64,000 nucleotides of DNA from an uncultured Mesohalobacter sp. (lineage in GTDB: Bacteria > Bacteroidota > Bacteroidia > Flavobacteriales > Flavobacteriaceae), in contig CAZQKB010000012.1 in assembly GCA_964593755.1 (NCBI GenBank), positions 14,665 to 78,664 on the forward strand, in the 5' to 3' direction. Positions within the stretch are counted from its first letter, which is position 1. Each line of letters starts with the position of its first letter. Made by a program: the position numbers and the translations under genes. The notes under the pieces were generated by a model. It was not told where the DNA came from and ran no database searches. It saw nothing but the letters and a program-made list of their open reading frames with translations. Shown one piece after another: positions 1 to 64,000 of the stretch.

Positions 1-1
1 T

Positions 2-259
2 AAGTCATACGAATGCATATTAAAATTTGTTCGTAAAGAAAAAAAGCTTGTTCCTAAAAACTATTACAGAAATCTATGGATTGCCATTGGGATGTCGAGC
101 TTTGGTGTACCTATAGGCGTAGCTTTTGGGTTATCTTTGGATAACATGGCATTTTTAGGGGTTGGGCTGCCTATTGGAATGGTAATTGGAATGGCCGTTG
201 GAGCAAGCATGGATAATAAGTCACAAAAAGAAGGGAAACAACTGGATATTGATATTTAA
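2..259 (+). CDS. Partial (5'-truncated by window) conserved membrane protein
   Basis: Open frame from window start: KSYECILKFVRKEKKLVPKNYYRNLWIAIGMSSFGVPIGVAFG...GLPIGMVIGMAVGASMDNKSQKEGKQLDIDI*. Two Gly-rich hydrophobic segments. Translated by hand, not in the ORF track. Confidence 0.8.
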   Translation, partial: KSYECILKFVRKEKKLVPKNYYRNLWIAIGMSSFGVPIGVAFGLSLDNMAFLGVGLPIGMVIGMAVGASMDNKSQKEGKQLDIDI

Positions 260-583
260 GAACCTTTTGAAGATGAAAGTCTTTTTTATAATCAACAAAA
301 TAATATTATGGCTTTGGCCTGGTCTCCAATAGGCGGTATATTTAAGATGAATGAAGACTCAAAACTAAACAAACACCTCGATTTACTCGCAGACAAGTAT
401 AGCTGTTCGAAATCTCAAATAGCTTTATCCTGGTTAATGGGTCATCCCGCAAAAATCTATCCTGTGCTTGGCACTTCAAAACCGGAACGTATTAAAGAAT
501 CAATAGATAGTATTGAGATAAGTTTAGAACTTCAGGATTAGTTTTTACTTTACAAATGTGCCAGAGAGAAAGCAGTTGATTAG
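260..583 (+). pseudogene. Aldo/keto reductase (YdhF/YcsN-like) C-terminal remnant
   Basis: EPFEDESLFYNQQNNIMALAWSPIGG...SQIALSWLMGHPAKIYPVLGTSKPERI...LELQD*FLLYKCAREKAVD*. These are AKR C-terminal motifs. The N-terminal two thirds are missing, and a TAG at 539-541 sits where W is expected. Confidence 0.8.
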
Positions 584-601
584 AACTAAAGTTGCATTGA
601 A

Positions 602-1261
602 ATGAATAAACCATCTAAAAAAACCTGGCCAACTAAAGCCGCTATGCAACAAATTTATGAGCTAAATCTTTGGGGCAAACAAGGTGTTGATTTTTATTCA
701 GGTGATGGTTCTCATAATCCTAAACTGGTATACCCATATATTGATCAGGTCTGCAAATTCCTGAAAGCGTTTAAAGCGCCTATTTCTGTTTGTGATCTAG
801 GCTGTGGTGATTTTAATGTTGGTAGGCAGTTGATAGAATTTACGCAGGAATATACTGCTGTTGACATTGTTCCGGAGCTTATATCTCATCTTGAAACTTC
901 ATTCAAGACGCCAAATTTAAATTTTCTTAGCTTAGACATCGCCAAAGACCAACTCCCAGAAGCAGACTGTGCCATTCTTAGACAAGTCCTTCAACATCTT
1001 TCTAATGATGAAATCATTGAGATAACCAAGAAATTAAACTTATATCAGTTTATAATATTGACTGAACATCTACCTACTGGCGATTTTATTCCGAATAAAG
1101 ATATCATTTCCGGACAAGGTATTCGACTTAAAAAACAAAGTGGAGTCGATTTATTAGAAGCGCCTTTCAATTTGAAAGTTAAGTCTCAGAGAACTTTACT
1201 TTCAATACCTCTTGAAGCCAAAAAAGGTAAAATTGAAACGGTTTTATATAAAATGTGGTAA
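602..1261 (+). CDS. Class I SAM-dependent methyltransferase
   Basis: VCDLGCGDF motif I, followed by acidic AVDIV and LRQVLQHL. Confidence 0.85.
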   Translation: MNKPSKKTWPTKAAMQQIYELNLWGKQGVDFYSGDGSHNPKLVYPYIDQVCKFLKAFKAPISVCDLGCGDFNVGRQLIEFTQEYTAVDIVPELISHLETSFKTPNLNFLSLDIAKDQLPEADCAILRQVLQHLSNDEIIEITKKLNLYQFIILTEHLPTGDFIPNKDIISGQGIRLKKQSGVDLLEAPFNLKVKSQRTLLSIPLEAKKGKIETVLYKMW

Positions 1262-1410
1262 ACAGAGAAATAAATACCAGTATTATATTTGGTCTAGTCT
1301 TAAAGTCTTTTTTAAATATGGCTTTTTAGGAAATTTTCTTCATGGTTAGTGGAATTTCTACTAACACAAACATGGATAAAATAAGAAGCCAATGGTTGAA
1401 AAATCAAAAA

Positions 1411-3741
1411 TCAATCCGTATAATTCAATCTAAATCTGCGTTGAAGCCTTTCTCCATCTTCAGTCACGATAGTCAATACATGTTCACCGGCTTCCGGCTG
1501 AAAATTCATATTGTGGAAATATTGGGTTGAGCCTATATATTGATCATTCAAGTGCCAATACAGTACTTTATCCTGAGCATAAGCTGCTTTAAAGACTACT
1601 TCAGAAGTTTCTCCTTCAAGTGTTTTGGGAAGAATGATATCCTGATAGGGTTCAGGGTAAATTAAAGCCATACCTTCTTTAGTTTGCGATTTGCAATCGG
1701 GGTGAAAATCCGGTAGGGCTTTATAATCAGGATGCTGCTTTTCATAGTAATAGCTAATGATGGATGGTAAAACAAACCAGGAAGTAGTTATCATATTGTT
1801 TTGAAAACCGCAATTTAAATTGACCTGATAGTTTTTGTCCTGACTCAAATTGACAATCTTATGGTATGGACATGGCTTGAGCTTAAGTGTCGTATTTGGA
1901 ATATCTGTTTCAAAAGTTGAAGGACAATTTAGAGACGCTATAGATCCACTTTTTTCACAAACCTCAATAATTTTCATACCATAAATCGGTTTTTCAAACC
2001 AGGTTGATTTTGAAGGTAAGTTTTCAAAAACTGAAAACATCAAAGGTGCGGCTGCATTAACGCCAACCAATTCGGGTCGTCCGGTACCGTCTGCATTGCC
2101 AATCCAAACACCAACCACATAATCGGGCGTAATACCAATAGACCAGGCATCTTTAAACCCGTAACTTGTTCCTGTTTTCCAGGCGATTTTTTTGCTGTTG
2201 GCAAAAGCTTTCCAGCCTGCATCAAGCCCCGGACGTTCGAGACCGGTCATAGCTTCAAACATCAGGTAAATCGAAGCCGGGCTTAGGATTTGTGATGAAG
2301 ATTTGACATTCGTCGCAGAATGGTTTTTAAATATGTTCAGGTCTGAGAATTCTTTTGTTAATGTACCATCATTTGGTGGTGCTTTGAGTTGCATGGCCAG
2401 ATTGGTATACATTCGTGTTAATTCCCAAAGGCTGGATTCTGCACCACCAAGAATAAGCGGCAAACCGTAATGGTCAGCGCTTTTGTCAATACTTTTTAAG
2501 CCAAGCTTTTGGAGCTTATTGAGGAAACGTTCAATGCCGTAATTTTTCAGTAACCTAACCGCAGGTACGTTAAGCGATTTTTGGATAAACACATCGGCCT
2601 TAACAGCACCTTGAAAATTCTTATTGAAATTTTGAGGCGCATAATTATCAAAATGTATGGGCGTATCCTGCACCAACTGTTCCGGCAGAAGCTCACCGTC
2701 TTCCAGCATACTACCGTATAAAATAGGTTTGAGTAAACTGCCTGTACTTCGTTGACTTCTCAGCATATCCACATAGTAAAATGGCGCTTGACTGAAAGTT
2801 GAATTTGCCGTATAGGCTAAAACTTCACCAGTATTGACATCAGTGACAATAACAGCGGCATTGTAAACCTGGTTATTTTTCCAAATATTAAGGTGTTTAG
2901 CCACCTGAGCATTGACTTCTTTTTGGGTGTTATAGTCAATCGTGGTTTGCTTTTGACTAATCTCAGATGTTTGTCTGATCCATTCGGTAAGATGAGGTGA
3001 ATGGTTGGGTAAATCCATAGCTTTACCGGGCAAGTCTTCAAGCAATGCCAGTTTGTAGGTCAATGAATCTATGATCTCATTGTGGTAAAGTTTTTTGAGT
3101 AATCGGTCTCGTTTTGATCTGAAAATAAGCTCATTTTTTCCTGGGAAAACCAAAGACGGTGCATTGGGTAAAACGGCCAGGGCTGCCGACTGAGACCAGC
3201 TCAATTCTTTAGCAGGTAGATTATAGTAACGCCAGGAAGCTGTCTCAAGACCTACAACATTTCCTCCAAAAGGCGCATAAGTCGCATAAAATTTGAGGAT
3301 TTCATCTTTAGAATAATGCGCCTCCAGACTGGTCGCCAAAAAAAGTTCTATGAGCTTTTCAAGATAGGTTCTGGGCTTATTTTTTCGCGATAACCTGATG
3401 ACCTGTTGACTTAGGGTACTTCCACCTCTTTTGGTATCTGCGGTGAGGTTATGCCATAAAGCTTTACCCATAGAAACAGGATTAAACCCAAAATGGACAT
3501 CAAAATATTCATCTTCAAAATAGATGATGCTGGCTTTGAATTTTTCCGGGACGCTATCGCTTGCCGGAAATCGCCATTGTCCATCTGAAGCCACTCTGGC
3601 GCCGAGAAGTTTGTCTTCTTTGCTCCAAACTACAGTTGATAATGGGGTTTTAAATAGTGGTTTGGGTAAGGCATACCACCATAGTAATCCTAATATCAGA
3701 ATTATAACTATTACAATGTATTTTTTTTTTGGTTTGGGCAT
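1411..3741 (-). CDS. pbpC: Penicillin-binding protein 1C
   Basis: N-terminal TM, DGQWRF, transglycosylase EDxxF/GGSTLSQQ, transpeptidase SLLK/SLN/KTG, and a C-terminal PBP1C extension. Confidence 0.93.
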   Translation of the reverse strand: MPKPKKKYIVIVIILILGLLWWYALPKPLFKTPLSTVVWSKEDKLLGARVASDGQWRFPASDSVPEKFKASIIYFEDEYFDVHFGFNPVSMGKALWHNLTADTKRGGSTLSQQVIRLSRKNKPRTYLEKLIELFLATSLEAHYSKDEILKFYATYAPFGGNVVGLETASWRYYNLPAKELSWSQSAALAVLPNAPSLVFPGKNELIFRSKRDRLLKKLYHNEIIDSLTYKLALLEDLPGKAMDLPNHSPHLTEWIRQTSEISQKQTTIDYNTQKEVNAQVAKHLNIWKNNQVYNAAVIVTDVNTGEVLAYTANSTFSQAPFYYVDMLRSQRSTGSLLKPILYGSMLEDGELLPEQLVQDTPIHFDNYAPQNFNKNFQGAVKADVFIQKSLNVPAVRLLKNYGIERFLNKLQKLGLKSIDKSADHYGLPLILGGAESSLWELTRMYTNLAMQLKAPPNDGTLTKEFSDLNIFKNHSATNVKSSSQILSPASIYLMFEAMTGLERPGLDAGWKAFANSKKIAWKTGTSYGFKDAWSIGITPDYVVGVWIGNADGTGRPELVGVNAAAPLMFSVFENLPSKSTWFEKPIYGMKIIEVCEKSGSIASLNCPSTFETDIPNTTLKLKPCPYHKIVNLSQDKNYQVNLNCGFQNNMITTSWFVLPSIISYYYEKQHPDYKALPDFHPDCKSQTKEGMALIYPEPYQDIILPKTLEGETSEVVFKAAYAQDKVLYWHLNDQYIGSTQYFHNMNFQPEAGEHVLTIVTEDGERLQRRFRLNYTD

Positions 3742-3908
3742 TGGATTAATCTTTGGAGCTCATTGATTGGTTTAGTTTAGATCTTACAGGTTTACCTCCA
3801 AAGGCGGAAAAAGTTAATAACTGTTAAGTATTGAACTATCAATTAAACATATTTTTCAGACCTTTTTATCTTCTTTCTCTAGTTCTAGACCTCAACTTTG
3901 GGGTTTTT

Positions 3909-3971
3909 AAAATAACCTTTTTAAAGTGGCTTGTCATTTTATGATCTCGGACTTCAAGTTCGAGCGATCGG
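3909..3971 (-). repeat. Cassette-end element copy A (palindrome + degenerate terminator)
   Basis: aaaataacctttttaaagtggcttgtcattttatgatctcggacttcaagttcgagcgatcgg aligns with copies at 4563 and 6988. It lies just after the RelE stop. Confidence 0.8.
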
Positions 3972-3977
3972 TTTTGT

Positions 3978-4279
3978 TTAGTACTCTAATGGACTTCTTT
4001 TAATATGTCTAACTCTTACAATAACAATTTCTTTTTTCTTTATTTGATAGGCTACTCTTAAACTATATTTCTTAAAGTCTCTAATATTTCCATTGTTATT
4101 TTAAGATATTTATCTAAAGGATAACATGTTGGAGCTTTGGAAAGAGATTTGGTAATTCCTAATATTTCTATCTTTACTTTTTCTGCAGACTGTACGGACT
4201 CTTCTTTGATGTAGTTATAATGATCTTCTAGAGCTTTCTGAGCTGTTTTACTCCAAACAACTTTTAACTCTTCTACCAT
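3978..4279 (-). pseudogene. RelE/ParE-family toxin, frameshifted
   Basis: MVEELKVVWSKTAQKALEDHYNYIKEES..A.KV...YPLDKYLK, then an A missing in an A-run near 4100. The shifted frame continues NNNGNIRDFKKYSLRVAYQIKKKEIVIVRVRHIKRSPLEY* to 3978. Confidence 0.85.
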
Positions 4280-4503
4280 TCTTTAGCCATTTTTTCTGCT
4301 TCTTCTTGTGTATAAAATTCACCCTTTTCTACTTCAGTAATAGCCTCATCGATTTCTTTATTGTATTGCTCTAAACTATCACGCTCTAAAATTTCTTCAT
4401 CACTGTAGGTTTTAGCCATAGCTTTTACAAGTTTTAAAAACCTATCATCTGCTTTATACTTGATATAGTCTAAAACACTTTTTCTCAAATCTATAGATTC
4501 CAT
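4273..4503 (-). CDS. Putative type II antitoxin (partner of RelE/ParE)
   Basis: 76 aa, acidic, ends EIDEAITEVEKGEFYTQEEAEKMAKEW and overlaps the toxin start. Confidence 0.8.
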   Translation of the reverse strand: MESIDLRKSVLDYIKYKADDRFLKLVKAMAKTYSDEEILERDSLEQYNKEIDEAITEVEKGEFYTQEEAEKMAKEW

Positions 4504-4562
4504 AACAATATTATGATTGGTATCGCTAATTTACAAAATTTGATCATAACTAATTCTGAATA

Positions 4563-4629
4563 TAAAAAACACCTCAAAAAAGGTGGCTCATCACTTTAAA
4601 ATCTCGAACTACAGGTCAGAGCTATCGGG
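4563..4629 (-). repeat. Cassette-end element copy B
   Basis: cacctcaaaaaaggtggctcatcactttaaaatctcgaactacaggtcagagctatcggg, 49/60 identical to copy C. It supplies the stop codon of the 4622-4996 gene. Confidence 0.85.
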
Positions 4630-4996
4630 CAGAAAACTGCATATTAATAATGGTGTCTAGTCCTTCTCGTTTTAAATGAATATTTAATTTACCGGATTCT
4701 TTATTTAATGTGTCTCCGACCTCAATTAAATTAAAAAGCCCGCCTTTTTCCCAGTCCAATATAACCACTTCTTCTTTTCCATTATCATTCAAAATAATTT
4801 TATGGTATCCATGTTCTTTGACATCTATATATCTTTTAGTAACTATTCCAGAGAATTCTTTAGCTTTATAGACATCAATAACTTCTTCAAGACTTCTTTT
4901 AGGACTTGGAACCTCAGCAGAAAACCAGTATATAACTCCAAAAAAACCTATAATAGCAGAGATTTTCCAAATCTTAAAAAATGTTTTTTTTTGCAT
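4622..4996 (-). CDS. Putative immunity protein for Rhs tip 2 (N-terminal TM anchor)
   Basis: 124 aa, single N-terminal TM. Starts 6 bp after the reconstructed Rhs tip stop. Function inferred from position only. Confidence 0.6.
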   Translation of the reverse strand: MQKKTFFKIWKISAIIGFFGVIYWFSAEVPSPKRSLEEVIDVYKAKEFSGIVTKRYIDVKEHGYHKIILNDNGKEEVVILDWEKGGLFNLIEVGDTLNKESGKLNIHLKREGLDTIINMQFSAR

Positions 4997-5002
4997 TTAA
5001 TT

Positions 5003-5977
5003 CTATTTTTTAGGAATATATGTTTTAGTTAGCCAATTTATATAACCTAAATCTGCTCCTATACCGATTGAACCCGAATAGTACCTAAAGTAAATCACTT
5101 CTAAAGGCTGCATCACTTACCCCTGTTGAGTCACCAACTGGACCAATTCCAAGTCCTACTTCAAAACCTTGTCCTCTAAGGTTTGATCGGTAAATATAAT
5201 CAGTAGAGATTGTAGATGTTTTCAAAGCTTGGAAAGCTTCTAGTTGTGCCCCAAAGGCAAATCCTGATTCATAAGTAGCTTTTGTAGTCAAATAAGATGT
5301 GCTACCATCTCTGTCAGATAATATTCCAAAATCAACGCCTAGGCCATATGGGTCTGTATCTCTAAACCGAAAAGGAAAAGCAACTTCAAAGCTTACACCA
5401 AAACCATGTACCCCGTATTCATGATGCAAATGTGCATCATTGGCTATTATATCCCATTGTGACTTTCTTGAAGAAATCCTGCTTAAAGATTTTTGCACCT
5501 GTGTAGCTACTTCTTTTTTGGCATTATTTTCAGATGACTTATCACCTACTGTAATCGTTACTTCATCTAATTGTTCCGCAAAATCATCTGATATAACAAT
5601 ATGTTCTGTTAGTTCTTGAACACTAGCATGTTGATTTCTGCTTAAATGTTGTATAAAAGCATTTATTTCACTTTGATCGGTTAGTATATATTCTCCATTC
5701 GAGCCAATTTCATATAGACCACTTGAATCACTATAAAGTATTGGGTTATTAAAACCAAATCGATAAGGTGTTAGGGAAGTAGCAAATTCTGCCAGTCTAT
5801 CCATACAATAAAACCTACCAATTGCAGTATCATATTGTCTAAAAGTCATTTCCTGAACATTTAAATTCAATGACTCATCAAACTGCTGTCCGTTAAATGT
5901 AAACTTCTGCCCAATACTTGTGGAAGTTGCTACACTATTATACCCTTTATGTTCAAGCCCAAAAGGATAGTAGTTTA
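5003..5977 (-). pseudogene. Orphan Rhs core C-terminus + toxin tip 2, frameshifted near its C-terminus
   Basis: NYYPFGLEHKGYN...FNGQQ...RQYDTAIGRF...TPYRFGFNNPILYSDSSGL is the Rhs-associated core signature. No Rhs body upstream. The ORF stops at 5085, but another frame continues FRYYSGSIGIGADLGYINWLTKTYIPKK* to 5003. Confidence 0.85.
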
Positions 5978-6100
5978 TGCATTTTTTTTCCGCATAGTGC
6001 CTTTTTTCAGAGTATACTATCTCTAGAAAAATACAAAAATCAGTATCGAGTTTATGCCACCCCATGGTGGTGTAAAGGTATTTATTTTTCTCTTAATTAG

Positions 6101-6120
6101 GGCTTTAGTCGTCTTCAAAA
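6101..6120. repeat. 20-bp direct repeat, copy 1
   Basis: ggctttagtcgtcttcaaaa, 18/20 identical to 6944-6963. Confidence 0.65.
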
Positions 6121-6222
6121 AAAAACCTAATTTCCGCCCCCATGATAAAAGGGCAAAGGCAAGAAAACAGTCCATACGATTCTGTCAGGATTGTTTTTTG
6201 AGTGGTGAGATTATTTGTTTTT

Positions 6223-6567
6223 CTAACTTCGTTTTGTTTTCTTGTTGGGATTTTGTCGGGTTGGGAAAAAATCGGTAACGTAAACTGTTCTTTTAGCTTC
6301 GTCAATGAAGTAGATGATTTTAACCGTGTTTCGTTTGGTTACGTGGTAAATTAAAGCTCTAAATTCTTTGTCGTAACGCGCCAAGTCTTCTTCTAAACGT
6401 CCTCTTTCAGGATTGTTCTTTAAAGACATCGCCAGATTTATAATATCATCTTATTTTTTATTAGCACTTCCTACACTATGAGATTCGTATAAATGCGATA
6501 ATAAATTCCAGTAATACTGCTCGGCATTTGAGGTGATCTCTACTATATAGCTTGTTTGCTCTTCCAA
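6223..6567 (-). pseudogene. ParE/RelE-family toxin with internal stop
   Basis: TTG start overlapping the antitoxin end: MEEQTSYIVEITSNAEQYYWNLLSHLYESHSVGSANKK*DDIINLAMSLKNNPERG...FRALIY...KIIYFIDEAKRTVYVTDFFPTRQNP. In-frame TAA at 6451-6453. Confidence 0.85.
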
Positions 6568-6785
6568 TGGTCTATATCGGCTTTAAATTCTGTTATAGGT
6601 CTTGTTTCGCCGTTTTCTAATGCTTTTAAAGAGGCTTCCGCACGCTCTTGAAGGTTTGATATATCAGAAGAATAAAATGTATTGGATTCTTCTTCAAAAA
6701 CTTGTTTTAGCTTTAATAGTAGACTTTCTTCTTTTGCCTGTAGTAACAGATGCATTAATTCTAATTTCGTGGTTTCGATATTCAT
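6543..6785 (-). CDS. Putative type II antitoxin
   Basis: MNIETTKLELMHLLLQAKEESLLLKLKQVF...RAEASLKALENGET. TATATTTG -7 box just upstream. Overlaps the toxin gene. Confidence 0.8.
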   Translation of the reverse strand: MNIETTKLELMHLLLQAKEESLLLKLKQVFEEESNTFYSSDISNLQERAEASLKALENGETRPITEFKADIDHWKSKQAI

Positions 6786-6943
6786 AATACTGTCTTTTAT
6801 CATAACAAATATAATGTAATATTTTTGCTTAACTGATTGGATGCAAGGCATTAACAATTTCATGGAAATAGTCTATATCATCGTTAAGGATGATTTCGGG
6901 GTAACTGCAGTAATCTTATCCTAACTTTGATCTTTTTTTTGAA

Positions 6944-6963
6944 GGCTCTAGTCGTCTTCCAAA
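6944..6963. repeat. 20-bp direct repeat, copy 2
   Basis: ggctctagtcgtcttccaaa. Confidence 0.65.
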
Positions 6964-6987
6964 AGAACGTCACTTCGCTTTAGTGCA

Positions 6988-7056
6988 TAAAAAAACCACC
7001 TCAATAAAGGTGGCTTATCACTTTATTATCTCAGACTACAAGTCCGAGTGTTCGGG
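6988..7056 (-). repeat. Cassette-end element copy C (palindrome + intrinsic terminator)
   Basis: Minus strand: CCCGAACA CTCGGACT-TGT-AGTCTGAG ATAATAAAGTGATAA GCCACCT-TTATTG-AGGTGGT TTTTTT. It starts 1 bp after the stop of the 7058-7468 gene. Confidence 0.85.
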
Positions 7057-7057
7057 T

Positions 7058-7468
7058 TTATTTAACCCATCTAAAACCACTATACTTTTCGCTAATCAAT
7101 AATTTTTTATCGCTTTGTAATAATACTTGAAATATATAAAATACTAAAAGCAAAACCCTATCAAAAAGCACTAATGTTGAGTATATTAAAAATGATTTAT
7201 TTAATCTTATTTGTTTACTGAATTTAATTGAAACTCCAAAAAGCTTCATTCCTAAAGTCCTATTAAAATAGAATTCCGTTAATGTATAATATAGAAAATA
7301 AATTAATAATCTAAATAACCAAGGTGTATCAATTTCTAAAAAAGACAGAATTGAACTACTATTTAATATTGAAATCAAAGCAATAATAAATATATAATCT
7401 ATGAACATAATTATTACTTTTGACTTCTTACTTATTTCAATAAGCCCTTTATTTTCATCTATATTCAT
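7058..7468 (-). CDS. RDD-family membrane protein, putative immunity for Rhs tip 1
   Basis: FIDYIFII...YFLYYTLTEFYFNRTLGMKLFG resembles the RDD pattern. ATGA overlap with the reconstructed toxin tip stop. Confidence 0.65.
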   Translation of the reverse strand: MNIDENKGLIEISKKSKVIIMFIDYIFIIALISILNSSSILSFLEIDTPWLFRLLIYFLYYTLTEFYFNRTLGMKLFGVSIKFSKQIRLNKSFLIYSTLVLFDRVLLLVFYIFQVLLQSDKKLLISEKYSGFRWVK

Positions 7469-8353
7469 TTTATTACTTTCTGTTCCTTTTGTTCGCGTTT
7501 CTTTTTTGATTCCTCTTGTAGTTTCGTAAACTTCTCGCTGTTAAACGAAAATGAAATACCTATACCTAATTTTAATTTATTTTCTGCCTCTGGAGGAGAA
7601 ACTTCAGTAATGCCATCGTCATTCTCATTTATATTTTCTGTTACTACTACTCCTTTTTCGCCATTTTTTATTTTTAGCAAATACAGCTACCGAACCTCCT
7701 TCTTTATCTCCATCTTTAATTATAACTCCATCAGCTTTAACAAAGCCACCTTCGCCTTCATTTGTATCAAAATTCTTTGAAGCATAAGCAACCTTTAATT
7801 CGCTTTTTACAGCATCTTTACTATCACCAACACCTGCAAATGCATCTATAGCAGTAAAAGAAAAAGTATTTGTTTTAATATTATATTCAGTTTCTGCTAC
7901 ACTTGCTGTAGCTCCTGTATTTGAAATTTTAGCACCTGCACCTAAAGAGATACTTACAGAAGTAACTGAAATTGATTCCCATGCATTCTTAATAAAATCC
8001 AAACATTCCGGACAATCACCATAAGGATCATTATACCGAATAGGACTATTAAAAGCATACTGATATGGACTCAGACTTTCTTGAGGGCTAGTATCAGCCA
8101 ATGGATCTACACTCTTAAATCTACCTAGTGTATAATCATAAGTTCTAAATATAGTCATGTCAAGATTATGACCTAAATCTAACTGTCGCTCTACCTTAAA
8201 AGATTTACCTTCTTCACCTTGAAAATTCTTATCACTTGTTCCTTGATTGAACTCATAATTCTGTGCTGGGTTCGTAGAAGTTACCACATTATTATACCCT
8301 TTATGTTTAAGTCCAAAGGGGTAGTAGTCATTTCTTCTCAGATTATTCATCAA
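7465..8353 (-). pseudogene. Orphan Rhs core C-terminus + toxin tip 1, frameshifted
   Basis: NDYYPFGLKHKGYNNVV...RTYDYTLGRFKSVDPLAD...SPYQYAFNSPIRYNDPYG. One extra A in an A-run near 7675 splits it into ORFs 7625-8353 and 7465-7680; removing it gives FAKIKNGEKG. Confidence 0.85.
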
Positions 8354-8358
8354 CTATA

Positions 8359-11300
8359 TTACTCTAAAACTTTCACTTTCGAATCTTTAGTCCTCGCAAA
8401 ATAAGCATTGCTATACATCGTCTCAGCCTGGCTTCCGGGCAGGAAATATTCGCCCAGATATGAGGCGTTCATTTTTACACTAAAGCTTTTGGTTTTTTTG
8501 GCGTCCAAATCCAGGTAAAAGTGGATTTCGCTGTCCCTAATATCGACATAATTTGCTTCCGGGTAGCTGTCAGTCTGGTAGTCTGTAAACGAGGTGTCCA
8601 CCACTTCCCAGCCGCTCGGCAAATGGTACTGTAAAGCCAAGTGTCTTAAGTCGGTTTGGGACAGGTTGCCGATATTTATCGTTACATTCACCTCTGAGCC
8701 TTGTCTAACCTCATTAATATTCATCGGCTTGCCATTGGCATCGGTGTAAGCTATATTCAGACTGAGGTTTTTCTGCTCTGCAAAGGACTCACCGAGAGCA
8801 GGTTTACCATTTTGAACTAATCTTACGAATAGCTTGGTGTCTTTGTTATTTTTCAACTTCAATTTTACTCCTGCGTTTTCTCCTAACTTGATATCTCTTT
8901 TCAGAATAGGTTTATTCGTTTTAACCGATTCACCATTAAAATTAATGTCCATGGCTTTACCGCCATTTTTCTGTAATAACTTAGACAAACTTACTAAAGC
9001 AAAAGCGGTTTCCTGCGTATTGAGATAATCATCTGAAGATAATTTTAAAGCCAGATTTTCTGCTTTTTCCTGCATTCTGTCGTCTTCAAGATAAACCAAA
9101 CTTTCCAGAAGCATCGCCTGATTTCTGAAATCAGAACCATAAGTATAGTATTGGTAAGGGTCATAAACCTCATAAATAGAAGCGGATTCAACAATAGATT
9201 TTGCCACATCTTTTTGACCAATTAAAGCATAAGCCTGTGCCAGTCGCCATTTTGAAGCATTAGAAATTTTAGTATTTCTCAGTCTATTCATCGAAGCCAA
9301 ATCAGCATCTCCGAGTAACGCTAAAGTGTAAAGCCGGTAAGCCTGCATATAGTCTGAAGGTCGGCTGTAAGTATTTTCATTCCATCGGCGGGCTTGCTCT
9401 TTTTGAAAGTTTTTCCAATTATTCAAAAACATCATTGGAATATTGAATCCTTTACGCTGGGCTTCTATCATAAAATGCCCGGCATAGCTGGTGCCCCATT
9501 CATTGGCGCTTCCGCCGGGCCAGTAGCTCAAACCACCGCTAACCAGTTGAAAATCATTCAACTTCTCTATGGCTTTCTGTACATTCCTTTTGGTTTCCTC
9601 TTTTTGGCTAAAGCTTAAATCTGCGATATCTTCCAGGTAGATTTGTGGAAATGCTTTTGAAGTCGTCTGCTCAACACAACCATGTGGATAGCCAATTAAT
9701 CTGGATAAGCGCTTACTCAAATCCATTGGTGGCAAAGCAGAAATTTCGACAAAAGCTGAATTGGTTCCTTTTGTACCAAAAGACTTTTCATCTATACTTA
9801 AGCTTTCATTGGACCCAAGCTCAAAGTTTTTGGTTTTTTGAGCCATTGGGTTCGGGTTATAAGTATCGATTTCAAGTGTATATTTCGCCGTTTCTCTTCC
9901 TGATGTGGCTGTAAATTTTAAATTTTCAATGCTTGAAGAAGACACCACTTCGTAATCAAAGTTCACGATTTTATCGCCGGTTTCCATAAAGCTGAGGGTT
10001 TGTTCTGTTGGGCCAACAGGCTTAATTCCGGAACTGACCTCTGCAGTTAGTGTCACCTTTTTAATTTCGTCTTCCATGGCAAAAACCGTAAGCGGAATGC
10101 TTAGTTTTTCGCCTGGTGATAATTTTCTGGGTACCGAAGCCAAAAGCATCAACGGTTTTTTGACGGGAACCACCTCTTCTACACTGCCATAGCTTTCGCT
10201 GGCCACATCAGACGCCACCAGCATGACTTTTACCGAACCGATATAATTTGGCATATAGAGTTTATGCTTTTTACTTTCCCCTGCTTTCAACTCAAATGGT
10301 CCTATAAAGCTTACTACAGGCTTAAAGCGATTGGCTTTTCTGTTTTTTGAGCCTGCCAGACTACCACCACCACCAATGCTGAAAATATTCTCTACACTAC
10401 CGGCATAAGCGCCAATGACATCATCATAAATGTCAAAAGTCTGCACACCAAGGGCTTCTTTACGGTTGAAATACTCGTAGATGTCCGGCACACTAAAGTT
10501 GGTCAAATCCAACAGGCCTTCATCAACCACGGCAATTGTATAGGTCATGGGTTTGCCGTTTTGTTCGGTTACTTGTATGTTGTAACTGGTTTCAGGTCTG
10601 ATCTTTTCAGGTACATTAAGTTCAGGACTTAAACGTTTATCTTGATTTTCAACCTTGAGCGGAACTACCCCAAAAAGCCTGATCGGTCTGTCATTTTCTG
10701 TTCGCTGATGCGGCTGGATGAAGCTTAAACTCACATAGGCGTTTGGTGTGAATTCCTCAGTGATTTTCAGATCTAACGTAGTCGTACCGCTTTGGGTCTC
10801 TACCCATTCCTGACTCAGAATACCTGAACCATTTTCAACTGTAAGCAATGCTTTAGCTCCCTGACTTGAAGGGAAAGTCACTTTTGCGGTTTCTCCAACA
10901 TTATATTGGTCTTTGTCTAAATTGAAAACCAACATATTAGCCAGATTACCTTCTGTGTTTGTCCACCAGTTTTTGTAATAATAAGCAATTTGACTTGCTG
11001 CATGTTTACCCTTTTCATCGATCACACGAATCAAATATCGTCCTCTGTCTCGCTGAGGAATATTAAGCTTAAAACTGGCCATACCTCTGGCATCTGTGGT
11101 CAGGTCAAAACTTTTATAAGCGCGATAACTTGAGCTGTTTTGGTATTTGGAGAGGTTATCACTTCCACGGTTCCACCACCAACGCCAGTCTAATCTATAG
11201 ATGTAAGCTTTTAAGGGTTTTGAAGCCACTGGTTTTCCGCTTTTATCAACACTTATCACACGATACAAAGTTTCCTCGTCTGTATCGTAAGTTCTGCCTT

Positions 11301-13842
11301 TGATATCCGGTGATCTTAAGCCGACAAAATGTTCAAAAGGCGCCAGGTTTTTCTGCGTAACATTGATGGAAAAATCACCGCCGTTTTCATAGACTTTGGT
11401 CAGAAAACTTAATTTGAGCATTCCGGGCAGATTCTGGGAAGTCTCAATATTCTTTTGAATGTTTATAAGTCCTTCATCATTCAACTTTCCTTTAAAAAAA
11501 TCCATTTCCTGATCATTAAACGAACGCGTAATGTCGTAAAAGCTATAGGTCTTGAGCTTTGGAAACGGATGAGTTGCGATGCTCATGTTCATTTCGACCT
11601 CAGCTTTGAGTTTTCTGGCGGTGGCACCGCTTAACCAGTTTGAAGTCAATACAGCATTAATGGGCTCATTGGCAGGTAATACATCGTCTTCAAAATCCAG
11701 TTTGATTTTAAGCCGGTTTGGCTTTACAGCTGCAACCTTTATACGTTTATTGAATGTTACTGCGCCGATATTGATTTCAGCATTCCAGTTTCCGGTTGGG
11801 TCTGTGGCTTTGGTTGGCAGACTAAAGGTGTAAACCTTATTCAATCCCTGAAGCTGGGTTTCGTCATAAACCAATTTGCCTCTGGCATCTGTGAGTTTCA
11901 ATTTTATCGGATAATTTTCTGGAATCGGGTTAGCCAGGTCATTCAACACAAAACCGGTGTAGATAGTATCCCCTGGTCTATAAACACCTCTTTCTGTATA
12001 AATATAGCCTTTAAGTCCTTTTTTGATTTCACTTCCACCAACATCAAAATTACTTAAACTTAAAGCCTGATTTTTGTTCAACTTCAAATAAGCATATTGG
12101 TTGTTTTTTTGAGCTACAACAAATGCAATGTTCTTATTGGATTTGAGCTGTGCCATACCCTGTGCATTTGTAGAAACCTGAGATACTTCCTGCATTTGGT
12201 AGTTGTAGCCTGCAATATTCACACTACCTTCTGGTTGAGCAGACAGCAAATTTGAGGTATAAATATGGTAAACATCTGTCTTGGTTTTTTTGACCAGGAG
12301 TCCAAGGTCTGAAGCTAAAATATTGGCCGTTAAAAACCTGTTTTGATTGTAATAAGCATCATCACAGGGATTATCGCGCTCTCTCCAGTTATACCTGTAA
12401 TTTCGCCAATCGTATCTTTGGTAGTCCCAGTAGTCTTCCTCACGTTCTATGGTTTGCGTATCCTCTTCGATACTCGTAAAGGTGTAATCGGTTTTAGAAT
12501 CGTCGCAACTGTAAAGACTTAATTCTGGTCTAAAGCTGATGTCAACCTGATAAAGTGCGCCTGGGTCAGCTTTAAATAATTGGTTTAAATCTATCGCATA
12601 GGCTTTCCAAAAGCCATCATGATCTAATTTGTTTTGCACTAATGGAATGGTCTTTCTGGCCACGACACGACCTACATTTCGCAACCTGTAGTTGTTACTG
12701 TCGTCAAGATTGGCATCCTGTAAAAACTGAAGCACATTGTTTTCATAAATCTTAATGATCCTCACATCGACAGCCTTCAAACCCGTAGCTTCAAAATAAA
12801 AAGGATTTTCTGTAGAATTGGGTAAAATTACACCTTCTGTGATTAATCTTATACTGGGCTTAGACTGATTGAACAATACTTTCTCCTTAAAATCTGCTTT
12901 TAGAGATTTACCCTGAATGCTTTTAATATTTTTTAAAATTTGAAGAGTCACGGCGCCATTGTATGCTTTTTTAGGATAAACGATCAGGTTATTGCCTTCT
13001 ATATCAAAATTCAAATCCCTGTCTTCATTAATTTGGATGAGTCCTATCAAAGATTGACCATTCTGAAGGGTCTGAGAAAAATTGACAGTAATTTTTGGGC
13101 TTCCTAGGCCTTCAGTAGTTATATCTAAAACTTTAAACACATCTTTGGCCGGTATAACAAAAGAATTTTCCCCTTTGTTCTCTGCATTTATGGGGCTTCC
13201 ATTCCAATTAAGTTGTACTGTTGATTCTTGGTCAGAACGCTTTATGCTGTCGATTTTAAATCTGAAATAGGTAGCTGTTTCATTGGTCTGAGACCATTTT
13301 ATTGATAGTTGTTTGTCCGATTGTGCAGCTGTAACAATTTTCTTTACATCTTCAAAAGGCACTAAATCTGAAGTTTCTATACTGGCATTTCTGTAAGACC
13401 ATTCTTTGTCGTAAGATTCTAAAGCTTCAAGACTGACTTTAAAATCCGGCTCTATGGTTGAAAGTGTAAAACTGTAGTTTTTATAACCGCTTTCAATTGA
13501 TGGGTAAAGTTTGTCGAGGTGTAAAAGGCCTTCGTATGTTTGCCCTGGTTTCAAATGCTCTTTTGGTGAAAAAATTAAATTCCTGTCGGTTGAAAGGTAA
13601 AGCTTACCTTCAACTTTAGGCTTAAATTCAAGAATCTCAGGATCTAATTCCTGATTAATTGATTTGTTTTTGACAGGATTTACGAATCGAAAAACAACTG
13701 GGTCAGCAATAGAAATTTCACCCTGAGTATGGGAGTAGATGTAATCTTTATATTTGGCTAAGTCACTTTCTTCAGTTGAAGAATCACATTGTATCAAAAG
13801 GGGCAAGAGGCAAAAAAGTAGGAGAAGTTTGGCTGAAGACAT
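8359..13842 (-). CDS. Bacterial alpha-2-macroglobulin (lipoprotein)
   Basis: 1827 aa, lipobox-like LLIQC, YTERGVYRPG, AVVDEG, and an intact thioester motif YPHGCVEQ. Confidence 0.95.
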   Translation of the reverse strand: MSSAKLLLLFCLLPLLIQCDSSTEESDLAKYKDYIYSHTQGEISIADPVVFRFVNPVKNKSINQELDPEILEFKPKVEGKLYLSTDRNLIFSPKEHLKPGQTYEGLLHLDKLYPSIESGYKNYSFTLSTIEPDFKVSLEALESYDKEWSYRNASIETSDLVPFEDVKKIVTAAQSDKQLSIKWSQTNETATYFRFKIDSIKRSDQESTVQLNWNGSPINAENKGENSFVIPAKDVFKVLDITTEGLGSPKITVNFSQTLQNGQSLIGLIQINEDRDLNFDIEGNNLIVYPKKAYNGAVTLQILKNIKSIQGKSLKADFKEKVLFNQSKPSIRLITEGVILPNSTENPFYFEATGLKAVDVRIIKIYENNVLQFLQDANLDDSNNYRLRNVGRVVARKTIPLVQNKLDHDGFWKAYAIDLNQLFKADPGALYQVDISFRPELSLYSCDDSKTDYTFTSIEEDTQTIEREEDYWDYQRYDWRNYRYNWRERDNPCDDAYYNQNRFLTANILASDLGLLVKKTKTDVYHIYTSNLLSAQPEGSVNIAGYNYQMQEVSQVSTNAQGMAQLKSNKNIAFVVAQKNNQYAYLKLNKNQALSLSNFDVGGSEIKKGLKGYIYTERGVYRPGDTIYTGFVLNDLANPIPENYPIKLKLTDARGKLVYDETQLQGLNKVYTFSLPTKATDPTGNWNAEINIGAVTFNKRIKVAAVKPNRLKIKLDFEDDVLPANEPINAVLTSNWLSGATARKLKAEVEMNMSIATHPFPKLKTYSFYDITRSFNDQEMDFFKGKLNDEGLINIQKNIETSQNLPGMLKLSFLTKVYENGGDFSINVTQKNLAPFEHFVGLRSPDIKGRTYDTDEETLYRVISVDKSGKPVASKPLKAYIYRLDWRWWWNRGSDNLSKYQNSSSYRAYKSFDLTTDARGMASFKLNIPQRDRGRYLIRVIDEKGKHAASQIAYYYKNWWTNTEGNLANMLVFNLDKDQYNVGETAKVTFPSSQGAKALLTVENGSGILSQEWVETQSGTTTLDLKITEEFTPNAYVSLSFIQPHQRTENDRPIRLFGVVPLKVENQDKRLSPELNVPEKIRPETSYNIQVTEQNGKPMTYTIAVVDEGLLDLTNFSVPDIYEYFNRKEALGVQTFDIYDDVIGAYAGSVENIFSIGGGGSLAGSKNRKANRFKPVVSFIGPFELKAGESKKHKLYMPNYIGSVKVMLVASDVASESYGSVEEVVPVKKPLMLLASVPRKLSPGEKLSIPLTVFAMEDEIKKVTLTAEVSSGIKPVGPTEQTLSFMETGDKIVNFDYEVVSSSSIENLKFTATSGRETAKYTLEIDTYNPNPMAQKTKNFELGSNESLSIDEKSFGTKGTNSAFVEISALPPMDLSKRLSRLIGYPHGCVEQTTSKAFPQIYLEDIADLSFSQKEETKRNVQKAIEKLNDFQLVSGGLSYWPGGSANEWGTSYAGHFMIEAQRKGFNIPMMFLNNWKNFQKEQARRWNENTYSRPSDYMQAYRLYTLALLGDADLASMNRLRNTKISNASKWRLAQAYALIGQKDVAKSIVESASIYEVYDPYQYYTYGSDFRNQAMLLESLVYLEDDRMQEKAENLALKLSSDDYLNTQETAFALVSLSKLLQKNGGKAMDINFNGESVKTNKPILKRDIKLGENAGVKLKLKNNKDTKLFVRLVQNGKPALGESFAEQKNLSLNIAYTDANGKPMNINEVRQGSEVNVTINIGNLSQTDLRHLALQYHLPSGWEVVDTSFTDYQTDSYPEANYVDIRDSEIHFYLDLDAKKTKSFSVKMNASYLGEYFLPGSQAETMYSNAYFARTKDSKVKVLE

Positions 13843-14209
13843 GTTGAAATTTGAAATATTTTTGTAAATAATGTTTAATTATATGGGGCTTTTAATATAT
13901 AAACGCCTAATCCTTTTAAAAGTATAAAAAATCAATGAAAATTTTGAATTTATTTGTTTTTGGATGCGCAATTTTTTTTTCAATAAGTATTTATTAAGAT
14001 TTCAAGTGGTTTATTGGAGTTTATCGAAATGTTATAGGTTTAATCTATTAAATTATTTTCTCGCAAACCAGTCTGTCCGTCAGGCAGGGGCGCTAAGATA
14101 TTTCGTGGTATTGAGTTCAATCAATAGAAACAGTGAGCCTTAATTTCATTAGTCCTTTAATATTATAAAAGGCTTAAGTAGTGGTTTTTACGCCTGTTTC
14201 CGAAGAAAT

Positions 14210-15241
14210 TTACTTAAAAATCATAATAGCCTTTTCTCCATTTTTATCTATTGAGGCTCTAAACATTCCCGGTGTATTAAAGACCATCGAAATATTGCCG
14301 TCTTTATCTAAAGCCACAATCCCGCCATTACCACCAAGTTCAGGTAGCTTTTTCATGATTACATCTTCCGCAGCATCCTGCAGGCTTGCGTTTTTATACT
14401 GCATTTGTGCAGAAATATCATGAGCCACTGCCAGGCGGATAAAGTACTCACCCCAGCCTGTTGAAGACACACCGCAGGTGGCATTATTGGCATAGGTTCC
14501 GGCGCCAATGATGGGTGAATCTCCAATACGGTTCCAACGCTTGTTGGTCATGCCTCCGGTAGAAGTACCTGCGACAATGTTACCGTCTTTGTCTAAAGCT
14601 ACACAACCCACAGTTCCAAATTTTTTGTCTTCCCAATCCAGTAAAGCGGTTTTGTTTTGAGCACGTTTTAAAGCTTCAAGCCGTGATGGCGTTGAAAAAT
14701 AGGCCGTATCTACCATTTTTATATTTCTGGATTCTGCAAATTCCTGTGCACCTGAACCGGATAAGAGCACATGGTCGGAATTTACCATAACTTCATAAGC
14801 CAAATTGATTGGATTTTTAACGTTGGTTACACCGGCAACAGCACCTGCATTGAGGGTTTTGCCGTCCATGATAGAAGCGTCCAGTTCATTGTAGCCTTCG
14901 TGATTAAAAACCGCACCCTTACCGGCATTAAATAATGGCGAGTCCTCTAAAATATTGATTGTGCGCTGAACCGCCTCCATAGCTGTTCCGCCTTCTTTTA
15001 AAATAGAATGCCCTTTTGAAATGGCTTCGTTGAGTTTGGCTTTATATTCTTCTTGCTGCTCTTTGCTCATTCTATCTCTGGACATGACTCCTGCACCACC
15101 GTGAATTACAATAGCTATCGGTTTTTCTTCAGTAATTGTACTTGTTTCAGAGATTGTTTCAGTAGGGCTGTCCTTTTGATTTTGGCAGGCAAAACAAATA
15201 AAAGCCAAAAGTGAAAGAGAAAATAAAATAGATTTTTTCAT
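14210..15241 (-). CDS. iaaA: Isoaspartyl peptidase/L-asparaginase (Ntn hydrolase), lipoprotein signal
   Basis: IHGGAG, FNAGKGAV, ELDASIMDG, GTVGCVA nucleophile Thr, TSTGG, RIGDSP. Confidence 0.92.
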   Translation of the reverse strand: MKKSILFSLSLLAFICFACQNQKDSPTETISETSTITEEKPIAIVIHGGAGVMSRDRMSKEQQEEYKAKLNEAISKGHSILKEGGTAMEAVQRTINILEDSPLFNAGKGAVFNHEGYNELDASIMDGKTLNAGAVAGVTNVKNPINLAYEVMVNSDHVLLSGSGAQEFAESRNIKMVDTAYFSTPSRLEALKRAQNKTALLDWEDKKFGTVGCVALDKDGNIVAGTSTGGMTNKRWNRIGDSPIIGAGTYANNATCGVSSTGWGEYFIRLAVAHDISAQMQYKNASLQDAAEDVIMKKLPELGGNGGIVALDKDGNISMVFNTPGMFRASIDKNGEKAIMIFK

Positions 15242-15428
15242 AATGAGCGCTTTAAATTATAATGTCATTTTTAATTAAAAGATTGCTTAAAGATACACTC
15301 AAAAAATTAAATCTATAAGCCCTTAACTAAGTTGTTTTGGATAATTTATTTATGGAAAACTGATCCTTATCATATTTACAATGAACATTCCTTAATATTT
15401 TTGACATTCTTTTTTAATACCATAAACT

Positions 15429-15584
15429 ATGCAATATTTAATCCCTTTTGTAGACTGGACAAACGGTGCCGTCATCATGACCCTGATCTTTGGTTTGGTG
15501 ATCTTTGGTCTTGTTTTCTTTGTGATGTATTTCATCAACTCCGCTGCCAAAAAAGAGCGTGAGAAAAAAAGTAAGAAAGCTTAA
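15429..15584 (+). CDS. Small single-TM membrane protein (51 aa)
   Basis: MQYLIPFVDWTNGAVIMTLIFGLVIFGLVFFVMYFINSAAKKEREKKSKKA*: TM helix plus Lys-rich tail. Below the ORF-track cutoff. Confidence 0.7.
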   Translation: MQYLIPFVDWTNGAVIMTLIFGLVIFGLVFFVMYFINSAAKKEREKKSKKA

Positions 15585-15715
15585 GAAAGCATCCATTTTT
15601 GTCTTTTGGGGTTATTGACCCCTTTTGGTGTTTATATTGGAATCAAAAACCATTAAGATTTTTCAGAACTATTTTTTTAACATCAGTTTGATGTGATTTT
15701 CTTTAAAGTGTAAAT

Positions 15716-15829
15716 TATCATTTCGAGTGATTTTCTTTAAAAAGAGTATTTAGAAATACAATTTACAGAGGAAAAACGTTGTTCTCGATAAAATGCTGAC
15801 TGTAGATGTCAGGATTACTCGAACTGACA
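15716..15829. repeat. Degenerate intergenic inverted-repeat (MITE/REP-like) element
   Basis: Imperfect terminal inverted repeats tatcatttcgagtgatttt ... ggattactcgaactgaca with an internal ttctcgata. Confidence 0.5.
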
Positions 15830-15924
15830 CATTTTTAAATTGAATTAACACTAATGAAGTATCATTTCATTACATGCTGTTAAGAAGCAATACTTTAAGT
15901 GCATTTTTCTTTATATTTATAACT

Positions 15925-16521
15925 ATGAAAAAATTTGCTTTTAAAATAATTCTTTTAGTTTTTATCATACCTACACTTAGCATTCCATCTGGTTGTGGAG
16001 CAAGCGCAGAACTTGACCCTAAAGTTGCTGCAAAAAACGAAAAAATCATAGATTCTCTCTATCAACTGAATAATTACAGAATTGAAATTGATGTGGTTTA
16101 TCCTTTCAACACTTTGGCTACAACTCAAGTCGCCAATGATTTACTCTGGAATACGGGCAATAATGCCAATAGAATTGATGTAAGAGCTGATGGGAATTTT
16201 ATCCAAATCAGAAATGATTCTTTAACGGGCTATTTGCCTTTTTTTGGTGAACGACGCTTGAATGGTGGTGATTTGAGCGGGCGAAATACAGCCATTCAAT
16301 TTGAGGATACATTAAGTTATTTGAATAAAACTATCAATAAGAAAAAGAAGAGGTTAGAGTTAAATTTTAAAGCAGAGCAAGCCAACGGTGGAAACGACAA
16401 GTACGACCTAAAGATTTACATTTATCCAAACAGGAATGCTTTGGTTGATATTTCACCGGTTTACAGAACTTTTATAAAATATGACGGAAGATTGGTGAAT
16501 GCTGAAGAAAATGAAGAATAA
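15925..16521 (+). CDS. DUF4251-like lipoprotein
   Basis: Signal peptide ending PSGC; N.I.I..DS..GYLPFFGER pattern. Confidence 0.7.
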   Translation: MKKFAFKIILLVFIIPTLSIPSGCGASAELDPKVAAKNEKIIDSLYQLNNYRIEIDVVYPFNTLATTQVANDLLWNTGNNANRIDVRADGNFIQIRNDSLTGYLPFFGERRLNGGDLSGRNTAIQFEDTLSYLNKTINKKKKRLELNFKAEQANGGNDKYDLKIYIYPNRNALVDISPVYRTFIKYDGRLVNAEENEE

Positions 16522-16569
16522 GAGAACTTAACAACAATAGTATATTTAATAACAGTAGCCTAAAAAAAA

Positions 16570-16848
16570 TTGTTGAGAATACTTAAAAACCTCGTATTAT
16601 TTCAAAGAAAGATATTTTTTATTTCTTATCCATTTGCCATCATAATCGGGCTAATATTAGGTGGTAAATTAGAAGTTATCGCCTTTAGTTTTCTCATCAT
16701 ATCTCATGCGGTGCATTTTTTTGTTTACGATTTAACAAACAAAAATCAATATTATTACTACTATAATTTGGGCATTAGCTATTTAAAGCTTTGGGCGTCT
16801 ACGACGGCTGTTGGTTTATTGAATTTATTGATTTTGGTATGGATATGA
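16570..16848 (+). CDS. Small membrane protein, partner of the ABC ATPase
   Basis: Three hydrophobic segments, YYYYYNLGIS motif, ATGA overlap with next gene. Confidence 0.7.
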   Translation: MLRILKNLVLFQRKIFFISYPFAIIIGLILGGKLEVIAFSFLIISHAVHFFVYDLTNKNQYYYYYNLGISYLKLWASTTAVGLLNLLILVWI

Positions 16849-17528
16849 AAACCTTACACGCAGACAGTATCAGAAAATCATTTGACCGCAAAAAGATTCT
16901 AAGCGATATTTTTTTAACCTGCCAGAAAGGTGAAATAAAAGGGTTGATTGGAAAAAATGGTTCTGGAAAATCAACGCTCCTCAAAATTATTTTTGGAACT
17001 GAAAAAGCAGACACAAAGTTTGTAAGAGTAGGAGATCAAATTATTAGGAGTGTAACTGATGGCAGACATCTGATAAACTATCTGCCTCAGGACAATTTCC
17101 TGCCTTACGGGGTTTCAGTAAAAACAATTGTAAAACTATTTCTTGAAAAAGATTGTCGGAAGATAATACTGGAGAATGAACACGTTAAACCCATTTTACA
17201 CAAGAAAAATGAACATTTATCCGGTGGTGAAAAAAGAATAATTGAAATACTCCTTATCGTTCATTCGAAAGCTGACTTCATCTTACTGGACGAACCTTTT
17301 AATGGTGTAAGTCCCATAATGAGGGATTACATCATTAAATACATCAAAACCATGAAATCCAAAAAGGGCTTTATAATCACAGATCATGATTATGAAAATG
17401 TGATAGGTCTGGCTGATAAAATCGTCTTTCTTCAAAACGGGTTTTTAAGACCTATTGATGAGGTGAGTGATTTAGTTGAACTGGGATATATGACAACCGG
17501 ATCTCTTAAAAATCTGGAAAAAAAATAA
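16845..17528 (+). CDS. ABC transporter ATP-binding protein
   Basis: GKNGSGKST, LSGGE, LLDEP, ITDH. Confidence 0.9.
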   Translation: MKTLHADSIRKSFDRKKILSDIFLTCQKGEIKGLIGKNGSGKSTLLKIIFGTEKADTKFVRVGDQIIRSVTDGRHLINYLPQDNFLPYGVSVKTIVKLFLEKDCRKIILENEHVKPILHKKNEHLSGGEKRIIEILLIVHSKADFILLDEPFNGVSPIMRDYIIKYIKTMKSKKGFIITDHDYENVIGLADKIVFLQNGFLRPIDEVSDLVELGYMTTGSLKNLEKK

Positions 17529-17554
17529 ATTGAAATGTAAATATATCCTGAAGC

Positions 17555-19402
17555 TTAGCCCGACAGCTCAAACCACTTTTCTGTTTTATTTTCAATACTG
17601 CTTTCGATTTCCTGTAGTTTAATGCTGTTTGCTTTAATCTCGTCTGCAGACAAATCCTCGAGAAAAGCTTTTTGCAGTTTTTCTTTTTCTTTTTCTAAAT
17701 TTTGAATCTGCTTTTCGAGCTGTTTAATTTCTTTTTGCTCAAGATAGCTCAATTTCTTTTCTTCCTTTTCGGGTGTTTCTGTTTTTGAAGTTGTGGGCGC
17801 TTTACTTTCTGTTTTTGTCTTGGGTTTATGGGCTTCGTAATTTCTATAATCTGAATAATTACCTGGAAAATCTGAAATTTGTCCGTGTTCAAACACAAAC
17901 AGGTGATCTACAATTTTATCCATAAAGTAACGATCATGAGAGACCACAATAAGGCATCCCGGAAAGTCCATCAGAAAGCTTTCAAGCACATTTATGGTAA
18001 CAACATCCAAGTCGTTGGTAGGTTCATCGAGAATTAAAAAATTTGGATTCTGGATTAAAACCGTACAGAGGTAAAGCCTTTTTAACTCACCACCACTTAG
18101 TTTTTCTACATAATCGTATTGCTTTTTGCGGTCAAACAAAAAACGCTCCAGTAGCTGTTGGGCTGATAGTTTTCTGCCTTTTGCCAATGGTATATAATCT
18201 CCAAATTCCTGAATGACTTCAATGACCTTCTGGCCGGGTTTAGGTTCCAAACCACCTTGTCTGTAGTATCCAAATTGCAAGGTTTCACCAATAACCACTT
18301 TTCCGGTATCAGGTATAAGATTCCCTGTCAGGATATTCAAAAAAGTAGATTTGCCGCTGCCGTTTTTGCCAATTATACCAAGCCTTTCCCCTTTGATAAA
18401 ATTGTAATCAAAGTTTTCAAAAAGGGTTCTGTCATCAAAGCTTTTGGAAACATTATGAAACTCAACCACTTTTGTGCCCAGTCGATTCATATTGATTTCC
18501 AGTTGAATTTCGTGCTCTTTTCGACGTTGATGTGCCCGTTGTTTGATATCGTCAAAATCGTCTATTCTCGATTTGGATTTGGTTGTTCTGGCTTTAGGCT
18601 GGCGACGCATCCAGTCCAGTTCCTTTTTAAAGAGCTGTTTGGCTTTGTCGGTTTCTGTTTCCTGTTGTTGCAAACGTTCGTCTCTTTTTTCGAGATAATA
18701 GGCGTAATTTCCTTTATAAGTATAAAGCTGCCCCTGGTCAAGCTCCATAATTTGGTTACAAACCCGATCTAAAAAATAACGGTCATGCGTCACCATAAAG
18801 AAACTCATCTTAGAGGTTTTGAAAAAGCTTTCCAGCCACTCAATCATGTCTAAGTCTAAGTGATTGGTAGGTTCGTCCAAAATAAGCAGATCAGGTTCAT
18901 CTAAGAGTAAAATGGCCAGAGCCAGGCGTTTTTTCTGCCCACCTGAAAGATCTTTGACCTTCTTGTTAAGATCATTCAATTGAAGCTTAGATAAGATCTG
19001 TTGGTATTGACTTTCAAAGTCCCAGGCTTGTTTGGCTTCCATATTTTCAAAGGCTTTTTGATAAGCTTCCTGATCGTCAGGGTTTTGAAGTGCCTTTTCG
19101 TACTGGCTGATGATTTTTAGCATTTGATTATCCGAAGCCAATATACTTTCTTCGATACTCAGATTTGGTGCGAGGTCAGGTTCCTGTGAAAGGAAACCAA
19201 TTTTTATATCATTTCTAAAATTTATTTCGCCCTGATCCGGTTGATCTACCTGAGCTAAAAGTTTCAAGAGACTGGTTTTACCACTTCCGTTTTGGGCTAT
19301 AAGTCCTATTTTCTGGCCTTGGTTTATACCAAAAGACAGGTCTTCAAATAACCTTAAAGTGCCATAAGACTTGGCGATATGTTCTACTGAGATGTAATTC
19401 AA
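17555..19402 (-). CDS. ABC-F family ATPase (Uup-like)
   Basis: Two NBDs (LSGGQ/LSGGE, LDEPTN, THDR/SHDR), inter-ABC linker and C-terminal coiled coil, no TM. Confidence 0.92.
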   Translation of the reverse strand: MNYISVEHIAKSYGTLRLFEDLSFGINQGQKIGLIAQNGSGKTSLLKLLAQVDQPDQGEINFRNDIKIGFLSQEPDLAPNLSIEESILASDNQMLKIISQYEKALQNPDDQEAYQKAFENMEAKQAWDFESQYQQILSKLQLNDLNKKVKDLSGGQKKRLALAILLLDEPDLLILDEPTNHLDLDMIEWLESFFKTSKMSFFMVTHDRYFLDRVCNQIMELDQGQLYTYKGNYAYYLEKRDERLQQQETETDKAKQLFKKELDWMRRQPKARTTKSKSRIDDFDDIKQRAHQRRKEHEIQLEINMNRLGTKVVEFHNVSKSFDDRTLFENFDYNFIKGERLGIIGKNGSGKSTFLNILTGNLIPDTGKVVIGETLQFGYYRQGGLEPKPGQKVIEVIQEFGDYIPLAKGRKLSAQQLLERFLFDRKKQYDYVEKLSGGELKRLYLCTVLIQNPNFLILDEPTNDLDVVTINVLESFLMDFPGCLIVVSHDRYFMDKIVDHLFVFEHGQISDFPGNYSDYRNYEAHKPKTKTESKAPTTSKTETPEKEEKKLSYLEQKEIKQLEKQIQNLEKEKEKLQKAFLEDLSADEIKANSIKLQEIESSIENKTEKWFELSG

Positions 19403-19407
19403 AAACT

Positions 19408-20016
19408 TTAGTTTTTATCTTTTTTAGGGAAAGCCTTTTTGTGAAAAACCAATAAGATACCAAAGCCTGTGCTTATGGCTGTATCGGCTATATTAAAGAC
19501 CGGCTCAAAAAACACAAAACGTTCTCCACCCCAGATTGGTATCCATTCGGGCAGGATGTCATCATACAACGGAAAATACAGCATATCAACAACTTTACCC
19601 TTTAGCAGCGGTGCGTATCCACCGGACTCCGGAAGGAAACTTGCTACCTGTCCGAGGCTTTCGTTGAAAAACACGCCGTAGAATACAGAATCTATAATAT
19701 TGCCCATAGCTCCCGCAAAAATGAGAGCAATAGCAACTAAAAGTACTTTAGGCGCTTTTTTTCGGGTAGAATCCCATAACCACCAGCCAATACCGAGAAT
19801 AGCGAACAATCTAAAAACAGTAAGAATAACCTTACCGTAACTACCAGGTATCTTAGCGCCCCAAGCCATGCCTTCATTTTCAATAAAGAGGATTTTAAAC
19901 CAGGAAAAAACTTCTACACTTTCATAGAGCTTGAAGTTGGTTTTAATATAAACTTTTGAAATCTGATCTATGATCAATATAAGGGCTATGAGAAGAATTG
20001 AATGTTTTAAGCGCAT
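19408..20016 (-). CDS. lspA: Lipoprotein signal peptidase II
   Basis: DQISK, NEGMAWG, GAMGNIID, VVDM, FNIAD. Confidence 0.93.
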   Translation of the reverse strand: MRLKHSILLIALILIIDQISKVYIKTNFKLYESVEVFSWFKILFIENEGMAWGAKIPGSYGKVILTVFRLFAILGIGWWLWDSTRKKAPKVLLVAIALIFAGAMGNIIDSVFYGVFFNESLGQVASFLPESGGYAPLLKGKVVDMLYFPLYDDILPEWIPIWGGERFVFFEPVFNIADTAISTGFGILLVFHKKAFPKKDKN

Positions 20017-20064
20017 TTGCCTTTTGATTTAATCGCAAAAATAGACTTTTTAAAGTATTTGCAA

Positions 20065-20694
20065 TTAGTCTATTTGCATAACTTTTATGTTACCATTAAC
20101 GCTTCTCAGGTCTAACTTATGTTTTTCAATAAGTGATTTTTCAATTTCCACCTTACCATTTTGAGAATTCGCATCTATTTCAGCCTGTTTGGTTTCTATA
20201 AAAATATTTCCATCATAGGTGTTTATGATAGCATTACCAACTAAAAAAGTCATCCTGCAGTGGCCTGATTTTGTATTAATGATGAGATTATTATAGTTCC
20301 CGCTGCCTGTGACTGTGGCAATTTCAGAATTGATTTCTACATTTAGGTTTCGTGGCAAGAGTAATTCTACAGCCACAGAAAATTCCTGCATAGATGTCAT
20401 TTTATTATCGCCAAAAGCCAATCTTTCGGGGTAAATGCTTTTTATATAAAGTACATCGTTTTTAACCTCGTAATCAAAATAAATATCGTTTCTGTAACTG
20501 CCTTCTGAAGCAGAATTGAATTGAATAAAATTGTCCTGATGTGTATCTATTTTTACTAAAGAAACCTGGTCTGCAACAAAGAATACCTTCTTTATATTCT
20601 TATCTTCAATTTTAAATTGAGAGGTAATTTGTGCCTTTAGCGTCAAAAAACTAAAGCAAATAAGTGTCGAAAAAAATACTTTTTTAAAAATCAA
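20065..20694 (-). CDS. Secreted beta-strand-repeat (DUF4097/adhesin-like) protein
   Basis: Signal peptide; repeated xTxxGxI motifs in the C-terminal half. Confidence 0.55.
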   Translation of the reverse strand: MIFKKVFFSTLICFSFLTLKAQITSQFKIEDKNIKKVFFVADQVSLVKIDTHQDNFIQFNSASEGSYRNDIYFDYEVKNDVLYIKSIYPERLAFGDNKMTSMQEFSVAVELLLPRNLNVEINSEIATVTGSGNYNNLIINTKSGHCRMTFLVGNAIINTYDGNIFIETKQAEIDANSQNGKVEIEKSLIEKHKLDLRSVNGNIKVMQID

Positions 20695-21404
20695 ATCTTT
20701 ATTAAATATCTATAAACCATTCCTGTAGCAATCGCAATCAAAAAACTAAGTAAGGTCCCTATGAGTACATATTCTGTTAATTTTCTGTCTTTTGCTCTTG
20801 ACAAATCGCCAAACCTGAATACAGACTTTGCTGTGATTAAAAATCCAATAGCGGCCCACTGTCCCAGAACTATAAACAAAAAAATGAACAAACGCTCTAA
20901 AATTCCAATGTAGCTGCCTGCGCCTTTTAAGGCGTTTTCGGGCCTTTCTTCCGGCAACTGCCACCTGCTCATGATAATTTGCATTGCAATAGAAGAAACT
21001 GCAGTCAAAACGACCAAGGCCAAGGCTGTTAAAACCACTTGTTTTGATAAAATAAGTTCTAAACTGATTTTTTGTGGATATTCAATTAATACCGCTATTG
21101 AGATGATGAGTAAATGTAAAAATTGATCAACAAAAAAAAGAGTTCTTCCGTTTTTTTTGTTTTTGAGATTTAACTTTAAAATATCAATCATCAAGTGTGT
21201 TATGCTGATAAATAAAATATAAGGCCAATACCTAAAGTCGAATCCCAGAACAATGATCAAAAGTAAAACATGAACTAAAACATGTAGATAAACAAATATA
21301 GATTTATGCTTTTTTTGCTCTTTGTCTTTAACCCACTTGTAAGGCTGAAGAACAAAATCACCAACGGCATGAGCCAGTAAGAGTTTGAGTGCAAATACCA
21401 TCAT
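20691..21404 (-). CDS. DUF3307 membrane protein
   Basis: AHAVGDFVLQ, DQFLH, IGILER, AKSVFRF, EYVLIGTL. Confidence 0.85.
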   Translation of the reverse strand: MMVFALKLLLAHAVGDFVLQPYKWVKDKEQKKHKSIFVYLHVLVHVLLLIIVLGFDFRYWPYILFISITHLMIDILKLNLKNKKNGRTLFFVDQFLHLLIISIAVLIEYPQKISLELILSKQVVLTALALVVLTAVSSIAMQIIMSRWQLPEERPENALKGAGSYIGILERLFIFLFIVLGQWAAIGFLITAKSVFRFGDLSRAKDRKLTEYVLIGTLLSFLIAIATGMVYRYLIKI

Positions 21405-22000
21405 CGTTTTAAAATTTCTGATTTGTAATAGGCATTCATGGCCATGATTTCGTCATATCCACCTCGTTTTAAAGCTTCACTAATATTGCTTTGGGATTTT
21501 TTAAGTCTTTTTGCAAGCTCCTGTTGTTTTAATTCCGGATGTTCTAAAGCGGTTTTTATCACATTTGAAACCGTAGTGGTCCAGCGATTTGCAATATACA
21601 AAGCTAAGCCGAGCATTGTATTGATGATTTGGTCAAAATCTGCTTCGCCTGAAAACAAAAGCATGTTCTGCTTCTTTAATGCCTCAAAACACTCTCCCGA
21701 CCTTACAAAGGCTGTTCCGTTTGAGGTTGTAATTTTATCAGATAGAAAATCAATCTCACCAATACCTATCCCAAGTCTCACATCCAGTTCTTCAAACTGC
21801 TTTATCACGGCTTTGATATGCAGAGCCTTTGCTATAGCATCTTCGGCATTGAGCATCAACTGAAAGCTATCCCCTCTATATATTTCCCAATCCTGAGGAG
21901 ATTTCCCAGAGCTTTTTAAAACCATTTCTAAAGTACTCAGCCAATCTTTTGTACTGGTACTTTTGGAATTTACGACATCTCCTGTTATAACGGCTTTCAT
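21401..22000 (-). CDS. SatD-family protein with C-terminal HTH
   Basis: VITGDVVNS, YRGDSFQ, RLGIGIG, NGTAF; QQELAKRLKKSQSNIS. Confidence 0.85.
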   Translation of the reverse strand: MKAVITGDVVNSKSTSTKDWLSTLEMVLKSSGKSPQDWEIYRGDSFQLMLNAEDAIAKALHIKAVIKQFEELDVRLGIGIGEIDFLSDKITTSNGTAFVRSGECFEALKKQNMLLFSGEADFDQIINTMLGLALYIANRWTTTVSNVIKTALEHPELKQQELAKRLKKSQSNISEALKRGGYDEIMAMNAYYKSEILKR

Positions 22001-22097
22001 CAAATCTTTTCTCAAATATAGTTGATTTTTCTACTTCTACAAAATATCTGCTTAAAAGAGGATATTTTGTATTATCTGATTATAAGCAGATATTTTA

Positions 22098-23069
22098 TTA
22101 TATCGGTTTATTTACAGATATTTCTTGGCTTTTAAAGTTGGTTTTGATCTTATTTACTATCGTTTGTGCCAATTTTTCTTTACTTTCTATGGTCCAGCCG
22201 GCGATGTGAGGCGATAGTATGACGTTATCTAATTGTATAAGTGTTTTAAAAGCTTTGGGCATGGTAGAGTAATCTGAAAACAGATGTTCAAAAGAGGTTT
22301 TTTCATATTCCAAAACGTCAAGGCCGGCGCCTTTTACTTTTTTATTTTGAATGGCTTCAACCAAAGCTTCAGTATTAACAACTTTTCCTCTGGAAGTGTT
22401 TATAAACCATAGGCTATGTTTAAAAGAAGATAAAAATTCAGCGTTTACCATTTGGTTGGTCTTTTCGGTTAATGGAACGTGTAAACTTACAATTTGAGTC
22501 TCTTCAAAAAATGTTGCTAAGTCTACTTGTTCTGCATTTTCATCACCAACCTGGTCTTTGATATCATAACAAATTACTTTACAGCCAAAGCCTTGCAGTC
22601 TTTTCGCAAAAGCTTTTCCCATATAGCCATAACCAATAATCCCAATGGTCTTACCCATGATTTCTTCGCCCCGGTTTTCTTCTCTCAACCAGATGCCCTT
22701 ACGCACTTCTGTGTTTGCAATAAAAAACCTGTTTGTTAAGGCAAGCAGCATTCCAAGAGCGTGTTCTGCAACAGCATCTCTGTTGCCTTCCGGAGCATTA
22801 AACAGCATGACACCTTGATTTTTGGCGAAATTTGTATCAATATTTTCGAGACCGGCACCAACTCGACCAATGAACTTTAAATTTTTGGCTTTAGATAGAA
22901 ATTGTTGATCTACAGGAAATCTACTTCGGATAATCAGGCCATCATATTTGTGAATAACCTCTTCAATTTCAGCTTTTGATGAGGTGTAGTCTTCGACATT
23001 AGTAAAGCCTAATTCACCAAGCTGTTTAAGCATTAAAGGATGGTTTTCATCAAGGTGTAATACAGTCAT
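22098..23069 (-). CDS. D-2-hydroxyacid dehydrogenase (SerA-like)
   Basis: GRVGAGLENID, GIIGYGYMG, INTSRG, LDVLE, SPHIAG; start placed at MTVLHLD. Confidence 0.88.
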   Translation of the reverse strand: MTVLHLDENHPLMLKQLGELGFTNVEDYTSSKAEIEEVIHKYDGLIIRSRFPVDQQFLSKAKNLKFIGRVGAGLENIDTNFAKNQGVMLFNAPEGNRDAVAEHALGMLLALTNRFFIANTEVRKGIWLREENRGEEIMGKTIGIIGYGYMGKAFAKRLQGFGCKVICYDIKDQVGDENAEQVDLATFFEETQIVSLHVPLTEKTNQMVNAEFLSSFKHSLWFINTSRGKVVNTEALVEAIQNKKVKGAGLDVLEYEKTSFEHLFSDYSTMPKAFKTLIQLDNVILSPHIAGWTIESKEKLAQTIVNKIKTNFKSQEISVNKPI

Positions 23070-23467
23070 AAGTTTTCGAAATATGGTTGTAAAATATCTG
23101 CTGTAAGTCGGGTTGGTCTTCTGGTTTTTAAGCTTACAAAACACCATTCTGCAGTAGATTCCAAAATTAGCTTATCCCCTTTTGTGATTGATGTTTTACG
23201 GGTACATCTGGCGGTGGAAAATGCTTCAATCCAGGTTTTAATCTTTAATTCATCATTAAGTTGAGCCTGGCCTTTGTAAAGCAGTTCGTGCCTTAAAATC
23301 ATCCAACCAAATTGATCTCTAATGGTGTTGGGACTAAAGCTGTTCCAGTGCGCTTTAGAAATTTTTAATACCCATTTGATGTAAGCCAGATTATTCACAT
23401 GGTTAAAATGGTCTATAACATCCTTTTCGACACTGAACACTTTTTGGTATGCAATGGGTTTTGACAT
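23066..23467 (-). CDS. Acyl-CoA thioesterase (hotdog fold)
   Basis: IDHFNHVNNLAY motif. Confidence 0.85.
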   Translation of the reverse strand: MSKPIAYQKVFSVEKDVIDHFNHVNNLAYIKWVLKISKAHWNSFSPNTIRDQFGWMILRHELLYKGQAQLNDELKIKTWIEAFSTARCTRKTSITKGDKLILESTAEWCFVSLKTRRPTRLTADILQPYFENL

Positions 23468-23469
23468 TG

Positions 23470-24822
23470 TTAAAATCCTAAGATATATTTGGCTATGGAA
23501 AAGAAAATAAGTAATCCAAAAATATCATTACTTGTGGTGATAAACGGACCGGTGGCCAATGCCGGATCTATCTTGTAGCGGTCTAACATAATGGGTACAA
23601 AAGTTCCTATAAGCGAAGCCACAATGATTACAGATATGAGTGCCAGAGAAATGGTTAAAGCCACATCATAGGCGCGTCCCAAAATAAAATGTGCACCAAG
23701 GAAAAGTAAAATAGCCAGAAAAATACCGTTTAAAATATTAAGTCCAACTTCTTTGAGTAATCTTTTCCAGACAGAGCCAGTAAGGGTTCCTTTGGCAATA
23801 CTTTGAACTATAATTGCTGATGATTGTACACCCACATTACCTGCCATGGCTGCAATGAGTGGTGTAAAGAAAAACAAAAACGCATAATTGGTCATGGCAC
23901 TCTCAAACTGTCCCGCTACGGTAACTGCAATAAAACCACCAAAAAGCGCTAATACCAGCCAGGGTAATCTCGCTCTGGTTTGCTGCCATAAGTTATCATC
24001 GGCATCTACATCTTCTGAGATACCGGCTGCCATTTGGTAATCTTTATCGGCTTCTTCTCTTATGAAATCTATAATATCATCTACCGTAATCCGACCTACC
24101 AAACGACCTATCTCATCTATCACCGGAATGGCTTCAAGATCGTATTTCTGCATGATTCTGGCAACTTCTTCGGCAGAGGTATGTACATCTACATAATCTA
24201 CGTTTTGTATATAAACGTCTTCAATATTGGCATTGCTTGGTGCTGTAATGAGGTCTTTTAAAGACAATCTGCCTTTCAATTTTCCTTTATTATCTACCAC
24301 ATAGATCGAATGTACTCTTGTAACATTTTCTGCCTGCGCACGCATTTCCTCCATACAGCCTGTTACACTCCAGTTTTCATTTACTTTTATCAACTCCTTC
24401 GCCATAAGACCACCGGCCGTATCTTCCTCATAACGCATCAATTCAACAATATGCTGAGCATGATTGCGGTCCTTCAGGCTATTGATAACTTCGTTCTTGA
24501 GCTCTACAGAAAGGTTGTTGATGATGTCTGTAGCATCATCTGTATCCATTTCTTCAATCTCGTCGGCGATTTCCTTTGGAGTAAGATTACTGAGGACTTT
24601 TTCCCGGTCATCTTCATCAATTTCCATCAAAACCTCAGCAGTTTTTTCGCTATCGAGGAGCTTTATGATATAAGTAGCTTCATCAAGATTCAGTTCGTCG
24701 AGAATTTCAGCAATGTCTGCATGGTGCATATCCCCAAGATGCGATAAGAGCTCCTGATTGTTTTTTTCTTCAATCAGAAATTCTATTTTTTCTATGAGGG
24801 TTTTTGAAATTTCAAACTGCAT
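23470..24822 (-). CDS. mgtE: Magnesium transporter
   Basis: N domain, CBS pair, RLPWL, GNVGVQ, DPALATGPFITT. Confidence 0.95.
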   Translation of the reverse strand: MQFEISKTLIEKIEFLIEEKNNQELLSHLGDMHHADIAEILDELNLDEATYIIKLLDSEKTAEVLMEIDEDDREKVLSNLTPKEIADEIEEMDTDDATDIINNLSVELKNEVINSLKDRNHAQHIVELMRYEEDTAGGLMAKELIKVNENWSVTGCMEEMRAQAENVTRVHSIYVVDNKGKLKGRLSLKDLITAPSNANIEDVYIQNVDYVDVHTSAEEVARIMQKYDLEAIPVIDEIGRLVGRITVDDIIDFIREEADKDYQMAAGISEDVDADDNLWQQTRARLPWLVLALFGGFIAVTVAGQFESAMTNYAFLFFFTPLIAAMAGNVGVQSSAIIVQSIAKGTLTGSVWKRLLKEVGLNILNGIFLAILLFLGAHFILGRAYDVALTISLALISVIIVASLIGTFVPIMLDRYKIDPALATGPFITTSNDIFGLLIFFSIAKYILGF

Positions 24823-25639
24823 CCTGGGCTATTTTTTGAGTCAATTCTACAAATTCAATATAAAACAATTGCTCCGGTCTTTTAGCAAAGATAAGGTCTG
24901 ATTTTAAATTATCAGATAAATTAAAGGTTTTTAAACTGTTACGTAATGTTTTCCTGCGTTGTTGAAAGGCCGTTTTTACCACTTTAAAAAACAATACTTC
25001 ATCACAATCCAGGTGGTAATTCTCTCTGCGTGTAAGTTTAATGACACCACTATCTACTTTTGGTGGTGGATTAAAGTTTGAAGGTTTTACAGTGAACAGG
25101 TATTCTACTTCGAAAAATGCTTGTGTTAGCACTGATAAAATGCCATAGGTTTTGCTTCCCGGTGACTCGCAAATTCTTTTGGCAACTTCTTTCTGAAACA
25201 TGCCGGCAAATTGAGTGACATGCGTTCTGTTTTCCAGAGCTTTGAACAAAATTTGACTTGAGATGTTATAAGGAAAATTACCTATGATTGCAAAATCTTT
25301 TTTTGCAGTATAGTTTAGTAAATCTGCTTTTAAGAAGTCTTCTTCAACCAGTTGGAAGCTTTTGGATTTTGTGATGGGGTCGTCGTATTTTTCATTGAGG
25401 TAAGCTACAGATTCCCGGTCAACTTCAAAAGCTATAAGTTTTGAATCATTTTCAACTAAAAATTGGGTAAGCACGCCTGTTCCGGGGCCAACTTCTATAA
25501 CAATATCAAGAGAAGTATAATCTAAAGCCTCTGCAATACGTTTGGCTATATTTTCATCTTTAAGAAAATGCTGACCTAAAAACTTTTTGGGGCGAACCCT
25601 ATTCTGGTGTTGATGAAAATCCCGATTGTTGTTCGCCAT
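24812..25639 (-). CDS. rsmA: 16S rRNA m6,2A dimethyltransferase
   Basis: LGQHFL, EVGPGTG, GNFPYNIS, FQKEVA, PPPKVDS. Confidence 0.95.
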   Translation of the reverse strand: MANNNRDFHQHQNRVRPKKFLGQHFLKDENIAKRIAEALDYTSLDIVIEVGPGTGVLTQFLVENDSKLIAFEVDRESVAYLNEKYDDPITKSKSFQLVEEDFLKADLLNYTAKKDFAIIGNFPYNISSQILFKALENRTHVTQFAGMFQKEVAKRICESPGSKTYGILSVLTQAFFEVEYLFTVKPSNFNPPPKVDSGVIKLTRRENYHLDCDEVLFFKVVKTAFQQRRKTLRNSLKTFNLSDNLKSDLIFAKRPEQLFYIEFVELTQKIAQDAV

Positions 25640-25648
25640 GTATGATTT

Positions 25649-27964
25649 TTAAAAATCTAAATTATAATCCGGGGTATCATCTTCCTCTTCATCTCCTAAT
25701 TTTTCATCATTACAATTGACCTGAATACTTAAGTTTTCAGGAGCTTCAAATTCTCCATCAGACACCTGAAAATCTTCATCGGCGTAAAGATCTTTCATGT
25801 ACATTCCCCAAATAGGCAAAGCCATGGTTGCACCCTGGCCATAAACTATACCCCCAAAACGTACAGAACGGTCTTCGCCGCCGACCCAAACACCTGTTGT
25901 AAGATCAGGTACCATTCCTATAAACCAGCCGTCACTCTGGTTTTGAGTTGTTCCTGTTTTTCCGGCTATAGGGTTTTTAAAATCATAAGGATAGCCTGTG
26001 ACTGCTCTTTTATAATCTGGTCTGTGGATTGCCCAGGTTCCTCTAAGTCTTTGTCCGGAACCTTTTAGGGTTACACCTTCAAGTAGTTTAATAGTAACAT
26101 AAGCTGTTTCCGGGCTTAGAACATCTCTACTTTCTGGTTTGTGCTGGTATAAAACGGTTCCGTTTTTATCTTCGATACGGCTCACGTAGTAAGGCTCTAC
26201 ATAAACACCTTTATTGGCAAATGTGCTAAAAGCGGATACCATTTCGTAAACACTTAAGTCTGGGGTTCCTAAAGCTATCGAAGGATAAGGTTTTATATTT
26301 TCTGTATTTATACCCAGTTTACCAACAAAATCCAGTACAGGTTGTGGACCTGTTTGGTCAATAACTCTAGCGGTAACCGTATTGAGGGATTCTGCAAGTG
26401 CTGTTTTTAAAGTTTTAATACCGCCGTAATCACCACCTGAATTCTCTGGTGTCCAATCTTCTATCAACCCAAACCTTCCTTTTGGAATGGTATAGAGTGT
26501 ATTTGGGTATTCCAAACATGGAGAGAAGTGTAACTGATCAATAGCAGTAGCATAGACAAAAGGTTTAAAAGTTGAACCCACCTGTCTTTTGGCTTGTTGA
26601 ACGTGTTCATATTTGAAAAATTCAAAATCTATTCCTCCAACCCAGGCCACAATTTCTCCGGTCTGAGGCCTCATAGACATCATACCCGTATTGAGAAAAG
26701 CTTTATGATAATAAATAGAATCCCTAGGTGTCATTATGGTATCTATTTTTCCTTTCCAGCTAAATACTTTCATTTTTGCAGGCTTATCAAACGATGCTAA
26801 AATGGTATCTTCTGATATACCGGCCCGTTTCATTTCCTTATAACGTGATGAATTTAATATAGCTCTTTTTATAATCAGGTCAATTTCTTCCTGGTCAACA
26901 CCTCTGAAAGGATAGTTTTTTCGGCCACGATTTTGTCTAAAAAACTCCTTTTGAAGGTTAGACATGTGTTTTTCAACAGCAGTTTCTGCGTAAGTTTGGG
27001 CATCTGAATCTAAAGTAGTATAGATTTTTAGTCCATCGCTGTAGAGGTCATGATAAGAACCATCATCTTTTGGATTGTTTTTGATCCATTTGTTTAAGAA
27101 CTTTTTTAATTCTGTTCTAAAGTAAGTGGCCTGGCCATCATTCTGATATTCCGGAGTATAATTGATTTCAAGAGGTAAAGCTTGTAAAGAGTCCTTTTCT
27201 TTTTTAGTCAAAAAATCGTTTCTGTGCATTTGGGCAAACACCTGGTTTCGCCTATCCAGCGAATTTTGTTTGAAAATATCTCTATAAGGATTGTAAAGTA
27301 CAGGATTTTTAAACATGGCTACCAGGGTTGCGGATTCTTCAATATTTAAATCCTGAGGCTCTTTTCCAAAGTAAACTCTTGCTGCTGAACGAATGCCAAC
27401 TGCACCACGTGTAAAATCAAATATGTTGAAATACATCGCAATGATTTCGTCTTTGGTATATTGTTTTTCCAGCCGAACGGCAATGACCCATTCTTTGACT
27501 TTTTGTAAAATAGCTTCTCCTAAATTTTTAGCCCTTTCTCCTGTAAATAATTGCTTCGCTAATTGTTGAGTAATCGTACTTGCTCCACCTTTTTCACCTA
27601 AATAAACCAATGCTCTTATTGTACCTCTTGCATCTATTCCGGAATGAGAATAGTAACGCTCATCTTCTGTAGCGACCAAAGCGTTTACCAGGTGATCTGG
27701 AAGTTGATCGAAGTCAACCGGGGTTCGGTTTTGCTTGAAATATTTACCTAAAGTGATAGAATCTCTGGTTAGAATTTCAGCAGCAAGGTTAGATTGGGGA
27801 TTTTCAAGCTCTTCAAATGTTGGCATTTTACCAAACAAGCCTAAACCTGCTAGCAGAAATACATGTACAACTACTAAGAATAAAACAGTGTACAAAATCC
27901 AAAATCTTTTAGCGTAACTCTTTTTTTTTGGTGCTTTACGGTCTTTTTCTTTTCCTTTTGCCAT
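25649..27964 (-). CDS. mrcA: Class A penicillin-binding protein 1A
   Basis: EDERY, GASTITQQ, STFK, SLN, KTG. Confidence 0.88.
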   Translation of the reverse strand: MAKGKEKDRKAPKKKSYAKRFWILYTVLFLVVVHVFLLAGLGLFGKMPTFEELENPQSNLAAEILTRDSITLGKYFKQNRTPVDFDQLPDHLVNALVATEDERYYSHSGIDARGTIRALVYLGEKGGASTITQQLAKQLFTGERAKNLGEAILQKVKEWVIAVRLEKQYTKDEIIAMYFNIFDFTRGAVGIRSAARVYFGKEPQDLNIEESATLVAMFKNPVLYNPYRDIFKQNSLDRRNQVFAQMHRNDFLTKKEKDSLQALPLEINYTPEYQNDGQATYFRTELKKFLNKWIKNNPKDDGSYHDLYSDGLKIYTTLDSDAQTYAETAVEKHMSNLQKEFFRQNRGRKNYPFRGVDQEEIDLIIKRAILNSSRYKEMKRAGISEDTILASFDKPAKMKVFSWKGKIDTIMTPRDSIYYHKAFLNTGMMSMRPQTGEIVAWVGGIDFEFFKYEHVQQAKRQVGSTFKPFVYATAIDQLHFSPCLEYPNTLYTIPKGRFGLIEDWTPENSGGDYGGIKTLKTALAESLNTVTARVIDQTGPQPVLDFVGKLGINTENIKPYPSIALGTPDLSVYEMVSAFSTFANKGVYVEPYYVSRIEDKNGTVLYQHKPESRDVLSPETAYVTIKLLEGVTLKGSGQRLRGTWAIHRPDYKRAVTGYPYDFKNPIAGKTGTTQNQSDGWFIGMVPDLTTGVWVGGEDRSVRFGGIVYGQGATMALPIWGMYMKDLYADEDFQVSDGEFEAPENLSIQVNCNDEKLGDEEEDDTPDYNLDF

Positions 27965-28452
27965 TATTTTTCCTTTGTTACGGGTTCATAACTAAAACCA
28001 ATTTCTTCTACGCCGGTTAATTTTTCTAAAGGCTCTACAGCTCCTGCTTTGCGCATGGCCTGGCGTATTTCTAAATTATACTTTCCCTGTTCTGAAAACC
28101 TAACGCTTTCTTTGTACCAAAGCTTATTATACTTTAAACTTCCCAAACCTTCTCCCATAAGCCTTCCATCTTTAAACGCCATTTTATACTCTAAAGTATC
28201 TACAACAATTTTGCCATAAGGAAATTGCATGGCGGTAATTAAAAAAAGGTTATCAAATTTATACGCTTCTGTGTTGTGAATGTTAATGAAACAATTGTAT
28301 ACCTGGGTTGTATCTTTTACATCAAAAGTAAATTCTACAATACTGTCTTTATGCCAATAGCCTGTTGTGCTTTTACTTACAGAAAAATATTCTGATGTTG
28401 TACAACCAAATGTTATAGACAGGCATAACAAAACCAGAGATTTTTTAAGCAT
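27964..28452 (-). CDS. gldH: Gliding motility lipoprotein GldH
   Basis: Lipobox TFGC, W..D, Y.FDNLFL, DTLEY.MA...G...GEG, QAMRK; usual ricT-gldH-PBP1A order. Confidence 0.88.
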   Translation of the reverse strand: MLKKSLVLLCLSITFGCTTSEYFSVSKSTTGYWHKDSIVEFTFDVKDTTQVYNCFINIHNTEAYKFDNLFLITAMQFPYGKIVVDTLEYKMAFKDGRLMGEGLGSLKYNKLWYKESVRFSEQGKYNLEIRQAMRKAGAVEPLEKLTGVEEIGFSYEPVTKEK

Positions 28453-29617
28453 TTTTCTTCTTATTATTGTTATTGTGGTTGCTTTGTCTTTTTGATTTTC
28501 TATTCTTCTTACGTTTCTTTTTGCGTTTTGGCTTATCAAATCTGGTAAGACTATCCTGGCCAACAACATTTGAATAATCTATGGCGTTGGACACTGTATC
28601 TTCCACAAAATCTTCTAAGGCGTCAACCGGTTTTTTTAGCCGTTCCGCCTTTATAATTTCTTTTACATCATCTACATTAAGCTCATGCCATTGTGATGGT
28701 TCATCATAATAAGCATACCATAGTTTTCTATTGAAAATATCCATTTTTTGAAGACTGGCTTTACCCTTTTTGGTGACCAGTTTGTGGTCTGTTTTAGGAA
28801 AGTCCCTCAGGGCTTCTACGTACATGTCTAGCTCGTAGTTGAGGCAACATTTCAATTTACCGCATTGCCCCGCAAGTTTTAAGGGATTGAGTGAAAGCTG
28901 TTGATATCGCGCTGCAGAGGTTTTGACCGAACGGAAATCGGTAAGCCAGGTAGAGCAACACAGTTCTCTGCCGCATGAGCCAATCCCGCCCAATCTTGCG
29001 GCTTCCTGCCTTAGACCAATTTGTTTCATTTCAATTCTGACTTTAAAGGTATAGGCATATTCTTTTATAAGTTGTCTAAAATCTACCCTTTGTTCTGCGG
29101 TGTAGTAAAATATCACTTTGGAGCCGTCTCCCTGAAACTCAATATCGCTTATTTTCATTTTCAGATTCAGCCTTATAGCAATCTGACGGGCTTTGACTTT
29201 TATTTCTTCTTCCTTAGAACGGCATTCCTGCCATACATCTATATCCTTTTGATTGGCTTTTCTGTAAATCTTTAAATATTTGTCGCCTTCAGGCTTTACT
29301 TTCTTTTTATTCATCTGAACACGAACAAGTTCACCGGTAAGGCTGACAATACCTACGTCGTGGCCTGGCTGAGCTTCTGTCGCTACAACATCGCCTATAT
29401 GAAGAGATAAATTTTCTGTGTTTTGAAAGTATTCTTTTCTCCCGTTTTTAAAACGGATTTCTACCATGTCAAAGGGTTCCTGGCCCGCAGGTAGGTCCAT
29501 ATTGGAAAGCCAATCAAAAACAGTTAACTTATTACAACTGTCTGTACCACAAGTACCATTATTTTTACAGCCTTTTGGTGTGCCATTTTTATCACTCGAG
29601 CAACTGCTACATCCCAT
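28445..29617 (-). CDS. ricT: PSP1/RicT (YaaT) family protein
   Basis: Cys-rich N-terminus, FYYTAEQRVDFR, GGIGSCGRELCC, GQCGKLKCCL. Confidence 0.88.
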   Translation of the reverse strand: MGCSSCSSDKNGTPKGCKNNGTCGTDSCNKLTVFDWLSNMDLPAGQEPFDMVEIRFKNGRKEYFQNTENLSLHIGDVVATEAQPGHDVGIVSLTGELVRVQMNKKKVKPEGDKYLKIYRKANQKDIDVWQECRSKEEEIKVKARQIAIRLNLKMKISDIEFQGDGSKVIFYYTAEQRVDFRQLIKEYAYTFKVRIEMKQIGLRQEAARLGGIGSCGRELCCSTWLTDFRSVKTSAARYQQLSLNPLKLAGQCGKLKCCLNYELDMYVEALRDFPKTDHKLVTKKGKASLQKMDIFNRKLWYAYYDEPSQWHELNVDDVKEIIKAERLKKPVDALEDFVEDTVSNAIDYSNVVGQDSLTRFDKPKRKKKRKKNRKSKRQSNHNNNNKKKNA

Positions 29618-30130
29618 AATCTATATATTGAAACTAAACGTGGTTTAGTTGATGAATATTTTGACAGACTTAAATCATTCATTTTATTACACTTAAATCT
29701 TTACACGTTGAAAGTCTATCATTTTTCAAATTTAGTAAAATATAAAGACTAAAAGATATCAGTTGAGTAATGCTTTAAAGTTTTATCTAAAAATTGTTGA
29801 TAAAGCTCTTTATAGAGTATTACTTTTTAAGATTTAAAATACTCTCAATCGAATAGTAAGTATTACTCATTGTGATTAAATGGTCAATTTTTGTTAATTT
29901 TTTTAACTACCGTTTTTTTCTAATGAAATTTATTAAAAGCAACTTAAATGAATTAATTTCCTGATATAGAATATTTTATAAAAAAATAAAATGATTATTA
30001 TTTAAAAAATTAATTATGCATTAGATTTAATACATAAATTTTTTTTATTCTAAATATAGCATTTACAAATGTTTGTTAAATATAGCTACCTTTCACTATT
30101 TCAATGATTTAAGAAAAATATATTTGAATT

Positions 30131-30370
30131 GTGAAATTCTTAGTTTACATAATATCGATTTTGTTGTTAGTAAATACTATCAATACGAATTCAACTGTAC
30201 AGGCAGAAATTGAAGAAGTTGAGATAGAATTGTGTGTATTCTTTGAAGAGAATTCCACCGAACAAATAAAAAACACGAACTTCACAAAGCATATTTTTCC
30301 TGATAAAAAAGATTCGGATTATATAGTTTATATTTCCGAAGACCAACAACCCCCTGAACAACTTTCCTGA
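30131..30370 (+). CDS. Small ORF with signal-like N-terminus and C-terminal QPP; candidate leader peptide
   Basis: MKFLVYIISILLLVNT...EDQQPPEQLS*, 115 bp upstream of the DUF2490 gene. Confidence 0.5.
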   Translation: MKFLVYIISILLLVNTINTNSTVQAEIEEVEIELCVFFEENSTEQIKNTNFTKHIFPDKKDSDYIVYISEDQQPPEQLS

Positions 30371-30485
30371 ATTGTTGATGTTTTAAAACTGTAAAACATT
30401 GCCACCAACACTTTAAGCTATCACAAAAGCTTAATTACCTCATTTAATCAAACCTTTTCTGCAAAGAAAAGAAAAACAAAAACAC

Positions 30486-31184
30486 ATGAAATTTAAGTAT
30501 CTAATTTTATGTCTTTTTGCAGCCCAACTCTCATTCTCTCAAAAAGGAGAAGTTGAAGAAGGACAAACCGGCGCATGGTATATGTATTTTTACAATGCCA
30601 AAATCGGTGAAAGCAACTGGGGTGTGCAGGGAGACTTTCAATACCGACATTGGAATTTATTCGGAGATATGGAGCAGCTGCTTTTGCGTTCTGGTCTTAC
30701 TTACACGCCGGAGAATACCAATATATTATTCACTTTAGGCTATGCCAACATCACCACTGGTACCCCGGGAGACTCTAACGAAACGTTTGGAGAAAACCGT
30801 ATCTATCAGGAGGCTTTGATTCCTCAAAAAATAGCCAATAGGTTCTTTTTAAATCACCGGTTCAGATACGAGCAACGCTGGGTCGACGACCAGGATTTTA
30901 GAACCCGATTCCGGTATAATCTTTTTGTGAATGTAACTCTGAATGATACAGACTTTAATAAAGGTACATATTATCTGGCTTTTTACAACGAACTCTTCAT
31001 GAATGGTGAAAGAACTAACGGTAATAATACGCTCGAACTCTTCGATCGTAACAGGACGTATTTTGGCCTTGGATACGTTCTAAGTAAAAGTTCGAGAATA
31101 CAGCTCGGCTGGATGCGTCAGGAGTCTGATAACTGGACCAAAGGTCAACTACAATTTAGCTTACATCAAAATTTAAATTTTTAA
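30486..31184 (+). CDS. DUF2490 outer-membrane beta-barrel protein
   Basis: Signal peptide, QLLLRSG, ENRIYQE, HRFRYEQRW, RFRY, FDRNR, C-terminal F. Confidence 0.85.
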   Translation: MKFKYLILCLFAAQLSFSQKGEVEEGQTGAWYMYFYNAKIGESNWGVQGDFQYRHWNLFGDMEQLLLRSGLTYTPENTNILFTLGYANITTGTPGDSNETFGENRIYQEALIPQKIANRFFLNHRFRYEQRWVDDQDFRTRFRYNLFVNVTLNDTDFNKGTYYLAFYNELFMNGERTNGNNTLELFDRNRTYFGLGYVLSKSSRIQLGWMRQESDNWTKGQLQFSLHQNLNF

Positions 31185-31206
31185 CACAACCCTTAAATAA
31201 AGAATT

Positions 31207-31839
31207 ATGAAATCAATACAAATTAAAATATCAATTTTAGCCATGATGGCTTTTATAATCACTACTGTGAGTTGCAATCAACCTGCAAACAACAGTTCTG
31301 AAAGCACTGCAAAAACATCTGCACCGGCTGTAAATGAAGAAGAAAGTGCTTTGCTATATTCTACAGAATGCATCACCGAGCGTGAAGTTGTTGACGCTCA
31401 GAAAAAATGGGGTGAAGGGATTGTAAGAATAGGTAAAGTCTTTACAGAACAAGGCGATTACTCCAAAGAAGCAGCAGACTTTATCCAAAAAATGTATGGT
31501 TATGACCTAAGCAGTGTTTTGTTTAAGCCAACTCTTGCATCTGAAGATCAATTCAGGTCCAGCTTTGATGCAGCATTATCATATTTTGTTGCAGGAAACG
31601 AAGCATATCCGGAAGACAAAGGTTTTGCTATAGCACCCTATACAAAAGTAACTTTTGACAATACAGGTATCATTAACAATAGCTGTCGTATGGCAGTAGC
31701 TATGGGGAATTATTTTTTTACACCACTCGGCAAAACCGAGCCTGTAAAAGTTGAATATACTTTTGCCTATGTCAAAGATAAAAACGGCGACCTGAGAATT
31801 GTAGCTCATCAGTCTTCACTACCATACAATCCACAATAA
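31207..31839 (+). CDS. COG4337-type (iota-class related) carbonic anhydrase-like lipoprotein
   Basis: Lipobox TVSC; AQKKWG, YGY, VLFKPT, QFR, ALSYFVAG, PEDKGFA, AMGNYFF, KVEYTF, HQSSLPY. Confidence 0.75.
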   Translation: MKSIQIKISILAMMAFIITTVSCNQPANNSSESTAKTSAPAVNEEESALLYSTECITEREVVDAQKKWGEGIVRIGKVFTEQGDYSKEAADFIQKMYGYDLSSVLFKPTLASEDQFRSSFDAALSYFVAGNEAYPEDKGFAIAPYTKVTFDNTGIINNSCRMAVAMGNYFFTPLGKTEPVKVEYTFAYVKDKNGDLRIVAHQSSLPYNPQ

Positions 31840-31863
31840 GAGTTACTCAAAGCTTATTCTAAT

Positions 31864-31894
31864 AAAACACCCCGAAGCTTTTTTGGGGTGTTTT
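31864..31894. terminator. Bidirectional intrinsic terminator
   Basis: aaaacaccccgaa-gcttt-tttggggtgtttt between convergent genes. Confidence 0.8.
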
Positions 31895-31895
31895 G

Positions 31896-32846
31896 CTATA
31901 AATAAGCTTTAGATAAAAGCGCAAACAAATCCATCATAAAAGCAATACCCATATGAACAATGACGCCGCCCCAGACACTTTTTGTTTTATAAACCACATA
32001 TCCTAGTAAATACCCACCAAAAAAGGAGCTCACACATTCCAAAAAGGGTTTGCCAAAATGAAACGAACAATAGACCAAAGCCACCAGAATAACAGACTTT
32101 TGATTGAGATACCTGGCAAAAAACAATACCATAAACCCGCGAAAAAACCATTCGAGCATGACAAAATCCAAAAGATATAAAGGTTCAAAACGCAAAAGCT
32201 GATTCAAATACACATTAAGTGAAACATTAACCTGTTTTAACTTTGGATAGGTGTCTAAAAAATCCTGCTGGGTTGAAGCAAACAGAATTAATGGCAACAT
32301 CAACAATAAAAACCCTGCATAAGTCCTGTAATTGATTTTAAAGTTTAAAAAACCAAATAAATTCTCTTTGCCCCGTCCTACCAAAAGGCCTAAAAAAATA
32401 AACAGCATGAAATATTTGCTTAATGAACTTATTCTTGAGCCAATTTTATAATTGAAATAATTGGCGTTATACCAGTCTTCATTAAATAAGATTGCCAAAT
32501 TTAGATTCTGATACAGAGACAGGCACAACAGTGTTAAAAGTATAACACCCCAAAATTCTAAAGTCCTCAAAGCTTTTTTTATGGCATCGTCTTTAGCTAA
32601 AATTAATAAAGGAACAAGGTAAATACTACAATTAAGCAACCAAAACAACAACGTCCCTTTTAATGAATTTTTGTAAAGATCCAGATGAGAATCTTCCAAA
32701 TCGAAATAGTAGTTAATTGAAATGGCAAAAGAAAGATAAATGAAAATGTAGTAGTAAGAGGTTGTCCAGTCCTTCTTTACAAAGTCTATAAAATCCTGAA
32801 GGCCCAAATTGACCTTTATTCTATGGATGTATGGTGTCTCGTTCAA
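31896..32846 (-). CDS. CPBP (CAAX/Abi) intramembrane metalloprotease
   Basis: Multi-TM; EWFFRG, HFGKP, and final H motif (VIVHMG). Confidence 0.85.
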   Translation of the reverse strand: MNETPYIHRIKVNLGLQDFIDFVKKDWTTSYYYIFIYLSFAISINYYFDLEDSHLDLYKNSLKGTLLFWLLNCSIYLVPLLILAKDDAIKKALRTLEFWGVILLTLLCLSLYQNLNLAILFNEDWYNANYFNYKIGSRISSLSKYFMLFIFLGLLVGRGKENLFGFLNFKINYRTYAGFLLLMLPLILFASTQQDFLDTYPKLKQVNVSLNVYLNQLLRFEPLYLLDFVMLEWFFRGFMVLFFARYLNQKSVILVALVYCSFHFGKPFLECVSSFFGGYLLGYVVYKTKSVWGGVIVHMGIAFMMDLFALLSKAYL

Positions 32847-33039
32847 CTATAAAAATCTAAGAAGCAATTAAATATAATTTTTACTCTTAAGTGTTATCCA
32901 AAAGTAAAATAAATGACTTTTATAAAACCTTACTTTGTTTGTTATAATGATGTTAGATTGGGATTCATTTTTGAAATAAAAGGAACAATATATTAAAAGA
33001 TTTTTATCTAAATTTATACAAACCAAAATCCAACCAACC

Positions 33040-33960
33040 ATGTCAAAATTAAATGTTTCAAAAAGCATTGAAATCAATGCGCCTGCAGAAAAAATTCGTG
33101 CGGTTTTATCAGATTTTAATCTGTGGCAAGCCTGGTCGCCATGGCTTATTGCCGAGCCTGCAGCCAAAGTCAATGTCAGTCAAGATGGTAAATCCTACGA
33201 CTGGCAGGGCAGAAGAGTAGGTCATGGAGAAATGCAGGTTATTGAAGAAAATGAACATTCTATCAATTATGACTTGAAGTTCTTAAAACCTCATAAATCT
33301 AAAGCCAAAACCGCTTTTCATCTAAGGCCAAACGGCAATTCGACTAAAGTGGAATGGACGATGAATAGTGGCTGGCCATTTTTCCTGTTCTTTATGCGTA
33401 AGCAAATGGAAGGCTATATTGGTATGGACTATTTACGTGGCCTAACCATGTTAAAAGAATATTTAGAGAAAGGCAAAATATCAAGTCAATTAGAGTTTTT
33501 GCCACCCCAGGAATTTGAGGGATGTGATTACCTGGGCTACACCAAAAAAATTGATCTGGATGACATCGAGAGTTTTTCTCAAAAAGCGTTTACAAGCCTT
33601 TATCAATGGGCAGGTGAAAATGATATAGAGATTACAGGAGATCCATTTTCGCAGTACCACAAATGGGATGTAGTCAACAAGAAAGTGCATTTAACATTGG
33701 CCATACCGGTAAATGAAATCATTGAAAATATTCCTGAGGGCAGTAAAACGGGAAGCTTGCCTAAAATGACATTGCACACCGTTCGTCATCACGGGTCTTA
33801 TGACCATCTTGGAAATGCCTGGAGCACCATCATGATGCAGCAACGTAACAAAGAGTTTAAAGCTATAAAAAGCATACACCCCTTAGAGTTTTACAGAACA
33901 GACCCGGAAGACACAGCGCCAAAAGACCTGATCACCGATGTGTGTTTTGCGGTGAAGTGA
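33040..33960 (+). CDS. SRPBCC + GyrI-like ligand-binding protein
   Basis: KSIEINAP...WQAWSPW N-domain; HHGSYDHLGNAW, PLEFYRTDP C-domain. Confidence 0.85.
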   Translation: MSKLNVSKSIEINAPAEKIRAVLSDFNLWQAWSPWLIAEPAAKVNVSQDGKSYDWQGRRVGHGEMQVIEENEHSINYDLKFLKPHKSKAKTAFHLRPNGNSTKVEWTMNSGWPFFLFFMRKQMEGYIGMDYLRGLTMLKEYLEKGKISSQLEFLPPQEFEGCDYLGYTKKIDLDDIESFSQKAFTSLYQWAGENDIEITGDPFSQYHKWDVVNKKVHLTLAIPVNEIIENIPEGSKTGSLPKMTLHTVRHHGSYDHLGNAWSTIMMQQRNKEFKAIKSIHPLEFYRTDPEDTAPKDLITDVCFAVK

Positions 33961-33974
33961 GTTGATAAATGTAT

Positions 33975-34013
33975 AGGTTATGAGGTTATGAGGTTATGAG
34001 GTTATGAGGTTAT
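33975..34013. repeat. 8-bp tandem repeat (AGGTTATG)x~5
   Basis: Four perfect units and one near-perfect unit, directly after the stop at 33960. Confidence 0.9.
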
Positions 34014-34297
34014 AAGAAATTAAGACTTTGCGTTTTCTTTGCGTGAAAACAACATATCCAAATAGACTCATAAACATTAACCGTAAGTATCGCCAGGGAG
34101 GCGCGAAGCTCGCTAAGATTTGACGAATGCACATACAAAAACTTGGAACAAGAAACTTCAAACAAGAAACCTGAGACCTATAACCCTATAAACTCATAAA
34201 CTTTTAAAACATTAAGGCATTCAGGAATGTTAAGTCTCTGGGTTTACTTTGCGTGAAAAACTTTGTGTGCTTTAAGTGAAATACAATTTCCTAAAAC

Positions 34298-35497
34298 CTA
34301 TTCTGACTTATCCGGTGCAGGAATACTGGCGTGAAAATCTTTAGCAATTCTGTGGGTATAATCATCTAAGAGCTCCAATACACGTTCGCTGGAATCAGAA
34401 ACCACTATCAAACCAATATGCCATTCTTTATTCATCCGCCACACAATTTCTTTATCACTAAAAGATGATGTGTCAGGATGTTGAAAACGGCTCAGTGAAA
34501 CGACAATCCCGGCGTAAGCGTTTTTTACTTTTGGTAACTTATAGACGGTTTTATTGAGGTTTGCCGATTCAATTCTGGCCCATTCTTCCCATAGATTGAT
34601 ACCGCCTGATGCATATTGAACCATTTCAGCCAGATTTGCGCCGCCAACTCGTGAAGAGGTTTCTAAGAAAAATAATTCGCCGGTGTCTTTAGATTTTATA
34701 AACTCTGTATGAGATGCGCCGTACTGCATACCAAAGGCTTTCATGACATCTTCATTCATTTTTTTTATAGCTTTCTCTTCATCCGTTCCGGTTTGACAAG
34801 AAGCAGACCTAAATATACCACCGCCATGAGCCACTTCAAAAGGGGTATCCAAGTACTTACTCACTCTTGAAAAAACAACTTTTCCTTCATTATTAAGACC
34901 ATCTACATGGTAAACGTCACCAGGTGCAAATTTTTCTAAAAGATAAGCGTCTCTTTCGTCTCCTAAACTGTTTACAACATCCCATAATTCTCTTTTGGAG
35001 TGAATTTTTTTAATCCCTGTTGCAGAAGCTTCCATTCTTGGTTTTATTAACCACGGCGGGCTTACTGTTTCAGCATAATGGTTTATGGCATCATTGGTAA
35101 ACAAATCTGTAAAAGCCGGTACGTTAATACCTTCTTCTTTGGCTTTTAGTCGCATAGCCAGTTTATCCCTAAAATATCGCGCTGTAGTAGAGCCCATGCC
35201 CGGCATTCTAAAATGCTCTCTTAATACTGCTACCTTTTCAACATCAAAATCATCCAGGGCCACAAAGCGATGAAAAGTTATTTCTCTAAATTTATAAGCC
35301 AGACCTTTTTGGACATCTTCAATATGCCATTGTTCAATATAGAACACATCATCAATAGCTTCCCATGGCCAGGGCTCATGTTCTAAACTCTTTTTGGTGA
35401 GTAAAAAAACCCGGTTGCCTTCGGCTTTGCATTGCTTTAAAAAATCCTGACCTTTAAAGTAGGTAGAAATACACAAAAAGTTCTTGGAATGAGACAT
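34298..35497 (-). CDS. ATP-grasp domain protein
   Basis: FRDKLAMR, IKPRMEASATGI, LLEKF, HTEFI, FLETSSRVGG. Confidence 0.88.
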   Translation of the reverse strand: MSHSKNFLCISTYFKGQDFLKQCKAEGNRVFLLTKKSLEHEPWPWEAIDDVFYIEQWHIEDVQKGLAYKFREITFHRFVALDDFDVEKVAVLREHFRMPGMGSTTARYFRDKLAMRLKAKEEGINVPAFTDLFTNDAINHYAETVSPPWLIKPRMEASATGIKKIHSKRELWDVVNSLGDERDAYLLEKFAPGDVYHVDGLNNEGKVVFSRVSKYLDTPFEVAHGGGIFRSASCQTGTDEEKAIKKMNEDVMKAFGMQYGASHTEFIKSKDTGELFFLETSSRVGGANLAEMVQYASGGINLWEEWARIESANLNKTVYKLPKVKNAYAGIVVSLSRFQHPDTSSFSDKEIVWRMNKEWHIGLIVVSDSSERVLELLDDYTHRIAKDFHASIPAPDKSE

Positions 35498-35524
35498 AAT
35501 ATTATGGTTTTTAGGGCTATGGTA

Positions 35525-36937
35525 TCAAGTCTTAAAATAGTCTTTTACAAAAGTAGATAATAATTGAATGCCATAACCACTGGCACTCTTCATTTTGGCA
35601 TATTTTGAACTGCCAAAAGCCACGCCTGCTATATCAAGATGTACCCAGTTCTCATGATTTTTAGTAAAAGATTTCAAAAACATAGCTGCATTTATGGCGC
35701 CAGCTATGGGCTTCCCGCTAAAGTTCCTGATATCTGCAACATCAGATTGCAGGTCTTCTTCATAATCTTCAAACATAGGTAGTTGCCAGACCCTTTCATT
35801 TACCTTTTGACCAGCTGTTTGAAGAGATTTTGCTAAAAGGGAATTGTTCGTGAACAATCCTGCTGCCGAATACCCAAAAGTTCTAACAACACTGCCGGTC
35901 AAGGTAGCAATATCTATTAGGTTATCTGGTTTATAAGTGTCTATCACATAGCTAATCCCATCTGCAAGCGCCAGTCTGCCTTCTGCATCAGTATCAATAA
36001 TTTCAATGGTTTTTCCTGAATGAGAACCAATCACATCACCAGGTCGGTAGGCATTGCTGCCAACAGCATTTTCTGCACTGACAACCACGCCTATGATGTT
36101 GACATTAAGTTGTAGTTTAGCCACCAGTTCTACCAAACCAAGCACCACAGAAGCACCACCCATATCGCTTTTCATGTAATGCAAATTGGTTGAAGGTTTT
36201 ATAGACAGTCCTCCGCTGTCAAAAGTAATACCTTTGCCGACAATAGCTAAATCTATGGCATCATCGCCTTTAGCCTTGTATTGGCTTATAATGGCTACCG
36301 GTTTATTTACACTGGCTTGTCCAACAGAAAGTAAAGCCTTAAAACCAAGTTCTTCAAGTTCTTTCTCTTCTATAAGCCTGCAGGTATAGTTGTATTGTTC
36401 TGCAGAGTCTTTCGCCCATTCTCCAAGGTATTTAGGTGTTTTTACATTCGGAGGTGCATCGACCAAAGCTTTTATTCTGTTTATGGTATCTGCTGTTTCA
36501 AAACCTTCACTAACAAAACTTTCGATGTCTTTTTCTGATACAAAAAAGACCTCAATCTCAGATTCTTCTTCAACTTTAGACTTATACCGGCCGATCTTAT
36601 AATCCGCCATTTTTAGGCCAATAGCTGCTTTAATGATCTCTGGCTCAGACAGGTGACGGACATCAACCTGAATTCTATCTGACCAATATTTTTTGGTGTC
36701 AAAAGCTAAAGCCCTAAAGGCTTCTTCAATTTTAACTGCGTGTTTCTCTTCTCCTAAGCCCAAAAGATAAATCTTGTTCCCTTCTGGAGAATAATGGGTA
36801 GTATATGAACCAAATTCAGCTTCAAAATCTGGTTGCTTAATGCCGATTGAATCTATGACGTCCTTCAACTGATCTTTGCGGCATGGGATAACTATATCCA
36901 TACCTTGTTCTTTCTTTTTAGAATATTTGAATGTCAT
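35525..36937 (-). CDS. M17 leucyl aminopeptidase
   Basis: VGKGITFDSGG, MKSDMGG, DTDAEGRL, HLDIAG. Confidence 0.92.
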   Translation of the reverse strand: MTFKYSKKKEQGMDIVIPCRKDQLKDVIDSIGIKQPDFEAEFGSYTTHYSPEGNKIYLLGLGEEKHAVKIEEAFRALAFDTKKYWSDRIQVDVRHLSEPEIIKAAIGLKMADYKIGRYKSKVEEESEIEVFFVSEKDIESFVSEGFETADTINRIKALVDAPPNVKTPKYLGEWAKDSAEQYNYTCRLIEEKELEELGFKALLSVGQASVNKPVAIISQYKAKGDDAIDLAIVGKGITFDSGGLSIKPSTNLHYMKSDMGGASVVLGLVELVAKLQLNVNIIGVVVSAENAVGSNAYRPGDVIGSHSGKTIEIIDTDAEGRLALADGISYVIDTYKPDNLIDIATLTGSVVRTFGYSAAGLFTNNSLLAKSLQTAGQKVNERVWQLPMFEDYEEDLQSDVADIRNFSGKPIAGAINAAMFLKSFTKNHENWVHLDIAGVAFGSSKYAKMKSASGYGIQLLSTFVKDYFKT

Positions 36938-36948
36938 AATTTGTAAAC

Positions 36949-37722
36949 TTATTGATTAAAAAAAAGCCATTTTACAGCTTTTGGAAATTCTTCTCTCCAG
37001 TAAATTTCCGAATGACTGCCTTCATCATTTATCGAAAAATGGAAGTCTATGTGGTGGCCTGTTACCATTTTATCTTTTATGATTGTTCCCAGTTTCTTTG
37101 CATTAGGCAAATGTTCAATACTTTCTTTACCGCCGGCATATAAGTATATTTTCGATGCTTTTAAAGGGCTAAAACTTTTGGTATGGTCAAAGATGATTTT
37201 TGAAATCCAAAGGCTGGGCGAAAATATCATCATCTTTCCAAAAACACCAGGATTCCTGAGCCCGGCATGTAAGCTAACGAGTCCTCCCATAGAGCTTCCG
37301 CCAATACCGGTATGTTTGAAATCTGTGAGTGTTCTGAAGTTTTTATTGATATACGGAATGAGTTTTTCAATTAAAAACTGTATATAAAACTTACCCTTTC
37401 CATCGCCAAACCTTGGATGTTTATAGGGTAGATATTCTGTAATTCTTTCCTCTTCACCGTGATCTACGGCAACGATGATTAAATCCCCAAAACCATCTGA
37501 TTTTAGTTTTGCCATTGATTTATCTATAGCCCAATCGCCGTAAGGGGCTTCCGGATTAAAAAGGTTCTGACCATCCTGAAGGTACAAAACAGGGTAATGT
37601 TTATCAGTTTCATAATAGTCGGATGGGAGTAAAGCCGATATTTTCCTCGTAGCATTTAGCTGAGGGATTTCATAGTTTTCCTCGATTACTTTAATTATAG
37701 GAGCTGACATTATATCCTGCAT
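36949..37722 (-). CDS. Alpha/beta-hydrolase esterase
   Basis: YPVLYLQDGQNLF, GGSSMGG, FSPS, HSE..W. Confidence 0.88.
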   Translation of the reverse strand: MQDIMSAPIIKVIEENYEIPQLNATRKISALLPSDYYETDKHYPVLYLQDGQNLFNPEAPYGDWAIDKSMAKLKSDGFGDLIIVAVDHGEEERITEYLPYKHPRFGDGKGKFYIQFLIEKLIPYINKNFRTLTDFKHTGIGGSSMGGLVSLHAGLRNPGVFGKMMIFSPSLWISKIIFDHTKSFSPLKASKIYLYAGGKESIEHLPNAKKLGTIIKDKMVTGHHIDFHFSINDEGSHSEIYWREEFPKAVKWLFFNQ

Positions 37723-37855
37723 ACATTTATTTGGCTGCTAATTTACGTTAAGTTTAAATAAAGGGAAATTTAATGTTATTAAAAATGGTATTCATTTAAA
37801 ATAAATATTTAAGAATCCAGCAGGGCTTCATTATTCCTGCAGGGTTATTAATTAT

Positions 37856-38156
37856 AAAAAAAAACTGTTCTTTAATGAACAGGTTTAAATTTCTGTTGGT
37901 CTTGGCTTCGACAGGCTCAGGACATCCCGAAGTTTCGGGACTCGCCCTAAAACAATCACTACTTAAAACAAAAAACCTGAACTATAAAAATAATTCAGGT
38001 CTTCAATATGTTGGCCTACTAGGGCTTCCCGAACAGGATTTTTTACGGTCATTGCATTCCCTAAAAATCTCTTTCGGGATAAACTTCTCGCCCTAAACGT
38101 TTTTCAGTAAAAAAGAAAAATCCTGCTCAACTTAATGAGCAGGATTAAAGTTAAAC
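37856..38156 (-). repeat. tRNA-Gln-linked repeat units with hairpins
   Basis: Exact 18-bp copy of the tRNA 3' end and flank (38009-38026 = 38157-38174); ctcgccctaaa at 37941 and 38087; a terminator-like hairpin after each unit. Confidence 0.75.
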
Positions 38157-38158
38157 TG

Positions 38159-38231
38159 TTGGCCTACTAGGGCTCGAACCTAGACTCTTCTGGACCAAAA
38201 CCAGACGTGTTGCCAGTTACACCATAGGCCA
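38159..38231 (-). tRNA. tRNA-Gln (anticodon TTG)
   Basis: TGGCCTATGGTGTAACTGGCAACACGTCTGGTTTTGGTCCAGAAGAGTCTAGGTTCGAGCCCTAGTAGGCCAA folds into a cloverleaf with a GTTCGA T-loop. Confidence 0.95.
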
Positions 38232-38312
38232 ATTTGGGTTTGCAAATTTAAAACAATCTTTTGTTTCTACAAATCTTTATCAAAAAATTTAAATAAGTTA
38301 AATTTGTAACCT

Positions 38313-39431
38313 ATGAATTTTGAAAACGTAATAGGTCAGGAACATATCAAAAAGCACATGAAGGTGTGTTATAAAAACAACAGAATGCCTCATGCACAGC
38401 TTTTTGTTGGTGAAAATGGCTATGGCACATTAGCTATGGCACTGGCAACCGCAGATCTTATTCTCAACTCCAATCCAGATAAGCAAATTTACTCATCTGT
38501 GATACAGCATCCTGATTTCCACATTGCTGTGCCTGTAAACTCACCTAAAAGTGGTTCTAAATCTACAACCTCTGATTTTATACAACCTTGGCAGGAGTTA
38601 GCAAAGGAAAATCCATACATAGACTTACAAACCTGGTATTCTAAAATTGGAATCGAAAAGAAAAAGGGCATCATGTCTGTTCATGAAGCAGAACGCATTT
38701 CGGAAGAACTCGCTCTGAAACCGCATTCTGGAGTCGCTAAAGTTATGATTGTTTGGTGTGCAGATAAACTTAATACGCAAGCGGCAAATAAACTACTGAA
38801 AATTATAGAAGAACCGCCAAGTAAAACTTTTTTAATCCTGACAACAGATAAAGAAGAGTCCATTTTAGACACTATAAAATCTAGGTGTCAAAGCCTGTAT
38901 TTTAATAGATTGAGTCAAGATTTGATAAGAAAGGCTTTGATTGAAAGATACAATATCGAAGGCTCAAAAGCAGGTTTTATAGCTCAGCAGGCCGATGGAG
39001 ATTTTTGCCATGCCATTAACCTTATAAGCAACAATGAAGAAATTCTGGAATTTGAAGACTGGTTTGTCAGTTGGGTTAGACTAGCTTTTCAGGCCAAAAA
39101 AAATAAACAGGTCGTACAAAATTTAATAAGCTGGAGCCACAATATTGCCGATCATTCCAGAGATAAGCAAATCAGGTTTCTTCAGTTCTGTCTGCAATTT
39201 TTCAGACAGGCTCTTCTAAAAAATTATAAGATTGATGATTTGGTATTTCTAAAAACTCAACAGGACTTTTCGCTGGAAAAATTTGCTCCTTTCGTACATG
39301 GTAAGAATATTGACCCCATTCAAAAGACTATTCACGAAGCTATTTTTCATATCGATAGGAATGTAAATTCTAAAATGGTCATTAGTGATATTTCTTTTAA
39401 GCTTTCCAGATACATTCATATGAAAGCTTAA
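38313..39431 (+). CDS. holB: DNA polymerase III delta' subunit
   Basis: VIGQE, PHAQLF, HPDFH, ANKLLKIIEEPP, TIKSRC. Confidence 0.9.
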   Translation: MNFENVIGQEHIKKHMKVCYKNNRMPHAQLFVGENGYGTLAMALATADLILNSNPDKQIYSSVIQHPDFHIAVPVNSPKSGSKSTTSDFIQPWQELAKENPYIDLQTWYSKIGIEKKKGIMSVHEAERISEELALKPHSGVAKVMIVWCADKLNTQAANKLLKIIEEPPSKTFLILTTDKEESILDTIKSRCQSLYFNRLSQDLIRKALIERYNIEGSKAGFIAQQADGDFCHAINLISNNEEILEFEDWFVSWVRLAFQAKKNKQVVQNLISWSHNIADHSRDKQIRFLQFCLQFFRQALLKNYKIDDLVFLKTQQDFSLEKFAPFVHGKNIDPIQKTIHEAIFHIDRNVNSKMVISDISFKLSRYIHMKA

Positions 39432-39439
39432 TTATAAAG

Positions 39440-39471
39440 TTTTAGCCCCATAAAAACTTTATGAGGCTAAA
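39440..39471. terminator. Bidirectional terminator
   Basis: tttagccccataaaaactttatgaggctaaa hairpin between convergent genes. Confidence 0.65.
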
Positions 39472-39488
39472 CAATAAATATATCTATA

Positions 39489-39887
39489 TTATAATGCGGG
39501 CTCTTCCTGTAGCACTTCCAAAAAGAAATCCATCATTTCTTCTTTCAAATCATAGTGTAGTTTAATATAAGTACGCATATCTTCTTTTAGAGGTCTTTGT
39601 TCGTTCTGTAAGCGACCGTCGATATTTTCATTGAAATCTACATTAAGTATATTCACCATTTTATTTCTACACCTGTGCTTTAACTTAGAAATGGCATCTT
39701 TTTCTAACATTATTCTGTTTTGAAAAACTTCCAGTTTTACCATTGTCAAAGGATCTTGATTCCGTCTTGCAATTTCTTCAAGTTTGTCCTGGAAAGTGTC
39801 CATCTCATGAAAGTGAAAACGAAGTTCACGTTTCCAGGTTTCAATACTAAATTTTAAATCGCTTAAATACATTAATTTGGTTTGCAT
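39489..39887 (-). CDS. Hypothetical helical protein downstream of the EF-G paralog
   Basis: 132-aa ORF 11 bp after the EF-G paralog stop; W..EL.F...E...F...LEE pattern. Confidence 0.7.
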   Translation of the reverse strand: MQTKLMYLSDLKFSIETWKRELRFHFHEMDTFQDKLEEIARRNQDPLTMVKLEVFQNRIMLEKDAISKLKHRCRNKMVNILNVDFNENIDGRLQNEQRPLKEDMRTYIKLHYDLKEEMMDFFLEVLQEEPAL

Positions 39888-39898
39888 ATCTTAAAATT

Positions 39899-42019
39899 TT
39901 AAATTGTTAATACTTGTTGTTCTTTAATTAGCGCTTCTTGAATATTTGAAGGCACAGGATTATAGCCTTTAAATTTTGTAGCATAGGTTGCTCTGCCCTG
40001 AGTTATTGAGCGAAGTTGTGATGAAAAATTTGAAAGTTCTGAAGAGGGAATTTCACATTTCAGGATTTGATAATTGGCCTCCATTGTAATACCTTGTATA
40101 ATGGCTCTTCTGCTTTGTAATTCTGTCATAACACTACCTATCATTTGCTCAGGAGCTTTTAGTTCCATGAGTTCTACAGGTTCTAATAATTTTGGTTTGG
40201 CGTTCAAAAAGGCTTCTTTAAAGGCGTGAGCACCTGCAATTTTAAATGAAATATCATTAGAATCTACAGAATGCATCTTACCATCATACACCATTACTCG
40301 AATATCTCGTGCGTACGAATTTGTAAGTGGCCCGGATTCCATAACTTCCAAAATTCCTTTCATGATTGAAGGTAAATAGCGCTGGTCTATTACCCCTCCA
40401 ACAATACAGTTGTAGAAAACCAATTTGCCGTCCCAGGCTAAGTCAACAACCTCTTTTCCTCTTAAAGAAAACCCTTCCGGTTCAGGCATTCCCTCGAAAT
40501 AGGGTTCAATTTTTAAATGCACCTGGCCAAATTGTCCGGAACCACCACTTTGCTTTTTATGTCTGTAATTTGCTGTCGCACTGCGCTGGATGGTTTCCCT
40601 GTAGGATATTTTTGGCGCTTCAAATTTTGCTGCAACACTATAAATGTTCTCCAAAATCCAGGTTAAGGTTGCCAAATGTAATTCCCCTTGTGTTGAAACT
40701 AAAGTTTGATTGGTTTCATTGTTATAACTTAATTCGATGGTCAGGTCCTGAGAGTGTATGCGTCTTAAGGCTTCACTGAGTTTCTCTTCTTCAGATTTGT
40801 TTACAGCAAAAACTGCTTTTGTTAATCTTGGTTGTGGAAACTTTATGGGCTTAAAGGTTCCTGCTTCAGCTGAATGTGAAAGTGTGTCGTTAGTTTCTGT
40901 AAACTTAAGCTTTGTAGTAGCACCAATATCTCCAACTGTCAATTTTTTGACAGGATGCTTTAGCTTTCCGTCCATAATTAAGAGCTGATTGAGTGTTTCA
41001 GATTCTCCTGTCCTGGTATTATAAAGCTTATCATTTACTTTTACTTCACCTGACATCACTTTAAAGAAAGTAATTTGACCCAAGTTAGGCTGGTAAAGTG
41101 TTTTAAAAACAAATAAGGATGTATCAGCATTTTTATCCGGCCTGATAAGCTCACCTTCTATAGTTTGCTTAGGTTTTAAATCCGCCGCTGCTGGCGCTAC
41201 ATTATCAATAAAACCCATTAGTCTTCCTGACCCCATATCATATAAAGCAGATACGCAGAATACCGGAAACAAATCATGGTTAAGCATACCCAGTTTGATG
41301 CCTAGTCGCATTTCGTCTTCATTGAGTGTACCTTTTTCGAAATAAAGCTCCATGAGCTCTTCATCATTTTCAGCGGCCTTTTCAACCAATTCGTTGTGTA
41401 ATTGATTAGCTCTATCCAATTGATCTTCCGGAATTGGCAGTTTTTCAGGTTTGCCACCTTCTGGTCCAAATTTGTAGCAACGCATTTTTAAGACATCAAT
41501 GATACATTGAGCACCGTCTATTTTAATGGGATATTGGATAAGTACGGCATTATTACCAACAAGTTCATTTAAACTTTCTACACTGGCATCGAAGTTTGCT
41601 TTTTCGCTGTCCATTTTGTTGATAACAAAAAGTGTGGGTTTATGGTAACGGTCTACGTAATTCCAAATGATTTCTGTTCCAATATCGGCACCATGTTTTG
41701 CATTGATTACGGTTACAATAGTATCCGCGACCTTTATAGAAGACATGATTTCACCAATAAAATCGTCTAATCCCGGCGTATCAATGATGTTGATCTTATA
41801 GTTGCGCCATTCAGTATGCAAAGGGGTAGCAAAAACAGAAGCACCACGTTGATGTTCAAACTCGTGATAATCCGATACTGTATTTTGTTGTTCTACGGTG
41901 CCTCTTCTGTTAATGAGTCCTGCTTCGAAAAGCATAGTCTCGGCCAATGTGGTCTTACCAGAACGGTGGGCACCAACAAAAGCCACATTTTTAATGTGTT
42001 TGTCATCAAACTGTTTCAT
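39899..42019 (-). CDS. Elongation factor G paralog (EF-G2-like)
   Basis: GKTT, DTPG, NKMD, YRETI, KKQSGGSGQFG, HSVDS, LLEP; divergent G1 and switch II. Confidence 0.9.
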   Translation of the reverse strand: MKQFDDKHIKNVAFVGAHRSGKTTLAETMLFEAGLINRRGTVEQQNTVSDYHEFEHQRGASVFATPLHTEWRNYKINIIDTPGLDDFIGEIMSSIKVADTIVTVINAKHGADIGTEIIWNYVDRYHKPTLFVINKMDSEKANFDASVESLNELVGNNAVLIQYPIKIDGAQCIIDVLKMRCYKFGPEGGKPEKLPIPEDQLDRANQLHNELVEKAAENDEELMELYFEKGTLNEDEMRLGIKLGMLNHDLFPVFCVSALYDMGSGRLMGFIDNVAPAAADLKPKQTIEGELIRPDKNADTSLFVFKTLYQPNLGQITFFKVMSGEVKVNDKLYNTRTGESETLNQLLIMDGKLKHPVKKLTVGDIGATTKLKFTETNDTLSHSAEAGTFKPIKFPQPRLTKAVFAVNKSEEEKLSEALRRIHSQDLTIELSYNNETNQTLVSTQGELHLATLTWILENIYSVAAKFEAPKISYRETIQRSATANYRHKKQSGGSGQFGQVHLKIEPYFEGMPEPEGFSLRGKEVVDLAWDGKLVFYNCIVGGVIDQRYLPSIMKGILEVMESGPLTNSYARDIRVMVYDGKMHSVDSNDISFKIAGAHAFKEAFLNAKPKLLEPVELMELKAPEQMIGSVMTELQSRRAIIQGITMEANYQILKCEIPSSELSNFSSQLRSITQGRATYATKFKGYNPVPSNIQEALIKEQQVLTI

Positions 42020-42165
42020 ATTGATTTGATTTTGAGATGTATATGCATGATTAGAAATCAAGGCTTTAAAAGTACATCTCAAATACAGTTTAAAATATGA
42101 CCGCTGTTAGATATTGTTAATAAATACTTATTCAGACTGAAAGACAGAATTGAAAATAATTTAAA

Positions 42166-42795
42166 CTAAACAACCTGTAAAACTTCGCTTTCTGAACATA
42201 CATAAATGTGTTCCTCCTTTTCAGGATTGATATAATAATTCCCGGTAAATTGTCCAAATGCCGGTAGAATCAACTGGTATTTTTTTTGATAAAAGCACGA
42301 GAGATTTAAGGATTGTCTGCCTTTCCCTCTCAGTTTGTAACCCGGATGAATGTGTCCGCACATATTGAAATCTTCACCGCAATCTTCAGGTTTATGGGTA
42401 AGACAAAATCCACTAGCTTTAAAGTCGTGTTGAACAGAAAACCCCAGACCTTCAAATTTTGATACAGGTATTACATCGTGGTTGCCGACAATCAGGCTAA
42501 AATCTACCGGTTGTCTTTTGGTCCATTGTTCAAAGATTTGCCAGGATTTATTTAAAGCTGAATGAAATAAATCTCCTAAAAAGACAAGCGATCGGGGTTG
42601 AAATTCTGCAATATTTTGTTCTAAATTTATATAATCCATGGCATTGGAAAGGTCCGGTAGAGCACTGCCATGTTTTCTAAAATGTTCTATTTTTCCCAGG
42701 TGAAGGTCAGCAACTATAAGCATTTGCTCATTTTCCCAAAACATGGAACCATAATTGTGTAAAATGAATTTTTGGTTTTTAATGCTAATTTCCAA
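42166..42795 (-). CDS. pdeM: Ligase-associated DNA damage response metallophosphoesterase/endonuclease
   Basis: ADLHLGK, LGDLFH, GNHD, GHIHPG, LPAFG.FTG. Confidence 0.88.
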   Translation of the reverse strand: MEISIKNQKFILHNYGSMFWENEQMLIVADLHLGKIEHFRKHGSALPDLSNAMDYINLEQNIAEFQPRSLVFLGDLFHSALNKSWQIFEQWTKRQPVDFSLIVGNHDVIPVSKFEGLGFSVQHDFKASGFCLTHKPEDCGEDFNMCGHIHPGYKLRGKGRQSLNLSCFYQKKYQLILPAFGQFTGNYYINPEKEEHIYVCSESEVLQVV

Positions 42796-42887
42796 TAGCT
42801 AAATTTTTAATTTTCATTAAAGGCCTATTAATTTATCGCCTTTCTTAAGGCAACATTTAAAGTGGCTGGACTGTGCAATTGTTAAAA

Positions 42888-43979
42888 TTAGACTTTTGCA
42901 GATTTTGCTTTCTCTTTAGCCAATTCATTTCTTTCAATTTTGTGTCCTGGTCTGGACCATTTTGGTTTTTCACCTAAGGCCTGAAATTCTGCAGCCTCTT
43001 TTGGTTTTGATACTGGTTTGTCTCCTTTTTCAAAAGCTTTTTGAGGTTTTAAACCAAGTGCCTTAAATAAAGCCATGTCTTCATTGACATCAGGATTAGG
43101 TGTCGTCAACAATTTGTCTCCTGCAAAAATGGAATTGGCACCTGCAAAGAAACACATGGCCTGTCCTTCTTTGCTCATCTGGGTTCTTCCGGCAGATAAA
43201 CGGACTTGGGTTTTAGGCATGACTATTCTCGTTGTAGCTATCATTCGCACCATCTCCCAAATTTCAACAGTTTGCTGGTCTTCGAGAGGAGTGCCTTCAA
43301 CTGGCACTAAGGCGTTGATCGGGGTTGATTCGGGCTGAGGATTTAGATTTGATAATTGAACCAACATGTCTGCACGATCTTCAATACTCTCTCCCATACC
43401 TATAATTCCGCCACTACACACGGTAACATTGGTTTTTCTGACATTATCTATGGTGTCTAAACGGTCCTGATAACCTCTGGTGGAGATCACTTCCTTATAG
43501 TATTCTTCAGAAGAATCTAAATTATGGTTGTAAGCGTAAAGTCCGGCTTCGGCAAGGCGTTTTGCCTGATTTTCGGTTACCATACCAAGTGTGCAGCAAA
43601 CTTCCATATCGAGGTTATTCACGGTGCGAACCATGTCCAGGACTTTTTCAAAATCTTCACCGTCTTTTACATTTCGCCAGGCTGCGCCCATACAAAGCCT
43701 TGAGCTTCCTGATGCTTTGGCTCTTAATGCCTGAGCCTTTACATGAGATACCTCCATGAGGTCGTTTCCTTCAATGTTGGTGTGATATCTGGCCGCCTGA
43801 GGACAATATCCGCAGTCTTCAGGACAACCTCCTGTTTTTATAGACAATAAAGTAGACACCTGAACTGTATTGGGATCGTGATATTTACGATGCACGGTTG
43901 CCGCTTCATACATCAAATCCATAAGAGGTTTGTTGTATATGTCCAGAATTTCTGCTCTTGTCCAGTGTTTTTGTGCCAT
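42888..43979 (-). CDS. bioB: Biotin synthase
   Basis: CPEDCGYC, YNHNLD, CSGGI.G.GE, RLSAGR, GANSIF. Confidence 0.96.
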   Translation of the reverse strand: MAQKHWTRAEILDIYNKPLMDLMYEAATVHRKYHDPNTVQVSTLLSIKTGGCPEDCGYCPQAARYHTNIEGNDLMEVSHVKAQALRAKASGSSRLCMGAAWRNVKDGEDFEKVLDMVRTVNNLDMEVCCTLGMVTENQAKRLAEAGLYAYNHNLDSSEEYYKEVISTRGYQDRLDTIDNVRKTNVTVCSGGIIGMGESIEDRADMLVQLSNLNPQPESTPINALVPVEGTPLEDQQTVEIWEMVRMIATTRIVMPKTQVRLSAGRTQMSKEGQAMCFFAGANSIFAGDKLLTTPNPDVNEDMALFKALGLKPQKAFEKGDKPVSKPKEAAEFQALGEKPKWSRPGHKIERNELAKEKAKSAKV

Positions 43980-44254
43980 GCTTTGGTTTTTGAAATGTCA
44001 AATTTATGTTAAGAAAATCAAATTTACAAAAAAGATGAGGTTCTCAAAATAAGTCGATTGATATTATTATTGATTCTTCCTAAATCTAAGTAAAAGACAT
44101 TTTTATCTAAAATTTAAACCCGGTATTGTATCTAACTTCAAAGGTTTATTTAAATAAAGTGATTGTCAGTTTCTTAAGAATTAGGGTAATCCTTTTTTGT
44201 GTTGTTTTAGTATTGGATTGCAATTTAAAATTATTCATCTTAAAGCATAATACC

Positions 44255-46045
44255 ATGAAATCAAAAAGTTTATTTAAATTCCTTTTAGCTGTATCGCTTA
44301 TCTTTTTTTCATCATGTGACAATGAATCCTTTGATGATCGTCTTACCGAAAACCCCACTGTTACACCTAGTACTTTTTCAGAATATTTTGGAAATGACAT
44401 TAGTCGTGATTTTATGGGAAAAGTTGTTGATATCAATCATAATCCCATTCCAAATGCAGAAATCTCAATTGGTGGAGATACGGCTTTAACCGATAATAAT
44501 GGTGTTTTTATAATCAGAGATGCCAATGTAAAAGAACGGTTTGCCTATGTTAAAGCAAAAAAAACAGGTTATATCCATGGCTCAAGAAGTCTGGTGCCTT
44601 CTGAAGGTACGAATCAGATCCAGATTATGCTCCTGCAGGAAAATGTCATCAGTACTATTGAAAGCGGAATTGAAAATGTCGTGACCTTACCCAATGGCAG
44701 TGCAGTAAAATTTGATGGCAATTTTACGAAGCCTGATGGCTCAGATTATTCCGGTTCAGTAGATGTGATATTTCATCATTTAAATCCTGCTGATGAAGAT
44801 ATGCGTTTACAAATGCCCGGGATGCTTTATGCTGAAAATCAGGATGGTGCTGAAAGAATGCTACAAACCTTTGGAATGCTGGCAGTAGAATTAAAAGGCA
44901 GTGCTGGTGAAGACCTTAATCTTGCAGAGGGTTCTACGGCAGAAATTACCATGCCTTTGGACTCGAGTTTATTGGCTACAGCACCTCAGACTATTCCATT
45001 GTGGTATTTTGATGAAGACCTTGGCTATTGGAAAGAAGAAGGTCAGGCCAAACTTCAAGGGAATACCTATGTTGGAGAAGTGTCGCATTTTAGCTTTTGG
45101 AATTGTGATGTGCAGGCTGATGCCAGTATGGTTTGTGTAAATGTTTTATCTGAAGATGGTCAACCCTTGTCTAATACGCAGATTGTCATCACAAGTGCAA
45201 ATTATGGAAGCTCTTATGGTTATACAAATTCTGATGGTGTAGCTTGTGGTTTTGTGCCTTCCGGAGAAACTTTAATTATTGAAATAGATATTTATCAAGG
45301 AAATTGCAGTTCAGATTTTACTTACACAGAAAATATAGGTCCATTTTCAGGAGATGATGTTGTAACTATAAATCTTCCTCCGTTTCCCGAAGGAAGTACA
45401 GAGACTATTACTGGATTTTTTAATGCCTGTGATAATTCGCCGGTAACAAATGGTTATGTCGAGTTAAGGCATAATGGGCTAACATATATGGAAAATGTAG
45501 AAAATGGAGCATTTGAATTTTCGATATTCAGTTGTCCTGATAATTCAACATTTACACTCATCGGTTTTGATTATGATAATCTTCAAACTACCGGAGAAAT
45601 TAATTTGACCTTTACTTCCCCAGTGACTGATATTGGGAATTTAATAGCGTGTAATACTGTAGATGAGTTTGCAAATATCACTGTTGGGAACTTTTATGAA
45701 ACTACTTTTATCGGAAACTTTGACGTTATCTCAAATAATAATTTTCTTCAAATTTTCAATTTTCAAGGTAATGAATGCCTGAATATTTTCGGGGCAATTG
45801 ATGAAAATAACCCTATAGGAACTTATGATGGATTAGAGATTAACAATCCGTCAGATACTGGTTTTTCATTAAATATTGAAGGTTGTTTCCCTTTTGACAC
45901 CTCAGATAATAATGTGAATTATGATTTGACTTCTTATGGAAATCCAGGAGAATATATAGACATCAATATTTCAGGAACTGTCAAAGACACTCTCAATGCT
46001 ACACATAATGTGAATGGTACTATTCATGTATTGAGAGATCAATAA
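44255..46045 (+). CDS. Surface lipoprotein with carboxypeptidase-regulatory-like and beta-sandwich domains
   Basis: Lipobox FSSC; TDNNGVF; IPLWYFDE..G.WKEEG; HFSFWNCD. Confidence 0.75.
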   Translation: MKSKSLFKFLLAVSLIFFSSCDNESFDDRLTENPTVTPSTFSEYFGNDISRDFMGKVVDINHNPIPNAEISIGGDTALTDNNGVFIIRDANVKERFAYVKAKKTGYIHGSRSLVPSEGTNQIQIMLLQENVISTIESGIENVVTLPNGSAVKFDGNFTKPDGSDYSGSVDVIFHHLNPADEDMRLQMPGMLYAENQDGAERMLQTFGMLAVELKGSAGEDLNLAEGSTAEITMPLDSSLLATAPQTIPLWYFDEDLGYWKEEGQAKLQGNTYVGEVSHFSFWNCDVQADASMVCVNVLSEDGQPLSNTQIVITSANYGSSYGYTNSDGVACGFVPSGETLIIEIDIYQGNCSSDFTYTENIGPFSGDDVVTINLPPFPEGSTETITGFFNACDNSPVTNGYVELRHNGLTYMENVENGAFEFSIFSCPDNSTFTLIGFDYDNLQTTGEINLTFTSPVTDIGNLIACNTVDEFANITVGNFYETTFIGNFDVISNNNFLQIFNFQGNECLNIFGAIDENNPIGTYDGLEINNPSDTGFSLNIEGCFPFDTSDNNVNYDLTSYGNPGEYIDINISGTVKDTLNATHNVNGTIHVLRDQ

Positions 46046-46118
46046 ACACATGGTTCCAAATTACAACTATTGAATACTCTCATTGATCGATTTACTTAGA
46101 TGTTTTGTTAGATTGATG

Positions 46119-46151
46119 GCCCTGCTTTAGCTATGCTATTGCAGGGTTTTT
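46119..46151 (+). terminator. Intrinsic terminator
   Basis: gccctgc...gcagggttttt. Confidence 0.6.
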
Positions 46152-46201
46152 GCTATTTGGGATATTAATGTTAAGCGCAAAGTTTGCAACTTTGGAGATA
46201 T

Positions 46202-46960
46202 CTAACCCAAAAACAACTTAGCTATCGCCAAAATCATAACCACAATCAGAACGTAGTAAGCTATTTGATCTGCTTTTTTGTATTGACTTGCAAATTTTGC
46301 TGTAAGGTATCCTCCGAGAGTTTGGCCCACAGCCATAATACCTCCTAATTTCCAGTCTATCATACCCTGAAAGTGAAAAAGAAGAATCAGTAAAAAGGTA
46401 TACACTGCAATCACAAATCCCTTGATGGCGTTACTTTCAATAATATTTACCCGAATTCCCAAAACCATGATGATCAAAAAGAAAACACCCATGCCCATTT
46501 GGATAAAACCTCCGTAAAATCCCAATGCAAATAAAACAGGTATGTAAAAATACCATTTAGGCTTAAAGTTTTCGTCAGTAGGGCGAAGCCATCTTTTAGG
46601 TTTAATAAGTATAGCCACCAACATAAAAACCATCATGAATTTAAAAACAGATTTAAACTCTTCGTTACTGACATTTATCGCTAAAGCTCCGCCGGCAATA
46701 GCTCCTAAAACAATCGTGAGAATGTATTTTTTATTGGGCTCTAATTTTAACTTTCCGCTTTTTTTAAAGACTACCGAGGTAATAGCAGATTGTGTAAAAA
46801 TACCTATACGATTTGTGCCATTAGCCATATTTGGTGGTAAGCCTAAGATTTCTGTTAGAATCGTAAGTGTGATCGCACTCCCATTTCCTGCTAACGTATT
46901 TATGCCTCCTGCAATTAGCGCGCCAATTATGGCAATTATATAACTTTCAATCTCGGACAT
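46202..46960 (-). CDS. TauE/SafE family membrane protein
   Basis: AGGINTLAGNG, ANGTNR, GFYGGFIQMGMG; multi-TM. Confidence 0.88.
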   Translation of the reverse strand: MSEIESYIIAIIGALIAGGINTLAGNGSAITLTILTEILGLPPNMANGTNRIGIFTQSAITSVVFKKSGKLKLEPNKKYILTIVLGAIAGGALAINVSNEEFKSVFKFMMVFMLVAILIKPKRWLRPTDENFKPKWYFYIPVLFALGFYGGFIQMGMGVFFLIIMVLGIRVNIIESNAIKGFVIAVYTFLLILLFHFQGMIDWKLGGIMAVGQTLGGYLTAKFASQYKKADQIAYYVLIVVMILAIAKLFLG

Positions 46961-47036
46961 TTAGTAGTGCTTGTATGGTATTATCAATTGCAAAGTAACA
47001 GCTTTAGAATGACAATGAAAGTAGCTTAAAACACAT

Positions 47037-49469
47037 TTATCTACCCATGGCTTTTATCATTTTTCTGATGCGGTCTTCCAGCTTTTCAGAAGACAATTTT
47101 TCCCGGAGCCTATCTGTGATGATTGGAAATGAAAATGGTGTTGGGAAGTCGCAGTTTTTGACTATTATATTTTGGTCACTTATTCTTTCCAAAGCTTTCA
47201 ACAACCTGCCTTCTTCCAAGCTGTATTCAAAAGTTTCTCTATAAGCCTGAAGAAAAAGTGGATTTTCAGGCTCATAATCTCTAAAGACTTCAAAAATAAG
47301 TTGAGAACCCGACTGAAGGTGTTTTGACTTGACCACTTTTCCCGGGTAACCAGAGAAAACCAATCCCGAAATAACGGCTATATCTCTGAATTTTCTTCTG
47401 GCCATTTCTGTGGCATTCAAACTTTTATAGAGTTCGGTATTGACGTTTTTATTTTGCCAAAGTAATCTGTTTTGCAAAAGCTTTACATCGATTTTCTGGT
47501 CCGACAGCAATTCAAAACCATAGTCGTTGAAAGCTAAGGAAAAACTAATAGGCTGATGTAAACTTATTCGATAGCCAATTAAACTTGCCATGGCTTCATG
47601 TACAAAACGACCTTCAAAAGGATAGAAGACATGGTGAAAGCCCTCTCTGGTTTCAAAAATTTCTATCAGGAATTCATTAGGTTTTGGGATAATTGATTCC
47701 AGCTTTTGCCGTTCTACGATGGGTTGAAGGCTGTTGTGCTCCGGAGAATTGTTGTTTCCCTGTTCTAATTGATAAAGTTCTTCCCTCAAGCCTTCACTTA
47801 ACTGTGATGACAGGCTCAATCGTCCACCCATCCAACTTGGTACCTTCGAAGATTTGGACTTGGATTTTCTGACATAAACCTGCATTTGTTTTATTCTTAC
47901 CAGCTCCAGTGTTTTACCGGCAAAAGTGAAAACGTCTCCCGGATTGAGCTTGGAAATAAACCACTCTTCTACACTGCCAATAAATTTACCTGACATGTAC
48001 TTGACCTTTAAGACTGCATCGCTTACAATACTGCCAATTTGAAGTCTGTGTCGCATCGCCACACCTCTGTTTCTGACTCTGTAAATACCTTCTTCGTCCA
48101 CCTCAACCTTTTGAAAATCTTCATAATTTTGAAGGGATTGACCGCCCGTTGTGATAAAGCTCAAGGCCCATAACCAGGTATCTTCATCCAGATCCTGAAA
48201 ACAAAATGTCGATTTCACTTCGTTGTAAATTTGGTCAGGCTGAAAACCTTCTGATATAGCCAAAGTAGTCAGGTATTGCACCAAAACATCATACGAATTG
48301 ATGTGTGGTAAGCGTTCTTCAACATTTTTTTCTTTAACTGCTTTCTGAAGCGCCAGAGCTTCAATCAATTCAATAGCATGTGTTGGTAAAAAATAAATCG
48401 TGCTGTCTTCACCTGGCCTGTGACCGCTTCTTCCGGCACGTTGTACAAATCTCGCTACACCTTTTGGTCCGCCAATCTGAATGATGGTTTCTACCGGTGC
48501 AAAATCAACCCCTAAATCCAGACTTGAAGTACAAACCACAGCTTTTAGCTGGTGGTCACGAAGTGCAGATTCTACCCAAAGCCGAGTTGATTTGTCTATG
48601 CTGCCATGATGCATGGCAAGATCCCCGGCAAACTCAGGATGTTTCTCTAACAACTTTTGAAACCAGATTTCGCACTGAGAACGCGTATTGGTAAAAATTA
48701 AAGTACTCTTTGAACTTTTGATGATGGGTACAATGTCTTCTAAAAGCTGAAGACCAAGATGACCTCTCCATGGAAATTTATCCATAGATTCCGGTAAAAT
48801 ACTCTTTACATGGATCTGCTTGTTGATATTGGCAATGATCATTTGGGTTTCAAAAGCATAATAATCTTCACCAAGCAAAACCTCTAAGGCTTGATTCAGG
48901 TTGCCTATTGTTGCCGAGATTCCCCAGATCTTTGGTGCAGAAATACTTTTTAGTCTGGATAAGGCCAGCTCTATCAAAACGCCACGCTTTGTCCCCAACA
49001 ATTCGTGCCACTCATCGACTACAATGGCCTTGCAGTGCTGAAAGATTTTAGGGTAATTTTTTGAGGCTAATAGCAGGTGCATACTTTCCGGCGTGGTAAT
49101 AAGCAAGTCCGGCATATTTCGCTTTTGCTTTTGGCGTTCAGCGTTTGATGTATCGCCATTTCTAATGCCAACGGTAATGTTTAAATCTAAATCTGCGATG
49201 AGTCTTTCGGCAGAAGCCTTAATGTCTATGGCAAGAGCTCTTAATGGTGTTATCCAAACGGCTTTTAATCCCTTTTTATGTTTTTTTTGCTGAATGATCT
49301 CTGCAAGAATAGGCACCCAAAGCGAATAAGTTTTCCCGCTTCCGGTTGGCGCATTAATGAGGCCACTTTTACCTTGCGCATAGGCCTGCCAAGATTTTTC
49401 CTGAAAGTCAAAAACTTCCCAACCTTTTGACGTAAACCAGTCTTTAAATACTGTAAAATCTAATGGCAT
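47037..49469 (-). CDS. Ligase-associated DNA damage response DEXH helicase (Lhr-Core like)
   Basis: APTGSGKT, TPLRAL, DEWH, SAT, HHGS, QRAGRSGH, RRKFRDIA. Confidence 0.92.
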   Translation of the reverse strand: MPLDFTVFKDWFTSKGWEVFDFQEKSWQAYAQGKSGLINAPTGSGKTYSLWVPILAEIIQQKKHKKGLKAVWITPLRALAIDIKASAERLIADLDLNITVGIRNGDTSNAERQKQKRNMPDLLITTPESMHLLLASKNYPKIFQHCKAIVVDEWHELLGTKRGVLIELALSRLKSISAPKIWGISATIGNLNQALEVLLGEDYYAFETQMIIANINKQIHVKSILPESMDKFPWRGHLGLQLLEDIVPIIKSSKSTLIFTNTRSQCEIWFQKLLEKHPEFAGDLAMHHGSIDKSTRLWVESALRDHQLKAVVCTSSLDLGVDFAPVETIIQIGGPKGVARFVQRAGRSGHRPGEDSTIYFLPTHAIELIEALALQKAVKEKNVEERLPHINSYDVLVQYLTTLAISEGFQPDQIYNEVKSTFCFQDLDEDTWLWALSFITTGGQSLQNYEDFQKVEVDEEGIYRVRNRGVAMRHRLQIGSIVSDAVLKVKYMSGKFIGSVEEWFISKLNPGDVFTFAGKTLELVRIKQMQVYVRKSKSKSSKVPSWMGGRLSLSSQLSEGLREELYQLEQGNNNSPEHNSLQPIVERQKLESIIPKPNEFLIEIFETREGFHHVFYPFEGRFVHEAMASLIGYRISLHQPISFSLAFNDYGFELLSDQKIDVKLLQNRLLWQNKNVNTELYKSLNATEMARRKFRDIAVISGLVFSGYPGKVVKSKHLQSGSQLIFEVFRDYEPENPLFLQAYRETFEYSLEEGRLLKALERISDQNIIVKNCDFPTPFSFPIITDRLREKLSSEKLEDRIRKMIKAMGR

Positions 49470-49862
49470 TTCGCTAAAGTATAACGAAAATATGAGTTGC
49501 TCTGTTTTATTAAAATTTTATTATCAAAATGGGGAAGAGGTTTTTTGACATAAACCCTACAAGGGATTGGACCCTTTGCAGGTTTGTTTGTAATACATTT
49601 AGAGTGTTCGCTTATAAAAATCCGAAAGGCTTTTGAGGTCTTGTCGATTTCAATGAAGAGAATAAATTTAATATTTTTTAATATGAAAATATTTTTTATT
49701 TCTAGCCTTGACCCCGAATTAGTCGGGGTTGTAAATCCTGTGCAGTGGTTTTTGCTGCAATACAACATTTTAAGGACGACCAAAGAAGCCCGCAAAATGC
49801 TAGTTATTGTGCAAAGTCACCAACAGATTGAAACGCAAAGTAGGTTTCTGCTCCAAAAAATA

Positions 49863-50339
49863 CTAATCTCTGGAAACTTCGAGTACTTCAAACTCTATTG
49901 TGCCGTTAGGGACCTGAATCTGAGCAGTTTCTCCGGCTTTCTTACCCAAAAGCCCTTTACCTATGGGTGAATCTACTGAAATCTTTCCGGACTTGAGGTC
50001 GGCTTCGCTTTGTGCCACCAATTTGTAAGTAATGGTTTGGTTGTTGGCTTTATTTTTTATTTTTACATTGCTGTGAATCAATACTTTTGACGTGTCGAGC
50101 TGAGATTCGTCAATAATTCTGGCATTAGAAACCACTTCTTCAAGCTTGGCTATTCTCATTTCCAGCATACCTTGAGCTTCTTTGGCAGCATCATATTCGG
50201 CGTTTTCACTTAAATCGCCTTTATCTCTGGCATCGGCTATGGCTTGTGACGCTTTAGGTCTTTCTATATCTCTGAGCTGGTCTAACTCTTTTTTTAATTT
50301 TTTAAGCCCTTCTTCAGTGTAATATGAAATCTTGCTCAT
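49863..50339 (-). CDS. greA: Transcription elongation factor GreA
   Basis: ARDKGDLSENAEYDAAK, ISVDSPIGKGLLG. Confidence 0.96.
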   Translation of the reverse strand: MSKISYYTEEGLKKLKKELDQLRDIERPKASQAIADARDKGDLSENAEYDAAKEAQGMLEMRIAKLEEVVSNARIIDESQLDTSKVLIHSNVKIKNKANNQTITYKLVAQSEADLKSGKISVDSPIGKGLLGKKAGETAQIQVPNGTIEFEVLEVSRD

Positions 50340-50445
50340 AATCTTTTTCTTTTGTTGTTTTAAAACTATTTTCTTTATTCAAATTACGCAAACCGTATTT
50401 TCTTTAATTATAAAATGCTTTTATGAAAATAAACGTTGGTATAAT

Positions 50446-50501
50446 AAAAATACAAAAATCCCGCTATAACGGGATTGTAGCCTACAAAAATACTAAATTT
50501 G
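50446..50501. promoter_or_regulatory. Back-to-back Bacteroidota -7 promoter boxes and greA leader terminator
   Basis: TATTTTTG on minus (50485-50492) and TAAATTTG on plus (50494-50501); hairpin AATCCCG-ttatag-CGGGATT plus U-tract on minus (50454-50476). Confidence 0.65.
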
Positions 50502-50531
50502 CGACTACTAAAAAAATAAATACGATTTATA

Positions 50532-50963
50532 ATGGTAAAGCAACTTTTAATAGGTTTGGTTTTAATAAGTTTCATGGGTTGTGCTGATGATGATGAAAGG
50601 ATAAATAATCCTAACCTTTTAAATATTCAATTTAATATTGAATTAAACCTCACGTTTCCTGAATATAGTCAGTTGAACTTTGCAGGGAATGCTATATATA
50701 TTGGCGGACAAGGTATTGGTAATGATGGAATAATTGTTGCAAATACGGGCAGTGGATTTGTGGCCTGGGATGCTTCAGACCCTAACAGACTACCGAGTAA
50801 CTGTACAAGACTACAGCCTAGTTTCCCTACAGCAAGTTCGTCGTGCAATCCAAGTTATACCTATAGTCTGGTCACAGGACAGCCACTCGAAGAAGATCTT
50901 CAATACCCACTGCTCAACTATCGCGTAGAAGAAGGAAACAATTCTGTTTTTGTTTCTAATTGA
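50532..50963 (+). CDS. Conserved lipoprotein, degenerate Rieske-like
   Basis: Lipobox FMGC; AWDASDPN, YSLVTG, L..YRV. Confidence 0.65.
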   Translation: MVKQLLIGLVLISFMGCADDDERINNPNLLNIQFNIELNLTFPEYSQLNFAGNAIYIGGQGIGNDGIIVANTGSGFVAWDASDPNRLPSNCTRLQPSFPTASSSCNPSYTYSLVTGQPLEEDLQYPLLNYRVEEGNNSVFVSN

Positions 50964-51071
50964 TCTGATAAGCCATATTTTGATGTTCATCGTGAGGTGT
51001 TTGTTTTCTTAAAGTTTTGAGAAACCATCTTTTGTTTAACGTTTATAGTTTAATTTTAAACAAAAATTGCT

Positions 51072-51305
51072 ATGAAATCGAAAGGAATCTTACTTTTAAC
51101 TATTACAACCATCTTATTGGTCATGTTAAGTATTATGGCGGCTTTAGATTTTCAGTATGTCTGGATATTTAGCCTCACTACTATAGGACAAATACTTTTA
51201 GTTATTACAGTTTATCACGTATTGAAAGACAATTATGAAACCGACAAAGAGTTTAAAGACTGGTATGAAGATCAGCCTGTAGATTCTGAGGATAACATGC
51301 GATAA
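51072..51305 (+). CDS. Small two-TM membrane protein
   Basis: Two hydrophobic helices; VLKDNY.T.K.F.DWYED tail. Confidence 0.7.
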   Translation: MKSKGILLLTITTILLVMLSIMAALDFQYVWIFSLTTIGQILLVITVYHVLKDNYETDKEFKDWYEDQPVDSEDNMR

Positions 51306-52429
51306 ACCTCATCAATATAAATATAAAAATCAATCGGGAAAGCATTGACCTTTTTCGGATCTCTTTGGTGACCAAGCCTCACAATAACGAGATCATCTTC
51401 CGGAATGGTAATAACATACTGTCCTAAAATACCTCGCATGGCGAATATTGTTTTATCCTTATAATTTGAAAGCCAAAAACCATAACCATATTCCGGTGAG
51501 TCTTTAAATCTGGGTCTTGTCGCCAGTTCTACAAAAGACGAATCTATAATTTGTTGTCCTTTCCATTTGCCTTTATTAAGATACAATTGACCAAATTTGG
51601 CAAAATTCCTCGCATTGGTTGAAATACAACAATAGGTTTTTTCAATACCATTTTCTTCGTCTAATTGCCAAAGCCCAAAATCGTTCATGCCTAATGGTCG
51701 CCAAAAGCTTTGACTTAAATATTCAGAAAGAGATTTTCCTGTTGCTTTTTCAATGACCATACCTAAGAGTTGTGTGTTTCCACTTAAATATTTGTATTCC
51801 TTTCCCGGTTCATTAACTATGGCTAAGTCTAAAATCAAATCTTCCAAACCTGCATCGTAATAAGCCTGAGCGGTCATCGAAAAAGGCGAGTAGTAATTTT
51901 CATTCCAATTTAATCCGCTGGACATCGATGCTAAATCGCCAACTGTGCATCGGGCAGCATATTCACCTTTAAAATCGGGAAAAAAATCGGTTAAGGGTTG
52001 GTCCAAACTTTGGATGTGTCCATCCTGAATAGCTTTGAATAATAGACTTGCTGTGATACTTTTGGCCATCGAGAACGAATTGGTTTTAGATGATTTAGAA
52101 TAGCCTTCATTATAATTTTCGTGAAGAATTTTGCCGTTTTTAATAATTAATAAGGCAATCGTACCATAGGTATCATTAGTTTCTAAAAGTCGATCGGTTG
52201 GCTCTAAAGTGTTATAATCTTTATGTTTTTTCCAAACCTGTGGTGAAGACGTTTCAATCGTTCTGTTGGTAAAATAAGGGTGGTCATCTATAAATGCCGT
52301 GGTGTGGCCTGTCATATAGACCACTCGAACCCCTTTTAGGATATAGCCGTAGCCGGTGGCATAGAGCCCAGCTATGAGAACGATGATGACAATAACCAGC
52401 CATTTAAGGGTTTTTGCTAAAGCTTTCAT
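51272..52429 (-). CDS. Serine hydrolase, beta-lactamase class C family
   Basis: SFSMAKS, PG..YKYLS, YGYGFW, GILGQ. Confidence 0.88.
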   Translation of the reverse strand: MKALAKTLKWLVIVIIVLIAGLYATGYGYILKGVRVVYMTGHTTAFIDDHPYFTNRTIETSSPQVWKKHKDYNTLEPTDRLLETNDTYGTIALLIIKNGKILHENYNEGYSKSSKTNSFSMAKSITASLLFKAIQDGHIQSLDQPLTDFFPDFKGEYAARCTVGDLASMSSGLNWNENYYSPFSMTAQAYYDAGLEDLILDLAIVNEPGKEYKYLSGNTQLLGMVIEKATGKSLSEYLSQSFWRPLGMNDFGLWQLDEENGIEKTYCCISTNARNFAKFGQLYLNKGKWKGQQIIDSSFVELATRPRFKDSPEYGYGFWLSNYKDKTIFAMRGILGQYVITIPEDDLVIVRLGHQRDPKKVNAFPIDFYIYIDEVYRMLSSESTG

Positions 52430-52854
52430 AGTATGAAATTATAACGGCTAAAATAATAAAATAGAATACATATGCTTTGTGAATTAGGTAATCATCGCTT
52501 CTAATAAATTTGAACGGCCGAACTGACCTAAATTAATCCAATATAAATAGCAATATGGTTCAATATTATATTTTATTAATATCTAAGTATGTCCCTTTGT
52601 TATAGCTTTTTCTATCTCTTGAGGCTATCATTAGCGCTATTCTGAATTTAATCTGTGGTAAATTTTAAAGACTACATTTCGCATAAAGGACAAAAAACAG
52701 CAAATACGTAGTGCACGGTAGGGTTTTAACTTAAGCCCTGATAGAAATACCAAAACTTTTGTGGAACCCTAAAATATCATTATATTTACATGTGACTCTA
52801 CAATTGTTAAATGAATAAAATTTATCTCCAATTAGTGCTAAAAAATAAGTGTAA

Positions 52855-55800
52855 ATGTATAATGCTATTCTCAATGTAAATCCTTTGCCTACCTTGGTTT
52901 ATGATTGCGAAACATTAATGGTAATAGATGTTAACAAAGCAGCTATAAAATTTTTTGGCTTCTCAAAAGATGAATTTGCAAAATTGACATTAAAGGATTT
53001 AATGTCAATAAAAGAATTAAAAAGGCTTACAAAAGCTCATTCCGACAATAATGGCGAAGAAAAGCTAATTCACTCAAAAATTTTAGTCCAACAGAAGAGG
53101 AATGGCAAACCACTCCAGTTAGAAATCCACGGCCAGGAGATTAACTTTAATAGCCGAAAAAGTGTTCTGATGGTCTGCCAGGAAGTAAAAGACAAGAACG
53201 AAGAGATAGATAAGCTTAGAAATCGTGAACAACGTTTAAATTCACTAATTCAAGGATCCTTTGACCTCGTTGGAATTATAGATAAAGAAGGTTTTTATAC
53301 CTACATGAGTCCAGCCAGTAAGGCCATAACTGGAATTGAACCCGAAGAATTTATTGGAAAAAATGCATTTGATTTTATTCATCCGGATGATGCTGAAAGG
53401 GTATTAGCAAGTTTAAAAAAAGTAAAAACAACAGGTCGGGAAGTTATAGAAGCCTTCCGTGCCAAAGATCGTAAAGATGAATGGCGCTGGCTTGAAACTG
53501 TTCTGACAAATCAATTAGACCATCCTGCAGTTAATGGTATTGTGGTAAACACCAGAGATATCACAAAACAATTAGAAGAAAAGCAAGAACTTAAACTTTT
53601 TGAAAGCGTAATTACAAATACTAAGGATGCTGTTTTAATTACTGAAGCAGAACCCGTTGATAAACCAGGGCCAAAAATTATTTACGTCAATAAGGCTTTT
53701 AGCGAAATGACAGGTTATTCTGCTAAAGAAATTATTGGTAAGACCCCAAGAATACTCCAGGGACCAGATTCAGACTATGAAGAACTTTCTAAATTAGGTC
53801 AATCACTAAGAAAATGGGAGCCTTACGAAATTACAACTATAAATTACAAGAAAAATGGAGAACCGTTTTGGATAAACTTTACAGTAAACCCTGTAGCAAA
53901 TGAAAAGGGATGGTATACACACTGGATTGCTATAGAGCGAGACGTCACCAAAAGTAAACAGGTAGAAGAAAACTTAAGAAAAGCTAAAGAAAAAGCTGAA
54001 AAAAATGAGTACGCCATGTCCCAGGCCAGCAAGTTGGCCAAGATAGGATATTGGGATCACAATTTTGAAACTAATGAACTTAACTGTACGGACTACATTT
54101 ATGACCTTTATGGCTTAAATCCTGAAAATGTTGTGTTAACTCATGAGAAAGCAAAAACCTACTTTGATAAACCTTCGCAAGATAAAATTACTAGAGCAAC
54201 TAAAGAACTTATTGATAAGGGCAAATCTTATGATCTAGAACTAAGAATGATCAATGCCAACAATGAAGAGTTTTATATTCGGAAAATTATAGAACCTGTT
54301 TATAATGACAATGATAAAATTGTAGGCAAAAGAGGCGTAATTCAAAATATTACAGAAGAAAAACACCTTCAAAATTTGAATAGAGACGTCGCCAGAATGG
54401 TTAAGATTGGAAGCTGGAGTGTAAATTTAGAGAAGGAGACAGTTTTTTGGTCGAAGGAAGTACATGACATACATGAGACAGACTCTAATTCGTATGTTCC
54501 CAATTTAGAACAGGGCATCAATTTTTATAGAGAAGACTTTAGAAAGTTGATAAAATCTGAAATCGAAAATACCATTAGAACAGGAAACGGATGGGATTTT
54601 GAGGCCGTTATTGTTACGGCTAAGCAAAATGAAGTATGGATTCGCTCTATTGGTCATGCAGAATTTGTCAATGGAAAATGTGTACGTCTATATGGCGGTT
54701 TCCAGGATATTAACACCAGAAAACAATCTGAAAACAGGCTTATTTCTTTGTCTCAAAACCTACCAGGTGTAGTTTATCAATATCATATTTATCCTGATGG
54801 TACAGACGCTTTAAAGAGTATTAGTGGAAAAGTTGAAGAAATCTGGGGTTTTACTGCCGAAGAGCTAATGGAAAACATGAGCCTGGCCTGGAAACAAATT
54901 GAAGCAGGTGGAAGAATAGAAGAAGTGAAAGCAAGTATTCTTCAGTCTATTGAAAATAAATCAAAATGGCAATGTCAAATTAAATATGTGATGCCTAAAA
55001 CAGGCCAGCATCGCACGCACTTAGGCTTTGGAACACCTAGTTTTTTAAGCGATGGTACAATTATTTTTAATTCAATAGTTCTGGATATCACCGAGCAGGC
55101 CAGAAATAAAGTTTTACTCGAGCAAACCAATAAAGCTGCCAGAATTGGCAGTTGGGAAATGGATTTAATAGGTAATGAGAAAGACAGCATGTATTGGTCT
55201 CCAATGGTTAAAGAAATTTTAGAATTAAGTGATGATTATAATCCAACCCTAACCGGTGGTATTGAGTTTTATGTAGAAGAAAGTAAACAACAACTTGAAA
55301 AAGCCATTAACCTTTTAATCACAGATGGTATTGAATTTGATTTGGAATTGCTCTTAACTACTGCAAAATACAACAAATTGTGGGTTAGAACCATTGGGTC
55401 GTGCGAAGTAAATAACAATAAACCAATCAAAATTTTCGGTAGTCTTCAAGATATTAATGAAAAAAAATTGGCAGAAATAGAATTAAAAGAAAGTTTGAGA
55501 GCACTGAAGGATTATAAGTATTCCTTAGATCAATCTGCCATTATAGCATTTACAGATGAAAAAGCTGTTTTTACGTCTGTAAATGATAATTATTGTAAAA
55601 TTTCGGGTTATAGCAGACAAGAACTTCTGGGACAGACATACCAACTCATAGACTCAAAACATCATCCTAAGGAATTTTTCATTGACTTGTGGAAAACTGT
55701 TAAATCGGGAAATGTATGGCGTGGAGAAATTAAGAATAAAGCAAAAGATGGAACCTACTACTGGGTAGATTCAACCGTAGTTCCTTTTTTAAATGATAAA

Positions 55801-57252
55801 AATAAACCCATAAAATATTTGACAATCCAGTTCAATATTTCTAATCGGAAAAGTGCAGAAGAACAATTGGTTATTGCAGCAGAACGATTGAGTTTAGCAA
55901 AAACATCTGCAAAAATGGGTATTTGGGATTGGGATGTCGTCAACGATATATTGACCTGGGATGATAAAATGTACGACCTATATGGTACTAAAAAAGAAGA
56001 TTTTGATGCGGCGGTAAGTGCCTGGGAAAGTGGTCTTCATCCTGATGACAAAGAAAAAGCCATTGAAGATTTAAACGATGCCCTGGAAGGAAAGACAGAC
56101 TTCAATACTGTTTTTAGAGTAGTTTGGCCAGATAGCTCAGTTCACTACATTCAAGGACAAGCCATAGTATCGAGGGATGAAAAAGGTAACCCCGTGAGAA
56201 TGATTGGTAGCAATTTTGATATAACAGACCGTAAAATGGCTGAAAACCAAATACTACTGGCAAATGAACGGTTTGAAAAAGTAACAGAAGCTACAAATGA
56301 TGCGATTTGGGATTGGGATATAGCCAATGACCGCTTTTACCGGTCCAAGGCCATTGAAAACTTTTTTGGAAAATCAACTGCTAAGTCATTTACAAATAAA
56401 GACCTTTGGAAAGATAAGTTTCATTCAGAGGATATCGATACCATTATTAAAAGTGTAGATGAGGCACTTGAAAACCCCGATATATTCAAATGGAAACAGG
56501 AGTACAGGGTTTTTAATGATAAAGATGAAATGCTCTACGTCATAGATAAGGGTGTAATTATCAGAAATGATCAGGGTAAAGCCATTCGTATGGTTGGCGC
56601 TATGACCGATATTACCGATCAAAAAAAATCAGAAGAACAAAATAGGTTTAAAGCCAATTTATTAAGAACTATTGGCCAGGCAGCAATTGGGACAGACATC
56701 AATGGTATAGTTAATTATTGGAACAGAGCAGCTGAAATTATTTATGGCTGGTCTCGAGATGATGCATTTGGGAAAAACATAGATTTACTTGTTCCAAGTG
56801 AAGTTAATCAAGATCAGAAAAAGGAGATGTCAACATTGCTTGAGACCGGAAAAACCTGGTCAGGAGAGTATATCGTGCAGAAAAAGGACGGCAGCAAGTT
56901 TCCGGTTAGGGTTTCCAAATCACCTGTTTATGATGAGAGTAATGACCTTACTGGTATAATAAGTATTTCATCTGATATTACCCAAGAAGTAGAAAGTAAA
57001 GAACTACTAAAGCAATATACCGCAGATCTAGAGCGCTATAACGAAAAGTTACGTAAAATCGCCTGGACACAGTCTCATGTCGTTCGCGCGCCTTTAGCAA
57101 GAATTTTAGGAATTATCAACTTGATTGAACTACAAGAAGGTAAACTTGATGACCTTTTGACCTGGATAGAACAACTAAAAATTTCATCTATGGAGATGGA
57201 TGAAATAGTTAAAAAAATAGTTGAAGAAGCTAATCAACTTAACATTGAATAA
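52855..57252 (+). CDS. Multi-PAS/PAC sensor with C-terminal HisKA helix but no ATPase domain
   Basis: About 11 PAS repeats (HPDD, GxWxWD, RDIT); ends IAWTQSHVVRAPLARILG plus about 40 aa. Confidence 0.88.
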   Translation: MYNAILNVNPLPTLVYDCETLMVIDVNKAAIKFFGFSKDEFAKLTLKDLMSIKELKRLTKAHSDNNGEEKLIHSKILVQQKRNGKPLQLEIHGQEINFNSRKSVLMVCQEVKDKNEEIDKLRNREQRLNSLIQGSFDLVGIIDKEGFYTYMSPASKAITGIEPEEFIGKNAFDFIHPDDAERVLASLKKVKTTGREVIEAFRAKDRKDEWRWLETVLTNQLDHPAVNGIVVNTRDITKQLEEKQELKLFESVITNTKDAVLITEAEPVDKPGPKIIYVNKAFSEMTGYSAKEIIGKTPRILQGPDSDYEELSKLGQSLRKWEPYEITTINYKKNGEPFWINFTVNPVANEKGWYTHWIAIERDVTKSKQVEENLRKAKEKAEKNEYAMSQASKLAKIGYWDHNFETNELNCTDYIYDLYGLNPENVVLTHEKAKTYFDKPSQDKITRATKELIDKGKSYDLELRMINANNEEFYIRKIIEPVYNDNDKIVGKRGVIQNITEEKHLQNLNRDVARMVKIGSWSVNLEKETVFWSKEVHDIHETDSNSYVPNLEQGINFYREDFRKLIKSEIENTIRTGNGWDFEAVIVTAKQNEVWIRSIGHAEFVNGKCVRLYGGFQDINTRKQSENRLISLSQNLPGVVYQYHIYPDGTDALKSISGKVEEIWGFTAEELMENMSLAWKQIEAGGRIEEVKASILQSIENKSKWQCQIKYVMPKTGQHRTHLGFGTPSFLSDGTIIFNSIVLDITEQARNKVLLEQTNKAARIGSWEMDLIGNEKDSMYWSPMVKEILELSDDYNPTLTGGIEFYVEESKQQLEKAINLLITDGIEFDLELLLTTAKYNKLWVRTIGSCEVNNNKPIKIFGSLQDINEKKLAEIELKESLRALKDYKYSLDQSAIIAFTDEKAVFTSVNDNYCKISGYSRQELLGQTYQLIDSKHHPKEFFIDLWKTVKSGNVWRGEIKNKAKDGTYYWVDSTVVPFLNDKNKPIKYLTIQFNISNRKSAEEQLVIAAERLSLAKTSAKMGIWDWDVVNDILTWDDKMYDLYGTKKEDFDAAVSAWESGLHPDDKEKAIEDLNDALEGKTDFNTVFRVVWPDSSVHYIQGQAIVSRDEKGNPVRMIGSNFDITDRKMAENQILLANERFEKVTEATNDAIWDWDIANDRFYRSKAIENFFGKSTAKSFTNKDLWKDKFHSEDIDTIIKSVDEALENPDIFKWKQEYRVFNDKDEMLYVIDKGVIIRNDQGKAIRMVGAMTDITDQKKSEEQNRFKANLLRTIGQAAIGTDINGIVNYWNRAAEIIYGWSRDDAFGKNIDLLVPSEVNQDQKKEMSTLLETGKTWSGEYIVQKKDGSKFPVRVSKSPVYDESNDLTGIISISSDITQEVESKELLKQYTADLERYNEKLRKIAWTQSHVVRAPLARILGIINLIELQEGKLDDLLTWIEQLKISSMEMDEIVKKIVEEANQLNIE

Positions 57253-57259
57253 TATACAT

Positions 57260-57640
57260 ATGAAAGTTTTTATTGTAGATGATGATAATATATTTAGGAT
57301 GATTGCCTCAAAAACATTGAGTTTAGTAGAATCTTCCTTAGATATTATCGAATGTGAAAATGGAAAGGATGGATTGCACGGCCTGAATAGTCTGAAGGAT
57401 TCGCATCAAAAAATTATTGTGTTATTAGATATTAATATGCCGGTTATGGATGGTTGGAGCTTTCTGGAGCAACTAAAGAAAAATGATCTTTATAATCTCA
57501 GCAATCTAAACATATACATTGTGTCCTCATCTACAGATAAGAATGACATTTTAAAAGCCGAACAATTTGAATTCGTAAAAGGTTTTATTCACAAGCCATT
57601 AAATGAAGCTAACATCAATGCTATTATTTCTGAAAGTTGA
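57260..57640 (+). CDS. Single-domain response regulator
   Basis: IVDDD, LLDINMPVMDGW, VSSS, KPL. Confidence 0.92.
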   Translation: MKVFIVDDDNIFRMIASKTLSLVESSLDIIECENGKDGLHGLNSLKDSHQKIIVLLDINMPVMDGWSFLEQLKKNDLYNLSNLNIYIVSSSTDKNDILKAEQFEFVKGFIHKPLNEANINAIISES

Positions 57641-58141
57641 AAGGTACTGCCGAAAACACAACTTATACCAAATATTCTACAAAATGAGATAAAAAGAAAT
57701 TGAATAATAATTGTCTTAATCAAGGCAATTAGAAACTATTAGTTTGTCTTATTTTATGGGGATTTGGTATTACTTTTGAATTTAATCAAATACAAGAGGT
57801 CATAAAGAAAAGACAATGCTGTTGGATTCAATGACACCTATGACTTACAATTGACAGAGCCTATTTATACCAACTTCTTTTGCCTGGTCAAAATTTGATT
57901 TAAAAAGTATTTTAGCCCATTCGTATGTCAGCAGATCGAGAGGCTCACTGTAACACTGCCGATTACCATCTTCTAAGATTGGGAGCAATTTTATTGTATT
58001 TGTTCTTCTTGTGCCGGAAATTGAAACGTTATTAATAATACAGCAAAAAGTTGGCCAGTATATCTAAAGCTTTGGAATTTAAATATTAGTACCTCCTATC
58101 AATCAGCTGTTTTTTTGAAAGGAAATAGTTACAATTTTAAT

Positions 58142-58450
58142 CTATTTATTGAGGTGTTCTAAAATTTGTATAACTTCTATAACTTGGTTAATTTCTAAAT
58201 TTACGCTATTAGTTCCAATACATTTTATCTCTATGGCATCTTCAACTTGGTTGTATTTGATTGAAAGTTGAGTGTTTAAAATTTCCCATGAATAAAGGTT
58301 ATCATTAATTTTAAAACCTTGTTTTGAATATGGTTTTCTGTCATAAATGGGGTTTTCCCAAATCTGTTTTGAAATACGCGTTAGGATATTAATAATTTCT
58401 GAAGCGTCTGATGGCGTAAGTAAGCAATCATTTTTTGTATCTAAGTCAAT
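58142..58450 (-). pseudogene. Start-less 102-codon open frame, probable 5'-truncated gene
   Basis: IDLDTKNDCLLTPSDASEIINILTRISKQIWENP...VIEVIQILEHLNK*, preceded by an in-frame TAA, with no ATG/GTG/TTG start. Confidence 0.55.
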
Positions 58451-58463
58451 TTACACAATTATG

Positions 58464-59123
58464 TTAATTAAAGTAAGTATAGGCTTCATTTATGCTTATG
58501 CCGTTTTTGTCTAAAAAATCTAAAAGCGATTTCACATGGGTTTTAGCTAATACATACATCCACAACTGACCGCTGTAATGATAAGAAAAGACCGTTTTTA
58601 ATTGTTCTGCGTAAAAGAAGTTTTGTGCAAGGTAATTGGATGCCACTAAATTAAAGAACAATGGCAAAAAATGCTGTAAATTAGCTACTTTAGTTAGTTG
58701 AATGCCACCTTTATAACTTTCTTTTCCAATTAGTTTTTTAAGTTTGTTGTAAGTTTCTATGGTGTCAGGTTGATGTGTTGAAATGATTGTGTCATCAAAC
58801 CAGTTTGTTTTAAAAAGTGGAATAAATGTAAATCCTAACTGAAAGTCGAGCATGAGCTTGCTAAGTGAATTCATTAAGTAAGCTTCATGGTCTTTATGCT
58901 CTGGTACATCAATGACTAAAGTGGCATAAACGGTACTATTTGCTTTGGGTTTATTATCTGTAATGGCGTTAAAATCGTCTAGTTCTTTCTGTAATTCGGC
59001 ATCAAGTTCGCTTGGCTCGTCTAGGTCCAAATCTTTGAGAGGATGGTTTGAATGCTGCCAATGGTATAAAAATGAGGCAAAATCTTGGTCTTTTAGGGCG
59101 GTATGTCTGGTGATGAGGTTCAT
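58464..59123 (-). CDS. Hypothetical protein
   Basis: 219-aa ORF with no recognised motif. Confidence 0.65.
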   Translation of the reverse strand: MNLITRHTALKDQDFASFLYHWQHSNHPLKDLDLDEPSELDAELQKELDDFNAITDNKPKANSTVYATLVIDVPEHKDHEAYLMNSLSKLMLDFQLGFTFIPLFKTNWFDDTIISTHQPDTIETYNKLKKLIGKESYKGGIQLTKVANLQHFLPLFFNLVASNYLAQNFFYAEQLKTVFSYHYSGQLWMYVLAKTHVKSLLDFLDKNGISINEAYTYFN

Positions 59124-59205
59124 TGAAAAAAGTGAATTTATAAAAGTGTTTTGTTATACTGAAGTTACAACAAATTAAAATACCTTTTTACTTCAATCTT
59201 GATGC

Positions 59206-59664
59206 TCATTTTTTTAGTAAATCTATTAATACATCTTCTTTGGCTTTCGCATAAGATTCCCATTTTGGATCGTTTGCCTTAACTTTATAAAGTTGTTTTT
59301 CAAAAGCTTCCATTTGCTTTAAGTGATTTTGGATGACTTTATATATTGCAGCGGGTGCTTTTACACCTGTGGACTTGTATTTGTTTTGATATAAAAGCAG
59401 AAGTTTGCAAAAGTTGAGTCTGCTTTGGGTCAACGATAATCCGCCATTTGGGCCACCCATTATTTCATCAGCATCCTTATCATCCTGACCATCATGTTGC
59501 CAATCGCAAATGCTGCATATTTCATAAAACCACCTTTTTGATAGCGTAGGGAAACCACAACTTGGGCAAAGCGAAATGCTAAGATCGTTTTCATCTGCAA
59601 AGACTTGCAATTGTGCTCTGCGCTTTTTGAATTCCTCTAAAAGTAGTTTATCAGTGTTTGACAA
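59206..59664 (-). CDS. CPCC cysteine-rich domain protein
   Basis: CPSCGFPTL...YEICSICDWQHDG...GGPNGGLSLTQSRLNF. Confidence 0.8.
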   Translation of the reverse strand: MSNTDKLLLEEFKKRRAQLQVFADENDLSISLCPSCGFPTLSKRWFYEICSICDWQHDGQDDKDADEIMGGPNGGLSLTQSRLNFCKLLLLYQNKYKSTGVKAPAAIYKVIQNHLKQMEAFEKQLYKVKANDPKWESYAKAKEDVLIDLLKK

Positions 59665-59712
59665 TTTGGAAGGGTTAAAAATGGGTTGAGTTTATGTGAT
59701 AATGCAATACAT

Positions 59713-59935
59713 TTATAAGTCAACTTCAATAACCTCATAACCATCGGCTTCCATAGCTTTTTTTGCGCCTGCAATTCCTCTTTCAATTTTACTTTTTCGT
59801 TCAGCCAAACTTTCAATATTTATTGAAGAATTTGCTATATCAACTTCATTCAAGCCCTTCCAATCAAGAGAAATACGTTCTAAAGCCTGATCCTTGAGGT
59901 CGCCTAGGTAGCCATATAGATTCTTTTCAACAAAA
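59713..59935 (-). pseudogene. Probable C-terminal remnant of an unknown gene
   Basis: Protein-like FVEKNLYGYLGDL...EADGYEVIEVDL* begins at the stop of the upstream gene. The ORF-track start lies inside that gene. Confidence 0.45.
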
Positions 59936-60514
59936 TTAGTTTTGTGCTGTGGCCAAGAAACTTGATGCTGAGATAATCGAATGCTTCTCTTTCCGAAGAG
60001 AAGAGCCATCCTCAAAAACTTTACTTTTAAAACTACCGCAAATAGAGCCATCTTCAAGCATTTCTAACTTTACTGTACCTTCAGATTCACCTCTGTTGTG
60101 ACCACCCCAATTAGACCATTGGGCAATAGAGCTTTTACCAACTCTATAAATAAATCTTATAATAACACTATTGTCTGTATCTAGTCCATTGCCCCATTCG
60201 TCAATAATTTCTGATTCTAATTTACCACTTTTAAGGCTTACCTCTGGGATTATAATGTTTGCGATATAATTTGGTGTTTCAACTGTTCCATCTAAAAATA
60301 AAATAATGTTTATGGCTTTCTTGCCTTCAAAGTCAAATCGTTGGTATGTTGCTTTTGTTACTTCAGTTGAAACATTAGATTCTCCTTCATTTTCACAGTA
60401 AGTACAATACAGTTTTTCTAAGATTACAGGTGTTGTTTCACAAATGTTGCTTTCTTGTCCATAGGTTGAAAGTGAGAAAATTGTTATTATAAAAAGGGTA
60501 CTTAATTTTTTCAT
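59936..60514 (-). CDS. Secreted hypothetical protein
   Basis: SPI signal (TYG-Q), 192 aa. Confidence 0.7.
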   Translation of the reverse strand: MKKLSTLFIITIFSLSTYGQESNICETTPVILEKLYCTYCENEGESNVSTEVTKATYQRFDFEGKKAINIILFLDGTVETPNYIANIIIPEVSLKSGKLESEIIDEWGNGLDTDNSVIIRFIYRVGKSSIAQWSNWGGHNRGESEGTVKLEMLEDGSICGSFKSKVFEDGSSLRKEKHSIISASSFLATAQN

Positions 60515-60525
60515 GTTTACTTGAT

Positions 60526-62085
60526 TTATCGGGTTAAGGTTTCAATTGTACTACAACTAGTGGCATTAGGGCAAGGGTTACCAAATTCATCATTACCAGG
60601 CACATTGCTTTCTGTGTAAAGTCCGGTTCCTGAAAAAGTATTTGAACCTAAATTGTAAGTTAGTTGTAATGATGATCCTTCTGTCTGAAAGTTTATGCCA
60701 TTACAGGCGGGTTCGAAAAAATCTTGGTAAGAGGTAACTATAGTTAATTCATAATTTTCAAATTTCCAGAAATTTGTAATATAATTCCCATTAGAATCGT
60801 CTATAACTGTTACTGTATAATCGCTATTTAAAGCTAGAGGGCCAACATAATTGGCATCATCGGCATCACAACCATTGCTTTGAGATGTTGTGGTCCAGTC
60901 ACCAAAAATATTGGTATAGGTCTCAATATATTCGAACTCTCCATCTACTTCTTTTGTCACTAATCGGTATGGCGTCAGTTCTAATACTTCTATTACAGAT
61001 GATTCTCCTTCTGCTGTTTCAGTAATAAAATTTCCGTTTAATGTAAAATTACTAGTAGAAGAATCTGCATTTTCACAGTCGTTTCCAAAAAATTCTGTTG
61101 ATGTTAACTGAGACAGGCTAAATTGCATTGTTATATTGCAATTCTGAACATTGAATACATTTAGGCCATTTTCAGTCTTATCAACTAAGAACCATGTCGT
61201 TAATAATAGATTAAAGTCAAAGTCTCCAGGCTCTACAGGAAAGTTATCATCTAAATCTTCGTAATCTGTAAAGTCCTCTGTATCGAAATCGGTGACTTCT
61301 GATTCTTCAAGGTTTTCTGTGATCTCCTCTAAGGCTTCAGTAGTTTGTTCCTGAATGTAATCACTTGCTTGAATAAGTTTTTCTTTTGCATTTTTTAATT
61401 TATTGATCAGAATCTGATTAGCATCACTAAGGCTTTCCTTTATTGTCTCGAGCTTATCAGCAAAATTTTCGTACAACTCTGTTGATCCGTCTACAATGCC
61501 ATCGACAATACCCTTGAAGAACCCAGTAATTGGATGGGTATTTGTTGGGTCACTAAAAAATTCTAAAGTTTCCTCTGTTTCCTCATCTAAGTCATTCGGG
61601 TCATCATCTGCTCTAAGTAGATTCATACTTCCTCGTCCGGCGTTCAAATTAACATCAAGTTCTATTCTATTTTGTACCTCTATAGACTGTGTATTTTGAT
61701 TTATACTGATGATCTCAAGAAGATGTTCATTTTCATTTATGACGATATACCGTAATCCGTCTTGATGTATTCCTCCGTTACTTTCTCTCGTATATGCTAC
61801 TAAAGTATCTTGCCTTGAGTTTGTAGTAATGTTATAATTATTGCCAAGTTGTCCTTCGTATTGTATTTTATTGATAACTAAAGGCAGATTATTATTCCTG
61901 GTAGAAATGAAGTCAATTTTCTCAAAATCAGAATTTATGCGAAGCGAAATTTCATTTTCGAAGTTTTGTTTACTGTTCAGACCAAAAGTGAAATTTTCAG
62001 TTGTTGTGGTTATGTCATTTTCATCGGTACACTGTATAAAAAGTGCCAAACCTATGATTACTATAAGTATTTTTCTCATTACCAT
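60526..62085 (-). CDS. Acidic lipoprotein with lipocalin-like C-terminal domains
   Basis: Lipobox FIQC; central coiled segment; LLTTW and IFGDW barrel starts. Confidence 0.7.
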   Translation of the reverse strand: MVMRKILIVIIGLALFIQCTDENDITTTTENFTFGLNSKQNFENEISLRINSDFEKIDFISTRNNNLPLVINKIQYEGQLGNNYNITTNSRQDTLVAYTRESNGGIHQDGLRYIVINENEHLLEIISINQNTQSIEVQNRIELDVNLNAGRGSMNLLRADDDPNDLDEETEETLEFFSDPTNTHPITGFFKGIVDGIVDGSTELYENFADKLETIKESLSDANQILINKLKNAKEKLIQASDYIQEQTTEALEEITENLEESEVTDFDTEDFTDYEDLDDNFPVEPGDFDFNLLLTTWFLVDKTENGLNVFNVQNCNITMQFSLSQLTSTEFFGNDCENADSSTSNFTLNGNFITETAEGESSVIEVLELTPYRLVTKEVDGEFEYIETYTNIFGDWTTTSQSNGCDADDANYVGPLALNSDYTVTVIDDSNGNYITNFWKFENYELTIVTSYQDFFEPACNGINFQTEGSSLQLTYNLGSNTFSGTGLYTESNVPGNDEFGNPCPNATSCSTIETLTR

Positions 62086-62088
62086 TTT

Positions 62089-62535
62089 TTAATATTTTTT
62101 ATCGGCTACTATTTTAAATCCATGCTTTTGCTCATTCCAGCTCCAGTTTCTTCCTGTTAGATGTTTTTTAGCGTTTCTTAAGGCACTGCTTCCATTTATT
62201 CCGAAGCCAACACCATAATTACTTCTTTGGCAACCAGATGAATTTGTAGTAGTTGAAGAAATGATTACCATATATGTGCCCATGTGTTTTCCCCAGTCTA
62301 AATTATCTACAGTTTCAACATTATCCCAGTCACTTACAATTTGCTTTACTGCATTAGATGCACTTTTTTCTAGTTCATAAGGATTAGCATCTCCATAATA
62401 AACTTTATATCCTAAATCTGTCGAATTACAGTTTGTAGACTTTTTTGCAATAGCTACAACGATGTTTGTTTGCTGAGCATAAAATTGCGTATGCACAAAT
62501 AGGAAAAAAAGGATTAAGTAAGATAGTTTTTTCAT
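62089..62535 (-). CDS. Secreted hypothetical protein
   Basis: SPI signal (FYA-Q), 148 aa. Confidence 0.7.
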   Translation of the reverse strand: MKKLSYLILFFLFVHTQFYAQQTNIVVAIAKKSTNCNSTDLGYKVYYGDANPYELEKSASNAVKQIVSDWDNVETVDNLDWGKHMGTYMVIISSTTTNSSGCQRSNYGVGFGINGSSALRNAKKHLTGRNWSWNEQKHGFKIVADKKY

Positions 62536-62615
62536 AACAAGTTGGTTTGATTAAAAATAATATTGAAGTGTTGTAATGTTTAGCTGATAATACCTCACAT
62601 GAGATATATCGATTT

Positions 62616-62692
62616 CAAACCTATTCTATCTTAGCCTTATCCACAAAAAAATGTCACGAACGACATAAAAAACGACATCAGTGACAACGAAC
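62616..62692 (-). promoter_or_regulatory. Promoter -7 box with upstream direct repeats
   Basis: TAGGTTTG (62616-62623, minus); AACGACAT twice, 12 bp apart, inside TGTCAC...GTGACA. Confidence 0.5.
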
Positions 62693-62801
62693 TTTTTAGT
62701 GAATAATAATATTAAAGGATTCCATTAATTGTTGAGTTGATTCTTTTAAGTTGGCTATCGTAACTATTTTTGATAAATAAATTTGTCACAATAATCTAAA
62801 T

Positions 62802-63533
62802 TTAATCCATTAGGCAACGACAGGATAAGCCATATGCCTTATCTATAAAAACACCATTCACACTTGTACTTGAATTAAGAAGGCTTATGGCCCACCCACT
62901 TTCATTGCTGTTTGGTGTAGAGCTCCACCAAGCACCACCAGCACCTTCAATACTAAAAGTACCATTAAATTGGCGTGCAGCACCGGGTAAGGCCAAAAAT
63001 CCAGAATCCTCACCTACTATAATCGCATTTGGCTCAACCCAACCTTCTCTGCTTTTCATTTTTCCACCCGCATAAAACATACCTCCTAAATAATTGATGA
63101 GTTCATTCCACTCAGTTTGTGTTGGCAAGTGCCATCCGCTTGGGCATAGAGTATTTGTATTTACTGCATACCAATTATATAGTTTACCATAAGTATCACC
63201 TTTTGTCTGATTGTCATCATAATAACACCAAGCTGCCTGACCACTAGAGTTCCCATTATTATAAATTGATGCCCAATTATCTTCACCGCTTACTTGAGGG
63301 ATGTTTCCAGCATAACGTAAGTTCTCTGCATACCATGTCTGGTTTCCTATTTCAACTATTTTATATATTTGACCATCGCGTGGATCGGTAAAAGTCGCCT
63401 GATCAGTATTACCTGTATCACTGTCATTATCGACTATCGTTTCATTGTCATCATTTTCACTGCATGCCGTGAAAATAATTAATACGACATTAACAAATAG
63501 AATTTTAAAAAATGAAAAGTTTAGTTTTTTCAT
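62802..63533 (-). CDS. FISUMP (Fibrobacter succinogenes major paralogous domain) lipoprotein
   Basis: Lipobox FTAC; FTDPRDGQIY..V.IGNQTW.AENL, YGKLYNW, CPSGWHLP, GF.ALPG, WWSS, SCRC. Confidence 0.92.
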   Translation of the reverse strand: MKKLNFSFFKILFVNVVLIIFTACSENDDNETIVDNDSDTGNTDQATFTDPRDGQIYKIVEIGNQTWYAENLRYAGNIPQVSGEDNWASIYNNGNSSGQAAWCYYDDNQTKGDTYGKLYNWYAVNTNTLCPSGWHLPTQTEWNELINYLGGMFYAGGKMKSREGWVEPNAIIVGEDSGFLALPGAARQFNGTFSIEGAGGAWWSSTPNSNESGWAISLLNSSTSVNGVFIDKAYGLSCRCLMD

Positions 63534-63564
63534 GGAGAATATAATTTTTAGATATGATTTAGGA

Positions 63565-64000
63565 TTAGTCTTTAAGGCAGCGACATGATAAGCCAAGTGA
63601 TTTTCCGATTACATTAGTACCAATATTGTTGGATATGTCAGGCAGATTATTGAGGCTACGAAACCTTGCTACAATTTCATTATGGTTATCTTCTGAAGAT
63701 GTCCACCAGTGACCAGAAATTGAAATATTAGTGTAATCACCAAAGAATAAACGATAGCCACCAGGAAGGCCTGTAAAGCCTGAGCTGTTTTTTCCTATAG
63801 AATTTGAGCTGTTCAGCCAGCCTATTTCTCCAATCATACTTCCTCCAGCAACATCTTCACCGCCTAAAAAATTTATAAGAATTATCCACTCCTCATCGCT
63901 AGGTAAATGCCAGCCTTCTGGACAAGCTATTATAGCTGTTTGCCAATCATACAAACGTCCATAGGTTTCGCAGTTAGAAGGCTCATCATCATAACACCAA
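63565..64000 (-). CDS. FISUMP domain protein, partial (runs off window)
   Basis: WCYDD...YGRLYDW, CPEGWHLPS, SGFTGLPGG, WWTSS, SCRCLKD. Confidence 0.9.
   Translation of the reverse strand, partial: WCYDDEPSNCETYGRLYDWQTAIIACPEGWHLPSDEEWIILINFLGGEDVAGGSMIGEIGWLNSSNSIGKNSSGFTGLPGGYRLFFGDYTNISISGHWWTSSEDNHNEIVARFRSLNNLPDISNNIGTNVIGKSLGLSCRCLKD

Follow-up and report, generated by a model that had tools for sequence, protein, structure and literature searches.

A RAYT-type REP hairpin joined to a predicted terminator at the borders of Rhs and toxin–antitoxin cassettes in a Mesohalobacter island

Three copies of a short element lie between the cassettes of a toxin island in an uncultured Mesohalobacter sp. 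Judged by its sequence, the hairpin in this element is the REP of TnpA-REP (RAYT) subclass 2.6, a group within the HUH (Y1) transposase family. The hairpin is fused to a predicted terminator, and the composite quite possibly marks the point at which a RAYT joined each new Rhs or toxin–antitoxin (TA) cassette to the unit downstream. RAYT genes and their hairpins often sit directly behind Rhs toxin–immunity gene pairs across the Flavobacteriaceae, and the REPs are therefore likely to mark, and may help to make, the joints at which cassettes are swapped. A search of the literature found no link between subclass-2.6 RAYTs or REPs and Rhs. We infer that the joints were made by the RAYT, and recombination through the shared repeat fits them too.

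The island occupies the gap between the A2M and pbpC genes (Table 1) in the window, the whole 64,000-nucleotide stretch that was analysed; in 10 of 16 relatives pbpC directly follows A2M. The gap is filled by what reads as an orphan Rhs array, with core ends and variable tips followed by small genes in tandem, making putative toxin and immunity pairs. The only TIGR03696 matches in the genome are the two in the island. The leader of Rhs module 1 is common to relatives, and the tip–immunity piece that includes immunity candidate 1 is present at ~95% in two other metagenomes. TA pair 1 is 84% identical to an intact pair in a related genome (G021), and TA pair 2 shares 88% DNA identity with a pair on a relative's contig (L041) whose toxin is a weak ParE match.

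Table 1. Features of the island from its upstream to its downstream border
Feature	Position	Strand	Description
A2M (alpha-2-macroglobulin gene)	8359..13842	-	upstream border of island
Orphan Rhs core end and C-terminal toxin-type tip 2	7465..8353	-	ORF 7625-8353, TIGR03696 33.4 bits (cut-off 32.5); apparent frameshift near 7670
Immunity candidate 2	7058..7468	-	136 aa, hydrophobic; named by position only; no family in Pfam or NCBIfam
Copy C	about 6984-7058	-	REP hairpin 7030-7048, foot 7049-7053, tail, terminator-like stem 6993-7016; CM 93.6 bits
Conserved linker behind copy C	6942..6984	-	conserved in relatives
TA pair 2	6223..6782	-	antitoxin-like gene and ParE-like toxin; in-frame stop 6451-6453
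Linker remainder and region upstream of orphan Rhs leader	6066..6125	-	repeat family D3; ~20 bp in common with the linker after copy C
Orphan Rhs module 1	5085..6065	-	conserved leader, Rhs core end, C-terminal toxin-type tip; TIGR03696 50.3 bits
Immunity candidate 1	4622..4996	-	124 aa; named by position; end lies in copy B foot
Copy B	about 4557-4631	-	mismatched REP hairpin 4603-4621, foot 4622-4626, terminator-like stem 4570-4585; CM 79.7 bits
TA pair 1	3978..4503	-	antitoxin-like gene 4273-4503; ParE toxin 3978-4279 (PF05016), frameshifted near 4098
Copy A	about 3900-3974	-	REP hairpin 3946-3964, foot 3965-3969; terminator decayed; CM 64.4 bits
pbpC (penicillin-binding protein 1C)	1411..3741	-	downstream border of island

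A sequence-only reading of the window had described three copies of one element behind unrelated genes, and this holds: the copies form a single direct repeat family (D1), in register on the minus strand, and they follow two immunity candidates and one ParE TA toxin. Identity is 49/60 between B and C, 44/67 between A and B and 46/67 between A and C. A covariance model (CM) built from 19 copies, these three among them, scores the copies at 64.4–93.6 bits, the next-best site in the window reaching 14.5 bits, and gives seven matches in the genome. Neither the CM scan nor a search of the window found a fourth copy ahead of the Rhs leader, and the element matches no Rfam family at the gathering score (best E 0.85).

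The element consists, in order, of 3–4 C-rich nucleotides, a 5-nt foot (GATCG in A, GATAG in B, GAACA in C), an 8-bp hairpin with the loop TG(C/T), an A/T-rich tail of 15–16 nt, a 6-bp stem and a T run. The opening CCCGA described earlier applies to the other copies, while copy A has ACCGA. Terminator calling predicted sites in B and C, where a GC-rich stem precedes a run of U on the coding strand, and none in A, whose terminator had already been described as degenerate. As folded DNA, copy C is more stable than its shuffles (z = -4.0), and A and B, at z about -1, are no better than theirs; covariation in the two stems did not rise above shuffles. A further small correction to the earlier description is that conserved sequence continues ~45 bp beyond the terminator of copy C. 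The proximity of stop codons was seen correctly: the foot of B supplies the TAG of the gene upstream, the stop upstream of C ends 4 nt ahead of the foot, and near copy A a TAA (3978-3980) ends the second frame of the frameshifted ParE.

The suggestion of a REP-like hairpin for an HUH enzyme is borne out by comparison. Save for stem substitutions, the hairpin is the reverse complement of the Flavobacterium johnsoniae subclass-2.6 REP listed in Table S1 of PMC6006769. On a metagenome relative (L051), inverted copies of it bracket an intact RAYT directly behind the A2M gene; this protein scores 99.7 bits against NF047646 (cut-off 80) and carries NHIH, WQ and YIHRNP, the subclass pattern sought being NH[LIV]H, WQ and a YIH[QN]NP-like motif. 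REP copies flank cognate tnpA-REP genes in further relatives as well (L112 and others). The predicted adjacency to a RAYT gene thus holds in relatives and not in the source genome, where no cognate RAYT was found in the island or in the 94.9% complete assembly; no tnpA-REP gene lies between the island REPs, as one would in a REPtron. The three Y1 transposases of the source genome were considered as the cognate enzyme and rejected, being flanked by other repeat families. With three broken genes in the island and no cognate RAYT found, the array looks like an inactive, decaying relic.

A high-copy REP scattered after arbitrary genes would have refuted the sequence-only reading; the seven CM matches genome-wide, which include further intergenic copies, do not have that distribution. 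Some copies do follow housekeeping genes. A loose regular-expression scan of the genome was too noisy for a copy count, with 40 matches against 26 on the reversed genome. A strict hairpin, tail and terminator pattern had no match in 400 other genomes of the family or in viral contigs; matches within GC-rich genes (L035, L040, L044) were dropped as chance. Because of this absence the fused form looks limited to the genus, on a pattern strict enough that the CM finds the fused form in several genus genomes.

Enrichment behind Rhs immunity and TA genes had been predicted, and it was found at two levels. Among the 23 classifiable hairpin-plus-terminator copies (out of 26, which are not independent, six coming from one contig), the upstream gene is of Rhs immunity type in 13, ParE in 4, a small gene behind a RAYT in 3 and something else in 3, so that 17 of the 23 follow Rhs immunity-type or ParE genes. 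On one contig (L041), six such units separate two Rhs tip–immunity pairs, three ParE pairs and one RAYT. A family-wide survey of Flavobacteriaceae found a same-strand Rhs core upstream in 17 of 40 subclass-2.6 RAYT loci from 40 genera, compared with none of 20 control loci of class-1 TnpA (Y1 transposase; Fisher p 5e-4), and all 17 share the same side and strand. The remaining 23 loci lack Rhs. The trait occurs in three of the four main RAYT clades; on the RAYT tree, with L233 left out, it shows no more clustering than shuffled labels do (13 changes versus a mean of ~14.8). Bare hairpins cluster by housekeeping genes in one genome (G017). Many Rhs arrays of the genus are without the three REP families searched (G025, G007, G020, G028, G036, most of G029 and one array of G015), and at the same site the closest relative carries a ParE pair but no REP.

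The earlier description of the element as the 3' end of the upstream cassette has to be turned around. Among 325 pairs of copies, homology extends only downstream in 36, many of which have one linker in common, only upstream in 0 and both ways in 1. Since homology runs downstream from the hairpin and never only upstream, the element behaves as the left border of the unit that follows. In three REP families the tract 5' of the foot is rich in C, and further up the information falls to near zero in two of them. At the foot, flanks are replaced and not merely interrupted: TA pair 1 is joined to a REP at a different C-run in G021, and TA pair 2 is joined to another REP family in two metagenomes. 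In contigs of the populations X6 and X12, other tips stand between the Rhs core and the REP. In relatives, the linker behind copy C leads straight into the orphan Rhs leader, with joints from 6121/6124 to 6989/6990, and in contigs of the populations X4, X11, X12 and X14 the terminator directly abuts that leader and TA pair 2 is absent. At the copies beside housekeeping genes, the intergenic DNA is too diverged for a clean pair of filled and empty sites. The sequencing-run data are contigs, from which start, strand, level and circles are not readable. Contig joints that appear to go back are compatible with the way repeats are ordered in other arrays. The RNA library of the source sample contributed four short pieces, which are no evidence of expression.

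In the proposed mechanism, the RAYT would bind the hairpin in single-stranded DNA and cut within or close to the C-rich nucleotides 5' of the foot, where a new upstream end would be joined; the second crossover would come from host recombination in the conserved Rhs core. Transcription would end at the terminator and not continue into the next cassette, which has its own upstream region, and the repeat of 70–170 bp, once seeded, could double as a homology arm. A wider proposal, offered with more reserve, is that the RAYTs of subclass 2.6 have been domesticated as single-strand recombinases, which assemble and reshuffle Rhs and TA cassette arrays in Bacteroidota, with REPs as the junction sites. 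This would amount to an integron-like system driven by an HUH nuclease, and it would give RAYTs a host function as well as naming the enzyme that acts at the non-homologous end when Rhs tips are displaced. Biochemical work on subclass 2.6 did not turn up in our literature search; the study in PMC8266576 is confined to groups 2 and 3.

It is possible, if somewhat doubtful, that the RAYT only seeds REPs or REP doublets behind island genes and takes no part in the swaps; these would arise by ordinary homologous recombination, with the Rhs core as the upstream arm and the REP, terminator and linker as the downstream one. Every swap observed can also be explained by a crossover inside the shared repeat, a block of 70–200 bp; the hairpin plus terminator is the left half of a ~160 bp inverted doublet adjoining sucB and in L041; arrays persist where no cognate RAYT was found (G000, the source genome, and G029); and in the account of PMC5361080, orphan modules are known to be exchanged by homologous recombination. 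Seeding would nevertheless require many independent REP insertions directly behind different immunity genes: the ORFs upstream of the 13 Rhs-linked copies include one homologous pair only, in a set where the ORF caller missed one gene. Nor does seeding alone explain why, in 17 of 40 genera, the RAYT gene follows the immunity gene when the related Y1 transposase does so in 0 of 20.

The same control argues against mere accumulation of REPs and RAYTs in tolerant, horizontally acquired islands, where the composite would persist only because it terminates transcription or stabilises mRNA behind immunity and TA genes. This is unlikely, given also the identical side and strand in all 17 cases and the replacement of flanks at the foot, even though terminator sites are predicted in B and C, stop codons supplied by REP feet are a known REP habit in the part of PMC3733652 that treats them, and other small inserts occupy the A2M–pbpC gap and two housekeeping-copy sites in the closest relative. 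Very improbable is an attC-like or Xer-type site for a tyrosine recombinase, as in integrons and recombinase-linked immunity arrays. The array with its TA pairs is integron-like in layout, the element that contains one of the copies (L045) also carries XerC/D-like genes in tandem, and XerC/D genes beside polyimmunity loci are noted in a passage of PMC3482391. The integron reading was rejected, as the RYYYAAC...GTTRRRY frame is absent around all three copies and no integron integrase (TIGR02249) in the genome exceeds the cut-off (best 123.8 of 265 bits); that the hairpin is a RAYT-flanking REP is contrary to the attC and Xer readings alike.

Two questions meet in the junction-site reading: why bacteria keep RAYT genes, which are treated as domesticated with a benefit still unknown (PMC5581495; 10.1101/2021.07.10.451892), and how polymorphic toxin loci form the non-homologous joint for a new tip and immunity gene. 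With the Rhs–immunity–REP–RAYT order fixed in 17 of 40 genera, and with enzyme and substrate named, both become testable. Even if the REPs accumulate passively, they identify cassette borders in Flavobacteriaceae toxin islands.

The nearest known system is the REPtron of TnpA-REP subclass 2.6 (PMC6006769; Quentin et al. 2018; Bertels group 5), which shares the hairpin family with its atypical, non-GTAG foot, the inverted copies flanking a Bacteroidota RAYT with the subclass motifs and the additional copies elsewhere in the genome. The element described here differs in being fused to a terminator, in recurring head-to-tail after cassettes that are unrelated and in its association with Rhs immunity genes, in a source genome with no cognate RAYT found; no such association is described in the passages of PMC6006769 consulted. 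REPINs and BIMEs are doublets of REPs that RAYTs of groups 2 and 3 mobilise. Relatives do have inverted doublets of ~160 bp, with the composite as left half and the feet outward, and those adjoining sucB have the REPIN form, whereas the copies in the window occur singly, as left halves in direct repeat, and are few in number (seven CM matches) and placed between passenger cassettes.

The orphan Rhs arrays attributed, in parts of PMC5361080 and PMC3482391, to C-terminal displacement and homology-facilitated illegitimate recombination have the same tandem modules of core end, tip and immunity gene, with the conserved core as the homology anchor. The downstream joint here lies at a fixed REP edge and not at an arbitrary point; in the passage of PMC5361080 on the Vibrio insertions, no recombinase is known to assist and the non-homologous route is called rare. 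A RAYT of subclass 2.1 is co-localised with the hypervariable prochlorosin genes and was proposed as a diversifying recombinase (10.1101/2020.03.09.984088), causality later being judged unresolved by its authors. Subclass, phylum and cargo are all different in the present case, and cognate REPs stand at the cassette joints. Integrons are attC arrays with TA cassettes, and rAID immunity arrays occur in gut Bacteroidales. Both likewise have head-to-tail cassettes with a hairpin repeat between them, TA pairs included. Unlike integrons, the array described here has no attC boxes or integrase; its candidate enzyme is an HUH Y1 nuclease, and its site is found at the 5' border of the unit that follows.

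The three repeats A, B and C all lie on the minus strand of the window, and the sequence-only reading was right to treat them as one element. Copies B and C are identical at 49 of 60 bases, and a covariance model (CM), trained on 19 copies including these three, scores them at 64–94 bits vs 14.5 bits for the next-best site in the window. The layout runs from a C-rich lead through a 5-nt foot, an 8-bp hairpin and an A/T-rich tail to a stem and T run resembling a terminator, a call made in copies B and C but not in A; hairpins A and B carry mismatches. The element matched no Rfam family, and a covariation test on both stems found none in either.

The hairpin belongs to an already described family of REPs. 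Table S1 of PMC6006769 gives the Flavobacterium johnsoniae subclass-2.6 TnpA-REP (RAYT, a Y1 transposase of the HUH type) a REP that, apart from stem substitutions, is the reverse complement of the element's hairpin, and relatives share the hairpin family with a foot of GATAG or GATCG. At the metagenome locus L051, directly behind an alpha-2-macroglobulin (A2M) gene, an intact RAYT is bracketed by inverted hairpin copies, the first with the same tail as the window's element; this RAYT scores above the NF047646 cut-off and has the subclass-2.6 motifs. The proposed adjacency to a RAYT is seen in relatives but not in the window's own genome, where no cognate RAYT was found in the assembly (94.9% complete) and the three Y1 transposases present are each associated with other repeats.

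The copies sit in a 4.6-kb island of 32% GC vs 39–40% in the flanking genes, bordered by the A2M gene and pbpC. In reading order the island holds orphan Rhs tip 2, an immunity candidate, copy C, toxin–antitoxin (TA) pair 2, orphan Rhs module 1, a further immunity candidate, copy B, TA pair 1 and copy A. Its two Rhs cores are the only ones found in the genome. The two ParE genes are broken, as is Rhs tip 2, and the array looks like a relic. The A2M C-terminus is present in 16 relatives from the genus: pbpC is the next gene in 10, a single ParE pair occupies the position in the closest relative, other genes do so in three, and in two the contig is too short or broken to judge. The REP was seen in none of the 16.

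The fused form, in which the REP hairpin is joined to the terminator-like stem, extends beyond the island. The window's genome has seven CM matches, three in the island and the others by uxaA, a thioredoxin-fold gene, a GIN-domain gene and an accessory-gene region (the labels uxaA, sucB, lepA and XRE are based partly on reading of translations). Within the genus, 20 of 41 genomes have some match and seven have one above 45 bits. The form is also found on metagenome contigs, and a strict pattern for it found none in 400 family genomes. Flanking genes were tabulated for 26 hand-assembled hairpin-plus-terminator copies, with bare hairpins, duplicates and three chance matches excluded. Many follow predicted Rhs immunity-type genes or TA toxins: the upstream gene is one behind an Rhs tip, with the core 0.9–1.5 kb upstream, in 13 cases, a ParE toxin in four, a small gene behind a RAYT in three and another gene in three, and three copies are too close to a contig end or gap to classify. 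A single contig, L041, supplies six of the 26, and its units divide two Rhs tip–immunity pairs, three ParE pairs and a RAYT. Other 2.6-type REP families occupy the same position behind immunity genes in other arrays, such as that of genome G015; the three REP families searched are absent from several Rhs arrays.

The element had been taken as the 3' end of the upstream cassette, and here the homology points the other way. When the 26 copies are compared in all 325 pairs, homologous stretches of at least 30 bases are found downstream only in 36, many of them with one linker in common, upstream only in 0 and on both sides in one. Three REP families, with 90, 53 and 21 copies, have a C-rich tract 5' of the foot, and further upstream the information is ~0 in the two larger sets. 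In genome G021 the joint between TA pair 1 and the REP falls at a different C-run ~20 bases further on, and the bases passed over do not recur behind copy A. Contigs from public sequencing runs, matched at 85% likeness and derived from relatives rather than the window's strain, show the terminator running directly into the Rhs leader without TA pair 2 (X4, X11, X12, X14), Rhs core and REP separated by other tips (X6, X12), TA pair 2 joined to another REP family (X8, X12) and differing genes 5' of the foot. Because of the direction of homology, the C-rich 5' edge and these joint variants, the most fitting reading of the element is as a fixed left edge belonging to the following unit, the foot being where new upstream DNA is joined. 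What survives of the earlier interpretation is a REP of the HUH (Y1) family placed after immunity-type and ParE genes.

The association with Rhs recurs across the family. Subclass-2.6 RAYT matches occur in 56 genomes, and the survey took the best locus from each of 40 of them, with a single genome per genus, top scores first and the same-genus genome skipped. An Rhs core lies within 6 kb of the RAYT at 17 of the 40 loci, one of them a small remnant only, and every one is upstream on the same strand, mostly 1.4–2.2 kb off; behind the Rhs gene come a small one of immunity type, in some cases an HTH gene, and finally the RAYT. A class-1 Y1 transposase resembling those of the window's genome served as control, taken from 20 of 23 genomes, and there the count is 0 of 20 (Fisher p = 5e-4 vs the RAYT loci, the genera being not fully independent). 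A hand count of genomes holding an Rhs core gives 17 of 26 for the RAYT and 0 of 9 for the control. Of the four main RAYT clades, three include Rhs-linked members, and the well-supported branches require no fewer than eight changes; a clade of seven includes none. The small elements with XerC/D-like genes listed in the table (L045, L147-L148, L151-L154, L162) are a likely vehicle for orphan Rhs modules.

Features in the window, elsewhere in its genome (G000) and in other genomes (G) or loci and contigs (L)
Location	Genome	Feature
Window 6051-6076	G000	11-bp hairpin over start codon of orphan Rhs leader
L004:1800-14800	G000:C7	Accessory region with serine hydrolases, SnoaL-like and DoxX-like genes; 70-190 bp upstream block plus REP hairpins recur four times between genes
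C12:82235-82696	G000	Y1 transposase, ~3.6 kb past window; own tandem hairpin repeats
C7:121969	G000	Y1 transposase; own tandem hairpin repeats
C5:32469	G000	Y1 transposase; own tandem hairpin repeats
C16:9808-10617	G000	Tyrosine recombinase, 604-codon open frame; 123.8 bits on integron integrase model, under cut-off
L271:730-1279, L257:2236-2445	G462 (closest relative)	Small TA-like pair or small membrane gene where window's genome has lone REP by housekeeping genes
L117:6446-7650	G017	Gp49/HTH toxin-antitoxin-type pair flanked by direct REP repeats, ~45 bp common to both
L111:4300-15200	G463	Four RAYT copies (~87-99% DNA identity) and further REP family in Rhs tip-immunity array
L149:3140-4459		ORF starting as subclass-2.6 RAYT N-terminal part, continuing in frame into other island sequence; REP just upstream
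L115:10374-12239		As L149, extending to Rhs core; REP just upstream
L045:1000-5500		Small element: primase-like gene, two tandem XerC/D-like recombinases, orphan Rhs tip with same leader type, immunity-type gene, HTH gene
L147-L148, L151-L154, L162		Small elements as at L045

According to PMC8266576, the foot directs group 2 and 3 TnpA-REP enzymes to dinucleotides on the 5' or 3' side of the hairpin, where they cleave single-stranded DNA, and strand joining is possible. On the account we favor, at a little under even chances, the subclass-2.6 enzyme would by analogy form the downstream joint of an arriving tip–immunity or TA cassette, host recombination in the Rhs core would make the upstream joint, and the terminator would shield the unit that follows. 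The main rival keeps host recombination and gives the RAYT a smaller role, merely seeding REPs that recombination then takes as a homology arm; we consider it a serious though rather doubtful explanation of the same joints. Passive accumulation of REPs and RAYTs with selection for terminators fits worse and is improbable. An attC or Xer site also fits worse and is very improbable; tests of the locus for an integron, a REPtron and a REPIN were all negative.

The enzyme-made downstream joint would belong to a cassette system for Rhs and TA modules run by an HUH enzyme, a wider reading that we put forward only tentatively. A full-text search of a mainly open-access literature found no paper that connects Rhs immunity genes with RAYTs or REPs of subclass 2.6. 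The closest parallel, in which a RAYT goes together with a variable gene family, is subclass 2.1 and the prochlorosin genes; its authors leave causality open (10.1101/2020.03.09.984088).

What the first reader, a model, noticed from the sequence alone, without database searches (positions are those of the whole stretch)
3978..8353. All four toxins are broken, all four protective genes are intact
Seen: Rhs tip 1 has +1 A near 7675, Rhs tip 2 has a frameshift near 5090, RelE has -1 A near 4100, and ParE has an in-frame TAA at 6451-6453. The partners at 7058-7468, 4622-4996, 4273-4503 and 6543-6785 are uninterrupted. Inference: selection may keep only immunity and antitoxin functions, making this an immunity or anti-addiction store. 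At least two lesions lie in A-runs, so slippage-based reactivation or sequencing error is possible. Toxin ORFs are also longer targets for mutation.
Basis: partly seen in the sequence, partly recalled or inferred. Interest (0 to 1): 0.7.

Follow-up and report, generated by a model that had tools for sequence, protein, structure and literature searches.

The report
Wreck of a toxin-tip swapping element
The four toxin genes here each carry one real break while their partner genes read open, likely because this is the decaying remnant of a mobile element that loses its toxins first, and the intact form of that element in related bacteria is predicted to swap the toxic ends of Rhs proteins by inserting at one short site.

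Summary
All four breaks are in re-assembled contigs of the same sample and are confirmed against intact homologs; the four partners are full length. The 'protective store' reading is only partly supported. Toxin-first decay is routine in this genus: 8 of 18 other RelE/ParE pairs have a broken or missing toxin, none an intact toxin with a broken antitoxin, and 3 have lost both. Each toxin has one lesion and is as constrained as its partner (pN/pS 0.22 vs 0.36; dN/dS 0.12 vs 0.11, 0.10 vs 0.15), so the breaks are recent and show no extra selection on partners. What is really there: a deleted copy of an integrative element (Rhs tip, partner, HTH, primase, two tyrosine recombinases, optional toxin-antitoxin pair, leader). 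Its second recombinase matches 20 of 250 family genomes, and tandem copies begin at the Rhs NYYPFG codons. The window keeps the tip, partner, recombinase tail, TA cargo, leader and site. I found no description of this element in five searches, nor in earlier scan notes; one unread 2026 preprint may cover it.

The parts
8359..13842 (-). alpha-2-macroglobulin gene, upstream flank
   Evidence: Pfam; abuts pbpC in 13 of 14 other genomes with both genes on one locus
8312..8350 (-). degenerate Rhs-core-side junction with DYYPFG (left attachment-like site, inferred)
   Evidence: aligns to IEENNYYPFG of homolog P0002; site classes
7465..8350 (-). Rhs tip 1, frameshifted in 7664-7675; predicted beta-strand toxin domain, activity unknown
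   Evidence: TIGR03696; homolog alignment; homolog model 9 strands pLDDT 58
7058..7468 (-). partner 1, RDD-like membrane protein, open; predicted immunity
   Evidence: homologs; PF06271 in P0004; start overlaps the tip's true stop
6984..7056 (-). repeat copy 1: hairpin plus terminator-like stem and T run
6944..6967 (-). 24-nt direct repeat, copy 1 (second copy 6101-6124)
6829..6915 (-). 3' tail of the element's second tyrosine recombinase gene (remnant)
   Evidence: aligns to the end of the intact 295-aa recombinase of G047; PF00589 for that gene
6806..6813 (-). TATATTTG, matches the Bacteroidota -7 promoter box (consensus recalled)
   Evidence: 0.8 such matches per kb per strand genome-wide, so weak alone
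6543..6785 (-). antitoxin 1, open
   Evidence: 80 aa, same length as G052 copy, dN/dS 0.15
6223..6567 (-). RelE/ParE-type toxin 1, stop at 6451-6453
   Evidence: 87% identical to open G052 copy; that copy PF05016 E 4e-4, under cut-off
5976..6124 (-). element leader (MGxxKLDTDF...KKCIN frame) with second 24-nt repeat
   Evidence: 77-81% identical to the leaders of G047; alignment
5958..5978 (-). NYYPFG site with element-side arm (right attachment-like site, inferred)
   Evidence: same arm as at second tandem copies in G047, G078, G163
5003..5975 (-). Rhs tip 2, 5-base deletion at 5087-5090; inferred to be the displaced host tip
   Evidence: TIGR03696; 60% identical to the end of a 1335-aa DUF6443 Rhs
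4622..4996 (-). partner 2, N-terminal hydrophobic stretch, open; predicted immunity
   Evidence: 48% homolog follows the full-length Rhs in L057
4557..4629 (-). repeat copy 2
4273..4503 (-). antitoxin 2, open
   Evidence: 79% identical to G021 copy, dN/dS 0.11
3978..4279 (-). RelE-type toxin 2, frameshift near 4099-4105
   Evidence: PF05016 in two frames; DNA alignment
3900..3972 (-). repeat copy 3, most decayed
   Evidence: 63% to copy 2; fold
1411..3741 (-). penicillin-binding protein 1C gene, downstream flank
   Evidence: Pfam

Best explanation
This 4.6-kb insert between the alpha-2-macroglobulin and pbpC genes is likely the stranded remnant of an integrative element that would insert at the NYYPFG codons of an Rhs gene, and each of its four toxin genes carries one break that likely arose recently because toxins must be lost before their partners. 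Shown: the parts list, the four breaks, the empty junction in relatives, and the intact unit (tip, partner, HTH, primase, two recombinases, optional TA pair, leader) in related genomes. Inferred: tip 1 and partner 1 are the element's cargo; tip 2 and partner 2 are the host's displaced tip; HTH, primase and nearly all of both recombinases were deleted, as was the host Rhs delivery part; the TA pairs were addiction cargo. Once the DNA could neither move nor deliver a toxin, toxin breaks were neutral or favoured (orphan tips can be expressed inside the cell, and tip 1 starts 8 bases after the macroglobulin stop), while a partner break would be lethal until its toxin was gone. The partners are open mainly because little time has passed.
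For: Intact unit: primase plus two recombinases in 14 of 14 loci examined, Rhs core match in 12 of 14; recombinase 2 in 20 of 250 family genomes; same order in annotated Aureispira and Aureibacter records. Tandem copies start at or within 3 nt of the NYYPFG codons in 4 of 4 tandem loci, host core upstream of the first and leader upstream of the next. Window holds the recombinase tail, TA in the cargo position (as in G048, G143, G221), leader and site. No element primase or recombinase and no DUF6443 Rhs in G000. Genus tally of other RelE/ParE pairs: 10 intact, 5 toxin-only lost, 3 both lost, 0 antitoxin-only, n=18. Same toxin 1 is broken at another codon in G015; a tip 1 homolog ends early at another place while a 96% partner homolog is whole, both with a longest contig of 12,272 nt (same contig inferred). 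Equal constraint on toxins and partners.
Against: One lesion in each of four toxins and none in partners has p about 0.01 under a length-only null, and 7 of 7 other TA toxin matches over cut-off in G000 read open, so something singles out this island. Partner 1 homologs persist alone at 40-54% identity, which fits lasting use without a toxin. The left site is degenerate, and how the piece reached the macroglobulin junction is unexplained. No excision, expression or toxicity was observed. The genus tally is hand-curated and comes from searches with antitoxin, island and recombinase queries; kin are not independent.
Confidence: 0.7

Rival explanations
1. Selected store of immunity and anti-addiction genes: partners are kept because they protect against neighbours' Rhs toxins and incoming elements with the same TA pairs.
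For: All four partners open, one despite a 9-A run; solitary partner 1 homologs in 3 genomes and beside a tip remnant in a fourth; tip 2 relatives circulate in two other studies; antitoxin 1 has a promoter-like box; such stores are proposed or shown elsewhere (passages of PMC3150448, PMC5361080, PMC3482391, PMC7192599).
Against: No excess constraint on partners; no second lesion in 2.5 kb of dead toxin, so none is expected yet in 1.3 kb of partner; 3 of 8 relatives have gone on to lose the antitoxin; the frameshifts end translation 157 and 89 nt before partners 1 and 2, which would weaken coupling (inference); RDD-like proteins may have another job.
Confidence: 0.22
2. Reversible switch: slipped-strand changes in A runs turn toxins on and off.
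For: Two of four breaks lie in A-rich stretches.
Against: Runs are 4-6 long and such runs are common in all eight genes; the other two breaks are a 5-base deletion and a nonsense change; relatives break at other places; no alternative contig in three runs.
Confidence: 0.03
3. Sequencing or assembly error.
For: The genome is assembled from a mat metagenome; the three runs are one sample and their library type is not on record.
Against: Separate contigs of three runs agree letter for letter where they cover; 1 of 406 control ORFs disrupted.
Confidence: 0.02

Closest known systems
Rhs C-terminal displacement arrays with orphan tips (Jackson 2009, PMC2935791; Poole 2011, PMC3150448; Steele 2017, PMC5727410)
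   Same: Core-plus-tip fragments each followed by a partner; tips degenerate by frameshift and stops; Steele reports immunity without toxin but never the reverse, and later decay of orphan immunity genes.
   Different: No full-length Rhs in this assembly. Jackson proposed homologous recombination with an episomal circle and wrote that an integrase was not known with Rhs; Steele saw integrase-like genes nearby. Here a fixed primase-two-recombinase unit has its ends at the NYYPFG codons.
Decaying chromosomal type II TA pairs and orphan antitoxins (PMC7192599)
   Same: RelE/ParE-family toxin broken, upstream antitoxin open; decay or anti-addiction both proposed.
   Different: Here the pairs sit in the cargo slot of the Rhs-linked element.
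Polyimmunity loci and orphan immunity arrays (Zhang 2012, PMC3482391; Kirchberger 2017, PMC5361080)
   Same: Several protective genes in one orientation; link to tyrosine recombinases noted.
   Different: Zhang's loci are never interrupted by toxin genes; this one is, and half its partners are antitoxins.
Tyrosine-recombinase integrative elements with primase
   Same: Short core repeated at both ends, tandem copies, HTH, CHC2/Toprim primase.
   Different: Two recombinases; target inside a toxin gene; cargo rebuilds that gene's end. A proteobacterial look-alike (XerC, primase, HTH, SymE, nuclease-immunity, RelE/ParE) is an 11.3-kb circular record.

Membership tests
Orphan Rhs tip-immunity module | Rhs core domain followed by a variable tip | tested here: met
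   TIGR03696 over cut-off in both
Orphan Rhs tip-immunity module | Same tip and partner occur on a full-length Rhs gene | tested here: met
   tip 2 and partner 2 in L057; for tip 1 only indirect (remnant before partner homolog; matching contig lengths)
Orphan Rhs tip-immunity module | Full-length parent Rhs upstream in the same genome | tested here: not met
   only two cores and no DUF6443 in a 94.9% complete assembly
Orphan Rhs tip-immunity module | Tip is toxic and partner neutralises it | not testable with these tools
Type II TA, RelE/ParE | PF05016 toxin | tested here: met
   toxin 2 over cut-off; toxin 1 only through its open homolog, E 4e-4 and 21.4 bits against cut-off 23
Type II TA, RelE/ParE | Small upstream overlapping antitoxin gene conserved with the toxin | tested here: met
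   no antitoxin family over cut-off
Polyimmunity locus | Immunity genes not interrupted by toxin genes | tested here: not met
   each partner sits beside its toxin gene; definition from PMC3482391 passages
Anti-addiction module | Antitoxin kept by selection after toxin loss | tested here: inconclusive
   equal dN/dS over branches mostly older than the lesion
Anti-addiction module | Neutralises the toxin of an incoming element | not testable with these tools
   needs experiment
Site-specific integrative element | Short core at both ends with host arm left and element arm right | tested here: met
   4 of 4 tandem loci; window right site clear, left site degenerate
Site-specific integrative element | Intact recombinase genes | tested here: not met
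   window has only a tail; met in relatives
Site-specific integrative element | Excised circle | tested here: inconclusive
   no recombinase 2 match in plasmids, no site match in viral contigs; G080:C26 is two units bounded by the site, which fits a circle or a collapsed tandem
REP sequence of a Y1 transposase (label recalled) | Hairpin flanks a Y1 transposase | tested here: inconclusive
   weak hits beside transposase remnants in G019 and G050; not beside the three PF01797 genes of G000
Integron cassette array | attC sites and integron integrase | not tested
   repeat folds as hairpin plus terminator; no attC or IntI test run

The most novel reading that the evidence does not exclude
Bacteroidota carry a widespread, so far undescribed self-replicating integrative element (HTH, CHC2/Toprim primase-helicase, two tyrosine recombinases, TA cargo) whose attachment core is the Rhs NYYPFG codons. 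Each insertion arms the resident Rhs with the element's own tip and immunity gene and pushes the old tip downstream. It is the episomal vehicle proposed in 2009 for C-terminal displacement, and this window is one of its deletion derivatives.
Probability: 0.4. Interest if true: 0.75.

Novelty: new variant of a known kind. Interest (0 to 1): 0.48.

Why it matters
As posed, the finding is an ordinary stage of decay and a caution: broken toxin beside open partner is the forced order of loss, not by itself a sign of a protective store. The parent element matters more. How Rhs toxins get new tips while keeping the old ones has been a hypothesis since 2009; a compact element with a defined core makes it testable by one PCR for circles and one integration assay, and it would explain why tips, partners and TA pairs pile up together in these genomes.

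Tried and rejected
Complex prediction for the natural tip 2 / partner 2 homolog pair was not available, so binding is untested. Fold of the tip 2 homolog was unusable (pLDDT 37). Fold of a tip 1 homolog gave no Foldseek match at E<=0.001 and only generic beta-barrel matches (best Z 9.6, rmsd 4.3, 103 aligned); the Atlas gave Ntox25 at 0.85 for tip 2 and unnamed Bacteroidota clusters for partner 2: leads only, so a membrane-acting toxin remains a guess. No Rfam match. Tip 2 had no homolog but itself among proteins of 179-571 aa. Runs X6 and X11 laid nothing on 5040-5800; runs with small word shares were not used for habitat. I first took the G015 copy of toxin 1 as intact; it has its own stop. 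The automatic recombinase-tail flag returned nothing, so that link was read by hand. Two of 6 genome loci and 1 of 2 metagenome loci were weak hits and dropped; P0013, P0017, P0018 were not used. In one search one row at E 0.036 and six rows from other genera were left out of the genus tally. Genome-wide toxin decay rejected. Paper searches for the element: plus a word search in one Rhs survey, none describing it.
Full report
Setting. The window lies on contig C12 of a 3.58-Mb assembly, 94.9% complete, from a microbial mat metagenome. Named homologs point to Flavobacteriaceae (inference). The stretch 3742-8358 separates the alpha-2-macroglobulin and pbpC genes. These abut in 13 of 14 other genomes with both on one fetched locus; the closest relative G052 has a different RelE-type pair there, and in three more genomes the two genes are unlinked.

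The observation. The four breaks and four open partners are real. Contigs of runs X1 and X2 match 3700-8500 without a difference, and X3 bridges three sites; all are one sample. Only 1 of 406 control ORFs from 32 stretches of G052 is disrupted in this genome. Seven other TA toxin matches over cut-off read open. So the damage is local to the island.

Is it a selected store? A length-only null gives p=0.19 for all four lesions in toxins and 0.010 for one each, but the order of loss is forced. Among 18 other RelE/ParE pairs of the genus that I fetched, 10 are intact, 5 lost only the toxin (one with an antitoxin 8 residues shorter in frame), 3 lost both, and none lost only the antitoxin (hand tally). 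At 8 of 18, two broken TA toxins arise with p about 0.2. Against a contig about 95% identical, tip 2 has pN/pS 0.22 and partner 2 0.36 (Fisher p=0.37). RelE and antitoxin 2 give dN/dS 0.12 and 0.11 against G021; toxin 1 and antitoxin 1 give 0.10 and 0.15 against G052. No toxin has a second lesion. The breaks are therefore recent, and these numbers cannot show selection on partners after them. In favour of lasting use, homologs of partner 1 stand alone in three named genomes and after a short tip remnant in a fourth.

What the island is. The spacers are conserved parts. A 73-nt hairpin-terminator repeat follows three of the modules. The DNA before antitoxin 1 is the 3' end of a tyrosine recombinase gene. 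The DNA before tip 2 is a leader shared with relatives. A search with the recombinase tail led to G047, a one-contig genome of the same genus, where a 1490-aa DUF6443 Rhs gene is followed by two 6.3-kb copies of partner, HTH, primase-helicase part, recombinase 1, recombinase 2, leader, tip; the first copy repeats the tip of the full gene and the last carries a different one. Recombinase 2 matches 20 of 250 family genomes, often in arrays spaced 6-8 kb. I fetched 12 loci from 11 of those 20 plus G047 and G048: all 14 hold primase and both recombinases, 12 an Rhs core match, and three genomes a RelE-type pair right after recombinase 2, all open. In 4 of 4 tandem loci the repeat begins at or within 3 nt of the NYYPFG codons, with host core before the first copy and leader before the second. 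The 22 tips scored in such loci read open for 264-376 residues (open length alone does not prove wholeness). Annotated Aureispira and Aureibacter records show the same order.

Mapping this on the window: degenerate core-side site at 8326, tip 1, partner 1, terminator, deletion, recombinase tail, TA pair, leader, element-side site at 5972, tip 2, partner 2, then a second TA pair. G050 shows the same repeat-tail-TA junction, and lake-water contigs join the repeat straight to the leader, so deletion derivatives are common. G000 has no element primase or recombinase and no full Rhs.

Mechanism. Shown: anatomy, lesions, repeat boundaries. Inferred: site-specific insertion that rebuilds the rhs end and displaces the old tip; TA pairs as addiction cargo; toxin loss after stranding. 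Orphan tips can be expressed and toxic inside the cell (PMC7043789, abstract only), which would favour breaks. Toxin activity is unknown: a homolog of tip 1 models as nine strands at low confidence, and both partners look membrane-bound, so a membrane-acting toxin is a guess; Ntox25 is described as a beta-barrel ionophore (PMC11630599 passages).

Known work. Passages read: PMC2935791 (displacement, episomal circle, degenerate tips), PMC5727410 (toxin lost first, integrases near rhs), PMC3150448, PMC5361080, PMC3482391, PMC7192599, PMC13183296 (orphan tips in a flavobacterium), bioRxiv 2026.07.13.738213. Five searches found no description of the element; the library lacks most subscription papers. 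Jurenas 2026 and Martinkus 2026 were seen only as references and may cover it; no supplements were read. Earlier scan notes hold no look-alike.

Verdict. Observation confirmed; interpretation partly supported; the pattern itself is ordinary decay (about 0.2 alone). The parent element lifts interest to 0.48.

Noticed in passing
window 260-583 +: 3' fragment of an aldo/keto reductase with an internal stop at 539-541; a whole copy lies just upstream at C12:13572-14432.
   Followed up: partly
G000 C6:96864-96950, C2:173273-173349, C5:174373-174424, C7:27795-27825: Further copies of the hairpin repeat between unrelated genes, no Rhs or TA gene beside them.
   Followed up: partly
L052 (G052:C18) 1450-1973: A different, intact RelE-type pair sits at the same macroglobulin-pbpC junction, suggesting a reused insertion spot.
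   Followed up: partly
L172 (G080:C26) 1-15474: The whole contig is two element units with the core site at 22, 7728 and 15434: circle or collapsed tandem array.
   Followed up: no
L159-L162 (G061:C1:672001-752000): Nine tandem primase-recombinase units with changing cargo and no match to my Rhs core reference; may target another toxin class.
   Followed up: no
L060, L061, L062 at 8001-8420: Partner 1 (RDD-like) homologs stand alone between housekeeping genes in three named genomes.
   Followed up: partly
L186 (NZ_CP072857.1): 11.3-kb circular record with XerC, primase, HTH, SymE, nuclease-immunity pair and RelE/ParE pair: a proteobacterial look-alike.
   Followed up: no
window 5954-6114 and 6759-7080 in run X4: Summed contig depth 1700-3000 against 37 on tip 2: many different cassettes share these spacers in that community.
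   Followed up: partly
L024, L126: Y1 transposase genes or remnants with hairpins are mixed into such islands in G019 and G050.
   Followed up: no
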